This document shows, piece by piece, positions 1 through 64,000 of a DNA stretch of 64,000 bases. The first letter of the stretch is position 1. Each line of letters opens with the position of its first letter. Below the pieces are notes generated by a model, which was not told the origin of the DNA, searched no databases, and saw only the letters and a list, made by a program, of their open reading frames with translations. Origin of the DNA: Thermodesulfovibrionales bacterium (GTDB lineage: Bacteria > Nitrospirota > Thermodesulfovibrionia > Thermodesulfovibrionales > SM23-35); NCBI GenBank assembly GCA_963753165.1, contig CAVWBP010000013.1:51385-115384 (forward strand), written 5' to 3'. The position numbers and the translations under genes were made by a program.

Positions 1-471
1 GGGTATGACGGCGGGCCATGGTTTTCTCCGGACGGAACAAAAATCGTATGGCGTGCATGGTACCCAGAGACCGAAGACGAAAAAGCGATGTGGCGCAATT
101 GCATGGAAAATAACTATATCATCCCCATGCCGCTGGACCTCTGGACAATGGACTCTGACGGATCACGCAAGAAGATGATCCTTAAGAACGGCGCCACAAA
201 CTTTTGTCCTTCCTGGCACCCGGACGGCAAACGCATCATTTTTTCGAGCAACATGGACGACTGGAATGAGGAACTCAGGGTATTCGGACATAACTTCGAA
301 CTCTATCTCATCAACAGCGACGGAACGGGGCTGGAGCGAATCACCGATAACAAGGTGTTTGACGGTTTTCCGATGTTTTCACCCGACGGCAAAAAGCTGT
401 CCTTCGCATCGAACAGAACCCCGGAGAAACCCCGTGCGACGGATATTTTTATTGCAGACTGGATTGAGTAA
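1..471 (+). CDS. TolB-like periplasmic beta-propeller (PD40 repeat) protein, C-terminal part; 5' end lies outside the window
   Basis: Frame 1 is open from nt 1 (GYDGGPWFSPDGTKIVW...) into ORF 88..471. It carries repeated PD40-type signatures: FSPDGTK, WHPDGKRIIFSS, FSPDGKKLSFASNR. Confidence 0.7.
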   Translation, partial: GYDGGPWFSPDGTKIVWRAWYPETEDEKAMWRNCMENNYIIPMPLDLWTMDSDGSRKKMILKNGATNFCPSWHPDGKRIIFSSNMDDWNEELRVFGHNFELYLINSDGTGLERITDNKVFDGFPMFSPDGKKLSFASNRTPEKPRATDIFIADWIE

Positions 472-490
472 CCTTCGTATTGGTTCACTT

Positions 491-3400
491 TTGTCAGGGA
501 TCCTTCTCCTCCTCATACTCTGTGTGTATCCTGCACTTGCTGAAAAAAAATCTGTTGCAGAAGGCACTGCGCAGCATGATGCAGTCATCCATCACGAGAT
601 AAAAGCTGTTCTCTTGCCCGAATCCCATCGTCTCCAGGCTATTGATACGATATCCCTTCCTCCCGGAAGACCGGCCAGCATAATATTTTTTCTCCATGCA
701 GGGCTGCAGCCGGTTTCAGAATCACCCGGGGTTCTTATCACCAAAGACAGGACGCTTTCTCAGGACAAGCTGACTGAAGCTTTTACAGTCAACCTGCCTC
801 CGGGCGTCAACACGTTCACCATCAGGTACGGAGGAGTAATCAATCACCCCATTGAACAGTATGGAAAAGAGTATGCAAGAGGCATCAGCCAAACCCCTGG
901 TCTCATCGCGGATGAAGGCATATACCTTGCCGGCAGTTCTTACTGGTATCCACGGCTTCAGGGTGAAAACGTGACATTCTCTCTTGCAGCAGAACTTCCC
1001 TCTCCATGGGATGCTGTCAGTCAGGGGGGACGGACACTCTACGAAATGAAAAACGGGAAGACATTCGTAACCTGGGAGTCCTCTGCCCCTCAGGAAGAAA
1101 TATATCTTGTCGCAGGGAAGTTCGAATTTTATGAAAAACAGAAGGACGGATTCACGGCAATGGTTTTTCTCAGATCACCGGATAAAGAACTCGCGGACAG
1201 ATATCTCGACGCGACGATCAGGTATATCGCACTGTATGAGCATATGATCGGACCGTATCCGTATAAAAAGTTTGCGCTCGTCGAGAATTTCTGGGAGACA
1301 GGCTTCGGCATGCCCTCCTTTACGCTCCTCGGACCGAAAGTGCTAAGGTTCCCCTTTATTCTGAAATCGTCATATCCCCATGAAATACTCCACACCTGGT
1401 GGGGTAACACGGTATTCCCTGATTATGCAAAAGGGAACTGGGCTGAAGGATTAACCGCATATCTTTCCGACCATCTCATGAAAGAACAGGACGGCCTCGG
1501 CACGGAACACCGGCTGACTACGCTCCAGAAATATTCGGATTATGTGCTGCACGAAAAAGATTTTCCGCTGACGGAATTCCGGTCCCGGCACAGTTCTGTC
1601 TCAGAGGCGGTTGGATACGGGAAGTCCCTGATGTTTTTCCACATGCTCCGTCTTCAGCTCGGAGACGAGGTTTTTCTCGCTGCGCTGAGGGATTTTTACC
1701 GGAACAATAAATTCCGTATCGCTTCATTTGCCGGACTGCAGAAGAGCTTCGAGATTGTATCAGGCAAAAAACTGGGCAGAGAATTCGACCAGTGGATACA
1801 CCGCGCAGGCGCCCCGGCATTGCAGGTGGACAATGTCCGCTCCATGAAAGATGAAGAGGGGTATATCCTGACAGCCGGCATACACCAGGTTCAGGATGGC
1901 GCGCCGTATCTTCTCACTATACCTATCGCAGTGACCATGGAAGGGCAGCAGAAAGCGTTTCAGACACTGGTGGTTATGGACAAAAAGACACTTGCGCTCA
2001 AACTTCATGTGCCGGCAAGACCGCTGAGGTTCGATATTGATCCGGAGTTCGATCTCTTCAGAAGGCTTGACCGGGATGAAACACCGCCAGCCTTGTCACA
2101 GGCGCTTGGTTCACGCAAAATGCTGGTAATCCTCCCTGCTTCCGCAGAAAGCGCCCTGCTCCAGGCATATCGTAACTTCTCTGCAATGTTCAAAACAGCA
2201 GGGCCGGATGAGGTCGAGATCAGTCTGGACAACGAGGTCATGCAGATCCCCGGCGATCGGGCAGTAACTGTTCTGGGCTGGGACAACCGGTTTACTCCTA
2301 AAATGCTGACAGGACTCGCCCCCTATGGAATATTTTTTACGCAGGAGAAACTCGCAATAGAAAAGAAGGAGTTTGACAGGAAGGACCATACATTTGTGTT
2401 CACTGCAAGGAATCCCGAAGACAAGAGCCAGGTCCTTACCTTTATCGCAACAGACCTGCCTCATGCATTGCCCGGCCTCGGCAGGAAACTGCCCCATTAT
2501 CATAAATACAGTTATCTCATTTTCGAGGGAGAAGAACCAGAGAATATCGCAAAGGACCGTTGGCCGGTCATCGACTCACCGATGACGATTTTTCTCCCGG
2601 TTGAGCAGGGGATGGGCAAAAAGATAAACCGGGGAGAACTCATGCCCAGGAAACCGCTCGCAGAACTCCCTGCTCAGTTCTCTTCAGACAGGATGCTCGA
2701 AACGACACGGTATCTGTCGGACAGGGAGCAGGAAGGAAGAGGGCTTGGATCGCCGGGCCTCGACAGAGCGGCGGAGTTTATCGCGCAGCGATTCCGTGAG
2801 GCCGGGCTTGAACCCCTCGGGGATTCGCCGGGGAGTTACTTCCAGACCTGGAATGACACAGGAGGGGAATCCCGGACGAATATAACGGTAAAAAATGTAA
2901 TCGGGTACATCCCCGGGAAAAAACAGGAATTCAGCGGACAGAGCGTGATTGTCGGCGCGCACTATGACCATCTCGGCCTGGGCTGGCCTGATGCGAAGGA
3001 GGGAAATAAGGGAAAGATCCATCCCGGCGCCGATGACAACGCAAGCGGTGTCGCGGTGCTCGTTGAACTTGCGCAGGTTCTTGGTCCTGCCTTCGCCCCT
3101 GACAGGAGTATTCTCTTCATTGCCTTTACCGGAGAAGAAGCAGGGAGAAAAGGATCTCACTATTATGTGAAAGCCTCAAGCGAAGGCAAGTACCCTGTAG
3201 AGAAGGCGATTGGAATGGTGAATATTGATACCGTAGGACGTCTTGGAGAGAAAAAACTGCTGATACTCGGCGGTGACTCGGCGCGGGAATGGGTGCATAT
3301 TTTCAGGGGTGCAGGATATGTGAGCGGCGTGGAGATTGAGATGGTGCAAGAAGACCTCGATTCGAGCGACCAGACCAGTTTTCAGCGTGCAGGAGTGCCG

Positions 3401-3859
3401 GCAGTGCAGCTGTTTACCGGAGCCCATGCGGACTATCACCGCCCTGCTGATACGGCAGACAAGATCGATGCGCACGGACTCATAAAAGTCGCGTCGGCAG
3501 CGAGGGAAGTCATTGAATATCTCGCAAAACGGGAGAGCCGACTCAGCGCAACCATTGAACCCGGCAGCATGGCTCCGGAAAAAGACAGGGAGAAGAGAAA
3601 GGTAAGCCTTGGAATTGTCCCGGATTTCAGCTACCGGGGAAAAGGCATCCGCCTGTCAGATACAGTCCCCGGATCACCTGCGGAGAAGAGCGGTTTAACG
3701 CAGGGCGATATACTCATCCGCGTTCATTCAGCCGATGTCGGTACGCTTAAGGACCTTGCGGACATCCTGAGTTTATACAAGCCTGGAACCTCTGTTTCCC
3801 TCACTATCCTGAGAGAGGGGCAAGAGACGACGGTCGAAGCAGAGCTTGCTGGCCGATAA
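491..3859 (+). CDS. Secreted multidomain zinc peptidase: M1 (gluzincin) domain + M28 aminopeptidase domain + C-terminal PDZ
   Basis: This is ORF 266..3859 minus the 5' part that overlaps the upstream gene. A signal-like segment SGILLLLILCVYPALA begins at TTG 491; ATT 479 is also possible, so the start is uncertain. M1 signature HEILH-X18-E (HEILHTWWGN...NWAEGLTAY). M28 signatures AHYDHLG, GADDNASG, TGEEAGRKGS, DYHRPADT. PDZ-like tail GIRLSDTVPGSPAEKSGLTQGDILIRV. Confidence 0.8.
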   Translation: MSGILLLLILCVYPALAEKKSVAEGTAQHDAVIHHEIKAVLLPESHRLQAIDTISLPPGRPASIIFFLHAGLQPVSESPGVLITKDRTLSQDKLTEAFTVNLPPGVNTFTIRYGGVINHPIEQYGKEYARGISQTPGLIADEGIYLAGSSYWYPRLQGENVTFSLAAELPSPWDAVSQGGRTLYEMKNGKTFVTWESSAPQEEIYLVAGKFEFYEKQKDGFTAMVFLRSPDKELADRYLDATIRYIALYEHMIGPYPYKKFALVENFWETGFGMPSFTLLGPKVLRFPFILKSSYPHEILHTWWGNTVFPDYAKGNWAEGLTAYLSDHLMKEQDGLGTEHRLTTLQKYSDYVLHEKDFPLTEFRSRHSSVSEAVGYGKSLMFFHMLRLQLGDEVFLAALRDFYRNNKFRIASFAGLQKSFEIVSGKKLGREFDQWIHRAGAPALQVDNVRSMKDEEGYILTAGIHQVQDGAPYLLTIPIAVTMEGQQKAFQTLVVMDKKTLALKLHVPARPLRFDIDPEFDLFRRLDRDETPPALSQALGSRKMLVILPASAESALLQAYRNFSAMFKTAGPDEVEISLDNEVMQIPGDRAVTVLGWDNRFTPKMLTGLAPYGIFFTQEKLAIEKKEFDRKDHTFVFTARNPEDKSQVLTFIATDLPHALPGLGRKLPHYHKYSYLIFEGEEPENIAKDRWPVIDSPMTIFLPVEQGMGKKINRGELMPRKPLAELPAQFSSDRMLETTRYLSDREQEGRGLGSPGLDRAAEFIAQRFREAGLEPLGDSPGSYFQTWNDTGGESRTNITVKNVIGYIPGKKQEFSGQSVIVGAHYDHLGLGWPDAKEGNKGKIHPGADDNASGVAVLVELAQVLGPAFAPDRSILFIAFTGEEAGRKGSHYYVKASSEGKYPVEKAIGMVNIDTVGRLGEKKLLILGGDSAREWVHIFRGAGYVSGVEIEMVQEDLDSSDQTSFQRAGVPAVQLFTGAHADYHRPADTADKIDAHGLIKVASAAREVIEYLAKRESRLSATIEPGSMAPEKDREKRKVSLGIVPDFSYRGKGIRLSDTVPGSPAEKSGLTQGDILIRVHSADVGTLKDLADILSLYKPGTSVSLTILREGQETTVEAELAGR

Positions 3860-4029
3860 ATATCCGGCAGAACCTGCGCTCCACAATTTTCCGGAGAGAA
3901 TACCAAAGTATGGCAGAAATACCTTCGGAAACAGACAGTGAATTCCCTATGCCTGACCGGAGTGATAATGGTATATTTTTATAGGAGAGTAAAACTGAGT
4001 ATGAGGCTGCATTTGCAGTACATGAAAAT

Positions 4030-7000
4030 ATGAAAAAGACCATTATCCTGGTGTTCCTGGTTATCCTTATAGTCCTTGCGCTTATCGTCCCGCGGATCCC
4101 CCAGATATCCGATACCCTTAAGGGCATAATAATCCCTGAAATCGAGGAGGCGACAGGAGAACGGGTTTCGATAGAAAAAATATCTGTAAACCTCCTCCCT
4201 CTCTTCGTTGAAGCGAAAGGGATCAGGATTCTTGATGAACAGGGAACCCCTCTGGTCAATGCGGGCCGGGCAAAGGCATATGTTGATATCGGAAATATTT
4301 TCAGCAAACAGATTACTCTTTACCGGCTGACGCTCTCCAGTCCCGAAATCTCGATCGGGAGAGAGCGGTTGGAGAAGATCGTAAAACATGTCCGGGCATA
4401 CCTCGATAAGGAGAAAAAAACGGACTTCAAGGTGAAGATAAATGTTATTGAGGTCAAGAAGGGAAAGATTTTGCTGAGAGACGAGGGTGCGAAAAGCGCA
4501 CTGCAGATAGAGGGTCTGTCAGGTGAATTTATTACGGGTGAGAAACAGCGGGTAACCGCGCAGATACAGGAGTTTGTGCTTGAGAAGGAATCGTGGCCCA
4601 GAATCGTCTGCGATATCCGGGCGGCGGTTGTTTTCAAGAAAGATGCGCTTGAGATCAAAAAGTTTGAAGTAGGCGCGTATGGTTCAAAGTTCACTGCCGA
4701 AGGAACATATTCCCATGGCAAAGGATCACTTAAAACCGGCCTTGCGCTGATCGTAACCTCGGTCAAACGGCTGTTCGGGCTTATTGATCGGGGGGAAGGA
4801 AGGATTTCGGCCCATGGAGAAATAAAGATCGTACCTGTAAAGCAGAAAGAGACCGAGATCCGCGGCGAGAGAAAAGGACTGGCTCTGCCTGAACTGAAAA
4901 ACATCTTTCTCGACCTCAAACTGAGCGGGGATTTGTATCTTCAGACACTCATGGAACTTCTCAAGGTCGAGGATCAGCTGGAGGGACTTGTCGATTTTCA
5001 GGGAGAAATTACCGGACCGCTTACGGATATTTCGGGAAGCGCAAAGGCAAAGCTGCAGCAGGGGAACCTTTATGGCGTGGATATCGATACGCTGAGCTGC
5101 AATATTTTGTATAAAGACAGGATAATGAAATTCGAAAACGGCGCTGCGTCACTCTATAACGGAAAAGGGCAGGCAGAAGCGTTGATCCATCTGCCTGTTG
5201 TCGATTTTTATACGCTCCGGGTCAAGTTCCAGTCGGTTGACAGCACCGCAGCCTTTAAACTTATCGGGTGGCACCCGGAAGTGCCTGACGGGAAGGTTGA
5301 CGGAGAACTCTCCACATCAGGGAGTGCATTCAACCCGGCAGGTTCGTTTCGCTACAAAGCGACGATGAAAGGACAGAGAACATTTTATTTGGGAGAGCCA
5401 TATCCTGTCGAGAACGTATTGAGCAGGGTACGGGACATAAAGGGCGGATTCTCCATGCAGGAGCATATTGTTTCTTTGGAAGGCCTGCAGATTCACACAC
5501 CCCTGTCGCATCTGACCCTGAATGGGACGGTCAACCTGCCAAAAAGTATTATGCAAATGAAGGGAAGACTGATTGCAGAGTCTGCTATTGACCTCGCGGC
5601 ACCATATTATAAGGGACTGAGCGGCCGCAGTGAATTTTCGGGCGAAATAGCCGGCCCACTGGATAACCTGAAAATATCGGGCAGGGCCATCCTTGCGAAC
5701 GCTTCTCTCGAAGGATATCAGTTGGACAGTATCGTGTCCGATTTTACTTATGAAAAAGCGTTGCTCAGCACCCGGGAAACTTTTTTCAGATCACCGGGTC
5801 AGGAGCATAGCGTGAAAGGGAAAATATCCTTTCCAAACGCAGAGCAGCTTTTTGACGTTTCTGCGCCGGTCTATGACCTGAAGGCTTCTCTCAGAAAGGC
5901 CGATTTCGGAAAAACAGTCCAGATCTTCTACAAAGAGTTTACAGGGCAGGGAAGACTGAATGCAGAGATGAGCATGACCGGCAGGGGCAGAGGTTTTATT
6001 GTAAGAGGCACTGCTTCTGCAGAGAGCGCATCAGTGTATACGATACCCTTTGATACGGCTTCCTCTGATTTTACCTTTACCTATGATGAATTCTCATTGA
6101 AAAAACTGAAAATGAAAAAAGATAAATCAGTCCTCGATGCGGAGGCAACATTTTCGGACGGAGGGAAATTTACTTACAATGCCTCTGCCGAAAAGCTCTT
6201 TCTCAAAGACCTTGGTCTGCAAAGGATGCCTGATGACGCGATCATCTCCCTGAAATCGGAAGGCACGGGAACGTTTGACAACCCTGCGGTTACTTTCAAC
6301 GCCCGGGTTCTTGGCGGCACATTCAAGGGAAAGGATATGGGAAGAGGGCATATTACCGCTTCGGTCCGGAACAAGGATATCTCGGTGCAGGGGGCCCTTT
6401 TTAACGAGAAGATGCAACTCAGGGGGAGGGGCAGGCTTGACGAGAGACTCCCGTGGAGCGCGGAACTTTCCATACAGCCCGCCCGGTACGATTTCATCGT
6501 GAGTTCAATCTTAAAAGATGTTCCTGAAGACCTTGAACTTTTCCTTGAGGGAAATGTGACTATGCAGGGAGACAGACATACCATTGCGGTGAATACGGTA
6601 CTGGAACGGTTAACCCTTTCACTCTTCGGACAGACGTTATCGAACGACTCACCGATAGCCTTTTCTCTCCGGAACAAGGCGCTTTCCATCTCGGCATGCA
6701 CCTTAAAGAGCGGGACAACATCCTTCACACTCAAAGGGGGACTCGAAATCGGGAAATCCTATGACCTCAGTATGGAAGGAAACTCAGCACTCTCTCCCCT
6801 CAAGGGTATGTCGAAGAAAATCGGGTATCTCAAGGGAGACGCCGATTTTTCCCTCGCGGTAAACGGTCCCTGGGACGATCCGGAGGTCAAGGGAGGAATG
6901 AATGTAACTGACGCATCAGTCGGTCTCCGTGATTACCCTACCTATATCAGTTCCATCAACGGGCATCTTTTCATGGATGAAGACAGGATAGTCCTCCAGA

Positions 7001-8040
7001 AACTGACAGGAAAAGTCGGGGGAGGCAATATTACTGCTTCCGGATATGTCTCCCTCAAAGCGTTCAAAGTGAAGCGGTTCTACGTTGAAGCTGCCGTCGA
7101 GAATGTAACGACTGCGCCCTCCGGAAATTTTTCCATTAATTTCGGGGGGAACCTCCTCCTGAAGGGGACCCCGGAGCAGCAGAATATTGTCGGCGACATA
7201 CGGATCAACCGGGCGTATTACAAGGAGAACATAGAATGGAGAAGCTGGATTTTCCAGGCAAAGTCGAAAGACATCCCCCGCCCAGAAACATCGCTGTTTG
7301 AACATACGGAACTGAACATCCGTATTTCGGGAAGTGATAAAATTTCCGTGGACAACAATATCGCACGGGCGCCTGTGAACATACGGGGGGACATGATTTT
7401 AAAAGGAACACTGTTGCACCCGGTTTTATTTGGGAGGGTGGAATCGAACGAAGGATACGTATATTTCAGAAACAATGAATTCAAGATCATCCATGCGAGC
7501 GCTGATTTTGCAGATCCGAACAGGATCAGGCCTGTCTTCAACTTTACTGCAGAGACAAGCGTGAGCAGCTATAATATCCGATTGACCCTCGAGGGCCAGA
7601 TTGATCACTTTACGCTTGCGCTTACCTCAGATCCTCATCTCGATGAAGTCGATATCCTGGCACTTTTGACGGTTGGGAGGGTAGGTTCACAAATGAAGGG
7701 GATCGAGGGCGGCGTCGGGGCCGGAGAGGCAACGTCGTTCGTTGCAGGCCCTGTAGAGGATGTCATTGAAGAACGCATGAGAACAATTACAGGAATAGAC
7801 AGGTTTCAGGTCGAACCCACTATTTCCGAGACGACCGGCACGGTGAGCCCAAGGGTGATTGTTTCAAAACGGCTCATTGCCGACAAACTCTACGTAACCT
7901 ACTCGAATCTCTTCGGGTCGACTGAAGAGCAGATCGTCAAAATCGAGTATCTGCTGAGCAGGAGCGTTTCTCTCATAGGGATACATGATGAGAGAACAGG
8001 CGTCGGAGGTGATATAAAGTTCAGGTTCGAATTCAAATGA
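4030..8040 (+). CDS. tamB: TamB-like translocation and assembly module protein (AsmA-like, DUF490-type C-terminus)
   Basis: 1336-aa ORF with a single N-terminal TM helix (IILVFLVILIVLALIV) and a long beta-rich repetitive body. The C-terminus ...GVGGDIKFRFEFK is of TamB type. Its stop overlaps the bamA start (ATGA). Confidence 0.8.
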   Translation: MKKTIILVFLVILIVLALIVPRIPQISDTLKGIIIPEIEEATGERVSIEKISVNLLPLFVEAKGIRILDEQGTPLVNAGRAKAYVDIGNIFSKQITLYRLTLSSPEISIGRERLEKIVKHVRAYLDKEKKTDFKVKINVIEVKKGKILLRDEGAKSALQIEGLSGEFITGEKQRVTAQIQEFVLEKESWPRIVCDIRAAVVFKKDALEIKKFEVGAYGSKFTAEGTYSHGKGSLKTGLALIVTSVKRLFGLIDRGEGRISAHGEIKIVPVKQKETEIRGERKGLALPELKNIFLDLKLSGDLYLQTLMELLKVEDQLEGLVDFQGEITGPLTDISGSAKAKLQQGNLYGVDIDTLSCNILYKDRIMKFENGAASLYNGKGQAEALIHLPVVDFYTLRVKFQSVDSTAAFKLIGWHPEVPDGKVDGELSTSGSAFNPAGSFRYKATMKGQRTFYLGEPYPVENVLSRVRDIKGGFSMQEHIVSLEGLQIHTPLSHLTLNGTVNLPKSIMQMKGRLIAESAIDLAAPYYKGLSGRSEFSGEIAGPLDNLKISGRAILANASLEGYQLDSIVSDFTYEKALLSTRETFFRSPGQEHSVKGKISFPNAEQLFDVSAPVYDLKASLRKADFGKTVQIFYKEFTGQGRLNAEMSMTGRGRGFIVRGTASAESASVYTIPFDTASSDFTFTYDEFSLKKLKMKKDKSVLDAEATFSDGGKFTYNASAEKLFLKDLGLQRMPDDAIISLKSEGTGTFDNPAVTFNARVLGGTFKGKDMGRGHITASVRNKDISVQGALFNEKMQLRGRGRLDERLPWSAELSIQPARYDFIVSSILKDVPEDLELFLEGNVTMQGDRHTIAVNTVLERLTLSLFGQTLSNDSPIAFSLRNKALSISACTLKSGTTSFTLKGGLEIGKSYDLSMEGNSALSPLKGMSKKIGYLKGDADFSLAVNGPWDDPEVKGGMNVTDASVGLRDYPTYISSINGHLFMDEDRIVLQKLTGKVGGGNITASGYVSLKAFKVKRFYVEAAVENVTTAPSGNFSINFGGNLLLKGTPEQQNIVGDIRINRAYYKENIEWRSWIFQAKSKDIPRPETSLFEHTELNIRISGSDKISVDNNIARAPVNIRGDMILKGTLLHPVLFGRVESNEGYVYFRNNEFKIIHASADFADPNRIRPVFNFTAETSVSSYNIRLTLEGQIDHFTLALTSDPHLDEVDILALLTVGRVGSQMKGIEGGVGAGEATSFVAGPVEDVIEERMRTITGIDRFQVEPTISETTGTVSPRVIVSKRLIADKLYVTYSNLFGSTEEQIVKIEYLLSRSVSLIGIHDERTGVGGDIKFRFEFK

Positions 8041-10724
8041 GAATAGCGCGTCTTTTGGGGATATTTCTGTGCTGCATGGCTCTGTTCCTGACTTCCTATG
8101 CCGGAGGGGCGGTGAACCCAGAGGTAGAAATACACGGCCTCTCTTCAATAACGAATGAAGAGCTGTTATATCTCCTCGGGGTCCAGCCAGGCGGACAGAT
8201 TGACAGGGAACAGATTCGTGCCGGAATTAAACGGGCTTTTCTCCGGGGGATCTTTGAGGATATTTCCATAGAGGCCACTGACGGCGAGAGACCGAAAGTA
8301 ATTATTACTGTTGAGGAAAGAGACAATATCGCAGACGTTTCTGTCGAGGGCGATTCTGTACTATCCGATAGAAAGATACGGGGAATGTTTCCACTCAAAG
8401 AAGGGCGGTATCTCATGTGCGATTCGTTCGAGCAGGCTGCTGCCGGACTGCGGTCAAAACTTGCTACGCACGGATTTCCCCGTGCCGTTGTCAGGCCGGA
8501 AATCAGGAGATTAGAGGAAAAATACAGACTTGCGGTCATACTCACTGTGAATACGGGTGCGCCGGATATTATCAGAAAAATTATCCTTGAAGGGGCAGGC
8601 AGTGATGCCGAAAAAATATTGTGGACCATGCAATTGTCTGAAGGGGATATCTATGATCAGTCTCTCCTCCCGAAAGAAATCGAAAAGATAAGGACATATT
8701 ATAAAGAAAGAGGGTATTTCAGGCCCGTTGTCGGACCATATACCTTTGTCAACGGTGAGCTTCATATCCCTGTCTCTTCCGGACAGCATCTGGAAATCAA
8801 GTATAAGGGTAATTCCTCCATCTCCCGCAGAGATCTTCTTAAAGAAATGCCCTTTTTTGAGGTTGAGGATTTCAGCGATGACATAGTTGCAGAAGCCGCG
8901 CACAGGATACAATTGCTCTATCACAAAAAGGGGTATCCTTTTGTCGAGATAACGTATGAGACTGTATCCCGGGACGGCGCCATAGAGACCACCTTCCTCG
9001 TTTCTGAAGGCGCACAGGTCAATGTAGGCCGGATTATTTTCAAAGGCATACATCTGGAGGAAAAGCATCTGAAAGATTTCATGTCCCTGAAAGAAGGGAA
9101 GGCGTATAATCAGGACTTCGCCGATTCGGACAGGGAAACGCTGCAATACCTCTATGATTCCCTCGGCTATCTGTCGGCTGAGGTCACGGAATTTGAGACG
9201 ACCTATAAAGAGGAAACCCGGACCATGGATATTGGTGTCAAAATCGATGAAGGGCCGCAAACAGTAATCCAGGATATAAAGATTTCAGGTGTTCAGTTTC
9301 TCGATGAGGCTGCGGTGAGAAAGGCAATCAATATCAAACGGGGTGCAGCGTATAATGAAGTCGACATCTCGGACGCCCGCTATCGTATTATCGAACTCTA
9401 TAACAACGCAGGCTTCCTCAACGTACTGGTGTCCGTTCAGCGACAGTTCGAAGGAGAAAAAGCGATTGTGACTTTTACTGTCTCTGAGGGCGCCCAGCAA
9501 TTTTTCGGCAAAGTAATCGTGAAGGGGAATAAGAAAACGCACAACGAAGTTATAGAGCGGGAACTGCTGCAGAAAGAGGGGAAACCCCTCAACTACAGTC
9601 TTGTCACGCAACAGAGGCAGAGACTGTACAAACTGGGGTTATTCACTGATATCACCACCGAGCTGACCGATACCTATGGCAACAGGAAAGATACCCTCAT
9701 TAAGTTGCAGGAAGGCAATGCAGGCGCAGTGGAATTCGGAGTCGGCTACGCTGATTACGAGCAGTACCGGGGATTCCTGGAACTGAGTTACCGGAACCTC
9801 TGGGGCATGAACAGACAGGCATCATTGCGTCTCGAAGCCAGCTCGCTCGAAAGGCGCTATGTCCTCCAATATTTTGAACCGTGGTTTTTACTCCTCCGTA
9901 CTCCTTTGCCTCTCCGTGTGTTCGTCCTCGGTGAAGAGAGGGAAGAAGTGAATATCGATACGCGGGAGACAAGATACAAACTCACAAGACATGCGGTCAC
10001 GGCTGGAGTCGAAAAAAAGATAAGTGACACGCTGAAATCGGAACTCTACTATGAATTTTCCGTGGTCAACACCTATGATGTGCAGCCGGATGTTGTGCTC
10101 AGCAAAGAGGATACGGGGACGCTTATTATAAGCGGCATGCGTCTTGGTCTCATCTACGATACCCGCAACGACCCCTTTTATCCCTCAAAAGGAATCCTCT
10201 CCGGCCTTTCCGCAAAACTTACCTCTCCTCTTTTCCTGTCGGAAACCGATTTTATAAAAATATCGTTTTACGGAAACAGCTACCACGCGCTGAGAAAATG
10301 GCTTGTCCTTGCTGCTTCGTTGCGGGGAGGCATTGCCCAGGGTTACGGTGCCACACAGGAACTGCCCATTGTCGAACGGTTCTTTCTTGGAGGCAGGAGC
10401 ACGGTGAGAGGATATGAACAGGATACCCTTGGGCCGAAAGGAAAAGACGGGAATCCGACCGGCGGAAATGTCTTTCTTATGGAGAATCTGGAAGTGAGGA
10501 CATTATTAGGAAAGGGCATAGGCGTGGTAGCGTTTCTTGACGGAGGGAATGTATGGCTTGACATCACTGATGTAGACCTGGCTGACATTAAATTCACCGC
10601 AGGCCTTGGTCTGAGATACAATACCCCGGTTGGTCCCCTGAGGGTTGATTACGGATACAAGCTCCAGAGAGAGAAAGGTGAAAGCAGCGGGGAGATTCAT
10701 TTCAGCATAGGCCATGCTTTTTAA
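8037..10724 (+). CDS. bamA: Outer membrane protein assembly factor BamA (Omp85 family)
   Basis: 895 aa with a signal peptide (MRIARLLGIFLCCMALFLTSYAGG) and repeated POTRA-like modules. The C-terminal barrel ends ...GEIHFSIGHAF (aromatic beta-signal). Confidence 0.9.
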   Translation: MRIARLLGIFLCCMALFLTSYAGGAVNPEVEIHGLSSITNEELLYLLGVQPGGQIDREQIRAGIKRAFLRGIFEDISIEATDGERPKVIITVEERDNIADVSVEGDSVLSDRKIRGMFPLKEGRYLMCDSFEQAAAGLRSKLATHGFPRAVVRPEIRRLEEKYRLAVILTVNTGAPDIIRKIILEGAGSDAEKILWTMQLSEGDIYDQSLLPKEIEKIRTYYKERGYFRPVVGPYTFVNGELHIPVSSGQHLEIKYKGNSSISRRDLLKEMPFFEVEDFSDDIVAEAAHRIQLLYHKKGYPFVEITYETVSRDGAIETTFLVSEGAQVNVGRIIFKGIHLEEKHLKDFMSLKEGKAYNQDFADSDRETLQYLYDSLGYLSAEVTEFETTYKEETRTMDIGVKIDEGPQTVIQDIKISGVQFLDEAAVRKAINIKRGAAYNEVDISDARYRIIELYNNAGFLNVLVSVQRQFEGEKAIVTFTVSEGAQQFFGKVIVKGNKKTHNEVIERELLQKEGKPLNYSLVTQQRQRLYKLGLFTDITTELTDTYGNRKDTLIKLQEGNAGAVEFGVGYADYEQYRGFLELSYRNLWGMNRQASLRLEASSLERRYVLQYFEPWFLLLRTPLPLRVFVLGEEREEVNIDTRETRYKLTRHAVTAGVEKKISDTLKSELYYEFSVVNTYDVQPDVVLSKEDTGTLIISGMRLGLIYDTRNDPFYPSKGILSGLSAKLTSPLFLSETDFIKISFYGNSYHALRKWLVLAASLRGGIAQGYGATQELPIVERFFLGGRSTVRGYEQDTLGPKGKDGNPTGGNVFLMENLEVRTLLGKGIGVVAFLDGGNVWLDITDVDLADIKFTAGLGLRYNTPVGPLRVDYGYKLQREKGESSGEIHFSIGHAF

Positions 10725-10729
10725 AAAAC

Positions 10730-11350
10730 ATGAGCAAAGAGCGAAGTGCAGAGGGCAGAGAGATGAAAACCATATCTGAGAAGCGTGTTTTCCCGAAAAG
10801 GACGTCCGAAGTCTTTCCCCGGCTCGTTAATCCCGGCTACTGGCTCTATACTCTGTGCTCTCTGTTCTTTGTTCTTAGCTTTTTGCTCTTGGCTCCCTGC
10901 TCTTCGCTCTCCGCGGAAACCATCCGGGACCGGGTGGTTGCATCTATCGACAACACTGCGATTACACTCAGCGACCTTGAGGACAAGTATGCGGAAACGG
11001 TGAAGGTTCTGCCGGACATTACGAGAGAAGAGGTGCTCAATACTATGGTCAACAGGATGCTCCTTGTCAGAGAGGGGCAAAAGATCAGGATTGAAGCGAC
11101 TTCTGAAGATGAACTCATGAAGGAATATATTGACCTGAAAATCCGCGCATTCATCAGAATCAAAGATGAAGAGTCATCAGAGTATTATAACTCGCACCGC
11201 GAGGCCTTTGGAGAAAAGGAATTCGATGACGTAAGGGAGGAGATCGAGGATTATCTTACTGAACGCGAACTGAACGACCGTCTCAAGCTCCATCTCGCCG
11301 AACTCAAAAAGAAGACCTGTATCAGAATCAGGTTTCATGAAAAACAGTAA
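10730..11350 (+). CDS. SurA N-terminal-domain-like periplasmic chaperone (no PPIase domain)
   Basis: Starts 5 nt after bamA. A hydrophobic anchor or signal (LYTLCSLFFVLSFLLLAPCSSLSA) is followed by RVVASIDNTAITLSDLEDKY...MVNRMLLVREGQK, which resembles the SurA_N chaperone domain. ATG 10763 is an alternative start. Confidence 0.5.
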   Translation: MSKERSAEGREMKTISEKRVFPKRTSEVFPRLVNPGYWLYTLCSLFFVLSFLLLAPCSSLSAETIRDRVVASIDNTAITLSDLEDKYAETVKVLPDITREEVLNTMVNRMLLVREGQKIRIEATSEDELMKEYIDLKIRAFIRIKDEESSEYYNSHREAFGEKEFDDVREEIEDYLTERELNDRLKLHLAELKKKTCIRIRFHEKQ

Positions 11351-11383
11351 TCGTTCCAGGGTGCGCATACTGCCTGACAGGAA

Positions 11384-12247
11384 ATGAGATTGGGCAAACC
11401 ATTTATCAGCATAGGGATCATTCTTCTCCTTTCATACGCGGTTATCCTTCTTGTCGTATATCTCAGGCAGGACAGCATGCTCTATTTCCCCGAAAAAACC
11501 CTCTGGACGACACCGGAATCCGCAGGGCTTTCGTATGAAGATGTCATGCTGAAAACGAACGACGGGATCAATATCGCCGCGTGGTATCTCCCGGCAGACA
11601 ATGAACAGGGTGTGCTCCTCTTCTGTCACGGAAATGCAGGGAACATCTCCCACCGGCTGGATTCCCTCAGGATATTTCATGGCATGAACCTCAGTGTGCT
11701 CATCTTCGATTACAGGGGATACGGCAACAGCGAGGGAAAGCCGTCTGAGAATGGTACCTATCTCGATGCAGAGGCTGCGTGGGATTATCTGGTCCGGGTG
11801 AAACAGAAACCGCCGGAGAGGATCGTTCTGTTCGGCCGTTCACTCGGTGCAGCGGTGGCTGCCGAGATTGCACAGAGAAAGAACCCCGGAGCCCTTATCC
11901 TGGAATCCGCGTTTACCTCGGCGCCGGATATCGGACAATCCCTGTATCCCTTCTTCCCTGTCAGGTTGTTGTCAAAATATCAGTATGCAACAGTGGAAAA
12001 AATTATCGATCTCCCCTGTCCGAAGCTGATTATTCACAGCACTGAGGATGAAATAATCCCTTTCAGGTTCGGCCGGAGGCTTTTCGAACGCGCGTCTCAG
12101 CCAAAGGAATTTCTTGCAATCAGAGGCGGACACAACGAAGGGTTTCTCCTGTCCGGGAAGACCTATATCGAGGGGATTAGGGCATTCATGGAGAAATATA
12201 TGTTTGTGCGGACGGAAGTCCCTCCCCTTAAGGTAAGGGGAGGGTAG
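11384..12247 (+). CDS. Membrane-anchored alpha/beta-fold hydrolase
   Basis: N-terminal TM, HGNAGN region, nucleophile elbow GRSLG, then Asp (STEDEIIP) and His (GGHNEGF) in the canonical triad order. The last 9 codons and the stop are encoded by a G/C-rich hairpin repeat. Confidence 0.75.
   Translation: MRLGKPFISIGIILLLSYAVILLVVYLRQDSMLYFPEKTLWTTPESAGLSYEDVMLKTNDGINIAAWYLPADNEQGVLLFCHGNAGNISHRLDSLRIFHGMNLSVLIFDYRGYGNSEGKPSENGTYLDAEAAWDYLVRVKQKPPERIVLFGRSLGAAVAAEIAQRKNPGALILESAFTSAPDIGQSLYPFFPVRLLSKYQYATVEKIIDLPCPKLIIHSTEDEIIPFRFGRRLFERASQPKEFLAIRGGHNEGFLLSGKTYIEGIRAFMEKYMFVRTEVPPLKVRGG
12220..12244. repeat. G/C-rich hairpin repeat (CCCTCCCCTTA-AGG-TAAGGGGAGGG), same family as the 45930-46124 cluster
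   Basis: A perfect 11-bp stem, read directly from the sequence. It encodes the hydrolase tail PPLKVRGG and is followed by TAG at 12245-12247. Confidence 0.6.
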
Positions 12248-12311
12248 AAGGGGTTATGAATCCCTGAGTGGACGGCGTCAACGTGTATACTATTTTGAGA
12301 ACCTTAATGTG

Positions 12312-13307
12312 ATGAAAACACAGGGAATGAAGAAAAAAAGACTTGCCGTTACCATGGGCGACCCGGGAGGCATCGGGGCAGAAATCATAGTCCGGGCTGT
12401 CGCATCTCCTGCGGTCAGGAAATGCTGTATCCCCGTAATTATCGGAGATGCGGGCGTGATGCAGGAGGCAGTTGCACTCCTCAGATTGCCCACTGCAATA
12501 AAAACCGTGGGTTCACCTGAAGAAATAAAGTCGGTACAGAACACAATCCATGTTATTGATATGAAAAGCATTCCCGGGATAAAAAAACGTATGCCGACGT
12601 CTGAAGGAGGTGCTGCATGCGCACGCTATATCAGAAAGGCGGTCGAGCTTGCTGCGGAGAAAAAGGTTGACGGGGTTGTTACCGCGCCGATATCAAAGGA
12701 AGCCATGAAGATGGCAGGGTTGCCATGGCCGGGCCATACGGAGATGCTTGCAGAATTGACAGGGACAAAAGACTACGCCATGATGCTCGCGGGAGGTCCC
12801 CTCCGTGTCATACTGGTTACCATACACACGGCGATCAGTCAGGTGCCGGCGCTAATCACGAAACAGAGGGTCCTGAAAACGATCAGGCTTGCAGAGAAGG
12901 CATGCAGAATGCTGAATATCAAAAAACCAAGAATCGCAGTTGCAGGGCTCAATCCGCATGCCGGAGAGGCGGGGATGTTCGGAGATGAAGAGATCAATGC
13001 AATCATCCCTGCGATACGGGCTGCGGTGAAAGAGGGCATTCCTGTCTCAGGCCCCTGGCCCCCGGATACGGTTTTCCATAAGGCGTATGCAGGTGAGCTC
13101 GACATGGTTGTCTGCATGTATCACGACCAGGGATTGATTCCCCTCAAGATGATCGCATTCGACACCGGGGTGAATGTTACGGTTGGATTGCCTTTTGTCC
13201 GCACTTCTCCTGACCACGGGACAGCCTATGACATCGCATGGAAAGGGATTGCGAATCCTTCAAGTATGATCGAAGCGATAAAAGTTGCTTCGACATTGAA
13301 AATTTAG
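12312..13307 (+). CDS. pdxA: 4-hydroxythreonine-4-phosphate dehydrogenase PdxA
   Basis: Hallmarks MGDPGGIGAEI, GHTEMLAE, GLNPHAGE, YHDQGLIPLK, TSPDHGTAYDIA. Alternative starts are GTG 12309 and ATG 12327. Confidence 0.9.
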   Translation: MKTQGMKKKRLAVTMGDPGGIGAEIIVRAVASPAVRKCCIPVIIGDAGVMQEAVALLRLPTAIKTVGSPEEIKSVQNTIHVIDMKSIPGIKKRMPTSEGGAACARYIRKAVELAAEKKVDGVVTAPISKEAMKMAGLPWPGHTEMLAELTGTKDYAMMLAGGPLRVILVTIHTAISQVPALITKQRVLKTIRLAEKACRMLNIKKPRIAVAGLNPHAGEAGMFGDEEINAIIPAIRAAVKEGIPVSGPWPPDTVFHKAYAGELDMVVCMYHDQGLIPLKMIAFDTGVNVTVGLPFVRTSPDHGTAYDIAWKGIANPSSMIEAIKVASTLKI

Positions 13308-13335
13308 CGTAAATTCATATACTCCCGTTTCAACA

Positions 13336-13450
13336 CGGCGGGTACAGTATTTTTGCTCATTCTCGGTCCGCATTAGCGAGCCCTCCGAGGAGAATTCTGT
13401 GTCGATAAAGCTCCACAGAATTTAAATCCGCAAAAATACTGTATCCGCCG
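13336..13450. repeat. Intergenic palindromic element (arms CGGCGGGTACAGTATTTTTG / CAAAAATACTGTATCCGCCG)
   Basis: 20-bp inverted arms with 1 mismatch flank an inner hairpin (GAATTCTGTG...CACAGAATT). A partial second copy lies at 34340-34396. Confidence 0.6.
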
Positions 13451-13492
13451 TGGTTATGGTAAATTGATGAATAAACAGGGGAAGATGCTCTC

Positions 13493-14767
13493 ATGAATCT
13501 CAACAAGAAACATCTCATCAGCTGGACGCTGTTCGACTTTGCAAACTCAAGCTATTCAGCAGTGATCGTGGCAGTTGTTTTCCCCGTGTATTATGCCACC
13601 GTAATTGTCGGGAACGATGCCGGACTCGGCGACCTGTGGTGGGGAAGGGCAATTTCAATGAGCATGGCGATTGTCGCCTTCACGTCGCCTTTTCTCGGAG
13701 GAATCGCAGACTTCGGTGGACTGAGGAAAAAATTTCTCTTTCTCTATACCGCCATCAGTGTAGCGGCAATTGCAGGCCTGTCCTGCCTGAACGAGGGAAT
13801 GGTCATCGAAGGATTCCTGCTTGTTGTCATTGCCAATCTCGGCATGGAAGGCGGACTGGTTTTCTACAACTCCTTTCTCCCGAGAATAGCCCCTCCGGAA
13901 TATACCGGCAGGGTGTCTGCATGGGGATATATGGTCGGGTATGCCGGTTCTATCGCTGCTCTCCTGATCGCACTCCCCCTGGTCAAAGCAGGAGATTTCA
14001 GGATTGTATGGGTGATGGTCGCCCTGTTCTTTGCCTTGTTTTCCGTGCCCGCATTTTTGTTCCTCCCCGGGGACAGAAGAGCAGACGGTTCCTGGACCCA
14101 TGCCGGTGCGAAAGGGGTCCGCTATACAATGGAAACTCTGCGAGAGATTTGGCGGGGGAAAGAGGCGAGAAAATTTTTGATATCGTTTCTTCTCTATGAA
14201 GACGGGGTAAATACCGTTATCGTTTTTTCGAGCATTTTTGCCGCAACAACCCTCGGGTTTCAGGCCCAGGAGTTGATCGTCCTCTATCTTCTTGTACAAC
14301 TGACCGCTTTGCTGGGGTCCCTGGTCATGGCAAAACCCATCGACCTTTGGGGGCCAAAAAAAGTCGTCTACTTATCACTTCTCCTGTGGACGCTTGTTGC
14401 CACGCTCGCCTTTTTCGTACAAACAAAGATTCAGTTCTGGGGAGTCGCGTTATGCGCAGGCCTCGGCCTTGGCACTGTCCAGGCAGCCTCGCGTGCTCTC
14501 TATACACAATTTATTCCCCGGGGGAAAGAGGCTGAATATTTCGGCGTATACTCTTTGGTGGGCAAATCTTCAGCAATCCTCGGTCCGCTCGCATTCGGGC
14601 AGATATCAACCGCGTTCGGAAGCCAAAGACCTGCAATCCTGTCGATTGCCGCTTTTTTTCTTGCCGGGATGATTATACTGGGTTTCGTCAGGGCAGGAGG
14701 ACCGAATATTCACAAGCGTTCTCAGGCCAAAGTGTTTATAAATTCAACGGACGAACACGGCAGATGA
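13493..14767 (+). CDS. MFS transporter, UMF1/Atg22-like family
   Basis: 424 aa with about 12 hydrophobic helices. The N-terminal WTLFDFANSSYSAVIVAVVFPVYY motif is typical of Atg22-like MFS permeases. Confidence 0.75.
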   Translation: MNLNKKHLISWTLFDFANSSYSAVIVAVVFPVYYATVIVGNDAGLGDLWWGRAISMSMAIVAFTSPFLGGIADFGGLRKKFLFLYTAISVAAIAGLSCLNEGMVIEGFLLVVIANLGMEGGLVFYNSFLPRIAPPEYTGRVSAWGYMVGYAGSIAALLIALPLVKAGDFRIVWVMVALFFALFSVPAFLFLPGDRRADGSWTHAGAKGVRYTMETLREIWRGKEARKFLISFLLYEDGVNTVIVFSSIFAATTLGFQAQELIVLYLLVQLTALLGSLVMAKPIDLWGPKKVVYLSLLLWTLVATLAFFVQTKIQFWGVALCAGLGLGTVQAASRALYTQFIPRGKEAEYFGVYSLVGKSSAILGPLAFGQISTAFGSQRPAILSIAAFFLAGMIILGFVRAGGPNIHKRSQAKVFINSTDEHGR

Positions 14768-14787
14768 ATTTTTATTCACTCGTTACG

Positions 14788-14807
14788 ATCCCGAAAGCTT
14801 TCGGGAT
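14788..14807. repeat. Perfect 20-bp palindrome ATCCCGAAAGCTTTCGGGAT (recurrent; possible terminator hairpin)
   Basis: Lies 21 nt after the MFS stop. Near-identical palindromes TCCCGAAAGCCTTCGGGA occur at 26151-26170 and 34321-34338. Confidence 0.5.
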
Positions 14808-14839
14808 AAATCCTTAACAGCTGTGTGAAATCTTTCTCC

Positions 14840-14942
14840 GTCATTCCACGACTTGATCCCCCGATCAAGTCGGAGGATGGAATCCAGTACCGAAAAATAT
14901 TTTATACAAGAACTGGATTATCCGGTCAAGCCGGATAATGAC
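14840..14942. repeat. Composite palindromic repeat, GTCATT...AATGAC superfamily (type B)
   Basis: GTCATTCC-[CGACTTGATCCCCCGATCAAGTCG]-GGAATCCAG, spacer, CTGGATTATCCGGTCAAGCCGGATAATGAC. Homologous copies lie at 18261-18345, 42117-42219 (inverted) and 47954-48081 (inverted). Confidence 0.7.
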
Positions 14943-15052
14943 AACCATTGGAATAGCGTGCATTATGCATAAACAAGGCTGATACGGTTGCTTTTGTATC
15001 AGGAAAACATGCATACTTTTAAAAAAGAAAGTGGTTCACAGGTAAGGAATTT

Positions 15053-15406
15053 ATGTTACGGTGCATTCTGAGAGCAAAAATACATGGCGCAACGGTTACA
15101 GAGTCTAACCTTTCGTACGAGGGGAGTATCACTATTGATGAAACGGTCCTGAAAAAGGCGGGCATCCTTTCCTATGAGCAGGTGATGATAAGCAACCTGA
15201 ACAACGGAGAACGGTTCGAAACATATGTCATCCCCGGAAAACGCGGTGAAATATGCCTGAACGGCCCGACAGCACGGAAAGGGGTGGTCGGGGACAAGAT
15301 CATCATCTTCTGCTACAGTTATTTCCAGGACGATGCGATAAAGAATTTCAAACCGGACATCGTTTTCCTCGACGACAGGAACCGGATCCTCACCACAAAA
15401 AAGTAA
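15053..15406 (+). CDS. panD: Aspartate 1-decarboxylase PanD
   Basis: MLRCILRAKIHGATVTESNLSYEGSITID, which includes the self-processing Gly-Ser site. Length is 117 aa. Confidence 0.9.
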   Translation: MLRCILRAKIHGATVTESNLSYEGSITIDETVLKKAGILSYEQVMISNLNNGERFETYVIPGKRGEICLNGPTARKGVVGDKIIIFCYSYFQDDAIKNFKPDIVFLDDRNRILTTKK

Positions 15407-15425
15407 TTTTCTTCCCAAAATTTTC

Positions 15426-15453
15426 TTGACACCCCCCGTCACTTGATTATAAA
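15426..15453 (+). promoter_or_regulatory. Sigma-70-type promoter candidate (TTGACA-16 nt-TATAAA)
   Basis: TTGACA at 15426-15431 and TATAAA at 15448-15453, upstream of the TetR remnant and the tolC-emrAB operon. Confidence 0.45.
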
Positions 15454-15454
15454 C

Positions 15455-15484
15455 TGAACATAAGTTCACATGAACAAGCGTTCA
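15455..15484. promoter_or_regulatory. Two tandem operator-like palindromes TGAAC-N4-GTTCA
   Basis: TGAACATAAGTTCA (15455-15468) and TGAACAAGCGTTCA (15471-15484), immediately downstream of the -10 box. Confidence 0.45.
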
Positions 15485-15571
15485 GTAATTAAATCCAGAC
15501 AGATGGTCATTCATGCTGCGCTTACTATATTTTCAAAGCGCGGATATTCTCAAGTCCGGAATACTGAGTGA
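15470..15571 (+). pseudogene. Remnant of a TetR-family regulator (33 codons of the N-terminal HTH region only)
   Basis: ATG 15470 gives MNKRSVIKSRQMVIHAALTIFSKRGYSQVRNTE-stop. The R..I..AA..lF...GY pattern is the TetR N-terminus. No continuation appears in any frame before tolC at 15604. Confidence 0.45.
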
Positions 15572-15603
15572 TTTATTCTAAAGGGCGGGGAGGGAGAGAA
15601 TAG

Positions 15604-16959
15604 ATGAAGAAGACAGTTTTCATCCCGGTTTTTCTTTTCTTGTTTTTTCAGTATGCGTTCGCACAGACAGAAAATAGTCCGGAAGCCCTACGTGGCGCCT
15701 GCCCGGAATACACGCTTCAGGAACTTTTCGTGCTTGCCCTGGACAGTTCCGAACAGGTCGGAATATCCGGGCAGGATCTTATTCTTGCAGAGAGAGGCAG
15801 GGAAAAAGCGCTTTCGTCGCTTCTGCCGAGAGTTTCGGCCTTCGGGGAATTCACCCGATACAGTGAGGAGAGAAATATTTCCGGTGATATAGGAATAGGA
15901 AGCTTTTCCATACAGCCGGAATCATCCTCAGCGTGGGGATTAAGGATCGACCAGTCGCTTTCCCTCGGAGGGAGGGAGATCCGCAATTTCAGGATATCGC
16001 GGAACGCTATCGAAAGTAGTAAATACGCTCTGCATGCAACCAAGGAGGCGTATCTCCTGAGGGTGGCCGAAGCATTTTATGATGTCCTGAAAGCCTTGAA
16101 AACAGCAGATATTTCACGGGAGAATGTGAAGCGGCTCGGAAAATACCGGGATGATGCGAAGATACGGCTGCAGGTCGGAGAAGTAACAAAGACAGCCCTC
16201 CTCAGAGCAGAGGCAGAGTTGTCCGGCGCACAGTCCGACCGGATCAGGACAGAGAATATCCTGGTCCTTGCGAAGGCTGTCCTTGCGCGGGTCGCCGGTA
16301 TCGAAGGAGAGTACGGACTGAAAGAATCCTCTCCCGAAGATACGGTTCCCGCTGACGATCTGCAATCACTCTCATCCCTCAAGACTGAAGCTATGCAGGA
16401 AAGGTCTGAGCTCAAATCAAATCAGATGCAGAAGATTATTGCGGCAGAACAGGTCGGATATGCAAAGGGTGCATACTGGCCGACGCTCTCTCTTGAAGGG
16501 GTATATCTCAAAAGGGATGAAGACCCTTCATCACCGTTCTTGAATGATGAAAGCATGTACGGAGTACTGAGGCTGGACTTCCCCTTCTTCGAAGGCGGAT
16601 TGAGGAGGGCTGAGGTGAGAGAAGCGGAGGCGAGAGAAAAACAGGCCCAGCTGAGCTACGAATATCTGAAGAAAGAAATATACATCGAAGTCGAAAGCGC
16701 CTATCTTGCGCTGAAGACACAGAAAGGCATGCTGAAATCACTGCAGGACCAGCTTGAATTCGCAAAGGAAAATTACCATGCGGTTTCGAAGCAGTTCACC
16801 TACGGGCTTGCCGACAGCATCGATGTTGTAGACGCAAATACCCTTCTGGTCGAGTCAGAGAGACAACTGAGCAGGGCGCACTATGACTATAAACTGGCAT
16901 CCCTCGTACTGAAGCGGGCAACGGGAACACTATTCAAGATAGCTGTTCCTATGCAGTAA
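15604..16959 (+). CDS. TolC-family outer membrane efflux protein
   Basis: Signal peptide MKKTVFIPVFLFLFFQYAFAQ and a two-repeat coiled-coil/beta pattern. First gene of an operon with HlyD- and MFS-type partners. Confidence 0.85.
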   Translation: MKKTVFIPVFLFLFFQYAFAQTENSPEALRGACPEYTLQELFVLALDSSEQVGISGQDLILAERGREKALSSLLPRVSAFGEFTRYSEERNISGDIGIGSFSIQPESSSAWGLRIDQSLSLGGREIRNFRISRNAIESSKYALHATKEAYLLRVAEAFYDVLKALKTADISRENVKRLGKYRDDAKIRLQVGEVTKTALLRAEAELSGAQSDRIRTENILVLAKAVLARVAGIEGEYGLKESSPEDTVPADDLQSLSSLKTEAMQERSELKSNQMQKIIAAEQVGYAKGAYWPTLSLEGVYLKRDEDPSSPFLNDESMYGVLRLDFPFFEGGLRRAEVREAEAREKQAQLSYEYLKKEIYIEVESAYLALKTQKGMLKSLQDQLEFAKENYHAVSKQFTYGLADSIDVVDANTLLVESERQLSRAHYDYKLASLVLKRATGTLFKIAVPMQ

Positions 16960-17071
16960 AATAGAACAGACATATAGTGAAAATCCATGATAGTATTATT
17001 TTTGAAACTCATCGCGGTTCTTATAGTGAATATAGGATGATAAAATCGAAGAAACAAGGGGATCAACTCTG

Positions 17072-18176
17072 ATGGATGAAGAAAAGAAGAATAGTAACAA
17101 TAACAATAATAACAAGAGGAAGAAATTCGGCTTTCTTGTCCTTGCAGTAGTGCTTCTCGCAGGGGCAGTGAGCCTCTTCTTCTATCTCAAATATAAAGCT
17201 ACCCATATTACTACCGATGATGCGTTTATTGAAGGGAATATCCATACCATAGCGTCCAAAGTCCCTGGGACAGTGAAAAAAATATACGTCGCATCGAATC
17301 AGTATGTGAAAAAAGGCGAGATTCTTGTCGAACTGGATACGGCTGATTACGAAGTTAAATTACAGGAAGCTTCATCAGGAGTGAATGCTGAACAAGCAAA
17401 ACTTATTGAGGTTGGAACAAGAATCAATGTCGCGAAGAGCAGGGTGGCAGAGTTAAATGCAGCCTTGGGCGCTGCGAAAGCCAATCTTGAACTTCAGGAG
17501 GCAAATCTTCAGCAGGCTGAGAATGACAGCAGAAGGGCAGAAAATCTTTATAAAAAAGAGAGCATTTCTAAAGACAGATATGAAAAGATGATGACTGCTC
17601 ACACAGTTGCCCTGGCACAAGTAAAAGCTGCAAAAGAGCAGATTACCCAGGTGGAGAGAGAGCTTGAGACTCAGAAAACTATTGTGAAACAGACAGAGGC
17701 GTCGAGAACTGCTCAAATGTCTGCCATACAGGAAAAAGAAGCAAAACAAAATTCTGCACAACTCAATTATGGATACACAAAGATTTATGCACCGGCAGAT
17801 GGATATATAACAAAAAAATCGGTTGAACTCGGAAACCAGGTACAGGCAGGCCAGCCGATCATGGCGGTTGTATCCTTTGATGATCTTTCTATCACTGCGA
17901 ATTACAAAGAGACACAACTTGAGAAGATCAAGCCGGGACAAAAAGTGAAAATCAAGGTTGATTCCTATCCTGGAAAGACATTTGATGGCAAAGTGGACAG
18001 CATAATGGCTGGTACTGGTGCTGTTTTTTCACTTATTTCCACCGGAAAATGCAACGGGGAATTATGTGAAAGTTGTACAGAGGATACCCGTGAAAATTGT
18101 GCTTGACAAAGAAACAGACAAAGACCATATCCTCCGTGTCGGGATGTCTGTCGTGCCGACGATATTGATCGAGTGA
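17072..18176 (+). CDS. HlyD/EmrA-family membrane fusion protein (apparent 1-nt frameshift near 18036)
   Basis: N-terminal TM followed by a long coiled coil. ORF 17072..18106 reads ...GTGAVFSLI. The +1 frame then continues PPENATGNYVKVVQRIPVKIVLDKETDKDHILRVGMSVVPTILIE with stop at 18176, which is the conserved EmrA C-terminus. Confidence 0.8.
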
Positions 18177-18260
18177 ATCCGGGATATTCGAAAAACCTGT
18201 AATGTCTTGATTCAAGCCAATGATCCTCAAAGATAGTAAGAGTTGTTAAATATTTTTAAT

Positions 18261-18345
18261 GTCATTCCCCGACTCCGATCGGGGAATCCAGTATCAAAAA
18301 CTTTCAGGAAAGGAACTGGATTATCCGGTCAAGCCGGATAATGAC
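18261..18345. repeat. Composite palindromic repeat, GTCATT...AATGAC superfamily (type B)
   Basis: GTCATTCCCCGACTCCGATCGGGGAATCCAG, spacer, CTGGATTATCCGGTCAAGCCGGATAATGAC. Each half is a 9-bp-stem hairpin. Confidence 0.7.
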
Positions 18346-18367
18346 AATTATTGGAATTAGGTTCATT

Positions 18368-19897
18368 ATGAATAAATGGCTTATCGCACTCACCGTAATG
18401 CTTCCCACGCTCATAGAGATCATAGACACCTCTGTGGTCAATGTCGCGCTCGACCATATCCGGGGAAGTCTCTCTGCCGGTATCGATGAATCGACCTGGA
18501 CGATAACCTCGTATCTTGTTTCGAATGCGATCATCATCCCCATGACAGGATGGCTGAGCAGGTTTTTCGGCAGGAAAAGGTATCTGATCATTTCGATCAC
18601 AGCGTTCACCATAAGTTCTTTTCTCTGCGGCGCGGCGTGGAGTCTCCAGAGTCTCGTTTTCTTCAGGATATTGCAGGGAATAGGCGGAGGGGCGCTGCAG
18701 CCGTTGTCGCAGTCCATCCTCCTTGAGACCTTCCCTCCGCGTCAGCACGGGATAGCCATGGCGGTGTTCGGGGTAGGCATCATGTTCGGTCCCATAGTAG
18801 GCCCGCTCCTCGGCGGCTGGATTACGGACAACTGGTCGTGGCACTGGATATTCTTTATCAATGTGCCGATCGGCATCATTTCAATCCTCCTGACCATGAT
18901 CTTCATCGCAGACCCGCCGTATATGCAGCGGATGAAGATGAAGGTCGATTACTGGGGGCTTGCGCTTCTTGCCCTGGGACTCGGCTGCCTCCAGATCGTT
19001 CTCGACAAAGGTCAGCAGGAGAACTGGTTCTCTTCAGGTTTTATCTTCTGGATGAGCGTAACTTCAGCGGTCTCCCTTATCTCTTTTGTGGTGGTCGAAC
19101 TGTATGCGAAAAACCCTGTAGTAAACCTCAGGGCATTCAAAAATATCTCGTTCAGTACCGGGAACATAGTAATGTTCCTGGGTTTTTTCAACCTCTTTGC
19201 GAGCATCGTACTCCTGCCGATCTATCTGCAGACACTCATGGGGTATACCTCATTTCTCGCGGGATTTGTTCTGGGGCCGGGAGGAATGGCGACGTTAATA
19301 GCCCTCCCGTTAGCCGGAAGCCTCGTGAATAAAGTGAATCCGAAGGCCCTCCTGGCTTTTGGCATTGCAGTGAATGCGTATGCAACTTATCTGATGTCGC
19401 ACTTCAGTCTCTCCGCCGATTTTTATACCGTGATATGGCCGAGAATTGTATTGGGGATCGGCATGGGGTTTTTCTTTATCCCGCTCACCACGATGACCAT
19501 GTCCGGCATCAGGAAAGAAGATATGGGCAATGCATCTGCCATCTATAATCTCCTCAGGAACCTCGGCGGGAGTTTTGGTGTTGCATTCGTAACCACGATG
19601 CTCTCGCGGCGTGCACAATTTCATCAGGCCCATTTAGCGGAGCATCTTACCCCTTTCGATCCTGCCTATCAGATGACTTCCGAACAGATTGCCCGGGCTC
19701 TCCAGTACAGGGGATTCGAAAATACTCTCTCAGAGCAGGGAGGACTCGGAATAATATACAGAGAACTTCTCAGGCAGGCATCGATGCTCTCATTCAACGA
19801 TACCTTCCGCATTATCAGCATCGTGATGGTCTGTGTGCTTCCGCTTGTGCTGCTTATGAGGAAAGGAAAGTCGGATGTATCCCCGGGAATGCATTGA
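18368..19897 (+). CDS. MFS drug efflux transporter, DHA2 (EmrB/QacA) family
   Basis: 14-TM-type profile. ATG 18368 (MNKWLIALTVMLPTLIEIIDTSVVNVALDHI) is preferred over 18341, which lies inside the repeat. Confidence 0.85.
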   Translation: MNKWLIALTVMLPTLIEIIDTSVVNVALDHIRGSLSAGIDESTWTITSYLVSNAIIIPMTGWLSRFFGRKRYLIISITAFTISSFLCGAAWSLQSLVFFRILQGIGGGALQPLSQSILLETFPPRQHGIAMAVFGVGIMFGPIVGPLLGGWITDNWSWHWIFFINVPIGIISILLTMIFIADPPYMQRMKMKVDYWGLALLALGLGCLQIVLDKGQQENWFSSGFIFWMSVTSAVSLISFVVVELYAKNPVVNLRAFKNISFSTGNIVMFLGFFNLFASIVLLPIYLQTLMGYTSFLAGFVLGPGGMATLIALPLAGSLVNKVNPKALLAFGIAVNAYATYLMSHFSLSADFYTVIWPRIVLGIGMGFFFIPLTTMTMSGIRKEDMGNASAIYNLLRNLGGSFGVAFVTTMLSRRAQFHQAHLAEHLTPFDPAYQMTSEQIARALQYRGFENTLSEQGGLGIIYRELLRQASMLSFNDTFRIISIVMVCVLPLVLLMRKGKSDVSPGMH

Positions 19898-19953
19898 AGT
19901 GTATCAGGAAGTGGGGATTCATGTGTATTATTAAAGGATAACGGTACATTGCC

Positions 19954-21093
19954 ATGACACTCTTTTTCGTGACATTTTTCCTCATCTACGGCAGCATGCA
20001 TCTGTATGCATTCATGAAAGCGAAGGCTGCGCTTGCGTTCAGTTTTCAGACAAGCATCGGCGTAGGGCTCTTCATGCTGCTCATGATCTTCGCTCCGGTT
20101 CTTGTCCGCTTCTCGGAAAGGGCGGGGTTCGAATCATTTGCCCGCCTGATGTCGTATACAGGATATATATGGCTCGGCATCCTCTTCCTCTTTCTCTCTG
20201 CGGCATTGCTGATCGATGTTTACCGCTTTTTTGTCTCTGCCGCCGGATTCATTCTCAGGAGAAATTTATCGTCCCTGGCAATATCCGCTCCCTATGCATT
20301 TTTCGTCCCTCTTGCCTTGTCTCTTGTGATCGCCATTTATGGATATTTCGAAGCCCGGAACATCAGGACCGAAAAAGTAGTTTTTCACTCTCCCAGAATT
20401 CCTGCAGAGTCAGGCAGCATCAGAATAGTGCAGATAACCGATGTACACCTCGGACTGATTGTCAGAGAAGAGCGTTTAAAAAGTATTCTCGCGGAGGTGA
20501 AGAAAGCAGACCCTGATATTCTTGTATCCACAGGCGATCTCGTTGACGGCCAGATTGACAACCTCTCGCATCTCGCGGAACTGCTGCGGGAGGTGAAACC
20601 ACGATACGGCAAATTTGCGATAACCGGCAACCATGAATTTTATGCAGGAATTGATCAGGCCCTGGAATTTACTGAAAAGGCCGGGTTTACTCTCTTGCGG
20701 GGACAGGGACAGACAATCGGGGGGCTGATCAATATAGCCGGTGTCGATGATATTCAGGCAAGGGCCTATGGCGGTTTCCATGGAGTGTCCGAGCAGCAGC
20801 TGCTCTCCGGATTTTCGAATAACCTTTTCACGCTCTTTCTCAAACACAGGCCCCTGGTGAATAAGGAAGGAATCGGCCTTTTCGATCTTCAGCTGTCAGG
20901 GCATGTCCATAAAGGGCAGATATTCCCCTTCAGCATTCTCACCTGGCTGTATTACCCGACCCAGGCAGGTTTTGCAGCGCTTTCTGAGCGGTCCGGCCTG
21001 TATGTGAGCAGGGGTTCAGGGACCTGGGGGCCGCCGATCCGTTTCCTCTCGCCTCCCGAAGTCACTCTGATTGAGCTTGTCCCTGCAAACTGA
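19954..21093 (+). CDS. Membrane-bound metallophosphoesterase (calcineurin-like)
   Basis: Four N-terminal TM helices, then the motifs DVHLG, GDLVDG, GNHEF, GHVHKG. Confidence 0.8.
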   Translation: MTLFFVTFFLIYGSMHLYAFMKAKAALAFSFQTSIGVGLFMLLMIFAPVLVRFSERAGFESFARLMSYTGYIWLGILFLFLSAALLIDVYRFFVSAAGFILRRNLSSLAISAPYAFFVPLALSLVIAIYGYFEARNIRTEKVVFHSPRIPAESGSIRIVQITDVHLGLIVREERLKSILAEVKKADPDILVSTGDLVDGQIDNLSHLAELLREVKPRYGKFAITGNHEFYAGIDQALEFTEKAGFTLLRGQGQTIGGLINIAGVDDIQARAYGGFHGVSEQQLLSGFSNNLFTLFLKHRPLVNKEGIGLFDLQLSGHVHKGQIFPFSILTWLYYPTQAGFAALSERSGLYVSRGSGTWGPPIRFLSPPEVTLIELVPAN

Positions 21094-21141
21094 CTGCGTG
21101 CGCGGCTATGTTTTTCCCCGCTGATTTGTATACAATAGCGT

Positions 21142-22435
21142 ATGCGGAATATTTTAGTCGTCACCGATGAATCGCGGGAGGTGGCAGACCTCTTTAAAGC
21201 TCTCAAGAGCGCCATAAACAGACTGAAGCTGAAACAGCGGAATATTTCGATCAGCACCGATTCCGTGAACCCCCTCAAATATGATATCGCCCTTCTGGAT
21301 CTTGACAGCAAGGCCTGGCAAAAGAAACTGTTCGAACTGAGGCGGTATGTTCCGGTCATAGCCTTTGCAAAACCGGATGTGAAGAAGGCGGTTGAAGCGA
21401 TAAAGCTCGGAGCAAGCGACTTCCTCGAAAAACCGCTCAGCATCGAAGTCTTGAACGAGATAATCAATAGACACAAGAAGAAGATACTCACCCATGACTA
21501 CGGCTTTGACGAAACTATGGGCACCAGTCCGTCCATGCAGGCTGTGTACGGGTTGATCAAGAAGGCGGCGGCAAGCGAGAGCCATGTGCTGATAACCGGC
21601 GAGAGCGGCACAGGGAAGGAGCTTGTTGCGCGGTCAATCCATAAATGGAGTCCGAGACATGACAATTCCTTTGGCGTGATCAACTGCAGCGCAATTCCTG
21701 ATACCCTGCTCGAATCGGAACTCTTCGGGTTTGAACGGGGCGCCTTCACCGGGGCGAACTATACAAAAAAAGGCCTCCTTGAATTCGCGGACGGCGGGAC
21801 GGTTTTCTTTGACGAGATCGGCGATGTGTCGCCGCTCTTTCAGGTGAAGATACTGAGAGTCCTTCAGGAAGGGGAGGTGATGCGGATCGGGGGGAGCAAG
21901 CCGATGAGGGTTGATCTGCGCATCATATCCGCTTCACACAGGGACCTCGCTGGTTGCGATCAGGAAAGGGTTTTTCCGGGAAGACCTTTTTTACCGTCTG
22001 AATGTTATTAATATCCACCTCCCTCCCCTGCGCGAAAGGCTGGAGGATATTCAGGTCCTTGTTCAGCACTTTCTGGAGAAGCATTCAGGCAAGAGGAAAG
22101 ATCTTTTGGTAAAAGGCGTCAGTGACGAAGCAATGAATATCCTGATGCACTATGCCTATCCAGGGAATGTGCGTGAACTCGAAAATATTATTGAGCATGC
22201 CATATCTTTTGCAGGCAGCCAGCGGGTCCTCCCTACAGACCTGCCTGCGCATATGCAGCAGACACCCTCTCAGAAGGTAACCCCGACCCCAAAACTGCGG
22301 GAAACGCTCCTGAGCGTCGAAAGGGAATTAATCTGGGACGCCCTTCAGAAGTCGGGAGGAAATATTACCAAAGCCGCACTCCTGCTTGGTATCCATCGCC
22401 AGCAGCTCCAGAGGAAATTAAAAGAGCTTAAATAG
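21142..22435 (+). CDS. Sigma-54-dependent Fis-family response regulator (NtrC-like), apparent frameshift near 21950
   Basis: REC-like N-terminus. AAA+ core with [23 protein letters not shown] and [11 protein letters not shown]. Fis [23 protein letters not shown]. ORFs 21142..22011 and 21911..22435 join at ...SHRDLA / LVAIRKGFF. Confidence 0.85.
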
Positions 22436-22529
22436 CATCAAAATATTGCAGTGCAATAATACATTGCATGCCTGAGATACCTGAAAAATCGTTCAGCTTC
22501 CTGCTTTCTTCGCATCAAAATATTGCGGT
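22435..22529. promoter_or_regulatory. Candidate enhancer (UAS) sites for the sigma-54 activator
   Basis: 18-bp direct repeats GCATCAAAATATTGC(A/G)GT at 22435-22452 and 22512-22529, plus the inverted repeat TGCAAT-N5-ATTGCA at 22452-22468. They lie 50-145 bp upstream of the -24/-12 promoter. Confidence 0.35.
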
Positions 22530-22579
22530 ACCTCTCTAAGTAGAAATAACTAACCATAAAAAACAAGCAGTTACAGAAA

Positions 22580-22595
22580 TGGCACGTCTATTGCT
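22580..22595 (+). promoter_or_regulatory. Sigma-54 (-24/-12) promoter TGGCAC-N5-TTGCT
   Basis: TGGCACGTCTATTGCT matches the consensus TGGCAC-N5-TTGC(A/T). It lies 40 nt upstream of the gntR-like start. Confidence 0.6.
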
Positions 22596-22635
22596 TATAA
22601 GAGGAAAGATTATAAAGACATGAATTTATAAGCAT

Positions 22636-23375
22636 ATGAGGATTGAAAAAACAGTAGACAGAGGCAGCAAGGAAAAACTCTATGTTCAGATCTATTCGAT
22701 ACTGATCGAAAAGATCGAGAGCGGAGAATGGCCGCCCGGCACGCAGATCCCGACAGAGGATGAGCTCTGCAGGATTTATGACGTGAGCAAGGTAACCGTC
22801 CGGGAGGCGATACAGGAACTCGTAAGGGAAGGATATCTGAAAAGACAGCAGGGAAAGGGGACCTTTGTAACCTATACGCTTCCCCAACTCGGGCATAGTC
22901 ATGAGAACGAGATGTAACAGACGATATATTTGGAGAGGAGGTGAAAGTTCAGAAAGAACTCATACGAAAGGAGCTCAGGGAAGCCCCCGAAAGTGTCAGG
23001 CAATTGCTCGAAACGGACGAGCCGGTATATTATTTCGCCTGCAGGAAATTTGTTGATGACGAGCTGTTTTATGAAGAGATCTTTATCCCCGCCTTCGTCT
23101 TCCCTGATATAGAAGAGGCGGATATCGCTGCCAGGTCGCTCTATGACCTGATAGAGGAGAAAGGGACGAAAAAGATATTCAGAGTTATTCAGGCCATGGA
23201 AGCAACCGAACTGCAGAGAGAAGCTGCCGGTGTGCTGAACATGAAAGAAGGTTCTCCTGCACTGCTCATGAGCAGAACACTGGTCAGTTCCGACGGGATC
23301 CCGGTTGCGTATACCAGGGTGGCCGGTTATGGCAGGAAACATAAATTTCAGATGGAGTTTGAAAGGATAAAGTGA
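22636..23375 (+). CDS. GntR/HutC-family transcriptional regulator (wHTH + UTRA-like domain), apparent frameshift near 22905
   Basis: [37 protein letters not shown] is the GntR wHTH. ORF 22941..23375 supplies the effector domain, and that frame is open from about 22905. Confidence 0.75.
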
Positions 23376-23408
23376 CAGCTACATATTTTACAAAAGGAGG
23401 GAAATGAA

Positions 23409-24670
23409 ATGGGTTTTGGAAGACAGACGTACGAATTTCTCAAAGCAGCCAGTATAGCTCATGCGAAATGGGATTATGAAGTTTCAATGAGTATTATCAA
23501 AAACCGCAAGAAACTTCTTATCCTGTTCGTCCTCACTGCTGCCGATACTGGCTGTATCGCTCTCGACGGCAGCGGATATGATAGGAGGGAAGACTGCATA
23601 TGCGCCGGCGCACTATACGACGACAATCTTCGTCGTCTCGATTGCGGTTGGTCTTGCAGCCGGTCTTATCACCGGGTGTATCGGCGCAGGCGGTGGGTTT
23701 ATCATCACCCCGGCGCTGATGGCAGCAGGGGTGAAAGGTATCCTTGCAGTCGGAACAGACGTATTCCATATCTTTGCAAAAGCCATTATGGGAACGACTG
23801 TCCATAAGAAACTCGGGAACGTCTCGGTCAAGCTGGCAATGGCATTTCTTGTCGGGTCAAGCGGTGGTACCTTTATCGGCGGCTGGATCAATAAGACACT
23901 CTACAACAAAGACCCCCTGCTCAGTGAAGCCTTTATCAGTTCGGTGTATGCAGTATTGCTCGGGTTCCTCGGTTTCTACGCAATGCTTGATTTTATCAAG
24001 TCAACGAGGAAATCGGCAGCCGGCGGCGGAGGCGGACATGATGCCCATGGCGGTCCATCGGGTATGACCTCTCTTGCAGTGAGTATCCAGAAGATCAACA
24101 TCCCGCCAATGATAACCTTTGACGAGGACTTCGGCGGAAGAAGAATTTCCTGGCTTTTTGTTGCTATAGGCGGAGTTATCGTCGGCATGCTCGCTGCGAT
24201 CATGGGAGTCGGCGGCGGCTTTGTCACCTTCCCGATGTTCGTCTATATCTTCGGTGTTTCAACAGCAACAACAGTAGGCACCGATATCCTCCAGATCATC
24301 TTCACGGCAGGACTCGCATCGATAGCACAGTATGCAATTTACGGGTACGTGTTCTACACCCTGGCAATGGGGATGCTCCTTGGTTCATTGATCGGAATCC
24401 AGGTCGGCGCGCTCACGACAAAGGTTGTGAAGGGAATCCATATCAGGGGATTCTATGCAATGTCAATCATTGCAGGCTTTATCAACAGGGCTACGACACT
24501 TCCCAAGAAACTGACTGAGCTTGAATATATCAATGTGCCTAAACCGACTATACACTATTATCGAAGCTAGTGGGAAACTATCTGTTCTGGATTGTTGTCG
24601 GGATTCTTCGGGATTTGGGTTATCAGTAAGTTCTTTATGAATATTGAAAGCATTAAGAGAGGAGGGATAG
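23409..24670 (+). pseudogene. Extended TSUP/TauE-SafE-family permease, copy 1 (at least 3 frame disruptions)
   Basis: Paralog of 26513..27764. The N-terminus MGFGRQTYEFLKAASIAHAKWDYEVSM is in ORF 23409. An extra base near 23533 shifts into ORF 23578..24570 (GLITGCIGAGGGFIITPALM, GVGGGFVTFPMFVY). The tail needs two more shifts (about 24545 and 24595) to match the copy 2 ending. Confidence 0.7.
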
Positions 24671-24672
24671 AA

Positions 24673-25446
24673 ATGGCGGAGGACATAAAGGACATTTAGG
24701 CCTAGGCATAGTTCTGGCCATATCGTTTTTGGTAGTGTTGTTTCTGATCTTTTCGCCAATCTTCCCGAAGGCGCCTGACGGGACGCCTCAGAACGGCTTG
24801 GAGTTTGCAGACCGGATGTTCAACAGGCTTGCGAAGGGATCATCGTATTTCATCCCGAAGGTTGCGAAAAGCAATGAGAAGTTTATGGGGAAAATGTTTT
24901 CAGCCACCATCAAGATGGATAAGCCTGAAGATAAGCCGGGAGAATGCTGAGACAGAGGGCACAACGGGCATCCAAGCTGTTTACGCTTAATCCGGGAGCA
25001 AAGGTTGAAGTCAATGGCACTGAATTAAAGATCGAAGGAGACCTTGGCCTGGTAATGAAGGCAGCATTGGATGATGCAGATGCGATGTTCAAGAACGAAG
25101 GGGACAAGATCAAGGCCAAATACGCAGAGGCAATGGCAACTGACGATGTGAAGCAGATGTTCAGGCAGTGGAATAATGTCTTGCCCAAGATAGACAAGGC
25201 CTTCAAGAAAGAAGGAAGATGATAGAAGAGGCCAAGATAGTCTCTGATGTGACTAAGAAGGCGATAGAGGCGTCATACAACTTCTACGGCATCCAGGCAC
25301 AGCAGGTGAGCGACCATGCTGGGCTCATGACCTTTGTGCTGGTCTTTTACGTGGTCTACACAATGTGGTGGGGGTTTGCGATCTTCTATATCTTTGAGGG
25401 AATCGGCCTGAGCATGAAGAAGGCCAAAGTCAAGAAGGAAGTGTAA
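24673..25446 (+). pseudogene. Unknown membrane protein, copy 1 (fragmented paralog of 27767..28495)
   Basis: ATG 24673 (MAE..) followed by ORFs 24729..24950, 24944..25222 and 25219..25446. Together these tile the full length of the intact 242-aa copy 2 but in three frames. Confidence 0.65.
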
Positions 25447-25457
25447 GGAGGGACAGA

Positions 25458-25892
25458 ATGAAGATACTGGTACCGATAGACGGATCAAAATATTCGATGG
25501 ATGCAGTCAGGGCAGCGCTTGATCATGCGAAAACCAAGAACGCAGAAGTGCATCTGATGACGGTAACTCCTTTTCTTGCCGGCCTTGACCTTGAACTTTC
25601 GGCAAAGGAAGCGGACAGCGTGAATGAGAGTATGAAGCGCAGGGGAGAGGAAGTGCTTGAGAAGGCAGCGGCGATGTTCCAGGCAGAGGGGGTATCAGCC
25701 AAAACCATTCTCATGTCTTCCGGCTCTCCAGCGAATGAGATACTGGGAGTTGCCGAGAAGAAAAAAATGGACCTTATTGTCATCGGCAGCAAAGGACTGG
25801 GAGGAAAGGCCACGCGGTTTTTCATGGGAAGCGTAGCTTCGAAGGTAGTCGGCCATGCACCCTGTTCAGTTCTTGTTGTGAAAAAAGCATAA
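25458..25892 (+). CDS. Universal stress protein (UspA family), copy 1
   Basis: MKILVPIDGSKYS..., VIGSKGLGG, FMGSVASKVVGHAPCSVLVV. Confidence 0.85.
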   Translation: MKILVPIDGSKYSMDAVRAALDHAKTKNAEVHLMTVTPFLAGLDLELSAKEADSVNESMKRRGEEVLEKAAAMFQAEGVSAKTILMSSGSPANEILGVAEKKKMDLIVIGSKGLGGKATRFFMGSVASKVVGHAPCSVLVVKKA

Positions 25893-25927
25893 GATTTTCA
25901 GGATTGTTTTTTACCCCTCCCCACTGA

Positions 25928-25966
25928 AGAAAGGGCTTCTCTCAGAAGCCCTTTCTCTTTTTTTAT
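25928..25966 (+). terminator. Rho-independent terminator
   Basis: AGAAAGGGCTTCT-CTC-AGAAGCCCTTTCT followed by CTTTTTTTATT. Confidence 0.6.
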
Positions 25967-26034
25967 TCAAGCATAGCTTTTTACTCTCCATACCACGAGG
26001 CAATGGGTTTCCGGGTTAATGTTTTCCTTATTCT

Positions 26035-26137
26035 GTCATTCCCGCTCAATGAGTCGTTGGGGAATCCTTCCGGAGTGATGCGTTCTACATAACAATACAG
26101 GAAGGCAAAGAAAGATTCCGGACGAGCCGGAATGACA
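26035..26137. repeat. Composite palindromic repeat, GTCATT...AATGAC superfamily (type A)
   Basis: GTCATTCCCGCTCAATGAGTCGTTGGGGAATCC ... AAGATTCCGGACGAGCCGGAATGACA. Copies lie at 34164-34237 and 50727-50796. Confidence 0.7.
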
Positions 26138-26150
26138 TTTTTGATACCTC

Positions 26151-26170
26151 GTCCCGAAAGCCTTCGGGAC
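26151..26170. repeat. Palindrome GTCCCGAAAGCCTTCGGGAC (recurrent)
   Basis: Same core as 14788-14807 and 34321-34338. Confidence 0.5.
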
Positions 26171-26294
26171 TGCAGGGGAGATTCATTGTAAAATTAAAAA
26201 TAGCAAGCAAGATAAACAACAAGTATTCAATAAAGTTATTCTTGATAAATTATTGTTTATAAATAATCATGGTAATTGAAGCAAAATAAATATC

Positions 26295-26324
26295 TTGACA
26301 TTCAGTGCCCTATCTATATATATT
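26295..26324 (+). promoter_or_regulatory. Sigma-70-type promoter candidate upstream of module copy 2
   Basis: TTGACA at 26295-26300, about 17-18 nt, then ATATAT/TATATT. This position aligns with the sigma-54 promoter of copy 1, but the GG of the -24 element is absent. Confidence 0.35.
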
Positions 26325-26512
26325 GCTTTGGGCATAAAAGTCATAAAGACATGAGGTAATGATGAATGCCATATTCATAGGGGAGAAAACTCAACGACAC
26401 TGCGTATCATCCGATGAATACTTGTCTGCACTTTATCGGGAGAGGAGGTGAAGGAAAGGAGAACTTATAAGGAATTGTTTGTAGTCTTATAAGAAAAAAA
26501 GGAGGTCATGAC

Positions 26513-27764
26513 ATGAGTTTTCCAAGACAGCTTTACGAATTTCTTAGAGCAGCCAGTATAGCTCATGCTAAATGGGACTACGAAGTTTCGATGAACATCA
26601 TCAGGAACAAGAAGAAACTCCTGATCCTTTTCATTCTCCTCCTGCCGATCCTGGCTGTGTCATTGACAACTGCGGCAGATATGCTGGGCGGCAAAACCGC
26701 ATACGCCCCTGCACATTATACGACAACTATTTTTGCAGTATCAATTGCTGTCGGTCTTGCTGCCGGCCTGATCACAGGGTGTATCGGCGCCGGTGGCGGA
26801 TTCATAATAACACCAGCCCTTATGGCAGCGGGAGTGAAGGGTATTCTCGCGGTAGGAACAGACGTATTCCATATCTTTGCAAAGGCCATTATGGGAACGG
26901 TTGTCCATAAAAAACTCGGGAACGTCTCGGTAAAACTTGCAATGGCCTTTCTTGTCGGCTCCGGCGGCGGGACATTCATAGGCGGCGCCATTAACAAAGG
27001 GCTTTACAACAAGGACCCTCTCCTGAGCGAGGCGTTTATCAGTCTGGTATATGCAATACTCCTTGGATTCCTCGGTTTTTATGCGATGATTGACTTCATT
27101 AAATCGGCAAAGAAACCCAGTTCCGGCGGAGCTGCACGACGCTCATGGCGGTCCTTCGGGAATGACTTCAGTGGCAATAAGCATACAAAAGATAAATATC
27201 CCGCCAATGATTACCTTTGACGAGGACTTCGGAGGAAGAAGGATTTCATGGCTTTTTGTTGCAATCGGCGGCGTTATCGTCGGCATGCTCGCTGCGATCA
27301 TGGGGGTCGGCGGCGGCTTTGTTACCTTCCCGATGTTTGTCTACATCTTCGGTGTTTCCTCCATGACCACAGTCGGAACCGATATCCTTCAGATCATATT
27401 CACCGCAGGCCTTGCATCGATCGTGCAGTATGCGATTTACGGGTATGTGTTCTACACGCTTGCAATGGGAATGCTCCTTGGCTCACTGATCGGCATTCAG
27501 GTCGGCGCCCTCACTACAAAGGTAGTGAAGGGAATACATATCAGGGGATTCTATGCAATGTCCATTATTGCAGGGTTTATTAACAGAGCCGCAACCCTTC
27601 CGAAGAAGCTGACCGAACTCGAAATCATCAATATGTCAAAACCTGTCACTTCGGCGATTGAGACCGCAGGGAATTATATATTCTGGATTGTCGTTGCGGC
27701 CTTTGGCATCTGGGTCCTCGGGAAATTTTTCGCGAACATAAAGATGTTGAGAGAGGAGGAATAA
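26513..27764 (+). CDS. Extended TSUP/TauE-SafE-family permease, copy 2 (one apparent frameshift near 27115)
   Basis: ORFs 26513..27220 and 27090..27764 join at ...IKSAKK / PVPAELHDAHGGPSGM. Both TSUP half-repeats are present (GCIGAGGGFIITPALM; GVGGGFVTFPMFVY). It also has an extra N-terminal amphipathic segment plus TM and a Gly/His-rich central loop. Confidence 0.8.
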
Positions 27765-27766
27765 CT

Positions 27767-28495
27767 ATGGCCGGCACACATAAAGGACATTTAGGGATCG
27801 GACTCATTATGCTGGGTTCTTTTTTCGTTGTATTATTCCTGATTTTCTCTCCGGTATTCCCCAAGGCGCCGGACGGAAGCCCGCAGAACGGACTCGACTT
27901 CGCTGACAGAATGTTCAACAGGCTCTCAAAAGGCTCTTCCTATTTCATACCGAAGGTAATGAAGAACAATGAAAATTTCATAGGCAAGATGTTTGCCATC
28001 ACCATTACTCTCGATAAGCCGGACGCGGCAGAGAACACTGCAAAGCTGTTCCTCAATGCCGGAGCACAGGTAGAGACCCAGGGCGCTGAACTAAAGATAT
28101 CAGGCGATCTCGGGAAAATACTTGAAGCAGTGCTGAGAGATTCGGATGCGATGTTCCACAATGATGGGGCCAAGGTTTCCGGACTGTACGGATACAGTGA
28201 GAAAGAAGTGCTGAAGAACTGGCATGGAGCCCTTGTAAAACTTGACAAAGCCTTCAAGAGAGAAAAGATGGTTGCCGAGGCCAAGATTGTTTCAGATGTG
28301 GCGAAAAAGGCGGTCGAAACAGCATATAACTTCTATGAGATAGCGCCCCAGAAGGTGAGCGAACATGCAGGGCTTATGACTGCTGTCCTCGTATTCTATG
28401 TCCTGTATACGATGTGGTACGGATTCGCGATCTTCTTCATATTTGAAGGCATCGGGTTGACTATGAAGAAGGCGAAAGTCAAGAAGGAAGTGTAG
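27767..28495 (+). CDS. Membrane protein of unknown function (N-terminal TM, about 150-aa soluble region, C-terminal hydrophobic hairpin), copy 2
   Basis: Intact 242-aa ORF starting 2 nt after the permease stop. I recognise no motif. It is conserved against the fragmented copy 1. Confidence 0.7.
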   Translation: MAGTHKGHLGIGLIMLGSFFVVLFLIFSPVFPKAPDGSPQNGLDFADRMFNRLSKGSSYFIPKVMKNNENFIGKMFAITITLDKPDAAENTAKLFLNAGAQVETQGAELKISGDLGKILEAVLRDSDAMFHNDGAKVSGLYGYSEKEVLKNWHGALVKLDKAFKREKMVAEAKIVSDVAKKAVETAYNFYEIAPQKVSEHAGLMTAVLVFYVLYTMWYGFAIFFIFEGIGLTMKKAKVKKEV

Positions 28496-28505
28496 GAGGG
28501 ATACG

Positions 28506-28940
28506 ATGAAGATACTGGTACCGATAGACGGATCAAAATATTCGATGGAAGGGGTTAAGGCCGCCTCAGAGTATGCGAAAACCAGGGATGCGGCAATACA
28601 CCTGATAACCGTTACCCCGTTTGTTCCCGGCATGGACCTTGAGATTTCTGCAAAGGCGCTGGACAGTCTGAATCAGAGCATGAAGAAACGCGCAGAGGAT
28701 ACCCTTGATCAGGCACAGAAAATCCTGGGGAAAGCAGGGGTTACCGCGAAGACTACGATTGCCTCATCAATATCTGCAGCAGACGAAATTATCGGCGTGG
28801 CTGAAAAGGAGAAGACAGACCTGATCATCATAGGGAGCCGGGGTCTGGGAGGCAAGGCTACGAGGTTCTTTATGGGGAGCGTGGCATCCAAAGTGGTAAA
28901 CCATGCGCCCTGTTCTGTTCTCGTGGTGAGGACAGGCTAG
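28506..28940 (+). CDS. Universal stress protein (UspA family), copy 2
   Basis: MKILVPIDGSKYS..., IIGSRGLGG, FMGSVASKVVNHAPCSVLVV. Confidence 0.85.
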   Translation: MKILVPIDGSKYSMEGVKAASEYAKTRDAAIHLITVTPFVPGMDLEISAKALDSLNQSMKKRAEDTLDQAQKILGKAGVTAKTTIASSISAADEIIGVAEKEKTDLIIIGSRGLGGKATRFFMGSVASKVVNHAPCSVLVVRTG

Positions 28941-28966
28941 AAAGTTTTTCAGATATTTTTTAATGA

Positions 28967-29000
28967 AACGAGGGCCTCTTTCGGGAGGCCCTCGTTATTT
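28967..29000 (+). terminator. Hairpin terminator candidate
   Basis: AACGAGGGCCTC-TTTCGG-GAGGCCCTCGTT followed by ATTT. The U-tail is weak. Confidence 0.5.
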
Positions 29001-29017
29001 GAATGCTATACTATTGA

Positions 29018-29851
29018 ATGAAGAAATTCCCCTATCTGCAGGCAATCCTTTTCCTTCTTACACTCCTGTCGACAGTGACAGTAGGCGCCTTGTGGACAGG
29101 GGTCGATCTCCTGAAAGAGCCTGAAAAGATTTACACCGGTCTTCCCTTTGCATTGAGCCTGCTCCTGATCCTGCTCTGCCATGAATTGTCGCACTACTTC
29201 ACTTCAAAGAAGCACGGGGTGCAGGCAACCCTGCCGTATTTCATCCCTGCGCCGACACTCATCGGCACCTTCGGCGCCTTCATCAAGATGAAATCGCCCA
29301 TACCCACGCGGGGATCTCTCATAGATATCGGGGCGTCAGGTCCCATAGCGGGTTTTCTCATCGCGGTAATCGCAACCGTAATAGGACTGTTTTTCTCTGA
29401 AGTTGTTCCTTCAGCGCAGGCCAAAGGCGCGCTGCACCTCGGGGATTCAATCCTGTTTTCATCCCTCTGCAAGATCATTCTGGGGGCGACCCCGGCTGAA
29501 TATGATATTTTTCTCCATCCCGTCGCATTTGCCGGATGGATCGGACTTTTCGTGACCTCGATCAACCTCATCCCCGTAGGGCAGCTCGATGGCGGTCATA
29601 TCGCCTACGCGCTGCTGGGAAAAAAGCACGTCCCCCTCTCCATAATCCTTATCATAGCAATGGGCATCCTCGGTCTTGTGGTATGGGAAGGATGGCTGGT
29701 CTGGTCTGTTTTGCTGACGGTACTCGGAGTCAGGCATCCTCCTGTTCTGTCCTGGGAAGTCCCTCTGGACCCGAGGAGGAGATTTACAGGCTGGGTTTCG
29801 GGCCTCATACTGGTTCTCACCTTCATACCCGTGCCGTTTCAGGGTTTGTAG
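29018..29851 (+). CDS. Site-2 protease family (M50) membrane metalloprotease
   Basis: HELSHY (HExxH) within a TM helix, and NLIPVGQLDGGH (NxxPxxxLDG). Confidence 0.8.
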   Translation: MKKFPYLQAILFLLTLLSTVTVGALWTGVDLLKEPEKIYTGLPFALSLLLILLCHELSHYFTSKKHGVQATLPYFIPAPTLIGTFGAFIKMKSPIPTRGSLIDIGASGPIAGFLIAVIATVIGLFFSEVVPSAQAKGALHLGDSILFSSLCKIILGATPAEYDIFLHPVAFAGWIGLFVTSINLIPVGQLDGGHIAYALLGKKHVPLSIILIIAMGILGLVVWEGWLVWSVLLTVLGVRHPPVLSWEVPLDPRRRFTGWVSGLILVLTFIPVPFQGL

Positions 29852-30020
29852 GAAGAGGGGCGCTCTCTTTTCGAATCCGTTTCTCTCTATTCTATGGTAT
29901 ACTATGCATGAAAAAATCAGTTGTTTGACACGCGTCTTTTCCACGGTGAATTTATGGGGGATCTGCATTTATTATCGTTCATCGGGAATGAAAATAATTC
30001 GAAAGAAAAGGAGAAGCTGA

Positions 30021-30464
30021 ATGAAGGTCATACTGAAAGAAGAGGTAAAAAATATGGGGAATATGGGCCAGATTATAGAGGTAGCCGACGGGTATGCGAG
30101 GAATTATCTGGTCCCCAGGGGACTTGCGGTAGAGGCGAATACAAAAAATATCAAGTCTCTTGAGCATCAGAAGAGAGTGATACAGGAAAAGTCGAAAAAG
30201 ATCAGGAACCAGGCCCAGGAATTGTCGAATAAAATCACTGCCATAAGCCTTGTGATTAAAGCCAAGGCCGGCGAAGAAGGGAAATTATTCGGTTCCGTGA
30301 CAACGATGGATATTGCCGAGTCCCTGAAGAACGAAGGGATGGAGATAGACAAGAAAAAGATTTCTCTCGACGAGCCGATTAAGAGACTCGGCTCATATAC
30401 TGTGAACATCAAGGTGCATTCTGAGGTAACGACCCAGGTCAACCTTCAGGTTATTGAAGAATAG
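30021..30464 (+). CDS. rplI: 50S ribosomal protein L9
   Basis: MKVILKEEVKNMGNMGQIIEVADGYARNYLVPRGLA...; 147 aa. Confidence 0.9.
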   Translation: MKVILKEEVKNMGNMGQIIEVADGYARNYLVPRGLAVEANTKNIKSLEHQKRVIQEKSKKIRNQAQELSNKITAISLVIKAKAGEEGKLFGSVTTMDIAESLKNEGMEIDKKKISLDEPIKRLGSYTVNIKVHSEVTTQVNLQVIEE

Positions 30465-30533
30465 ACACTGAAGAACAGTGAACAGCAGGCACTAAGCACC
30501 AGGCAGCAGAAAAGAAAAACCAGACCCTTATGA

Positions 30534-31922
30534 ATGCGGGTTCCATCAATGAAAGAGACTGACATCCACCTTGACAAGCTGCCGCCCCAGAACCTGGAGG
30601 CAGAACAGTCTATTCTGGGCGCAATACTTATCGATAACGACGCCCTGCCCAGGGTGCTCGAAATTATTGATCCCGGTGATTTTTACAAGCTTTCCCACAG
30701 GAAACTCTTCTCTGCCATGACCGATCTCTTCGATAAGAACGAACCCATTGACCTGATCACCCTCCCGGATTATCTGAAAATGAAGAATGAGATGGAAGCT
30801 GTCGGCGGGCTCTCGTATCTCTCCTCGCTTGTGGCAATGACTCCGACTGCTGCGAATGTCAAATATCACTCACATATCGTCAGGGAAAAAGCCCTCCTGA
30901 GAGGGCTTCTGCGGTCTGCAAACGATATCGCGGGCAAGATCTATGAAGAGAATCTCGATGCAGAAGATCTTGTGGATTATGCGGAAAAGTCGATTTTCGA
31001 TATCTCGGACAAAAGGATCAAGGTATCTTTTGTGTCGTTGAAAGAGGTCATCAAGGACAGTTTCGAGATGATCGAACATCTCTACGATAAAAAAGAGACG
31101 ATCACCGGGGTGCCGTCCGGTTTCAAAGACCTCGATGAGTACACGACCGGTTTTCAGAAGGGCGATCTCATAGTCATCGGCGGGCGGCCTTCCATGGGGA
31201 AGACAGCGTTTGCGCTCAATGTTGCACAACATGTAGGTCTCGAAATGCGCGAACCGGTAGCCATCTTCAGCCTGGAAATGGCAAAGGAACAGCTTGCCTT
31301 CAGACTGCTCTGCGCCGAGGCCATGGTGAACTCGAACAGCATACGAAAGGGCTTCATCAAGAAAGAGGACTGGCACAGACTCACCAGTGCGGCAAGCAAA
31401 CTTACCGACGCGCCTATGTTTATCGACGACTCCTCGGCGGTCACAGCCCTCGAACTCAGGGCGAAAGCACGCCGTTTAAAAATGGAACACGGTCTCAGTC
31501 TCATCATCGTTGACTACCTGCAGCTCATGAAAGGAAAAGGGAGTTTTGAAAGGCGGGAACAGGAGATCTCTGACATATCCCGGTCCCTGAAAGGTCTTGC
31601 AAAGGAATTGAGTGTTCCGGTCATTGCGGTCAGCCAGCTGAACCGGAGCGTGGAAATGAGGAAACCCCCAAGGCCGATGCTCGCAGACCTGAGAGAGTCG
31701 GGTGCGATCGAACAGGACGCCGATGTGATCTTATTCCTCTACCGGGATGAAATATACAACAAAGACAACCCGGCGAATAAAGGACTTGCCGAAGTGGATA
31801 TCGCGAAGCAGAGAAACGGCCCTGCCGGCGTAACAGTCAAGCTTTCCTTCATATCGAAATGCACCCGGTTTATGAATCAGACAGACAGGGAATATGTAGA
31901 TTTTGACGAGGAGGCATTTTGA
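30534..31922 (+). CDS. dnaB: Replicative DNA helicase DnaB
   Basis: PPQNLEAEQSILGAIL, Walker A GGRPSMGKTAFALN, IIVDYLQLM, SQLNRSVE, LRESGAIEQDADV. Confidence 0.92.
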   Translation: MRVPSMKETDIHLDKLPPQNLEAEQSILGAILIDNDALPRVLEIIDPGDFYKLSHRKLFSAMTDLFDKNEPIDLITLPDYLKMKNEMEAVGGLSYLSSLVAMTPTAANVKYHSHIVREKALLRGLLRSANDIAGKIYEENLDAEDLVDYAEKSIFDISDKRIKVSFVSLKEVIKDSFEMIEHLYDKKETITGVPSGFKDLDEYTTGFQKGDLIVIGGRPSMGKTAFALNVAQHVGLEMREPVAIFSLEMAKEQLAFRLLCAEAMVNSNSIRKGFIKKEDWHRLTSAASKLTDAPMFIDDSSAVTALELRAKARRLKMEHGLSLIIVDYLQLMKGKGSFERREQEISDISRSLKGLAKELSVPVIAVSQLNRSVEMRKPPRPMLADLRESGAIEQDADVILFLYRDEIYNKDNPANKGLAEVDIAKQRNGPAGVTVKLSFISKCTRFMNQTDREYVDFDEEAF

Positions 31923-32722
31923 AAAGAACCCCTGCGGTTGCAGGACAGTTCTATCACGGTACTGCAGCGAAACTCACACAGCAGGTCGAACCCTGCATTG
32001 TCCCGCATGCCAAAAAGGAAAGAGTGATAGGGGTGGTATCACCCCATGCGGGCCTGATGTATTCCGGGTCCGTCGCGGGAGCAGTGTATTCGGCAATAGA
32101 GTTCCCTGATACCTTTATCCTTTTAGGCCCCAATCATACCGGACTTGGCGCGCAGGTATCCCTGATGGATGCGGGGGAATGGGAAATACCGACAGGAATT
32201 CTTGCCATAGATGAGAAGGTGGCCCACAAGATTGCGGTGAACGTGCCTCTGGTGAAACGGGATACGAGCGCACACATGTTTGAGCATTCTCTTGAGGTAC
32301 AGCTCCCCTTTATTACCTATTTTTCGAAGAGGGCCAGAATTGTGCCGCTTCTCATGCTTACCGCATCGGTTGAGGAATGCAGAACCATCGGCGAGGGCAT
32401 AGCCAGGGCAATACAGGCCGCCGGCTATCATATTGTCATCGTAGCGAGTACTGACATGAGCCATTATGTTCCCGAAAATGTCGCCCGTCAGAAGGACGGA
32501 ATGGCTATCGACCGGATACTCGCCCTTGATCCTGAAGGGTTATATGAAACCGTCGTGAAAGAACGGATATCCATGTGCGGGTATCTGCCTGCAACAACGA
32601 TGCTTTTCGCGGCAAAGGCACTCGGCGCAGAATCGGCGCGGCTTGTGAAATATACCACCTCGGCGGAAGTGAGCGATGATTATGACCGGGTCGTGGGGTA
32701 TGCAGGGGTCGTGGTACGGTGA
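31919..32722 (+). CDS. MEMO1-like protein (AmmeMemoRadiSam system protein B family)
   Basis: RTPAVAGQFY, GVVSPHAGLMYSG, STDMSHY, VVGYAG. The TTG start overlaps the dnaB stop. Confidence 0.8.
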   Translation: MKRTPAVAGQFYHGTAAKLTQQVEPCIVPHAKKERVIGVVSPHAGLMYSGSVAGAVYSAIEFPDTFILLGPNHTGLGAQVSLMDAGEWEIPTGILAIDEKVAHKIAVNVPLVKRDTSAHMFEHSLEVQLPFITYFSKRARIVPLLMLTASVEECRTIGEGIARAIQAAGYHIVIVASTDMSHYVPENVARQKDGMAIDRILALDPEGLYETVVKERISMCGYLPATTMLFAAKALGAESARLVKYTTSAEVSDDYDRVVGYAGVVVR

Positions 32723-32756
32723 ACAACTGTTTAGATCTTTCGGGGTCTACAGCCTG

Positions 32757-33422
32757 ATGATTTCAGAGAACAGGAAGAACAAACGATATGTTGTTGAAGG
32801 ACTTCAGGGGAACCTGATATATTCCTCGGACCTTGAAATCCTCAATATCAGCATCGACGGGGCTGCGATTGAGACAACCAGAAGACTCGAACTGAACAGA
32901 GAGTATACCTTCAAGATGCAGTATAACAATACCCAATTGATTTTACGGGGACGGGTTGTATGGGCGGTCCTTGTTTCAAAGAAAGGGAGGGCGGAAAGTT
33001 TTCTGCCGCGTTACAGGGCCGGTATTCAGTTTGCCGATACGCTAAGCGAAAAGCAGCAGATTCTGCGCAGGTTTATCGAGGAGAACAGACTCCGGGCCAT
33101 GGAAAGCAGAATAGGGGGGCTTCGCTGCAAAATAAGCAATACCGGAGCCATGAAGATCAATCTGCCCAGGAAATATCAAGTCAGGAAGATAAGCATGTCA
33201 GGTATGCTGGTGGAAACCGACTATCCCCTTGATATAAATGCTCATTTTGATATAGAGCTTCTCCTGAAGGACACTATGGTCAGTATTCTGGTAAAGGTGG
33301 TAAATTGCACACAGAGAAGTTCTTTGAAGACCTCTCCCTATGATATCGGCATGGAGTTTATCACAATGTCTGAAAACGATAAGGATATCCTGCAAAAGCT
33401 TCTCCCGGCATTTGAAGAATAA
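32757..33422 (+). CDS. Tandem PilZ-domain protein (putative c-di-GMP receptor)
   Basis: Two halves each carry the RxxxR ... (D/N)xSxxG pattern: RKNKRY ... NISIDG and PRKYQVRK ... ISMSGM. ATG 32757 was chosen because upstream codons overlap the preceding gene. Confidence 0.65.
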   Translation: MISENRKNKRYVVEGLQGNLIYSSDLEILNISIDGAAIETTRRLELNREYTFKMQYNNTQLILRGRVVWAVLVSKKGRAESFLPRYRAGIQFADTLSEKQQILRRFIEENRLRAMESRIGGLRCKISNTGAMKINLPRKYQVRKISMSGMLVETDYPLDINAHFDIELLLKDTMVSILVKVVNCTQRSSLKTSPYDIGMEFITMSENDKDILQKLLPAFEE

Positions 33423-33475
33423 TATCTTGTTTCGTCAATATAGTTTATGTTAAACTTATAATCTTGGAGGGTATA

Positions 33476-33793
33476 ATGTACGCAATAATTGAAAATGGAG
33501 GAAAGCAGTATACCGTTGCTCCTGGTGATACCATACAGGTTGAGAAACTTTCAGCAGAGGACGGATCAGAGGTGACCATCGATAAAGTTCTTATGGTGGT
33601 GAAAGACAGCGGAACTACTTTCGGTGCTCCCTATGTCAGCGGCGCAAAAGTAATTGCATCGGTCGAGACATCCGGGAAGGCAAAAAAAGTTATTATCCAC
33701 AAGCAGAGACCGCGGAAGGTGTACCGGAAGCTTAGAGGGCACCGGCAGCCTTATACTGCTTTGAAAATCAAGGAAATTGTTTCTGGAGGATAA
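33476..33793 (+). CDS. rplU: 50S ribosomal protein L21
   Basis: [18 protein letters not shown]..., with GGAGGG preceding ATG 33476. Confidence 0.9.
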
Positions 33794-33795
33794 GA

Positions 33796-34056
33796 ATGGC
33801 GCACAAGAAAGGCGTGGGAAGTTCAAGAAACGGCCGTGACAGTCAATCAAAACGGCTTGGCGTTAAGCGGTTCGGCGGACAGGTTGTCCGGTCCGGCAAT
33901 ATCCTGGTAAGGCAGAGGGGAACGAAATTTCATCCCGGAATGAACGTCGGCAAAGGTTCTGACGATACCCTTTTTGCAAAAATAGACGGAGTTGTCACCT
34001 TTGAACGGAAGGACAGAGCAAGGCTACAGATCAGCGTGTATCCTGTTACCCAGTAG
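33796..34056 (+). CDS. rpmA: 50S ribosomal protein L27
   Basis: [24 protein letters not shown]...[15 protein letters not shown]. Confidence 0.92.
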
Positions 34057-34075
34057 AAGAATACGATATCCTCAC

Positions 34076-34106
34076 AAAAAAGGCGGACTAAAAGTCCGCC
34101 TTTTTT
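34076..34106 (+). terminator. Rho-independent terminator after rpmA
   Basis: AAAAAGGCGGAC-TAAAA-GTCCGCCTTTTTT. Confidence 0.75.
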
Positions 34107-34125
34107 GTTGAGGAGCATGTTTGGT

Positions 34126-34281
34126 TAGAACCTATCTCAAAATCGGTTCTTGTTTATTTTAATGTCATTCCCGCAAGCGAAGCACGTCGGGAATCCTTCT
34201 GAAAACAAAGAAAGATTCCGGACAAGCCGGAATGACATACTAATGGCATATCATGAAATATCAATTTTGAGATAGGTTCTA
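34126..34281. mobile_element. MITE-like element with perfect 18-bp terminal inverted repeats, carrying a nested type-A palindromic repeat
   Basis: TAGAACCTATCTCAAAAT (34126-34143) and ATTTTGAGATAGGTTCTA (34264-34281). The interior 34164-34237 is GTCATTCCCGCAAGCGAAGCACGTCGGGAATCC...AAGATTCCGGACAAGCCGGAATGACA. It has no coding capacity. Confidence 0.65.
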
Positions 34282-34320
34282 GCATATATATCATGAATTT
34301 TCGGATGAATACGGCAGGTA

Positions 34321-34396
34321 TCCCGAAAGCCTTCGGGACTCATTCTCGGCCCCCGATAAGAATCGGGATAAAGCCGCTCAAATACTGTACCCGCCG
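34321..34396. repeat. Palindrome TCCCGAAAGCCTTCGGGA plus a partial copy of the 13336-13450 element
   Basis: CTCATTCTCGG..., GATAAAGC... and CAAATACTGTACCCGCCG match segments of 13356-13450. Only the right arm is present. Confidence 0.5.
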
Positions 34397-34445
34397 TATT
34401 ACATAGTCAGTTTATAAATAGTATCTGTTTATAAACGCAGGGTTT

Positions 34446-34505
34446 GTCATCCTCCGGCTTGACCGGGGGATGAAAATACTGGATTCCCGCCTTCGCGAGA
34501 ATGAC
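34446..34505. repeat. Short variant of the GTCATT...AATGAC superfamily
   Basis: GTCATCCTCCGGCTTGACCGGGGGATGA-AAATA-CTGGATTCCCGCCTTCGCGAGAATGAC. Confidence 0.6.
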
Positions 34506-34575
34506 GAATTTTTATCGGAATCGCACTTTATAAAAAGACACTAAATAATGTAGGTTAAATGGGAAAGAATAAATC

Positions 34576-35601
34576 ATGCAATTTGCAGATTATGTAAAGA
34601 TATTTGTACGGTCAGGTGACGGAGGAAGAGGCTGCGTAAGCTTCAGGAGGGAAAAATATGTCCCAAGGGGTGGGCCTGATGGTGGCGATGGAGGAAAAGG
34701 AGGGACTGTTGTCTTGCAGTCGACCAAGGTTTTAAATACCCTTCTTGACCATACCTACCATAAGGAATACAGGGCGAAAAGGGGACAACACGGGATGGGA
34801 AAGAAGATGCACGGGAGAAACGGCGATGATCTCATCATAAAAGTACCCGTCGGTACCGTGGTCAAAGATGCTGAGACGAAGAGCATACTGGCTGATATGG
34901 ACGAAGAGGGCATGCAAGTTATTATTGCAAAGGGTGGAAGAGGAGGGCTTGGTAATTCGCATTTTGCGACGCCGACAAGGCAGGCGCCCCGGTTTGCGCA
35001 GCCGGGAGAGGAGGGCGAAGAACAGTGGTTGATCCTGGAGTTGAAACTCCTTGCCGACGTGGGCCTGATAGGGCTGCCGAACGCAGGGAAGTCTACTTTT
35101 CTCTCGGTAATATCTTCCGCGCGGCCCAAGATTGCGGACTATCCTTTCACGACCCTTGCCCCGGTTCTGGGAGTGGTAAAGCGCCCGGATTTCAGGAGCT
35201 TTGTAGTTGCTGATATCCCCGGGCTTATTGAAGGCGCCCATAAGGGCGCGGGACTTGGCTTCCAGTTTCTCAGGCATACCGAGCGGACCGCCATACTCAT
35301 CCACCTCGTTGATATATCGGAACTTTCCTCTGACGATCCCATAGGGAATTTCGAAAAAATAAACAGGGAGATCGCGCTTTATAATGAAGAACTGCTCAAA
35401 AAGCCCCAAATCGTAGTGGGGACAAAACTCGATATTGCGGGGGATGGGGTGAGACTCAAGAAACTTGAAAAGTACTGTGCAATGAATGGCAGGGAGTTTT
35501 TCTCTGTGGCGGCAGTCACCGGCAGCGGTGTGCAAGATCTCCTCCATCGTATTGCAACAATATTGGGAAGCCTCAGGGAGAAAAAAACAAGTAACTCATA
35601 G
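34576..35601 (+). CDS. obg: GTPase Obg/CgtA
   Basis: FVRSGDGGRGCVSFRREKY, GGPDGGDGGKGG, G1 GLPNAGKST, DIPGLIEGA, TKLD. Confidence 0.92.
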   Translation: MQFADYVKIFVRSGDGGRGCVSFRREKYVPRGGPDGGDGGKGGTVVLQSTKVLNTLLDHTYHKEYRAKRGQHGMGKKMHGRNGDDLIIKVPVGTVVKDAETKSILADMDEEGMQVIIAKGGRGGLGNSHFATPTRQAPRFAQPGEEGEEQWLILELKLLADVGLIGLPNAGKSTFLSVISSARPKIADYPFTTLAPVLGVVKRPDFRSFVVADIPGLIEGAHKGAGLGFQFLRHTERTAILIHLVDISELSSDDPIGNFEKINREIALYNEELLKKPQIVVGTKLDIAGDGVRLKKLEKYCAMNGREFFSVAAVTGSGVQDLLHRIATILGSLREKKTSNS

Positions 35602-35618
35602 CCGATTTTTTCTGTATA

Positions 35619-37772
35619 ATGGATATCATGGCGAATGAGAGCGAGCGAGTCCCTATTGATGCAAGGCTCCTGAGCGATGCGATCATTGAACTCAATATCT
35701 CCCGGCGAAACATAGCGATCTATCCGAAAGACCACCCCTCTGTTGAAAAATCATTAAACCGCGCCTTTGAATTCATCCGGAAACTGTTTGAAATAAGACC
35801 TGAGATAACACTCGCCATTGCGAAGGATACCCTCATTATAGACGAATTTTATCTGGACAAGAAAAATCCGGTCTTCAGAGAATTTGCCCTGCAGCTCAGC
35901 AAACTGAACATAGCAGCAGTAACATTTATAACAGGCCTGACGAAAGAAGAGTTATATGAATTCCACCGGTTTATCTCGGAAAAGGCGAGTGATCAGCCTG
36001 TCGAAGTTGTTCAGGAGGCCGTCAGGGAACTGAATCTGATACATCTCAGGTTTGGATTTGTCGATTATGATGCATTTGCGTTCAGTGAAGGCAAGACCTT
36101 GAAAGAGGCTGCAAGCGCGCCGCTTTGGGAAAGGTACGTATACGGGTTGCTTGAAGGGACATTGCAGACACAGGACATAACAGATGAATTCAGGGAGATT
36201 CCTCCCGATGTGCTCGCGCGGTTTCTCAACCGGAAACAGGATCAGCCCCTGAAAGAGGAGACATATGATAAAGTGATTACCACCTACATAAGGAGATCCT
36301 CGGAAAGTGCTTTCAGCAGCCAGGACCTGAAAAGACTCCTCGATTTTATCAATGGTCTCAAACCTGAGCTCAAACGGCAGTTCCTCAATTCGACGGCGAG
36401 GACGTTTTCGTCAGACGTCGACGCAGCATATAAAGCGCTGAAGGATACCTCAGTGGATGAGGTTATCGAGTTGCTGAGCGCTATGAATGAACAGAAAGTG
36501 GTCATCCCTGACGTCCTGAAAAATCTGCTCGAAAAACTGGGAGAATTCAATCAGGACGGTTTGACCTCTTTTACCCTGGACGATGGCCTTCTGGTCGATG
36601 ACATATTTCTCTCTCCGGAGCTTGTAGGTCTTCTGGAAGGAGACGGCTTCCATGCATATATAACCGGCACCTATCAGAAAGAGATACAGAAACTGCTCGA
36701 TTTTAAGACGTTAGGGGGGCCGGTAATGCTGCCACAGGAATCAGAAAAAGATTTTAATGACGATATTATCGAAAGGGATTTCAACCAGACAGTCATCGAG
36801 TTGCTCTTGTCGGACGTCGTTTCGGAAGACGAATACCAGACCTTTGCCAATATTATTCGTGACCAGACTGAGCAGTTCCTCTGGACAGGGCAATACGGAC
36901 AAATACTGAAATCATTGAAGGTGTTTGAGGAAAACCTCATGAAGAACAGATTCCCAGATATCAACTCCGGGATTCTCCGCTATTACCACTCTGCGGAATT
37001 TATTCCGACATTCATCGATTCCCTCAGGTTACTGGGAAGGCAGACGAGGCAAGAAGCGTGGTCACTCTGCGAATATTACGGCGATGAGATTATCCCTGAT
37101 TTGATGAATACGCTTGCAGGAGAGCAATCGCAGACCATACGAAGATTTCTCATGAGCCTTCTCAAACAGTTCGGTGAGAAGATCATCCCCGATGCAGTGA
37201 AGCGGCTCGGCGACAGCCGCTGGTTTGTGAAAAGAAATATGCTTTATATACTTGGAGAGTGCAGTCACCCGGATATTCTCCCCCATGTGCGACCCTACTG
37301 CCGTCATGAAAATCGCAAGGTAAGTGTTGAGGCGATCAAATGCCTGCTGAACGCAGGGGACCGGTACGGCGTTGAAGCGGTAAGGGAGTGTCTTTCTTCA
37401 GATGTCAAGGAACTGGTTGAGCAGGCGATAACACTCACAGGAGCGTTCAGGGTCAAGGAGGCCGTTCCTGATTTAGTGCAGATGCTTGGAAAACGGGGGA
37501 TAGGCGGCGCGGATCTGTATGACAAGATCCCTCTGGTGAAGGCTCTCGGCGAAATAGGAGATCCCCACGCTCTTGATATACTGAGGGAACTGCTTTCCAG
37601 CAAGAGCATCCTTTTTAAAGGGATTGCAGTGAGGCTCAAGGAAGAGATATACAGGACACTAAAACATTATCCTTACGCGAGTATTCAGGATATGATAGAG
37701 GCTGGTCTGAAATCAAAGAATGAGTATATCAGAGAAGAATCCCTGCGGCTGCAGAAAAGAGGAGATCGATAA
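35619..37772 (+). CDS. HEAT-repeat protein with a large uncharacterised N-terminal region
   Basis: The C-terminal third shows HEAT/PBS-lyase-type repeats (LGDSRWFVKRNMLYILGE; LVKALGEIGDPHALDILRELL). The stop abuts the start of the HD-GYP gene. Confidence 0.65.
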   Translation: MDIMANESERVPIDARLLSDAIIELNISRRNIAIYPKDHPSVEKSLNRAFEFIRKLFEIRPEITLAIAKDTLIIDEFYLDKKNPVFREFALQLSKLNIAAVTFITGLTKEELYEFHRFISEKASDQPVEVVQEAVRELNLIHLRFGFVDYDAFAFSEGKTLKEAASAPLWERYVYGLLEGTLQTQDITDEFREIPPDVLARFLNRKQDQPLKEETYDKVITTYIRRSSESAFSSQDLKRLLDFINGLKPELKRQFLNSTARTFSSDVDAAYKALKDTSVDEVIELLSAMNEQKVVIPDVLKNLLEKLGEFNQDGLTSFTLDDGLLVDDIFLSPELVGLLEGDGFHAYITGTYQKEIQKLLDFKTLGGPVMLPQESEKDFNDDIIERDFNQTVIELLLSDVVSEDEYQTFANIIRDQTEQFLWTGQYGQILKSLKVFEENLMKNRFPDINSGILRYYHSAEFIPTFIDSLRLLGRQTRQEAWSLCEYYGDEIIPDLMNTLAGEQSQTIRRFLMSLLKQFGEKIIPDAVKRLGDSRWFVKRNMLYILGECSHPDILPHVRPYCRHENRKVSVEAIKCLLNAGDRYGVEAVRECLSSDVKELVEQAITLTGAFRVKEAVPDLVQMLGKRGIGGADLYDKIPLVKALGEIGDPHALDILRELLSSKSILFKGIAVRLKEEIYRTLKHYPYASIQDMIEAGLKSKNEYIREESLRLQKRGDR

Positions 37773-38885
37773 TTGGAAAAGGCAAGAAGGTTTCTCTCTT
37801 TATCCATGTCGGCAGTGTCGAACTGTTCATTATATTCACAGGAGCATTCGGCTATTGACGACCTCGCAGGCGAGGCGCTTGCCGTACTCAATGAGATACT
37901 CGAGGAAACAGAAAGCCTTGAGATGATGATTGTCGAGAATGATCTGGTCGTCAACCGGGTTCCCTTGCGGGAGACCGGACTTCAGGGGCATAATTTTATC
38001 AAACGGCTTAAGAGAAAGGGGATCACCCGTGTCGATTTCCTGAAAGGTATCACCATATCCGAATTGAGGCTCTTCATCTCGAACATGGCAACGGCGGAAG
38101 AAGGGTTGAAACCAAGCCCGCATATCCGTTCCGGTGTCGTTGATGTGAGGATCGGCGGACTGAAACTGGACTTTGACCTGAATATGGACGACCTTGCCGG
38201 GTTCACTTCGGGGCAGACTGATATGGTAAAGGAAGTATATACCGGGATATCTCCTTTCAAACGGCTTAATATCGCAGGGCTTGAGGAAATTGTGGTGAAT
38301 TTCATCATTACCTTCAGAAAAGAGGTCGGTATTCTGAAATTGATCAGCCCTGTCAAGTCATACAGCGAGTACACCTATACCCATGCGATGAATGTAGCAG
38401 TGCTCTCCATGTTCCAGGCGCAAAGCCTGAATATCCGTGACGATCTCCTTCGCGACATCGGCATTGCTGCGCTTCTCCATGATGTCGGCAAGTTGTTCAT
38501 CGCAAAGGATACCCTTGAAAAAAAGGCTGCGCTCACCGGGGAGGAATGGAAAGAGATCAAGCTCCATCCCCTCTACGGAGCGCGATATCTCGGAAAAATA
38601 GACGAGATTACCCGGCTTGCGCCGATTGTTGCGCTCGAGCATCATATGAGATATGACGGACACGGGTATCCAAAGATGAATATCAACGGCAAGAAGCAGC
38701 ACTTCTGCAGCCAGATTGTTGCGATTGCTGATTTTTTTGATGCGCTGAGGAGCCGGAGACCGTACCGGCGGGCGCTTGAAATCAAGGAAGTGCTCACTCT
38801 GATGAAGACAGAAGCTGAGGGGCTGTTCAGTCCCTTCCTCTTCAACAACTTCATCAGGGCTATGCACAAGGCGATGTCTGAATAG
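37773..38885 (+). CDS. HD-GYP domain c-di-GMP phosphodiesterase-type protein
   Basis: HAMNVAVLS, LLHDVGK, HHMRYDGHGYP, IADFFDALRSRRPYR. TTG 37773 or ATG 37806 as start. Confidence 0.8.
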   Translation: MEKARRFLSLSMSAVSNCSLYSQEHSAIDDLAGEALAVLNEILEETESLEMMIVENDLVVNRVPLRETGLQGHNFIKRLKRKGITRVDFLKGITISELRLFISNMATAEEGLKPSPHIRSGVVDVRIGGLKLDFDLNMDDLAGFTSGQTDMVKEVYTGISPFKRLNIAGLEEIVVNFIITFRKEVGILKLISPVKSYSEYTYTHAMNVAVLSMFQAQSLNIRDDLLRDIGIAALLHDVGKLFIAKDTLEKKAALTGEEWKEIKLHPLYGARYLGKIDEITRLAPIVALEHHMRYDGHGYPKMNINGKKQHFCSQIVAIADFFDALRSRRPYRRALEIKEVLTLMKTEAEGLFSPFLFNNFIRAMHKAMSE

Positions 38886-38905
38886 GCTCGGGCAGGGAAT
38901 TATTT

Positions 38906-39268
38906 GTGAAGCCGGGGAAAAGCGGAAAACCTGAACACAAAAGACCTTCTCCTCCTGTGGAGAGGAACGAAACAATCCGGCAGAAAATCATGGCGCTTCT
39001 TGAAAGGACGCCGCTTTCTGCGAAAGATTTATCCGGAGAAATCGCAACTTCAGAGAAAGACATTTACGACCACCTTGCGCATATCCAGAAGACATCAAAC
39101 AAACGAGACAGGCATCTTGTAGTCACCCCCGCGCACTGCAGGAAGTGCGGGTTTCAGTTCAAAAAGAGGGAGAGGGTCACAAAGCCGGGGAAATGCCCCC
39201 TCTGCAGGAGTGAATTGATAGCGGCTCCCCTTTTTCTTATAGAAAAAGCTGAGAAGGGGATAGAGTGA
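38906..39268 (+). CDS. Predicted transcriptional regulator, winged-helix + C-terminal zinc ribbon
   Basis: IRQKIMALLERTPLSAKDLSGEI, followed by CRKCGF...CPLCRS (CxxC-N17-CxxC). Confidence 0.55.
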   Translation: MKPGKSGKPEHKRPSPPVERNETIRQKIMALLERTPLSAKDLSGEIATSEKDIYDHLAHIQKTSNKRDRHLVVTPAHCRKCGFQFKKRERVTKPGKCPLCRSELIAAPLFLIEKAEKGIE

Positions 39269-39303
39269 ATTTGCATTCTCCTCCATGAAAAAATAATTCA
39301 GAA

Positions 39304-39873
39304 ATGCCGGTAAAGAAGCGTCAAAAAGAACTCCATCCTGTATCAAGCTCTAAATACCTTGGCCTTATAACTGTTATCAATTCCATAGAGAATCGGGTTG
39401 CCTGGTCGGAAGTGGTCTATCTTGCGCTCAATACAGGCATCGTATTGTTCACAATCAGCTTCATATCTTTCCTTACGAACAGACAGCATATTTTTTCACC
39501 TATAGATTTACTTTCCATATTCTTCTGCCTTGTCGTAGGGATGGCTATCAGCACTTACTGGGCGGTCTCTGCAATAAGACTTCAATTAAAGCTGAAACTG
39601 CATTATTTCCAGGCACGGTTTCTGGAACGAAAGATGAACTGCGCCGGTGAATATTTCTATTCTGATGAAGCAATTTTTTTTGATCCGTCTGTCAGGCGTC
39701 TTGAAAGTCCTGATGGCGCTGAAAACCTTTCTTATCCGACTTCCGGGCTTACAAGGATGGATGGTTTTATCGGATCGATCAAGCCGAGACATTTTTCCTT
39801 GTTCATGCCCCTCTTGTTTTTCTTTATCTACTGGGCAATATTTCTCTGGACTATTCTCACTGCAGTTTCATAA
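39304..39873 (+). CDS. Hypothetical membrane protein
   Basis: 189-aa ORF with 3-4 hydrophobic segments. I recognise no motif. Confidence 0.4.
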   Translation: MPVKKRQKELHPVSSSKYLGLITVINSIENRVAWSEVVYLALNTGIVLFTISFISFLTNRQHIFSPIDLLSIFFCLVVGMAISTYWAVSAIRLQLKLKLHYFQARFLERKMNCAGEYFYSDEAIFFDPSVRRLESPDGAENLSYPTSGLTRMDGFIGSIKPRHFSLFMPLLFFFIYWAIFLWTILTAVS

Positions 39874-39898
39874 TGCACAGAGACACAGAAGAAGACCA

Positions 39899-40375
39899 TC
39901 ATCCTAATTTCCTGCATAATTCTGCAACCCGTGCTCCCAGCTTGAACGCGTCAGACATTGCCCTCTCATCCGGCGCGCCGATACATCCAACCCCGTAGTG
40001 GCCGGATGCGCTCATAGGGTCGCCGACAATAACCATCCCGTAAATAAGCATTGCCTGCAATATTGACATGATCGTCGTCTCTTTCCCGCCGGTATGATGA
40101 CCGCCCGTTGCAAAAGCAGCGCCTACCTTGTTCTCCATTTTTAAGCGCACTCCGACGAACTCGTCTATGACCCGTTTCAGGTCTGCTGCCATTGTTCCGA
40201 AATACACTGGTGAGCCGGCGATGACTCCGGCAGAAACAAGGAAATCATCCTTTGTCACTTCCTGGGTATTTCTGAGAACAGCTTTCAGCCCGGTTGATTC
40301 AACACCCCTTGCAACTTCTGCTGCAAGTTTTTTTGTATTCCCTCCCCTGGAATAATAAAGTATCAATACCTGCAT
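39899..40375 (-). CDS. Flavodoxin-like NAD(P)H-dependent FMN oxidoreductase (WrbA-like)
   Basis: MQVLILYYSRGGNTKKLAAEVARGVE..., GSPVYFGTMAADLK. Confidence 0.8.
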   Translation of the reverse strand: MQVLILYYSRGGNTKKLAAEVARGVESTGLKAVLRNTQEVTKDDFLVSAGVIAGSPVYFGTMAADLKRVIDEFVGVRLKMENKVGAAFATGGHHTGGKETTIMSILQAMLIYGMVIVGDPMSASGHYGVGCIGAPDERAMSDAFKLGARVAELCRKLG

Positions 40376-40386
40376 GTTCCCTCCGT

Positions 40387-42022
40387 TTATCCTCTTGCGC
40401 CGATTGCTTCTCTGGTTATCCTCTCCGCCAGTTCGAATACTGCTTTCTTGTCTTCCTCTGTCCGTGCTTCAATATAGAACCGGACCTTAGGTTCGGTGCC
40501 CGACGGCCTGATCATGAGCCATGACCCATCATTGAACACAAGTTTTGTTCCATCGATGGTTATGACGTCTATAATTTTTCTCTGCACTTTCCCGGACATG
40601 AGCACAGTACCCTTGTTGTATTTCTCCTGAATACGGGACAGCTTTTGAATAAGTGGTTCCCCGACAAGGTCCGGGCTTACCGCAATACCGGAGCGGTCCG
40701 GATAATAGTATCCGAATTCATCCATGATATCATGAAGATATCCACTGAGATTTTTCCCGGTCACCGCCATCATCTCTATGGCGAGCAGCAGACCAAACAG
40801 CGCGTCTTTTTCGAGTGTATGATTGTATCCCGATATGCCGTCCGATTCTTCGAACGCAACGATTGCCCTCTCCCGTGACGCCGGCAGCAGGAAGGGCCTG
40901 AAGTGCTTAAAACCGACCTTTGTTTCTTTTACAGGTATGTTCAGTCTCTTCGCAATCGCATTGACAAGATTGCTTGTCCCGACCGACGTTGCCACAATAC
41001 CGGAAATGCCTTTGTAGACATGAAGGAAATGAAATGCCATAGCGCCGAAATAATTCATAGGGATCTGCATGGCTCCATCGGCAAACCTGATCCGGTCGCC
41101 ATCGGGGTCCATGAATACACCGAGACGGAACTTCGCCGGACTTTCCTGTAAGACTTTTTCGATACCCTCCATGTTTTTTTCAGAAGGCTCGGGAGCAATA
41201 CCTCCGAACAGATAATCGTCCCCGGTGCGCAGGGAGACTATATGTCTGACTGTTTCCAAGAATCTTTGTTATGCAGCCCCTGGTCGAACCGTGTGCATGG
41301 TCAATACAGATCATGCAGTGTTCTCTGTTGACAAAGTCCCGTATCCTGCTCAAATCGAGAGTTTTTCTTTCATTGAGAAACCGTATGTAGAGGTTATCGA
41401 GATCTACGGTCTCAATATGCGCAGGTTTTGCAGGTCCGGGGACAGGAGATGATCCCATCATCCTGTTCGCGATTTCCTCTATTCTTCTCGTAATTTCAGG
41501 TCCTGCTGGGCCGCCGTCGGAAGGATTGAATTTAAATCCGGCATAGTTTGCAGGGTTATGAGATGGGGTGAGATTTACCGAACATGCAGCATGGAGCATC
41601 TCTACCCCCGCAGAGAACTCCGGCGTAGGGGCCTCACCGGCATACCATGCCCTGATCCCATTTTCCTGGAGCAGCCCAATGACTTCATATGCAAAATCCT
41701 GACCGAGAAAACGGTTGTCGTGTCCCACGATAACCCCCCTCTGCCGGAACTCTCTGAAATCGGATATACCCAAAGACCTCATGACAGAAGGGTCATTGCC
41801 CTTGCACATCTCGATGATTGCCAAGGTTACGATACGCACTGTATGAAAAGTAAAGTCTGCACCTAACTCGCCCCTCCATCCCGATGTGCCGAATGCGATC
41901 TTTGCAGGGTTTGTGTTCTCCCGTGCGAATTTCCCGATCACAGGAAGCAATCCCCTGTTTTTTGAGACATCGGAAAGGATTACCTCCCAACAGGAAGAAG
42001 CGTTAGTGAATTGCTGAGTCAA
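40387..42022 (-). CDS. Alpha-D-phosphohexomutase (phosphoglucomutase/phosphomannomutase family), apparent frameshift near 41250
   Basis: FGTSGWRG, phosphoserine loop TPSHNPANYAGFK, metal loop DPDGDR, EESDGISG. ORFs 41180..42022 and 40387..41259 are consecutive parts. Confidence 0.85.
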
Positions 42023-42116
42023 CTGTCACTCCTGCCGATCAAAGTACCTGAAGGTTTCATTTCATTGCACTCCCGTCGTAACCAATTTTATCATAGCGTT
42101 CTTTGTTCTTCTGGTT

Positions 42117-42219
42117 GTCATTATCCGGCTTGACCGGATAATCCAGTGCTACGTTTAAAAACTTTTGATACTGGATTCCGTCCTCCGACTTGATCGGGGG
42201 ATCAAGTCGGATGAATGAC
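42117..42219. repeat. Composite palindromic repeat, GTCATT...AATGAC superfamily (type B, inverted relative to 14840-14942)
   Basis: GTCATTATCCGGCTTGACCGGATAATCCAG, spacer, CTGGATTCCGTCCTCCGACTTGATCGGGGGATCAAGTCGGATGAATGAC. Confidence 0.7.
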
Positions 42220-42229
42220 GGAGGAGATA

Positions 42230-43447
42230 TTAAAATATTACCTGTAATACCTGATCTATTTCCCTCAGAGTTTTCACCACTCCTGATGCCTCGCCGGCAT
42301 TCAGGTCACTGATGGATGTATTGGCAATTATTCCGTATAATCCGTCAAAAGCATCCCGAACATGCAGGTCATTGTCCATATGCTCAGTGAATACCTTTTT
42401 TAACCTTCGGGAGATTTGTTTTTCCGGAGAAGATTTCCTGTGGGGAGTTTCTCCCGAATTTCCTGACGGCAGCCTTGAATGCTCGTAATCTTTCCACCAC
42501 CGACTTCATTGCCCGGTCTGAATAGTCAAGTCTTTCGCGATAATGTCCGTAAATAAGGAAAAACCGTATCTCGGACATGGAATAGCCGTGTTTCCTGAGA
42601 CTGTCGCTGTAGAGAATGTTTCTCCTGCTCTTTGACATCTTCTTTCCGTTTACAAAAAGATGATGACAGTGGAGCCAGAACCTCGCCATCTGATACGGTC
42701 TCACCGACTCGAGGATAGCGAGGGAGTAATCATGATGACGGAAAAGATTATCGATCCCCCCGCAGTATACAGAGAGTGTTTCGTCAAAATATTTGGAGAC
42801 AATACCTGCGTCCTGTACGTTCCACGAAGGTCTGCCCCTGCCTATCTGCGTGTCCCAGAAATAACGATCTCCCTCTTTATACCCGTGCCAGAGGATAAAG
42901 TCTCCAAGGTTCCACTGGATCCCCGGATAGGTGTCCTTATGGAACCTCCTTTTTTTGCCGGCCATGCTGACATATCAAGCCCGTATAATTTTCCAAAGCC
43001 GTGGAACCGGAGCGGATCGAAATACACATTGCCGCGGTGCCGGTATGCATATTGCTTTTTCAGAAGAGTCTGAATAATGGCGACTGTTTCATGAATACAT
43101 TCGGAGGCTCTGGGGAGAAACTCAGGGGTCTTCATCCTGAGCAGGTTCATCTCATTGAGAAAAGTCTTGATATTTTTTTCGGTAATGCTCCGTACTGTTG
43201 TTTTTTGCCTTGCCGCTTCCTGTATTGCCTTGTCCTCGATATCGGTAAAGTTCATCCCTCTGACAATTTTATGTCCAGAAAATTCAAGATAGCGTGCCAG
43301 GACATCCTCAAACAGGAACGTCCTGAAATTGCCGATATGGGATTTCTGGTACACTGAAGGGCCACAGGTGAACATCGCGACATATTTTTTGTTCACAGGA
43401 TTGAAAGGTTCGAGTTTCTTCCCCAGACTGTTATAGAGTTTCAGCAA
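42230..43447 (-). CDS. cysS: Cysteine--tRNA ligase, two apparent frameshifts at homopolymer runs
   Basis: MLKLYNSLGKKLEPF, HIGN (HIGH motif), KMSKS. Three pieces: 42842..43447, 42384..42965 and 42230..about 42395 (FTEHMDNDLHVRDAFDGLY...REIDQVLQVIF). The junctions coincide with T7 (42950-42956) and T6 (42396-42401) on the plus strand. Confidence 0.85.
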
Positions 43448-43512
43448 ACGCTCCCCCTTATTGAATGTGAATATCTGTATTGTATCCGCCGGGGCACGCG
43501 ACAGGTTCTGGT

Positions 43513-44784
43513 CTATTCTTTAAACAATACTACAGGTATGTTTTCCCGGGCGTGGATTGTCTCTGCATGTTTTTTCGCATCTGTCTCATGCTCGAATTTC
43601 CCGATCAAGACCCGGTAGAGGGGTGCTCCTTTGCTTGTTAGGGTCTTGTATAGCCGGGTGCTGTACCCCTTGTCTTTGTATTGCCGGACAAGTGACGCAG
43701 CGTTTGCTTCCTGTTTAAATACCCCGATCTGAACGGCATAGACAGCCTTTTGCACAGGTTTCACTTCAGAATTCTGCCGTGGTGAGGGTGCGGGTTTCTC
43801 TCTCCCGGCAGCCTGCGCGGATTGCTTTTCCCCGGCTGAGGGGGTCTTTTTTTCTTCAATCACCTGAGGTGGGGGAAGCGGTGAAGTCTTCTCCTCCTCT
43901 GCCTGTGGTTTCGGTGTTACGTCGGGAGGAACGGTGTTGACCGTCTGCTGCTCACCAGGGGAAGAAGGGGGAATAATTTCCGGCTGAGACTTTTGAAAAA
44001 GAGAGCGCGGTGAGATATCTTCGTAAAATATGATTCCGCCTGCGCCGATCACTATCAGGATAATCACGAGTGAAACAAAGAAGACCGATTTCTGCAGTTT
44101 CTTTTTCTTGTAAGCGCTCGCATATTCTTCATCCGAAAGGGAAGGGATCAGAAGATCGGTTTCTCCTCTGCGCTCGCTTTCAGTTTCCCCTTCTTCTTTT
44201 TCTTCAGCGGCAGAAGCCACTTCCTCCGTGATTCCGTCAGGTGTCCGCTCAGGTATGCGTGTATCTATTGCTTCCGGTTCCGGCATATCCGGTTGAGCGT
44301 CGTCTGGTTCCTGATTCTCTCTGCGCTCATCGTTTTCGGTTTCAGCAGCCTGCTCCTCCCTCTGTTCATCCGCAGGGATATCTGCCGGCTGAGGCCCTTC
44401 CCCTGTCTCCCTGAAGGATATAAGGTCCGCTGTCTTTCTGCGCAAATCCTCTGAATTAAAAATGTAAGTTATATAATCGACGATTCCATACAGTTCTCTG
44501 TCACGTTCGGTAATAATTACATTCCGGGGTGTCAGGATAACGAGGGGGATATGCACGAGTTCTTCTGACTCATGAATGGTTTTACAGATCTCCAGTCCGC
44601 GCATGCCTTCGGAGATTCCCGCATTCACAAAAATAAGCGCGGGACGCACTTTCTTCGCGAGATCAACGCCTGCTTCTCCGGAATTGGCAGAAAAAAGAGA
44701 ATACCCCTCCGGTTCGAGAACAGCACTGATTTTCTGAATCAGTTCAGTATTTATATCAATAATGAGAATGCTGTGTTCGGCCAT
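43513..44784 (-). CDS. Pseudo-receiver (REC-like) / acidic linker / TM / Pro-rich / SPOR-domain protein
   Basis: N-terminal CheY-like fold with Asn at the phospho-acceptor position (ALIFVNAGI). TM helix VFFVSLVIILIVIGAGGIIF. C-terminal SPOR-like region AVYAVQIGVFKQEANAASLVRQYKDKGY...YRVLIGKFEHETDAKK. Confidence 0.7.
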   Translation of the reverse strand: MAEHSILIIDINTELIQKISAVLEPEGYSLFSANSGEAGVDLAKKVRPALIFVNAGISEGMRGLEICKTIHESEELVHIPLVILTPRNVIITERDRELYGIVDYITYIFNSEDLRRKTADLISFRETGEGPQPADIPADEQREEQAAETENDERRENQEPDDAQPDMPEPEAIDTRIPERTPDGITEEVASAAEEKEEGETESERRGETDLLIPSLSDEEYASAYKKKKLQKSVFFVSLVIILIVIGAGGIIFYEDISPRSLFQKSQPEIIPPSSPGEQQTVNTVPPDVTPKPQAEEEKTSPLPPPQVIEEKKTPSAGEKQSAQAAGREKPAPSPRQNSEVKPVQKAVYAVQIGVFKQEANAASLVRQYKDKGYSTRLYKTLTSKGAPLYRVLIGKFEHETDAKKHAETIHARENIPVVLFKE

Positions 44785-45862
44785 AATTCTCTGTTAAATA
44801 TCCTTCGACGAGAAAATCTTCTCCGATTCTCCGTACCTTTGTGTCATGAAGCCGATATGCCTCTTCCAGCCTCCTGAATGTTTTTCCTCCTACAGAAGCG
44901 ATGGATTCCCTGCCCCCTATAATTTTCGGAGCGATAAAAAATAGTACCTTATCCACGATACCATCTTCAAGTGCGTGGGCATTCAATGAAGAGCCGCCTT
45001 CAATGAGAACCGAAGCAACCTCCTGTTTTGCGAGGGAATCCATAAGCCAGCCAAGCTCCAGTTTTTTCTTAAAATAAAGCATCTTTATGCCTGATTTTTC
45101 GAGATTTTTTGCTTTCTGGCCAGTTTTACCGGTAACAATAATTGTTTCCGGGGGTGTCCTGAGCAGTTTTGCATTCAAGGGTATTTCAAGTTCCGGATCG
45201 ATGACAATCCTGACCGGTTGTTTGTGTGCTCCCCGGATTCTTGCGGTGAGCTGCGGGTCGTCAGCCTTGACTGTTCCTATCGCAGTCATGATCGCATCCA
45301 CATGGCTTCTCAGGCGATGGACTTCTTTCCTTGCCTTTTCACCCGTTATCCATTGGGATTGACCCTCCGGAGTTGCAATTTTGCCGTCAAGAGTCATGGC
45401 GACTTTGAGAATTACAAAAGGGGAAGCAGTAGTAATGAATTTTACATAAAATTCATTGAGTTTTCTTGCTTCATCTTCGAGAACCCCGAGGGTCACCTCG
45501 ATACCCGCATGCTGCAGTTCGCGAACACCCTTGCCCGATACTTTGGGGTTCGGATCGAGCATGCCTATTACCACTTTGTGAATCCCGGAATTTATTATGG
45601 CCCTGGTGCAGGGGGGAGTTCTCTTGTCGGTGTGACAGCATGGTTCGAGATTCACATAGAGGGTAGCGCCTCGTGCAGCTCTGCCTGCTTTTTCTATGGC
45701 AAGCGCCTCTGCATGGAGCGTGCCCGGTTTTCTGTGATAATCTTCAGCAATAATTTTGTTTTTCCTGACCAGGACCGCTCCGACCATGGGGTTCGGGCTC
45801 GTCATCCCCCGGGCCTTTGCCGCGATGCTGAGGGTATGCTTCATATAGGATGCATCAGTCAT
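44756..45862 (-). CDS. ribD: Bifunctional riboflavin biosynthesis protein RibD (deaminase/reductase)
   Basis: HAEALAI, LEPCCHTDKRTPPC, and a C-terminal reductase domain (DGKIATPEG...SQWITG). The 3' end overlaps the next gene by 29 nt. Confidence 0.9.
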   Translation of the reverse strand: MTDASYMKHTLSIAAKARGMTSPNPMVGAVLVRKNKIIAEDYHRKPGTLHAEALAIEKAGRAARGATLYVNLEPCCHTDKRTPPCTRAIINSGIHKVVIGMLDPNPKVSGKGVRELQHAGIEVTLGVLEDEARKLNEFYVKFITTASPFVILKVAMTLDGKIATPEGQSQWITGEKARKEVHRLRSHVDAIMTAIGTVKADDPQLTARIRGAHKQPVRIVIDPELEIPLNAKLLRTPPETIIVTGKTGQKAKNLEKSGIKMLYFKKKLELGWLMDSLAKQEVASVLIEGGSSLNAHALEDGIVDKVLFFIAPKIIGGRESIASVGGKTFRRLEEAYRLHDTKVRRIGEDFLVEGYLTENYGRTQHSHY

Positions 45863-45929
45863 GGAATATTAGCATACCATAAAAAGGCTCATAAGCTAAG
45901 AGAAACCATTTAGTTAAGGGTGGAAAAAT

Positions 45930-46124
45930 CCTCTCCTTTACAAGGGGAGGTTGGTGGGGTATGAGGGAAAAATATTCAAACCTCCCCAGCCCCTCCTTAT
46001 AAAGGAGGGGATTGCACTCTTCACTCAAAATTCATAGCTGCACAGTCGTGATATGCACCCTCACCCTTGCCCTCTCCCCTCAAGGGAGAGGGTAGTAAAT
46101 ACGCCCCTCCCTTGAGGGGAGGGG
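45930..46124. repeat. Cluster of four G/C-rich hairpin repeats (CCCTCTCCC...GGGAGAGGG family)
   Basis: Hairpins at 45930-45950, 45990-46010, 46070-46092 and 46104-46124, in the divergent ribD / DUF948 spacer. Related to 12220-12244. Confidence 0.6.
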
Positions 46125-46188
46125 TTGGGGAGGGTGTTAAAATATCGACTTTATACACAGACAATAATTATTCTGGTATAATAACAAC

Positions 46189-46590
46189 ATGGTATCTATT
46201 GAACACATATGGTTGATCGTTATCGCAGTTGCAGTCGCGGTATTAGCCGGTTATGTGATCTCCTTGATCATTGAACTGAAAAAAACCGTCCGGGCTGTCA
46301 ATGAGGTATTAAAATCTACCGAGGGATCGCTCAAATCCACCCTGGATGAATTACAGTTGACCCTGAGAAGCGTGAGAAGCATCTCTGATGATATCAACGA
46401 GGTAACAACCGATGTCAAGACTTTGTCAGGTTCGGTCAGGGATGTAGGCCAGAATATCAGACATGTGAGCGATCTGGTCGATGAAACTGCATCCTTGACT
46501 GCGGTGAAAGTTTCCGGCCTGAAAGCGGGCCTGAAAGCAGGATTTATGGTTATCTTAAGCAATCTTTTTTCGAAAAAAGGAGGCGAATAA
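46189..46590 (+). CDS. DUF948-like membrane-anchored coiled-coil protein
   Basis: N-terminal TM (IWLIVIAVAVAVLAGYVISLII), then a heptad-like region. The stop overlaps the next start by 1 nt. Confidence 0.5.
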   Translation: MVSIEHIWLIVIAVAVAVLAGYVISLIIELKKTVRAVNEVLKSTEGSLKSTLDELQLTLRSVRSISDDINEVTTDVKTLSGSVRDVGQNIRHVSDLVDETASLTAVKVSGLKAGLKAGFMVILSNLFSKKGGE

Positions 46591-46910
46591 TGAGAGAGGA
46601 AGGCGGATACGGAGCAGGAAGTGTATTTCTTTCATTTCTTCTCGGGGGTATCGTGGGGGCAGGGTTCGCTCTGTTACTTGCGCCTCAATCGGGTGATGAG
46701 ACAAGAAAGAAGATACGTCAACTGACTGACGATGTCAAGGGGAAGACAATGGATTATGTCGAAGAGGTAAAAGGGAAGGTTACCACCGGCATAGACAGGG
46801 GCAAGGATTATTATGAGGAGAAGAAGTCTGTAGTTGCTTCGGCTATCGAGGCGGGAAAAGAGGCCTACGACAAGGAGAAAGAGAGGTTATCCAAGGAGCC
46901 GAATGCATGA
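46590..46910 (+). CDS. YtxH-domain protein
   Basis: GGIVGAGFALLLAPQSGDETRKKIRQL followed by charged helices. The 3' end overlaps the hypA start by 8 nt. Confidence 0.6.
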   Translation: MREEGGYGAGSVFLSFLLGGIVGAGFALLLAPQSGDETRKKIRQLTDDVKGKTMDYVEEVKGKVTTGIDRGKDYYEEKKSVVASAIEAGKEAYDKEKERLSKEPNA

Positions 46911-47247
46911 GGTTTCGATTGCCCAGGGTCTGCTTGATATCGTCGTAGAGAATTGTAAAAAACAAGGCTATTCAGGGATAGAATCCATAAAGGTCAAAAT
47001 CGGAAAAGCTGCCGGGGTAGTTCCCGATTCTCTTCTTTTTGCATTTGAGTCGATGAAGGTGGATACCATAGCAGAAAAGGCCACTCTTATCATTGATCAA
47101 GTTCCGATCAGCGGTTTCTGTAACAGTTGCAAGTCCAATTTTACCGTAGATGATGCATACGTTATCTGTTGCCCGCATTGCAACGCTTTTTCGATCAGGG
47201 TAGATACAGGCAGGGAATTAAATGTCGACGAGATGGAGGTATTCTGA
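46903..47247 (+). CDS. hypA: Hydrogenase nickel-insertion protein HypA
   Basis: MHEVSIAQGLLDIV and zinc site CNSC...CPHC. ATG 46903 is in frame with ORF 46834..47247. Confidence 0.85.
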   Translation: MHEVSIAQGLLDIVVENCKKQGYSGIESIKVKIGKAAGVVPDSLLFAFESMKVDTIAEKATLIIDQVPISGFCNSCKSNFTVDDAYVICCPHCNAFSIRVDTGRELNVDEMEVF

Positions 47248-47250
47248 TTC

Positions 47251-47898
47251 ATGAAAGTGAAAGTGGTCACAAATATTCTTGAGGCGAATGACAGGATTGC
47301 CGATGAAAACAGGAGGATTTTCCAGGAGGCCGGTGTCTATGTGATCAATATGATGAGCGGCCCCGGAGCAGGCAAGACCTCCCTTCTTGTGCGGACTATC
47401 CAGGAAATGCAGAAGAAAGTGAAGATCGGCGTTATAGAGGGCGATATCGCCGGAACCGATGATGCAGAAAGAATCGACAAGCTTGGTGTTCCGGTCGTTC
47501 AGATCAATACAGGCGGTGGATGTCATCTGGACGCAAATATGATAAGGGAAGTACTGCCGGATATGCCACTGAAAGACCTGGATCTGCTTATAATCGAAAA
47601 TGTCGGAAATCTTGTCTGTCCTGCGGAGTTCAAGGTCGGAGAGGAGATGAAGGTTATGCTCCTCAGCGTTGCCGAAGGCCATGATAAACCCCTGAAATAT
47701 CCTCTGATGTTCCAGGAATCATCTGCGCTTCTTCTCAACAAAATCGACCTCCTCCCTTATATAGATGTAGATATGGCAAAGATCAGGAAGGACTCTCTGT
47801 CACTGAACCCGAAGCTGAAACTATTCGAGGTTTCATGCAAGACCGGTCAGGGAATCAGTGAATGGGCGCAGTGGCTTGAGACCCTTGTAAAGAAATAA
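47251..47898 (+). CDS. hypB: Hydrogenase nickel-incorporation GTPase HypB
   Basis: P-loop GPGAGKTS, GGGCHLDA, ENVGNLVCPAEF, NKIDL. Confidence 0.9.
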   Translation: MKVKVVTNILEANDRIADENRRIFQEAGVYVINMMSGPGAGKTSLLVRTIQEMQKKVKIGVIEGDIAGTDDAERIDKLGVPVVQINTGGGCHLDANMIREVLPDMPLKDLDLLIIENVGNLVCPAEFKVGEEMKVMLLSVAEGHDKPLKYPLMFQESSALLLNKIDLLPYIDVDMAKIRKDSLSLNPKLKLFEVSCKTGQGISEWAQWLETLVKK

Positions 47899-47953
47899 GC
47901 AAGAATTCCTGAATTCGGGCGGACAGCTATCTGACACCATTGTATTTTTCTCT

Positions 47954-48081
47954 GTCATTATCCGGCTTGACCGGATAATCCAGATATTTAAAGAAAATAG
48001 TCCTCTCAATATATCATTAATATGAAAGCCCTGTTGAATATAATAAGATTCCTGGATTCCCCGATCAAGTCGTGGAATGAC
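47954..48081. repeat. Composite palindromic repeat, GTCATT...AATGAC superfamily (type B, long spacer)
   Basis: GTCATTATCCGGCTTGACCGGATAATCCAG (47954-47983) ... CTGGATTCCCCGATCAAGTCGTGGAATGAC (48052-48081). Confidence 0.7.
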
Positions 48082-48174
48082 GCATTTTTTACTGACATTA
48101 TCGGATCAAGTATGCAAAAACCTTATTTTCTTCACATAGTTTGTTTCGAATTCACTGAGTATTAGTTGTATCAT

Positions 48175-50665
48175 ATGAAACCCGTTCGCACCAAAATAGT
48201 AGTGAAAGGCATTGTGCAGGGGGTTGGATTCCGGCCATTTGTCTATAGTCTTGCCAGATCAAGCCGGCTGAAAGGTTTTGTCCTGAATTCCTCCGAAGGG
48301 GTCATTATCGAGATTGAAGGAGAGAATACCCCTGACTTTATTGACCGGCTGCAAAAAGAAGCCCCGCCTCTCTCCCGGATCATGTCCGTTGATATAACCA
48401 CCCTCCCATACCACGGCTATAAGGATTTCACCATTCTGAAAAGCAAGGATGCGGGAAGTTTTACCCTGATTTCAGCAGATGTCTCCATCTGCCAGGACTG
48501 TTTCCGGGAACTTCTCGACAAGAATGACCGGCGATATCTCTATCCGTTCATCAACTGCACCAATTGCGGTCCCCGGTATACCATAACTAAATCTGTTCCT
48601 TATGACAGGCCAAACACCACCATGGCTGTGTTCAAACTTTGTCCTGACTGCGACAGGGAATACCATGACCCACTCGACAGGAGATTCCATGCACAACCAA
48701 ATGCCTGTCCTGTCTGTGGGCCACAGGTGGACAGTATGAAAGTAAGAAGTGAAAAGTTAAGAGGTAGAGGAAAGCGGAAAAAAGCAAAAAAGCTCCAATT
48801 GAAGAAACAATAAGACTTCTGAAACAAGGGAAAAATTCTTGCCGATCAAAGGACTCGGGGGCTTTCATTTGGCCTGCGATGCGATGAACGAAGACGCGGT
48901 GAACAGACTGAGACTCAAAAAGAGGAAAAGCAATAAACCCTTTGCCCTTATGTCGCCGGATATCGAAACAATAAAAAAATTCTGCAGGGTATCCGAAGCA
49001 GAGGAGGCATATCTTACCTCGAACAAAAGGCCGATTGTCCTTCTCAATAAGATAAAAAACGGACTTCCTGAGGCAGTTTCACCCCACAATCCCTGCATAG
49101 GCTTCATGCTGCCGTATACACCATTGCATTATTTGTTGTTCTGTTATCCGATGGAAGCTTGCAGGCGCTCCCGACCTTCCACCTTGCTATCCTTCTCCTT
49201 CCCCCTTGGGGGGGGATGGGGGTGCATTTCGACGCCCTTGTCATGACCAGCGGCAATATCGCGGAAGAACCGATTGTGATTGAGAATGATGAGGCAGTGT
49301 CAAAGCTTTCCGATATTGCCGATGCGTTTCTCATGCATAACAGGGATATTTTCATGCGGGCTGACGACTCAGTGGTCAGAGTGAATAGTTTTATCACAGA
49401 CCCCTCGTCATCTCCTGCTCCGAAAGGGGGGAACGGGGGAGGGACGGTAGCATCTCCCGGTAAAAATCAACCGTCCCTTTCGTTTGTCCGCCGCTCCAGG
49501 GGCTATGTGCCCGACCCTGTTCTCCTGCACGAAGACGGGCCTGAGGTGCTCGGCTGCGGCGCTGATATCAAAAACATATTCACTCTTACCAAAGGGAGCT
49601 TTGCGATCCCGAGTCAGCATATCGGTGATATGGAAAATTATGAGACTCTCCGGTTTTTTGAGGAGAGCCTCAGGAATCTCAAGTCCGTGTACCGGGTTGA
49701 GCCGGTTGCGCTTGCCTATGACCTCCATCCCATGTATCTCTCAACACAGTGGGCCCTGCGGCAGGAGAATATTAAAAAGATACCGATTCAGCATCATTAT
49801 GCCCATGTTGGATCAGTCATGGCCGAAAAAGGGATCAAAGAGAAGGTTATCGGGGTGACTTTCGACGGTACGGGATATGGTACCGACGGAGGTCTCTGGG
49901 GCGGAGAATTTCTGATTGCTGATATTAAAGGATTCAGGAGAGCATGCCACTTCAGATACATCCCGCTTCCGGGCGGAGAAGCTGCGGTAAAAGAGCCGTG
50001 GAGGATAGCGGTCAGTTATATAAAGAATATCACCGGGAATGAAGTTATGCCCTATCTCGATTCAATCGGCTTTATCAGGAGATACGGCAGGGAGAAAATA
50101 CACTCTCTCCTGCAGATTCTCGACAACAGACAGTTTTCCCCGCTTTCCTCAGGCGCCGGAAGACTGTTTGATGCTGTTTCGGCGCTGATCGGCGTCTGTG
50201 ATGACAATACCTTTGAAGGAGAGGCGGCAATAGCCCTTGAGGCGATAACCTATCCCGATATTATCGATGATTATCCTGTTGATATAAAATTCAAGGAGAC
50301 GATGGAAGTCGATTTTTCCCATACTATCCTGAGAATCATGGAAGAGATAAAAGAGAAGAAAGAGAAAGGGATTATTGCTACAAAATTCCATAATACCATC
50401 ATAACGGTCATTGAACGGGTGGTGGAGAAATTATCCTCGGTGACCGGAATAAGGGACGTTGCCCTGTGCGGCGGTGTGTTCCAGAATATGTATCTCCTTG
50501 AACGGACGATTGACAGGCTTCGGTCAATCGGGCATGAACGTCCTGATCCACGATAAAGTCCCGACCAACGATGCAGGAATATCACTCGGTCAGGCGTATA
50601 TAATAAGAGAGAGGATAAAAGCGGGAATCTATAGAATAGAGGCAAATACTAAATTCGAAATCTAA
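48175..50665 (+). pseudogene. hypF: Carbamoyltransferase HypF, interrupted by at least 4 frameshifts and carrying two extra low-complexity insertions
   Basis: Acylphosphatase domain (VKGIVQGVGFRPF) and two zinc fingers (CQDC...CTNCGPRY; CPDC...CPVCGP). Also IKGLGGFHLACDA, PYTPLHYLL, LVMTSGN, RRSRGYVP, GGVFQN, PTNDAGISLGQA. Pieces: 48166..48813, 48839..49246, 49159..50556, 50459..50665, plus a short third-frame stretch EETIRLLKQGK. Shifts occur at A6/A6/A5 runs (48778-48835), a G8 run (49208-49215) and GGG (about 50530). Confidence 0.85.
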
Positions 50666-50887
50666 ATCCTAAACTGAAAAATTACTAAGGAGTTTAGAAG
50701 TATAACCGAGATTCACATGTCAATTTGTCATTCTGGCTCGTCGGGATCGACCGTACAGTTAATGCAAAGCAAGATTCCGGACAAGCCGGAATGACATAAT
50801 TAAGGTATTTAATTGCCGACTTAGTAGTATTTAGGATTTTGATATTTGAAATTTGAAATTGTTTAGAATTTAGATATTAGAATTTAG
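50644..50887. repeat. CTAAAT-rich imperfect inverted arms flanking a type-A palindromic repeat (50727-50796)
   Basis: Left arm AAATACTAAATTCGAAATCTAAATCCTAAAC (50644-50674; it also encodes the last hypF codons). Right arm GTTTAGAATTTAGATATTAGAATTTAG (50861-50887), nearly identical to the arm at 54239-54270. Confidence 0.6.
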
Positions 50888-50914
50888 TTTTTAAATAATA
50901 TTTGGAGGACTTGA

Positions 50915-51979
50915 ATGAAGAAAATAGCAGCCGCAATAAAGAAACTGACGGAGAGAATCGGTCGTCCGGTAAAGTTTATGGAAGTCTGTGGAACTCATAC
51001 CGTGGCAATTTTCAGGCACGGCATCAGAGGCGTCATTCCGAAGGAGATCAGTCTCCTGAGCGGTCCGGGATGTCCTGTCTGTGTGACTCCGATTAAGGAC
51101 GTTGATGCTGCAATAGCGATTGCGAATCTTGACGGAACCATCCTTACCACATTCGGCGATATGATGAGGGTGCCCGGCAGCAAGAAGTCGCTTTTTCACG
51201 CACAGGCAGAAGGCGCCAAGATCAGCATTGTCTATTCTCCGATGGATGCGCTGAAGATGGCTGCAGAGAACAAAGACAAGAATATCGTCTTCTTTGCCAC
51301 CGGTTTTGAGACAACGTCGCCCTCTATCGCCGGGACGCTCTTTGAGGCGTCCCGATCAGGGATTAACAATTTTTATATTTACTCGGCACACAAGGTTGTC
51401 CCGCCGGCGCTCAAGGCCTTGCTCGATTCTCCCGACCTGAAGATCGACGGGTTTATCCTCCCCGGGCACGTGAGCACAATCATCGGAACTGAACCATATG
51501 AATTCATCGCAGCTGATTATTCAATTTCATCAGTCGTAACCGGATTTGATGCAGATGATATCCTCACTGCCATCCTGATGCTGCTCGATCAGATTGCATC
51601 AGGCAGGGCAGCAGTTGAAATCCAGTATACCAAGGTCGTAAGAAAAGAGGGCAACCCGAAAGCGATGTCACTGATCAATGAATTTTTCGAGCCCTGTGAC
51701 GCCAACTGGAGAGGGATCGGAGTGATACCCGGAAGCGGACTGAAACTGAGAAAGCAAGCGAGCAGGTTCGATGTCAGCAACGTGTTCAATCTTGATATCC
51801 CGGACGCCCCGGAGCCGAAAGGCTGTCAGTGCGGACAGGTTTTGACTGGAGTCAAGATACCGACAGACTGCAGGCTTTTCGGAAAGGCATGCACACCAGA
51901 ACACCCGGTCGGCGCATGCATGGTGAGCACCGAGGGAAGCTGCGCAGCGTATTATAAGTATTCGGGAGTTGTGCGATAA
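50915..51979 (+). CDS. hypD: Hydrogenase maturation Fe-S protein HypD
   Basis: MEVCGTHT, GPGCPVCVTP, GFETT, PGHVS, and a C-terminal Cys cluster. Confidence 0.92.
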   Translation: MKKIAAAIKKLTERIGRPVKFMEVCGTHTVAIFRHGIRGVIPKEISLLSGPGCPVCVTPIKDVDAAIAIANLDGTILTTFGDMMRVPGSKKSLFHAQAEGAKISIVYSPMDALKMAAENKDKNIVFFATGFETTSPSIAGTLFEASRSGINNFYIYSAHKVVPPALKALLDSPDLKIDGFILPGHVSTIIGTEPYEFIAADYSISSVVTGFDADDILTAILMLLDQIASGRAAVEIQYTKVVRKEGNPKAMSLINEFFEPCDANWRGIGVIPGSGLKLRKQASRFDVSNVFNLDIPDAPEPKGCQCGQVLTGVKIPTDCRLFGKACTPEHPVGACMVSTEGSCAAYYKYSGVVR

Positions 51980-52033
51980 CAACCGGTCAATTATTATAGC
52001 GCAGAAATTCCTGAGCCTTTTTGAGAAACCCAT

Positions 52034-52654
52034 TTGGCGACTGCTGATCTGTATCTCGACAAAATTGATTTTATGAAGTATCTCCCGGAAGGGTGCAGGG
52101 AGAACTGCGGGTATTCTTCCTGTAAAGAGTTTCTCGACACCCTGCAAAAAGACAACCATGCGCTTCGCAAATGTCCTTTTATCAAAAGAAATCAGACCTA
52201 TGCGTTCGAAGCCGTCGGCATGATAAAGGATTTATGGCCCCAAGTCCCGCTCCTCACGCATCCGAGACCCGGCCCTACAGGACTGGTCGAACTGAATCAG
52301 CCGGACGAAAAAGCCATAGTACTCATCACGGGGAACAATAAATTCACCCAGGATGTCCTTCTCACGGTTCTGGGAACTACCCTGTGCCCCTTTTATGTTG
52401 TCTTTACTGATACAGACGGCAACACCATAGACATGGCCATGATTTACAAAACTTTCACGGCAGAGAGGATATCCAGGGCTATACAGATATCAGGGATAGG
52501 TGAAAAACTCTTCACAAAACTGATGATAATCCCCGGACTTGCAGCCCAGCTTCAGGAAGATATCAGGAAAGAAACGAGATGGACTGTGAGGGTAGGGCCT
52601 GAGTGTGCTGCGGAACTACCGCTTTATTTCTCTGAGATTTGGATTCCGCCGTAG
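52034..52654 (+). CDS. Small Fe-S / corrinoid-domain-like protein (N-terminal Cys4 module + CFeSP large-subunit/HgcA-like Rossmann domain)
   Basis: YLPEGCRENCGYSSCKEFLDTLQKDNHALRKC has spacing C-x3-C-x4-C-x16-C, close to the C-x2-C-x4-C-x16-C module of RnfB and AcsC N-termini. The C-terminal half (GLVELNQPDEKAIVLITGNNKFT...VVFTDTDGN...KLMIIPGLAAQL...WTVRVGPECAAELPLYF) aligns by eye with the corrinoid-binding domain pattern VLVTANYKLT...LVLDTKG...LVLPQLGAPGV...GPVRA.DLPAYL. TTG 52034 or ATG 52073 as start. Confidence 0.5.
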   Translation: MATADLYLDKIDFMKYLPEGCRENCGYSSCKEFLDTLQKDNHALRKCPFIKRNQTYAFEAVGMIKDLWPQVPLLTHPRPGPTGLVELNQPDEKAIVLITGNNKFTQDVLLTVLGTTLCPFYVVFTDTDGNTIDMAMIYKTFTAERISRAIQISGIGEKLFTKLMIIPGLAAQLQEDIRKETRWTVRVGPECAAELPLYFSEIWIPP

Positions 52655-52774
52655 AAAAAAGGGGCTTAGTGTTGTAACGGCCAGGAAAGCGACCGACTGC
52701 TGATTTCTTGGGCCCGGACCCTTGGAATTGTTGGGATATGCTAAAATAAAAGGTCAATAAAGGAGGGATACACA

Positions 52775-53776
52775 ATGGAAGATCGTATTCTGCTGGGACA
52801 TGGAAGCGGCGGGAGATTGATGTATCAGCTTATTCGAGAACACTTTATGCCCAAATTCGGGATGAAGTCCCTCAACGATTCCGCTGTGCTGAAGGGTATC
52901 AATAAAGGGAAACTTGCGTTCACCACAGACTCCTATGTTGTGTCCCCGATCTTTTTCCCGGGCGGCAACATCGGAGAACTTGCTGTCTACGGAACGGTGA
53001 ACGACCTTGCAATGGTCGGCGCAAAACCGTTGTATATAACCTCAGGCCTTATCCTGGAAGAAGGATTCCCGCTCGATGATCTGAAGAAAATACTCACCTC
53101 CATGTCGGAAGCGGCAAAAACGGCAGGAGTAAAGATAGTGGCCGGAGATACGAAAGTGGTAAACAAGGGGAAAGCAGACGGTATTTTTATCAATACCGCA
53201 GGAATTGGGGTCATTGATGAGGGGATAGAAATTTCTCCGTCAAGAGTGAAACCGGGCGATAAAGTGATTCTCAGCGGCCCGATTGGCAACCATGGTGTTG
53301 CTATCATGGCAGAGAGGAATGGCCTGAGCTTTAATCCCCCTGTGGTCAGCGACACTGCGCCGTTGAACGGGCTGGTGAGAGAGATGCTGAAAAAGACCAA
53401 AAAGATTCACACGTTAAGAGACCCGACCAGGGGTGGACTTGCGACAACCCTGAAAGAGATCGCAACTGATTCAGGATACTGTGTTCTGATCGAAGAGGAT
53501 CTGATTCCGGTTCCCCCGGGTGTCAGGGGCGCATGCGAACTACTCGGTCTTGATCCACTCTATATCGCCAATGAAGGAATATTGTCGGCCATAGTAAGCA
53601 GTGATGCAGCCGAATCAGTGCTCAAGACGATGAAAAAGCATCCGCTCGGCAAAGAGGCACGGATTATCGGAGAAGTACAAAAGTCACCGACCGGAATGGT
53701 CCTCCTCAAAACAGCCATCGGCGGAACAAGAATTATCGAGATGCTGTCAGGAGACCAGCTGCCGAGAATATGTTAA
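52775..53776 (+). CDS. hypE: Hydrogenase maturation protein HypE
   Basis: GHGSGG, a PurM-like fold, and the C-terminal PRIC motif. Confidence 0.92.
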   Translation: MEDRILLGHGSGGRLMYQLIREHFMPKFGMKSLNDSAVLKGINKGKLAFTTDSYVVSPIFFPGGNIGELAVYGTVNDLAMVGAKPLYITSGLILEEGFPLDDLKKILTSMSEAAKTAGVKIVAGDTKVVNKGKADGIFINTAGIGVIDEGIEISPSRVKPGDKVILSGPIGNHGVAIMAERNGLSFNPPVVSDTAPLNGLVREMLKKTKKIHTLRDPTRGGLATTLKEIATDSGYCVLIEEDLIPVPPGVRGACELLGLDPLYIANEGILSAIVSSDAAESVLKTMKKHPLGKEARIIGEVQKSPTGMVLLKTAIGGTRIIEMLSGDQLPRIC

Positions 53777-53777
53777 T

Positions 53778-54270
53778 AAAAAATCCTAAATTCTAAATAC
53801 TAAACCCTAAACAATGACTAATGACAGAAATAAAAAATTCAAAACAGTATGACTTGGAAGACAGGACGCTTAATTTCACCAAGAATGTCATACGTTTGAT
53901 AAATGAGATTCCAAAATCACTTGCAAATGGAGAAATTAGCAGACAATTGGTAAGATCAGCAGGCTCAGTAGGCGCAAATTATATTGAAGCAAATGAATCA
54001 TTAAGCAAAAAAGACTTTGTAATGCGAATAAAAATATGTAGAAAAGAAGCAAAAGAAAGTCGTTATTGGCTTCGATTAATACAATGTAATGATGGGATAA
54101 TAGATGAACAGAGGAAGTTGGTACAGGAGTCGCAGGAACTCATGAAAATATTTGGAGCAATACTTGAAAAGACAAATCCTAAACCCTAAGTTCGAATACT
54201 ATACTGTTTTAAACATTGGATATTTGTTTTTTGAATTTGTTTAGGATTTAGATATTAGAATTTAGGAATT
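53778..54270. mobile_element. Inverted-repeat-bounded cassette carrying a four-helix-bundle (Avd / 23S rRNA IVS protein-like) gene
   Basis: Left arm AAAAAATCCTAAATTCTAAATACTAAACCCTAAAC (53778-53812). Right arm GTTTAGGATTTAGATATTAGAATTTAGGAATT (54239-54270). About 27 of 32 positions are complementary by eye. A partial third arm copy lies at 54173-54190. Confidence 0.45.
53821..54189 (+). CDS. Four-helix-bundle protein (23S rRNA intervening-sequence protein / Avd-like family)
   Basis: LEDRTLNFTKNVIRLINEIPKSLANGEISRQLVRSAGSVGANYIEANESLSKKDFVMRIKICRKEAKESRYWLRLI matches the characteristic family pattern. Confidence 0.8.
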   Translation: MTEIKNSKQYDLEDRTLNFTKNVIRLINEIPKSLANGEISRQLVRSAGSVGANYIEANESLSKKDFVMRIKICRKEAKESRYWLRLIQCNDGIIDEQRKLVQESQELMKIFGAILEKTNPKP

Positions 54271-54280
54271 AATTTTGGAG

Positions 54281-54993
54281 ATGTTAGCTTTGTGTTAACA
54301 TCGACCACGTCGCAACTATCAGACAGGCCAGGAGAGGGATCGAACCTGACCCTGTAATGGCTGCCACGCTTGCAATCCTTGGAGGCGCTGATGGAATCAC
54401 GGTTCATCTCCGTGAGGACAGGCGGCATATCCAGGACAGGGACCTGAAGATATTACGAGAGTTTATCCCGAATGAACTGAACCTCGAAATGGCGGCCACT
54501 AAGGAAATGGTCGGTATTGCAATCAGGACAAAACCCGATTTGGTCACCCTGGTGCCTGAAAAGAGACTGGAACTTACCACAGAGGGCGGGTTGGATGTGA
54601 AATCCCACAAGAAGACGCTTCAGGAGGCTATCAGGAGAATCCACGGGATTGGTATCCCGGTCAGTCTTTTCATAAATCCTCAGAAAGAAACTCTTGAGAT
54701 AGCGAAACAGACCGGCGCTGATATGGTCGAACTCCATACGGGGATGTATGCTGATGCAAAATCCGGGAAGAAAGAAAAAGAACTCACAAGAATAGTCAGC
54801 GCAAAGAAGACGGCCCTCGATCTGGAGCTTCTCGTCAATGCAGGGCATGGACTGAATTATTTTAATGTTTCACCGGTTGCTTCCATACAAGGCATCAGAG
54901 GTCTTTACATAGGCCATAGCATAATTTCCCGGGCAGTGTTTGTCGGCCTGGAGAGGGCAGTGACGAGAGATGAAGGAATTAATATATCTATAA
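54281..54993 (+). CDS. pdxJ: Pyridoxine 5'-phosphate synthase PdxJ (apparent 1-nt indels near both ends)
   Basis: ATG 54281 (MLAL) is out of frame by one base with [20 protein letters not shown]...[16 protein letters not shown]...ELHTG...NAGHGL (ORF 54357..55028 frame, open from 54285). Dropping one base near 54963 gives the consensus ending [11 protein letters not shown] with stop at 54991-54993. That stop is followed by AAGGAGG and the ATG of the next gene. Confidence 0.85.
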
Positions 54994-55009
54994 AGGAGGC
55001 TGTGCGTAA

Positions 55010-55471
55010 ATGGAAAAAAATATTCTGATTTTGTGTTGCGGATATCCATATGCAGGTGATGCCGGATTCGGGTATCATGTATCGAAAGCGTTGGAGAAAA
55101 TAAAACTGCCTGAAAATGTTGATTTAATGGAGGTCGGTTTTTCTGCATGCATGATACCCCATGTTATCGAGGGCAAGGATAAAATGATAGTGGTTGATAT
55201 TTTTTATACACAGGACAACCCAGGAACGGTAGTCCGTTTAACGCAGGAGGAGGTTCCGCTTATAGTGAAGGGGAAGACAGATACTTCGAAATTACATCTC
55301 ATGGAAACACTGGAACAGATAAAATTGACCGGCAAATGCCCTGAGACCCTTTTTGTCGGAATCGTGCCGGTACGAACAGAGATGGAGGACGAAAAGTTGA
55401 CTCCTGAAATTCAGGGCAAGGTGCCGGTTGTCATAGAGATGATCATGAAAGAAATAAACTCATCGCGCTAA
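55010..55471 (+). CDS. Hydrogenase maturation endopeptidase (HybD/HyaD-like)
   Basis: [20 protein letters not shown] (GNxxxxDDGxG-like), MIVVDIF, KLHLME, and ETLFVGIVP in family order. 153 aa. Confidence 0.7.
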
Positions 55472-55482
55472 CCCTTATCGGT

Positions 55483-57333
55483 GTGAATAAACAAAAAGCC
55501 TTCAAGGCTGCCTTTTTCATTCTTTTTTTTGTTTTTACGTTCGCTCTTTTCTCAGTCGAAATCAGAGACTCTGATTTCTGGTGGCATCTGAAGACAGGCG
55601 AATATATTTCTGCGACAGGAGATCTCCCGTCAACTGATCCCTTTGCATACACTTCCCTCACAAAAGACCCGGTAAATCCTGAGTCTAAAAGAATTAAATT
55701 CATTCTCAGACAATACTGGCTTGCACAGCTTATTTTTTACTGGATATATTCTCTGTTCAGCTTCCAGGGAATAATACTCATGAGGGCCTCGATCCTGACC
55801 CTCCTGATTTTCCTCGTCTACAGGAGCGTACGCAGGGAAGGTGTGGGTCTATATTTTTCGATCGCGCTTATGGTGCCGGCAGTCCTGGTATTTTCATCCA
55901 ATTTTACCGGTGAAAGGCCGCAGCTCTTTTCTTTTCTTTTTCTTTTCTTTTGATTTTTTTGCTTGAAGGGTTCAGAATCCGGTCTCAGAGAGCGGAAGAC
56001 CGGTCGCAGGGAAAAGCGGACAGCCGGTGGTACCTGCTCCCGCTCCCGGTTATCACTCTTCTCTGGGCAAATATGCACGGCGGGTTTTTCGTCGGAAATC
56101 TTATAATCCTCGGATATCTCGTCTCTGAATTAATCAAATATCTGACAAGGAAATTCGGGACGCATCTCCCTGTTTCTTCTCTCAAAGCGCTCGTTATCAT
56201 GGGTATCCTTGCGGTCATTGTCTCTTTCATCAATCCCAATGGATTTAATGTCGTGTCAATCCTGGTGGAACTTGAACAGAGTCGCTACAAGGAGACTATT
56301 ATTGAAGCTATGTCTCCATTTACCATAGGGATACACTATGCTGATGTTGCACTGTTTTTCCTTCTCCTTGGGCTCAGTGGCATCATCCTTGCGATGAATT
56401 TCAGGAAACTCGATCTCACTGATGTGATTTTTTTCTCAGGGCTCACATTTATGGGACTCAATGCGGTAAGATTCATTCCATTTTTCATACCATATGCTGT
56501 TCTTCTCATTGCCCGTTACGGGATGCAGACGATTGACAGATCGTCTCTGAGGGAAAAAACTGCGGCCATCAGGAATGCCGCCGGTGTTGCTGTAGCTTTT
56601 TTCCTTATTGCGCTTATCATTTTCATGTCTGTGAAATATGATATCGTCGTCAAAAGCGGAGTGAGACAGGAAAAATACCCGGAGGGCGCCTCGAAATTCC
56701 TGAGAGAGAACAGGATTGCGGGGAATATGTTCAATCCCTACTACTGGGGTGGATACCTCATATGGGATGCTGTCCCCGGAGTATAAAGTCTTTATTGACG
56801 GAAGAAGCCTTATAGAGGATGTCTATTTCCAGTACCTGAATGTTTTCCAGGCGAAATCCCAGTTATTTGGGGATATTCCTGAATGGAAGGCTATTCTGAA
56901 GGCATACAAGGTTGATTTCATCATAACCTTTTCCGTAGACAAATTTACAGGGAACCTGGTTCCCTTAATCCCTGCACTCTATCATGACCCTGAGTGGCAT
57001 CTTGTCTACATGGACAAAATCTCTCTTGTTTTTCTCAGACAGAGGCTTGAGAACCAGCATTTTATCGATAAATTCGGGCTGCCGAAAGACTGGTTATGGG
57101 GCGAAGTGGTCACCGAAGCACTTGTGAAGGCTAAGGATTCGCCGCGAAGAGCAAACTTTTATGTTACTATTGGCGATGCATTCATGGCAAAGAAGAGCTA
57201 CATGGATGCGAGGGCAGCGTATGAAAAGGCGTTGCAAACAGATCCTGAGAATTCAACTGTCCGGGAGAGACTGCAATTCCTCAATAGGCATTTGGTTAGT
57301 GCAGCCTTCGCACCAATAATCATGAATCCTTAA
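55483..57333 (+). CDS. Polytopic membrane protein with C-terminal TPR (GT-C glycosyltransferase-like), two apparent frameshifts
   Basis: ORFs 55483..55953, 55950..56786 and 56716..57333 are consecutive, with junctions in T-rich runs near 55940 and near 56765. It has at least 10 hydrophobic helices and the motif DSDFWWHLKTGEYI...LPSTDPFAYTS. TPR-like tail YVTIGDAFMAKKSYMDARAAYEKALQTDPEN. Confidence 0.45.
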
Positions 57334-57343
57334 CCCGCGTATT

Positions 57344-58575
57344 CTAATATAGTGATATTGAATACTTGGACTTATACTTATAGTGCGTTGGGCATAGTAC
57401 GAATATATGGGTTGAGAGGGTGCCGGGGTTCACTTGCGTGATTTTGGTCCTGGCAGGAAGTCTCACAGGATATTGCGCAGGGTCATGGTCTTTATTGTGG
57501 CAGTTGAGAAAACATTCCCCTGCTCTTTTTCCCCCATGTCTATCCAATTTCCAACCGTCCACTGTGTGACGACATGATGTTGAGATTATCCAGATCTATG
57601 AGGTGTGAGTAGAAGACACTTTTTAGTGAGGGTTATGACACGTCCTGCATGAGGCCCCCGCATTAGTGATATGCAGATTGTGATAGCGGAAGCTTTCATT
57701 TCCAAGGATGCTGTTTCTTCTGGCAACTGCAACAGCAGTTTGGTACCTGATAAGGGCTCTGATTCCCATCCAGGTTAGAGAAGCGGATATCGTGTCAGGA
57801 TCAAACACGGTTGTTGAAGCATGCAGCCCCTTCTACGTCCCTGGGCGGGCGTCATTGTTGTGGCAGTCTGAATTCGGATGAGTGCTTGTTGCTGTATAGG
57901 CGGGATCAGGCTTGGTATATAGTTTGTTCTTTGCCTCTGTTTATCACTCGGATGATATGAAGGGTTCCCAACTGTTGAGACATTTCCTTGCTCCATTCGT
58001 CTTGGTAACGGCGGGGAGATTGGTATGTAGGAATGGCATTTGAAGCAGAGTTCATATTCTGACTGAACAGTGTCGACGAGGGCTCTTTGCGGAGTAAGAC
58101 CTGTAACACCTTTTGTTTTATTCGCTGACGTAACATAGTGGTGATGATGGCAATCGTTGCATTCTGCATGTCTTGGCGCTGCTGCATCTGTTTCCGGAAG
58201 CGTCTCATCATGCTGGTGAATTCCGGTCTTTTCGACAGGGTGGCGGTATGGTTTCAGGAATTCCTTCGAGATGTCTGCTGCCTTTGTGCTGTAGGCAAGG
58301 ATGCCCTGATGTCTTGTCTCTTGCACTGTGAAACTGTTGCCATGACATCTGAAACAGAACGTCTCTTTTCTCTCTGAAAGCATGGGGGTATTCAGTACCC
58401 CGTGTCCCCTGTGGCAGCTCCTGCATCCTTTGAGTACCTTGGTTCTGTCACCATGAGGACTTTCGAAGAGTGATTTTGAATAAAGCGAACCCGGGTAAAG
58501 GGAGAGTATCAGGCACAGCAGCACTGATACCCAGGTTGAAGCAAGCCAATCTCCCGCGCGCAATATTTCTTTCAT
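57344..58575 (-). pseudogene. Multihaem cytochrome c gene(s), fragmented
   Basis: Signal/anchor MKEILRAGDWLASTWVSVLLCLILSLY. Haem motifs CRSCH, CFRCH, CNDCH and CFKCH (ORF 57775..58608), CRTCH (57623..57808), and CFLNCH (a CX3CH variant, 57344..57562). The reading frame changes several times after CFKCHS. Confidence 0.55.
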
Positions 58576-58604
58576 TCTTTCCTGGTCTCTCCTCACCGGA
58601 ATAT

Positions 58605-59317
58605 TCAATGTCCTATCGTTGAGAGAATATCATGGCACACAAGGCATACTTCGTCATATGTTGTTTTTCGCCAGAATGGTGGCGCTTCCTCATTGCCTTT
58701 TCCTCCATGTGGATCATGGCAGCACGTGCATTGTACCCCAAAGCCATTCTGGGTAGCATAAAGTCTGACATCAGGGTCATTGATCGGCCAAATTGAGGTG
58801 CATAATATTGGGATCAGAGTTTCGCAGATTTGCCAATGCAGTATCAAAAACAATTGAAATGGGATGTCCACCCGACAGGTCCGTTCCAAGATAACCGCGA
58901 ATCGATACGGTGAGAATATCCGGAAACTGTCTCTATTTCTTCCTCACGGTTAATCAACGATCCAAGCGCCACTGTTCCATCATGACAACTGAGACAGAGC
59001 CTCGAAAAGCCGTCTACGGGAGGGGCTGCCTCCTGAGAGGGATAAGATTTCAGTGTCGGGCTCCAGTAATTGATATAATTTTGCTCTTCTGTCAGTACAT
59101 GATTCCAGAGAGCAACAGAGGGAGAAGCGTTATGGGGTGTGTGGCAAAATTTGCATACCTGCTGTTCGGATATTGCCAAAACAGGCCCCGGCCCTGAAAC
59201 GGACAGATTGTGTTTTGTATTCTTTATGCCGACTGCTGCAGGGGACGGAAGGGGGAACAGCACCATGCAACATACACAAATCAATATGAATAACATTTTG
59301 TTTGTTATCGCTGTCAT
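58605..59317 (-). pseudogene. Multihaem cytochrome c (paired-CXXCH type), two apparent frameshifts
   Basis: Signal peptide MTAITNKMLFILICVCCMVLFPLPSPAAVG. Motifs HNLSVSGPG...CKFCHTPH, CLSCHDG, CTCCHDPHGG, CLVCHD. The conserved LGTDLSGGHPISIVFD stretch is in the third frame between ORFs 58844..59434 and 58605..58889. Confidence 0.65.
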
Positions 59318-59619
59318 TTTAATCCCGTAAAAACCGTCGTTGTTTTTATGCATCAGATCCTCCCCGAAAGACGCTGTCATTTCGGATACATGCAGTCCTC
59401 CTGCATAGGAACTGCCGGCAAGTGACATACTCAACTCTTATTAGTATAACTATTTTAAGAGACATTTTTCATTGCGTGTCAGACGATTGAGGACGCTCAG
59501 AATCTGAGGGTGGTATTTTGCCGGCGTGACGGCATATAGCGTGTTTAGGTGTGTTCTGAAATAAATGCAGGACGCCTGTTTTTTGTGAAGAGCCCCCCGT
59601 TGACGGAGAAATGTTCATT

Positions 59620-60693
59620 TTATCGTATTCTTTCGTTTCCCTTCAGATACCGAAAAACCTGAATGCGTTTATTGTAGGAATCTGCGACATAGATCCTGTT
59701 CTCTTTATCGATGAAAATACCTGCAGGCAGTATGATCTCTCCGTCCCCGCTGCCACTGCCGCCAAAAACCAACAACAGTCTGCCGTCGCGGTCAAATATC
59801 TGTACATTATCAAAATGAGCGTCGGTTACATAGATATGGCCTTCCGAATCAACTGCGATACCCTTGGGTTTAGAAAAATCGCCTGCGCCATCTCCGAGTC
59901 TTCCGAAAGCCGAACGTACATTGCCGTCACGGTCAAAAATCTGGACTCTGAAATTCATCGAATCAGTAATATAAAGCAGTCCGTCGTTTCCAATAAAAAT
60001 ATTGGTAGGGAAGTGAAATTCGCCTTGCGCGGTCCCATTGTTCCCGAAGCTGAAAAGCAGCCTACCGTCTTTCTTCGAAAAAACCGATACCCTATGCCCA
60101 TGGGTATCAACTACGTACACTCTCTCTTCATGAAGGGCGATTCCGGTAGGCCTCAGGAGCGTATCGGGAGATCCGATTTCCCTTAAGAAGTTGCCCCCTT
60201 GATCGAATACAAAAACCTTTCTCAAGGCCGAATCAGAGAGATATATCTCGCCGTTCCCATCAATACTGACACCGATAGGCGACATGAATTCCTGATCTCC
60301 TGCTTCCCGGATCTGATGATATTTCCGGTTCTGTATATCGAACACGTGGAGTACCTGGAGACCGGGATCTGTGATGTAGATCCCGGCGTCATCGGTGAAT
60401 ACGCTGTATGGCCTCAGTAAGGTTCTCTCTGTTTTTTCCTGTCCGAAAAGAGAATCCATGGTTTTCGACAGCCAAGTTTTTTTTGTGCCTGTATCGGAAA
60501 AAACTTCAATACTTTGCAGATACAGAATCCTTGGTGTCTCCGGAGGAGAAGGCCAGACGAGTTGTCCTGCCGGATTCACCAGGACCGGCTTTTGATTCGC
60601 AGCACAACCTCCGAAAGTCCCAATGAGAAAAAACAAGAAAAGAATAATGCGCAGAGACTGTCTGATAGAGTCACCCATAAAGCGTTTTGTCAC
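59620..60693 (-). CDS. NHL-repeat beta-propeller lipoprotein
   Basis: Lipobox LIGTFGGC, then six NHL-type repeats (e.g. PIGVSIDGNGEIYLSDS, PTGIALHEERVYVVDT, PKGIAVDSEGHIYVTDA, ...RIYVADSYNKRIQVF). Confidence 0.8.
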   Translation of the reverse strand: MTKRFMGDSIRQSLRIILFLFFLIGTFGGCAANQKPVLVNPAGQLVWPSPPETPRILYLQSIEVFSDTGTKKTWLSKTMDSLFGQEKTERTLLRPYSVFTDDAGIYITDPGLQVLHVFDIQNRKYHQIREAGDQEFMSPIGVSIDGNGEIYLSDSALRKVFVFDQGGNFLREIGSPDTLLRPTGIALHEERVYVVDTHGHRVSVFSKKDGRLLFSFGNNGTAQGEFHFPTNIFIGNDGLLYITDSMNFRVQIFDRDGNVRSAFGRLGDGAGDFSKPKGIAVDSEGHIYVTDAHFDNVQIFDRDGRLLLVFGGSGSGDGEIILPAGIFIDKENRIYVADSYNKRIQVFRYLKGNERIR

Positions 60694-60706
60694 CCTCGAC
60701 CATAAA

Positions 60707-61793
60707 TTAAATATATCTTCTGATCGTCAGGAATATCCTCCTTGACCAGAAAGTCAAATCTTCCTGCTTGGTGGTAGAGAGGTAAAATTCCAGGAGACAT
60801 TGGAGCTTTCCTCTCCGGTAATCCAGCGATGCTTCGTAATCAATGATTGTCCTGTTCGGATTGTTCTCGATCTTTTCCCATCTGCCCCTGATGAGCCCGG
60901 CAAAGGTGAGATTTCTCTGAACGCGGTAATTGAGGCGGGTGTGCATCACAAAGCTCTGCCGGGAAAACGAGTCAGACTCGCCGAATGCATAGGTAGCCCG
61001 TGAGTTTAAATTCATGGTAGTTCTTATCGGGAGAATAATCTGCCCATAGAATGAATACTGATAGGTTTTTCTTGAGATATCCTCAAATGTCATCTCACTT
61101 CCTCCGAACTCATCCGAAGTTCTTATGGGCCTCTTTATGTTAGATTTTGTGTTGAAATATGAACTCTCGACGGTCCAGATTGCCCGTCTCAGCATTTTTC
61201 CCAGTCCTCTTCCCCTGAGCCCTAACAGAATGCTATGCGACAGGGTATTGGTAGTTCTTTTTCCGATCTCGACTCTCTCCGCCTCTTCATCAAAATAAAA
61301 CTCATCGCTCTCCTCAAAAATCTTGCTCTCCGAATCAGATTTGATGAATGTATACGTGAGATACCCTGTGCCGAGTTTAAACCTTCTTGTTTTAAGGTTG
61401 ATGTTTACATAGTGCTCGGTAAAATTATCTCTGAGTTCATCTTTTTCAGGATGAACCTATAGGAACTTTCGGTGTTAAAAGCGCCCAATGGTCTTCTATA
61501 GGCAATGCCTCGTGCTTATTCCGGTTACATCTCCCTGCTCTGAGTCAACTTTGCGCTTTCCATAATCGAGAAAAAGCGAACCTATCAACCTGTCCGAAAA
61601 TCTGTATCCCCACGACCCTGTTATCTTCTGATCGGAAATTTAACAATATCTCCACTGTTCCGGAACGCCTCTCTCCCTTATTAAAACTGTTCTGTTGTAC
61701 TGAATACATTATCGGTAGTCGTGATATGTACCGTTCTCCGGGAGGGAAATCAAGATCGGCGCTGCAGGTTTCGAATTCCTTGGTATAATCCAC
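60707..61793 (-). pseudogene. Putative outer-membrane beta-barrel protein, fragmented
   Basis: The frame of ORF 60707..61195 stays open upstream to about 61462 without a start codon. ORF 61545..61793 looks like an upstream piece in another frame. The residue pattern alternates hydrophobic and polar, and the sequence ends ...IFLTIRRYI. The family was not identified. Confidence 0.3.
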
Positions 61794-62824
61794 CCAGTCG
61801 AGTATTGAAAATCGGAATAAAAGAAGGAGTTAATTTCAAACCCTTCTTGTAAGAGATTTGTGTCCGTGGTATGCGAGAGTAAAACTTGTGGAGTCTGGAT
61901 ATCGAGGACCGGTGAGGTGGAGATTGGTGAGTGTTAGAGGTTGAGGGTATCGACGGTCTTACTGGGCTCAGAAGGCCGTGCACGCTTATACTATAGGTAT
62001 TAGGTTTCGTGATCTTCCGGCACGTAAGTTTTTTTGTTTGAGATAGCCCCAGTGTTCATACCGGAGTCGGTATCAGTCCTTCAAGGGCTTCACTTTTTCG
62101 ATATTGAACCTCATTTTTCGCGCTGTGAGATGGGACTCCGTTCCCTGTCGAAAGCCTTAGTTTTTTGCTATTAAATGGTAATAGTCCCTCTTAAGGCACA
62201 AAGTATAGAGGGAGATAGCCCTATGTGAGGCACGAGTCTATGACAGGAACCTGCTAGCCTAAATCTCTTCCCCCTCTGATATCGACGCCGGTCAGTGATT
62301 TTTTGATGGGAAAAATTGATTGCTGCACTGTAGACAATGCAGCCTTGGATGTGGTATATGATCACCCGTTCAGCATACCCAGCCTGATGCGCTCTTTAAA
62401 ATTGGAATAAGTGTCCATCATTGGTTGCGCGGGAAGTAGAAGGTTTGATGCCAATGAATACTTATGGAGCTTCAGTGAACGAAGCCGGTAAGACGGAATT
62501 TTCTTCGGATATCCTGCGGTCATCTGTGCAGATAATTGATCCGGCATAAGGAATAAGAGAACAAAGAATTACGATACCAGATGGATGTTGCTACGCCCTG
62601 ATCGTCTTTTGTTTCACGAGGGTATATGCCTTCCTCCTGCTTCGCTAGCAACATATGAAACTCCTGTTCGGACTATTTGAATTTTGCTAGGAGTTCATAT
62701 GCTTTTATGAAATAAATAGTTTATTTCATTTTAGATGAGTTAGAATGCTTGTCCAACAAGAGTGAATGATGGTCTATTCCTTTGCCTTCAGTACTGGAAG
62801 ACCTGGACTCTGTTGTTGAATGTA

Positions 62825-63600
62825 TCAGATACATAAATTTTGTCGAGCTATCGGATTGTACAGTCCTGAAGGCATAAAGAATTCTCCTGTTTTTGGCGCC
62901 GGCATTTGCTCCCAAAGCAAGAGTTTTCCCATTATCGTTGAATATTTGAAAGTGCTCTTAAACGCTGAATCTATGACATAGATATTGCCATCCGAATCAA
63001 CCCCAATACCCATTGGCCTGGAGAACGATCCGGAAGCATCGCCTAATTTTGCCCGAATTTTTTCAGGAATCTCTCCCGCATCGAATCTCTGCACCCGGAA
63101 GTTGAACGAATCTCTTCCCCACATATTTAAGTTACCGTTTTTCTTTATGGGAGAGAGGTCACTTCGGAAATGAGTTGAATTCACCGTTTTCCTGCCCACG
63201 TCGTTCCGATTAGTGGAAACCGTTTGTTTCCTTCTCTGTTGTCGAATATTTTTTATCATATGGTGTTTTGAGTGTCTGCTACATAGAGGCGGTCTTTTCT
63301 GTCCGTCGGAACACCTATTCCGGAAGGATTTTAAATTCCACCCGCGGCCTCTCCCAGCGTCATCACAACGTCCTCCAGTTCTTGCTTTATACCGAATACT
63401 TTTTCGAGCCTCGAATCTGAGACATAGATGACGCCCCTCTTGTTGTCAAATGCAATCCCCTACCGGTCCTGCAATATTCCTCACCCAGTAATCTGAGTAT
63501 TTGTTTTTGACTAGGTCGAATTACAAAAATTTGCGCATTGAAGAATCCACAACATAAATATCTGCCTTACAGCGTCTGTAACGACACCATTAGGTCTCTG
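62825..63600 (-). pseudogene. Degenerate NHL-repeat paralog
   Basis: NHL-like segments PMGIGVDSDGNIYVIDSAFK and FRVQRFD are in ORF 62825..63259. Upstream, the minus strand reads GIAFDNKRGVIYVSDSRLEKVF and PSGIGVPTDRKDRLYVADTQN, interrupted by an in-frame stop and shifts. The upper boundary is approximate. Confidence 0.45.
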
Positions 63601-64000
63601 GAGTCTTTTGACCCGCTCTTTTTCCTACGGAATTCCAATACTTGGCTGCGGTTTTAGGCCGAAATCATTACCTGCTTGACCAATGGGTAAGCCATTTGTG
63701 GATCCTCGAGGGCGCCAGGCGGTTTAGGCCATTACCATATTCCTTGCTGGTGTTTTGCGCGTTGGATTCGGACAGAAGGGTGGCACAACCTCAAAATCAA
63801 GAAGAAGAGGCAGTGGAGATCGGCAAAAACGCACAGCAGGAAAGCATTCTTTCTAATAAAGGAACATATTTGAAAGACAGTCTTATGGCAGTCTCATAAT
63901 TCTTACCTCTTTGAAACGGGGAATGGGGGATAAAATATATTTGTAAACCGGGGAACGGACGCACTCAATAATCTTTGTGGCATTTTTTTCCAGAATGCGG

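What the first reader, a model, noticed from the sequence alone, without database searches (positions are those of the whole stretch)
52034..52654. Mini corrinoid/Fe-S-type protein between hypD and hypE in a hyp cluster that lacks hypC
Seen in the sequence:
- The hyp genes run hypA-hypB-hypF-hypD-X-hypE.
- No ORF with a HypC-like MCL(A/G)IPG start exists anywhere in the window.
- The hypF-hypD spacer, where hypC usually sits, contains only repeats.

What X (206 aa) looks like:
- Its N-terminus carries a four-cysteine module, LPEGC-x3-C-x4-C-x16-C. The spacing is almost that of the putative Fe-S domain at the N-termini of RnfB and the acetyl-CoA-synthase corrinoid protein AcsC/CdhE.
- Its C-terminal 130 aa align by eye, block for block, with the corrinoid-binding Rossmann-like domain shared by the CFeSP large subunit and HgcA. 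The matching blocks are VL(V/I)T(A/G)N.K(L/F)T, (L/V)V.DT.G, L(V/I)(L/I)P.L.A and V..GP..A.(D/E)LP.Y(L/F).
- It lacks the TIM barrel of CFeSP, the TM domain of HgcA, and the NVWCAAGK cap-helix cysteine; it reads NTIDMAMIYK instead.

Inference: this is a stand-alone Fe-S plus possible corrinoid-domain protein, genetically embedded in the machinery that builds the Fe(CN)2CO centre. As far as I know, the anaerobic source of the CO ligand is unresolved. A CFeSP-like C1-handling protein here is therefore a provocative candidate, though this is speculative.
Basis: partly seen in the sequence, partly recalled or inferred. Interest (0 to 1): 0.7.

Follow-up and report, generated by a model that had tools for sequence, protein, structure and literature searches.

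The report
Stand-alone mini corrinoid/iron-sulfur protein
The 206-aa gene between hypD and hypE is a real member of an uncharacterised family that looks like the acetyl-CoA-pathway corrinoid iron-sulfur protein with its central barrel removed, but it sits among hydrogenase-maturation genes in only one bacterial lineage, so a role in making the hydrogenase CO ligand is not supported.

Summary
Window 52034-52654 (+) encodes an intact 206-aa protein, here called X. Its N-terminus is a CFeSP/RnfB-type four-cysteine module. Its C-terminal ~125 aa are homologous to the corrinoid-binding Rossmann domain of the CFeSP large subunit and HgcA. It has no TIM barrel and no membrane domain. No hypC is present in the window or within 10 kb of X in 85 related loci.

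X belongs to a conserved family found in at least 258 species-level genomes of Nitrospirota and Thermodesulfobacteriota. The family keeps the T-x-N-x3-T cobamide-tail motif. It is defined by an invariant Asp-Met at the position of CFeSP Thr374 / HgcA Cys93, beneath the cobalt, and by a Cys in GPxCAAELP. It scores far below the curated cut-offs for CdhE, HgcA and HgcAB-like.

The functional inference is not supported. X lies next to hypD/hypE only in a Thermodesulfovibrionales-type clade, in a syntenic block that also carries pdxJ. Elsewhere X follows purH-folC, sits with PilZ/DUF885 genes, follows hisG, precedes purB-era, or ends a ccm operon.

Best reading: a redox-activatable cobamide (methyl/C1) carrier with unknown partners, and a new variant of a known kind.

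The parts
52034..52654 (+). Gene X: 206-aa stand-alone mini CFeSP-like protein (TTG start; stop included).
   Evidence: the ORF; 322 homologues, most 204-215 aa; homology to the CFeSP large subunit and HgcA.
52061..52192 (+). N-terminal CFeSP/RnfB-type putative [4Fe-4S] module, aa 10-53. Cys codons: C21 52094-52096, C25 52106-52108, C30 52121-52123, C47 52172-52174.
   Evidence: aligns to residues 5-59 of 2h9a/4c1n/4djd (domain i-E 0.0035 with the family profile). PF04060 E 0.006. C25, C30 and C47 invariant in 44 close homologues; the first Cys sits at position 21 or 22.
52193..52273 (+). Linker, aa 54-80, containing the conserved WP-VPLLTHPRP. It stands where CFeSP has its ~250-aa TIM barrel.
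   Evidence: W68, P69, V71, P72, P77 and R78 invariant; alignment jumps from 2h9a residue ~48 to ~317.
52274..52651 (+). C-terminal corrinoid-binding-type Rossmann domain, aa 81-206.
   Evidence: PF03599 E 2e-14; domain alone scores CdhE 75.8, HgcAB-like 63.2 and HgcA 41.9 bits. AF2 block-mean pLDDT mostly 69-92 over aa 81-200 (one block at 61). Foldseek 9a0b rmsd 3.0 over 127 columns.
52328..52348 (+). T99-G-N101-N-K-F-T105: the T-x-N-x3-T motif shared with CFeSP (T339/N341/T345) and HgcA. It is the predicted pocket for the cobamide nucleotide tail.
   Evidence: T/S, N and T conserved in 24/24 X-like, 5-6/6 sister and 52-53/53 full-length CdhE representatives. (PMC7305189): HgcA Thr60 and Thr66 contact B12. 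The mapping of these residues to X is my inference.
52430..52435 (+). D133-M134, the family-defining pair at the N-terminus of the cap helix. M134 aligns with CFeSP Thr374 and, by inference, with HgcA Cys93.
   Evidence: ungapped HMMER alignment, X residue n = 2h9a residue n+240; helix 134-139. D 24/24 and M 24/24 in X-like representatives, against Leu/Thr in most full-length CFeSP. (PMC4934906): Thr374 lies on the alpha face, 3.2-4.6 A from Co.
52604..52606 (+). C191 in GPxCAAELP, a family-specific cysteine at the N-cap of the last helix, after the last beta strand.
   Evidence: Cys 23/24 in X-like representatives, Ser in the sister group, Asp/Glu in 49/53 full-length CFeSP; strand 184-187, helix 192-198.
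46903..51979 (+). Context upstream: hypA (46903-47247), hypB (47251-47898), hypF (48166-50665, broken into four reading-frame pieces), hypD (50915-51979).
   Evidence: the ORFs; 84-98% identity to L005/L037 genes. Pfam HypA, cobW, HypF and HypD on those relatives.
52775..55471 (+). Context downstream: hypE (52775-53776), a 23S-rRNA-IVP-like gene (53821-54189), pdxJ (54357-55028), a HycI-type maturation protease (55010-55471).
   Evidence: the ORFs. L005 carries AIRS/AIRS_C, 23S_rRNA_IVP, PdxJ and HycI in the same order; identities.

Best explanation
**What it is**
X is a soluble two-domain cofactor protein. It corresponds to the CFeSP large subunit (AcsC/CdhE/CfsA) with the central TIM barrel deleted.

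**Proposed mechanism**
- Shown by homology: the N-terminal four-Cys module is of the type that binds a [4Fe-4S] cluster.
- Shown by homology: the C-terminal Rossmann domain is of the type that binds a cobamide in the base-off form.
- Inferred: the cobamide nucleotide tail sits in the conserved T-x-N-x3-T pocket.
- Inferred: the invariant Met134, preceded by Asp133, sits under the alpha face of cobalt, where CFeSP has Thr374 and HgcA has the Cys93 ligand.
- Inferred by analogy with CFeSP and HgcAB: the cluster passes low-potential electrons to re-reduce Co(II) to Co(I). Co(I) then picks up a methyl or other C1 group from a donor enzyme acting in trans and hands it to an acceptor. Both partners are unknown.

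**Genomic position**
Its place between hypD and hypE is synteny inherited within one Nitrospirota clade. It is not a conserved functional link to [NiFe]-cofactor assembly.
For: **Both domains are homologous to CFeSP**
- HMM and PDB matches cover both domains.
- A structure search returns only CFeSP large subunits and the HgcAB model at E < 1e-3.

**Cofactor-pocket residues are kept; family-specific residues differ**
- T99, N101 and T105 are conserved as in 52-53 of 53 full-length CdhE representatives.
- D133, M134 and C191 are specific to the family and near-invariant: 24/24, 24/24 and 23/24 cluster representatives.
- M134 aligns to Thr374 of 2h9a. That residue faces the cobalt (PMC4934906).

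**A related subfamily sits with corrinoid genes**
A sister mini subfamily member lies directly downstream of a RACo-type corrinoid reductive activase and near a B12-binding protein (L087). This supports a corrinoid role for this architecture.

**Context varies by lineage**
- 20 hyp-linked loci, all from Nitrospirota / Thermodesulfovibrionales-type MAGs.
- About 20 loci with purH-folC-X, where the folC stop overlaps the X start (seen in L039).
- About 13 loci with the PilZ / X / DUF885 / methyltransferase neighbourhood.
- 5 loci with hisG-X-znu.
- X-purB-era, dnaN/X and X-AsmA in single loci.
- ccmEFABCD-X.
- The X tree tracks taxonomy, as expected for a vertically inherited stand-alone gene.
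- pdxJ is embedded in the same hyp block.
Against: - No cofactor has been demonstrated. The AF2 N-terminal half is of only moderate confidence (pLDDT 53-69).
- Some distant family members have lost the Cys cluster (P0127, P0128, P0135, P0149), so the Fe-S module is not universally required.
- No methyltransferase, RACo or small-subunit partner is encoded next to X itself in any surveyed locus, so the methyl-carrier role rests on analogy only.
- Within the Nitrospirota clade the hyp-linked state looks ancestral. The hypD stop to X start gap is only 1-9 bp in seven genomes. A clade-specific functional tie to hyp therefore cannot be excluded.
Confidence: 0.55

Rival explanations
1. One reading: X is a lineage-specific accessory of [NiFe]-cofactor maturation. 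It would supply a C1 unit that becomes the CO ligand, or low-potential electrons, to the HypCD/HypE machinery.
For: - X lies between hypD and hypE in 20 Nitrospirota-type loci. hypD is immediately upstream in 12 of them and hypE immediately downstream in 14.
- The hypD-to-X gap is 1-9 bp in seven loci.
- The hyp-linked state appears basal in the Nitrospirota part of the X tree.
- The anaerobic source of CO and the electron donor to HypD are both unresolved, and C1 metabolism is suspected (PMC12134894).
- hypC is absent from the cluster.
Against: - No hyp gene lies within 10 kb of X in any Thermodesulfobacteriota locus except one hypE about 4.7 kb away (L046). The same holds for at least nine Nitrospirota-labelled loci with flanks on both sides.
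- The same block also conserves pdxJ, ribD, DUF948 and YtxH genes, which have nothing to do with hydrogenases.
- Opposite-strand TPR genes and same-strand glycosyltransferase or membrane-protein genes interrupt hypD-X or X-hypE in about nine loci.
- Only 258 of 185,579 species genomes matched the family motifs.
- From my own knowledge: E. coli matures hydrogenases anaerobically without making B12.
Confidence: 0.08
2. X is a degenerate CFeSP relic that no longer binds a cobamide. It would be, for example, a small Fe-S redox or scaffold protein, or bind a different ligand through Met134 and Cys191.
For: - The residue under the cobalt and the acidic residue at position 191 of CFeSP are both replaced.
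- The TIM barrel and the small subunit that clamp the corrinoid in CFeSP are missing.
- Some members also lack the Cys cluster.
Against: - The T-x-N-x3-T tail-pocket motif and the DTxG, PG and GP motifs are as conserved as in bona fide CFeSP.
- HgcA shows that this domain can hold a corrinoid without a TIM-barrel partner (PMC7305189).
- A sister mini protein sits next to RACo.
- Conservation at 54-88% identity across 44 sequences, with 45 invariant positions, argues for a specific ligand site.
Confidence: 0.2
3. The ORF is an annotation or frameshift artefact in an error-rich assembly.
For: The window has several genes broken by frame shifts: hypF in four pieces, and a 607-aa membrane protein in three pieces.
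Against: - X is uninterrupted and has the same length as its homologues.
- It is 97% identical to P0001 and 88% to P0002, both 206 aa.
- The family spans two phyla.
Confidence: 0.01

Closest known systems
CFeSP large subunit (AcsC / CdhE / CfsA; PDB 2h9a, 2ycl, 4c1n, 4djd, 9fzy)
   Same: - N-terminal C-x2/3-C-x4-C-x16-C Fe-S module.
- C-terminal corrinoid-binding Rossmann domain with the T-x-N-x3-T, DTxG, PG and GP motifs.
- Best sequence and fold matches.
   Different: - No ~250-aa TIM barrel.
- No adjacent small subunit (AcsD/CdhD) or ACS/CODH genes.
- Asp-Met instead of Leu-Thr374 under the cobalt.
- Cys instead of Asp/Glu at position 191.
- NCBIfam score 92 against a cut-off of 306.
HgcA (mercury-methylation corrinoid protein) and HgcAB-like fusions
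   Same: - A stand-alone use of the same corrinoid-binding domain without a TIM barrel.
- A sulfur-containing residue at the cap-helix axial position (Cys93 in HgcA, Met134 here).
- A similar C-terminal ...GP...(D/E)LP.(F/Y)L block.
- Foldseek hit to 9a0b, rmsd 3.0.
   Different: - No N(V/I)WCA motif.
- No five-helix membrane domain.
- No adjacent hgcB.
- The Fe-S cluster is in cis, from a CFeSP-type module, rather than in a partner ferredoxin.
- Scores 41-63 bits against cut-offs of 275-285.
Sister 'mini' subfamily (P0158, P0161, P0166, P0168, P0173, P0187)
   Same: The same ~205-aa Fe-S plus corrinoid-domain architecture. It forms a separate branch from full-length CdhE in the domain tree.
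   Different: - Asn, His or Ser at position 134 and Ser at position 191.
- One member sits beside RACo and a B12-binding protein (L087), a context not seen for X.
HypX (aerobic CO-ligand synthase encoded in hyp clusters)
   Different: HypX is a formyl-THF transferase / formyl-CoA decarbonylase with no sequence relation to X. Its linkage to hydrogenase maturation is established experimentally, whereas X's is not conserved outside one clade.

Membership tests
CFeSP large subunit (AcsC/CdhE, NCBIfam NF003195) | N-terminal four-Cys [4Fe-4S] module | tested here: met
   C21, C25, C30 and C47 are present. The module aligns to 2h9a residues 5-59. PF04060 is weak in the window protein (E 0.006) but is precomputed for most homologues.
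CFeSP large subunit (AcsC/CdhE, NCBIfam NF003195) | Central TIM-barrel domain that docks the small subunit | tested here: not met
   The protein is 206 aa. Alignments cover only profile positions ~1-60 and 320-447 of 450.
CFeSP large subunit (AcsC/CdhE, NCBIfam NF003195) | C-terminal corrinoid-binding Rossmann domain | tested here: met
   PF03599 E 2e-14. Profile against 2h9a: 1.9e-18. Foldseek: E 2e-9.
CFeSP large subunit (AcsC/CdhE, NCBIfam NF003195) | Curated whole-protein score cut-off, and genomic partnership with acsD/cdhD, acsB and acsE | tested here: not met
   92 bits against a cut-off of 306. No CdhD, ACS or MeTr genes were among the neighbours annotated in the 85 loci. Not every neighbouring ORF was annotated.
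HgcA (NF040863) / HgcAB-like (NF043039) | Cap-helix N(V/I)WC(A/S) motif with the Cys ligand | tested here: not met
   X reads T-I-D-M-A-M at that position. Met is invariant.
HgcA (NF040863) / HgcAB-like (NF043039) | C-terminal five-helix transmembrane domain and an adjacent or fused HgcB ferredoxin | tested here: not met
   The protein ends at aa 206, right after the Rossmann domain. The neighbours are hypD and hypE. Scores are 62 and 41 bits against cut-offs of 285 and 275.
Hyp accessory protein (functionally tied to [NiFe]-cofactor synthesis) | Linkage to hyp or hydrogenase genes conserved across lineages | tested here: not met
   20 of 80 loci are hyp-linked, all in one Nitrospirota-type clade. 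The other lineages show at least five unrelated contexts.
Hyp accessory protein (functionally tied to [NiFe]-cofactor synthesis) | Genome-level co-occurrence with hyp; physical or genetic interaction with the Hyp proteins | not testable with these tools
   Only up to 10 kb on each side of X is held for each genome. No whole-genome or experimental data are available.
HypC/HybG/HupF chaperone (as a possible substitute for the missing hypC) | ~80-90 aa OB fold with the N-terminal Met-Cys2 iron ligand | tested here: not met
   X starts MATADLY and folds as Fe-S module plus Rossmann domain.
Cobamide-binding protein in general | Actually binds a corrinoid | not testable with these tools
   Only motif conservation and homology are available. 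Spectroscopy is needed.

The most novel reading that the evidence does not exclude
In the Thermodesulfovibrionales-type Nitrospirota, X has been recruited into the hyp operon and is translationally coupled to hypD in several genomes. There it would act as a corrinoid/Fe-S C1 or electron donor for anaerobic assembly of Fe(CN)2CO, giving a first handle on the unresolved anaerobic CO-ligand pathway. A lesser but also novel reading is that the family carries a Met-thioether axial ligand to cobalt, a coordination not known to me in corrinoid proteins.
Probability: 0.07. Interest if true: 0.9.

Novelty: new variant of a known kind. Interest (0 to 1): 0.4.

Why it matters
1. **A fourth branch of PF03599.** The family is uncharacterised, moderately widespread among anaerobes, and distinct from CdhD, CdhE and HgcA. 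A published PF03599 phylogeny resolved only those three clusters (PMC10083202). No curated NCBIfam model reaches its cut-off for these proteins.
2. **An unusual residue under the cobalt.** The invariant Asp-Met at the cobalt-facing cap-helix position suggests new axial chemistry. That would be of interest for understanding how Thr (CFeSP), Cys (HgcA) and possibly Met tune methyl transfer.
3. **A practical annotation risk.** JGI labels these 206-aa proteins 'CO dehydrogenase/acetyl-CoA synthase gamma subunit'. This can create false Wood-Ljungdahl calls in Nitrospirota and Desulfobacterota MAGs.
4. **The CO-ligand hypothesis is now bounded.** It cannot be general. It survives only as a low-probability, clade-specific possibility.

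Tried and rejected
**Searches for hypC**
- A regex for MC[LIVM][AGST][IVLM]P-type starts in six frames of the window and of 85 loci found nothing credible.
- tblastn of the window with E. coli HypC, E. coli HybG and T. kodakarensis HypC gave a best E of 0.2. For the 85 loci, the tblastn summary (E <= 1e-4, E. coli and T. kodakarensis HypC queries) listed no HypC hit.
- Whether hypC lies elsewhere in the genome could not be tested.

**Tool attempts that failed**
- The search for related loci with the broad alignment A2 failed because no stretch was conserved enough. I repeated it with the X-like subset A3.

**Literature**
- No held paper that I searched describes a corrinoid protein in hyp clusters or this mini family.

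**Hypotheses rejected**
- X as a HypC substitute: it has no Cys2 and no OB fold.
- X as a frameshift fragment: it is intact and matches its homologues in length.
- The folate theme in other contexts (purH-folC-X, X-purB, hisG-X) as a hint to methyl-THF chemistry: the link is too weak, and these are ordinary housekeeping neighbourhoods.

**Other limits**
- Contexts of three further sister-subfamily proteins were on contigs too short to be informative.
- No terminator-like site was found in the hypD-X or X-hypE gaps of the window. Co-transcription there is possible but not shown.
Full report
**1. Observation**

The ORF at window 52034-52654 (+) is real: TTG start, 206 aa. It carries C21-x3-C25-x4-C30-x16-C47 and the string NTIDMAMIYK at residues 130-139.

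It is not a fragment. A search of 5.8 billion proteins returned 322 homologues, and nearly all of the best 120 are 204-215 aa. The closest are 97% and 88% identical and also 206 aa. They come from Thermodesulfovibrionales / Nitrospirota metagenome bins.

Residues upstream of the first in-frame ATG (A4, L6, Y7) are invariant in 44 homologues. The TTG start is therefore supported.

**2. Domain identity**

Sequence searches:
- Pfam gives CdhD PF03599 (E 2e-14), matching only the last ~115 positions of the model. It also gives a weak FeS PF04060 hit (E 0.006).
- NCBIfam gives CdhE-gamma (E 4e-26), HgcAB-like (9e-17) and HgcA (1e-10). All are far below their curated cut-offs: 92 vs 306, 62 vs 285, and 41 vs 275 bits.
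- Against PDB sequences, the only real hits are CFeSP large subunits (2h9a/2ycl, 4c1n, 4djd, 9fzy). Two separate stretches align. X 10-53 matches the N-terminal [4Fe-4S] domain, and X 72-203 matches the C-terminal corrinoid domain. The ~250-aa TIM barrel is skipped.
- A family profile raises these matches to 1.5e-25 overall. The Fe-S stretch scores i-E 0.0035 and the C-domain 1.9e-18.

Structure:
- An AF2 model has mean pLDDT 72.6 and pTM 0.70. The block-mean pLDDT is mostly 69-92 over residues 81-200, with one block at 61.
- Foldseek retrieves five CFeSP large-subunit entries (E 2e-9 to 9e-7) and the HgcAB model 9a0b (E 4e-6, 127 columns, rmsd 3.0). Nothing else passes E 1e-3.

**3. What defines the family**

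The exhaustive search of 1.84 billion cluster representatives found about 45 clusters of ~200-215-aa proteins, down to about 26% identity. Full-length (~440 aa) CdhE proteins appear only below them in the ranking.

A neighbour-joining tree of the corrinoid domain separates three groups:
- full-length CdhE;
- an X-like mini group;
- a sister mini group.

Conservation at key positions:

| Position in X | X-like (24 reps) | Sister (6 reps) | Full-length CdhE (53 reps) |
|---|---|---|---|
| T99 | T/S 24/24 | T 5/6 | T 52/53 |
| N101 | N 23/24 | N 5/6 | N 52/53 |
| T105 | T 24/24 | T 6/6 | T 53/53 |
| D133 | D 24/24 | D 5/6 | mostly Leu |
| M134 | M 24/24 | Asn, His or Ser | mostly Thr |
| C191 | C 23/24 | Ser | Asp/Glu 49/53 |

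- By my mapping, T99 and T105 correspond to HgcA Thr60 and Thr66. Cooper et al. used those two residues as B12 contacts conserved with CFeSP (PMC7305189).
- The HMMER alignment to 2h9a is ungapped from X84 onward (X residue n = 2h9a residue n+240). M134 therefore aligns with Thr374.
- Thr374 is the residue on the alpha face, 3.2-4.6 A from cobalt in CoFeSP crystals (PMC4934906).
- By inference, the same position corresponds to the HgcA Cys93 ligand.
- In the AF2 model M134 is the first residue of a short helix (134-139), as expected for a cap helix.
- A few distant X-like members lack the N-terminal cysteines.

**4. Genomic context: the key test**

The window order is hypA, hypB, hypF, hypD, X, hypE, a 23S-IVP-like gene, pdxJ, and a HycI-type protease. 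Three relatives with X at 56-75% identity show the same order.

A motif-based scan of one genome per species (185,579 species) found 258 genomes encoding a relative. The best 80 loci, with up to 10 kb on each side, were analysed.

tblastn with the window's Hyp proteins shows hypD and/or hypE next to X in 20 of the 80 loci, all from Nitrospirota / Thermodesulfovibrionales-type MAGs. Among these, together with one relative fetched earlier (L002):
- hypD is the immediate upstream gene in 12, with a gap of 1-9 bp in seven;
- hypE is the immediate downstream gene in 14;
- in about nine, TPR, glycosyltransferase or large membrane-protein genes separate X from hypD or hypE. The TPR genes lie on the opposite strand.

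Contexts elsewhere (ORFs clustered, annotated by Pfam):

| Lineage / locus | Context |
|---|---|
| 5 other Nitrospirota loci | hisG-X, followed on the opposite strand by three genes that read by eye as a znuBCA-type ABC transporter |
| 5 other Nitrospirota loci (4 with flanks on both sides) | X beside an unannotated ~179-aa protein and/or a PCC-domain gene |
| ~20 Desulfobacterales-type loci | split purH - folC-like Mur ligase - X; in L039 the ligase stop overlaps the X start |
| ~13 Syntrophobacterales-type loci | PilZ - X - DUF885 - a 462-aa protein with no Pfam match - SAM methyltransferase |
| L075 (ORM2a) | a NUDIX-like gene, X, then genes that read as purB and era (by-eye reading of the ORFs) |
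| L057 | a dnaN-like gene upstream, an aminopeptidase-like gene downstream (by-eye reading) |
| L082 | X followed by a large unannotated protein I took for AsmA-like (by-eye reading) |
| P0135 (a Cys-less member) | last gene of a ccmEFABCD operon |

Further points:
- A neighbour-joining tree of X follows taxonomy. In the Nitrospirota clade the hyp-linked state is basal, with the other contexts nested inside.
- The hyp block itself carries unrelated passengers: pdxJ, and upstream ribD, DUF948 and YtxH genes.
- In L032 a [NiFe]-hydrogenase small subunit, large subunit and protease lie just upstream of the block. The hyp genes therefore do serve a hydrogenase, but no hypC is there either.

**5. 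Interpretation**

X is best read as a vertically inherited, stand-alone gene whose neighbours change from lineage to lineage. Its hyp position is synteny by descent.

The idea that it provides the CO ligand cannot be general:
- the family motifs were found in only 258 species genomes;
- no Thermodesulfobacteriota locus has X adjacent to hypD or hypE (one has a hypE about 4.7 kb away);
- from my own knowledge, E. coli matures its hydrogenases anaerobically without synthesising B12.

The 2025 review confirms that the anaerobic CO source and the electron donor to HypD remain open, and that C1 metabolism is suspected (PMC12134894). A clade-specific recruitment therefore stays possible. The tight hypD-X spacing in some genomes is the only positive hint. 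I put this at about 7%.

**6. Mechanism proposed**

- Shown by homology: a [4Fe-4S]-type module, a corrinoid-type Rossmann domain, and conserved tail-pocket residues.
- Inferred: a base-off cobamide with Met134/Asp133 beneath the cobalt.
- Inferred: electron transfer from the cis cluster re-reduces Co(II), as in CFeSP, where the cluster has a reductive-activation role.
- Inferred: methyl or other C1 shuttling between unknown partners acting in trans.
- Supporting: a sister mini protein lies next to a RACo-type activase and a B12-binding protein (L087). This supports a corrinoid role for the architecture.
- The roles of Cys191 and Asp133 are unknown.

**7. Comparison and novelty**

X works like a CFeSP large subunit or HgcA corrinoid domain, but it is a member of neither family.
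- For CFeSP it lacks the TIM barrel and the partner genes and misses the score cut-off.
- For HgcA it lacks the NVWCA cysteine, the membrane domain and HgcB.

The published PF03599 phylogeny recognises only CdhD, CdhE and HgcA (PMC10083202). No paper in the held library that I searched describes this family. I rate it a new variant of a known kind, of moderate interest.

**8. Other observations**

- The window has several genes broken by frame shifts. hypF runs through frames 1-2-1-2 between 48166 and 50665, against single ORFs of 817-827 aa in relatives. A 607-aa membrane protein is split across 55483-57333. This points to indel errors or pseudogenes. X is intact.
- A palindromic intergenic element occurs three times, including once in the hypF-hypD spacer.
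- The 20 large ORFs scanned between 266 and 38885 contain no hydrogenase structural gene.

Noticed in passing
window 48166-50665: hypF is broken into four pieces in alternating frames (48166-48813, 48839-49246, 49159-50556, 50459-50665). Relatives have one ORF of 817-827 aa. It is either a pseudogene or the result of assembly indel errors.
   Followed up: partly
window 55483-57333: A membrane protein that is 605-607 aa in relatives (L006 15629-17452) is split into three ORFs here (156, 278 and 205 aa). The TauE-like genes at 23578-24567 and 26513-27217 also look fragmented. This points to window-wide frame-shift noise.
   Followed up: partly
window 26114-26136, 34214-34236, 50773-50795: A palindromic intergenic element with the core TGTCATTCC...GATTCCGGAC(A/G)AGCCGGAATGACAT occurs three times; 0 matches are expected by chance. 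One copy lies in the hypF-hypD spacer, flanked by AT-rich 'aaatttgaaat' repeats. It could be a REP/MITE-like element or a terminator.
   Followed up: partly
window 54357-55028 (pdxJ) and 12309-13307 (pdxA): pdxJ sits between hypE and the hydrogenase maturation protease in most hyp-linked loci. It is a clear example of an unrelated gene riding in this block. pdxA lies 40 kb away.
   Followed up: partly
window 53821-54189: A 122-aa gene of the '23S rRNA intervening sequence protein' type (PF05635 in the L005 counterpart) is inserted between hypE and pdxJ. It is present in only some relatives.
   Followed up: no
L032 52-3042: A [NiFe]-hydrogenase small subunit (partial), a 520-aa large subunit and a maturation protease lie directly upstream of the ribD/DUF948/YtxH/hypA... 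block in this Nitrospirota MAG. There is no hypC here either.
   Followed up: partly
L087 1578-7214: A sister-subfamily mini CFeSP (P0166) lies directly downstream of cobW, a 135-aa ORF and a RACo-type reductive activase (Raco_middle, RACo_C_ter, Fer4). A B12-binding (PF02607/PF02310) protein is next to it on the other strand.
   Followed up: partly
L091-L093 (e.g. L091 2429-7621): An X-like protein that has lost the N-terminal cysteines (P0135) is the last gene of a ccmE-ccmF-ccmA-ccmB-ccmC-ccmD cytochrome c maturation operon. Its start overlaps the preceding 51-aa gene.
   Followed up: no
protein hits P0001-P0120: JGI names these 206-aa proteins 'CO dehydrogenase/acetyl-CoA synthase gamma subunit (corrinoid Fe-S protein)'. 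That name could produce false Wood-Ljungdahl pathway calls in MAG surveys.
   Followed up: no
L039, L044, L049 and about 17 other Desulfobacterales-type loci: purH is split into separate MGS/IMP-cyclohydrolase (~228 aa) and AICARFT (~416 aa) genes. These are followed by a folC-like ligase and then X, all on one strand. In L039 the ligase stop overlaps the X start.
   Followed up: partly
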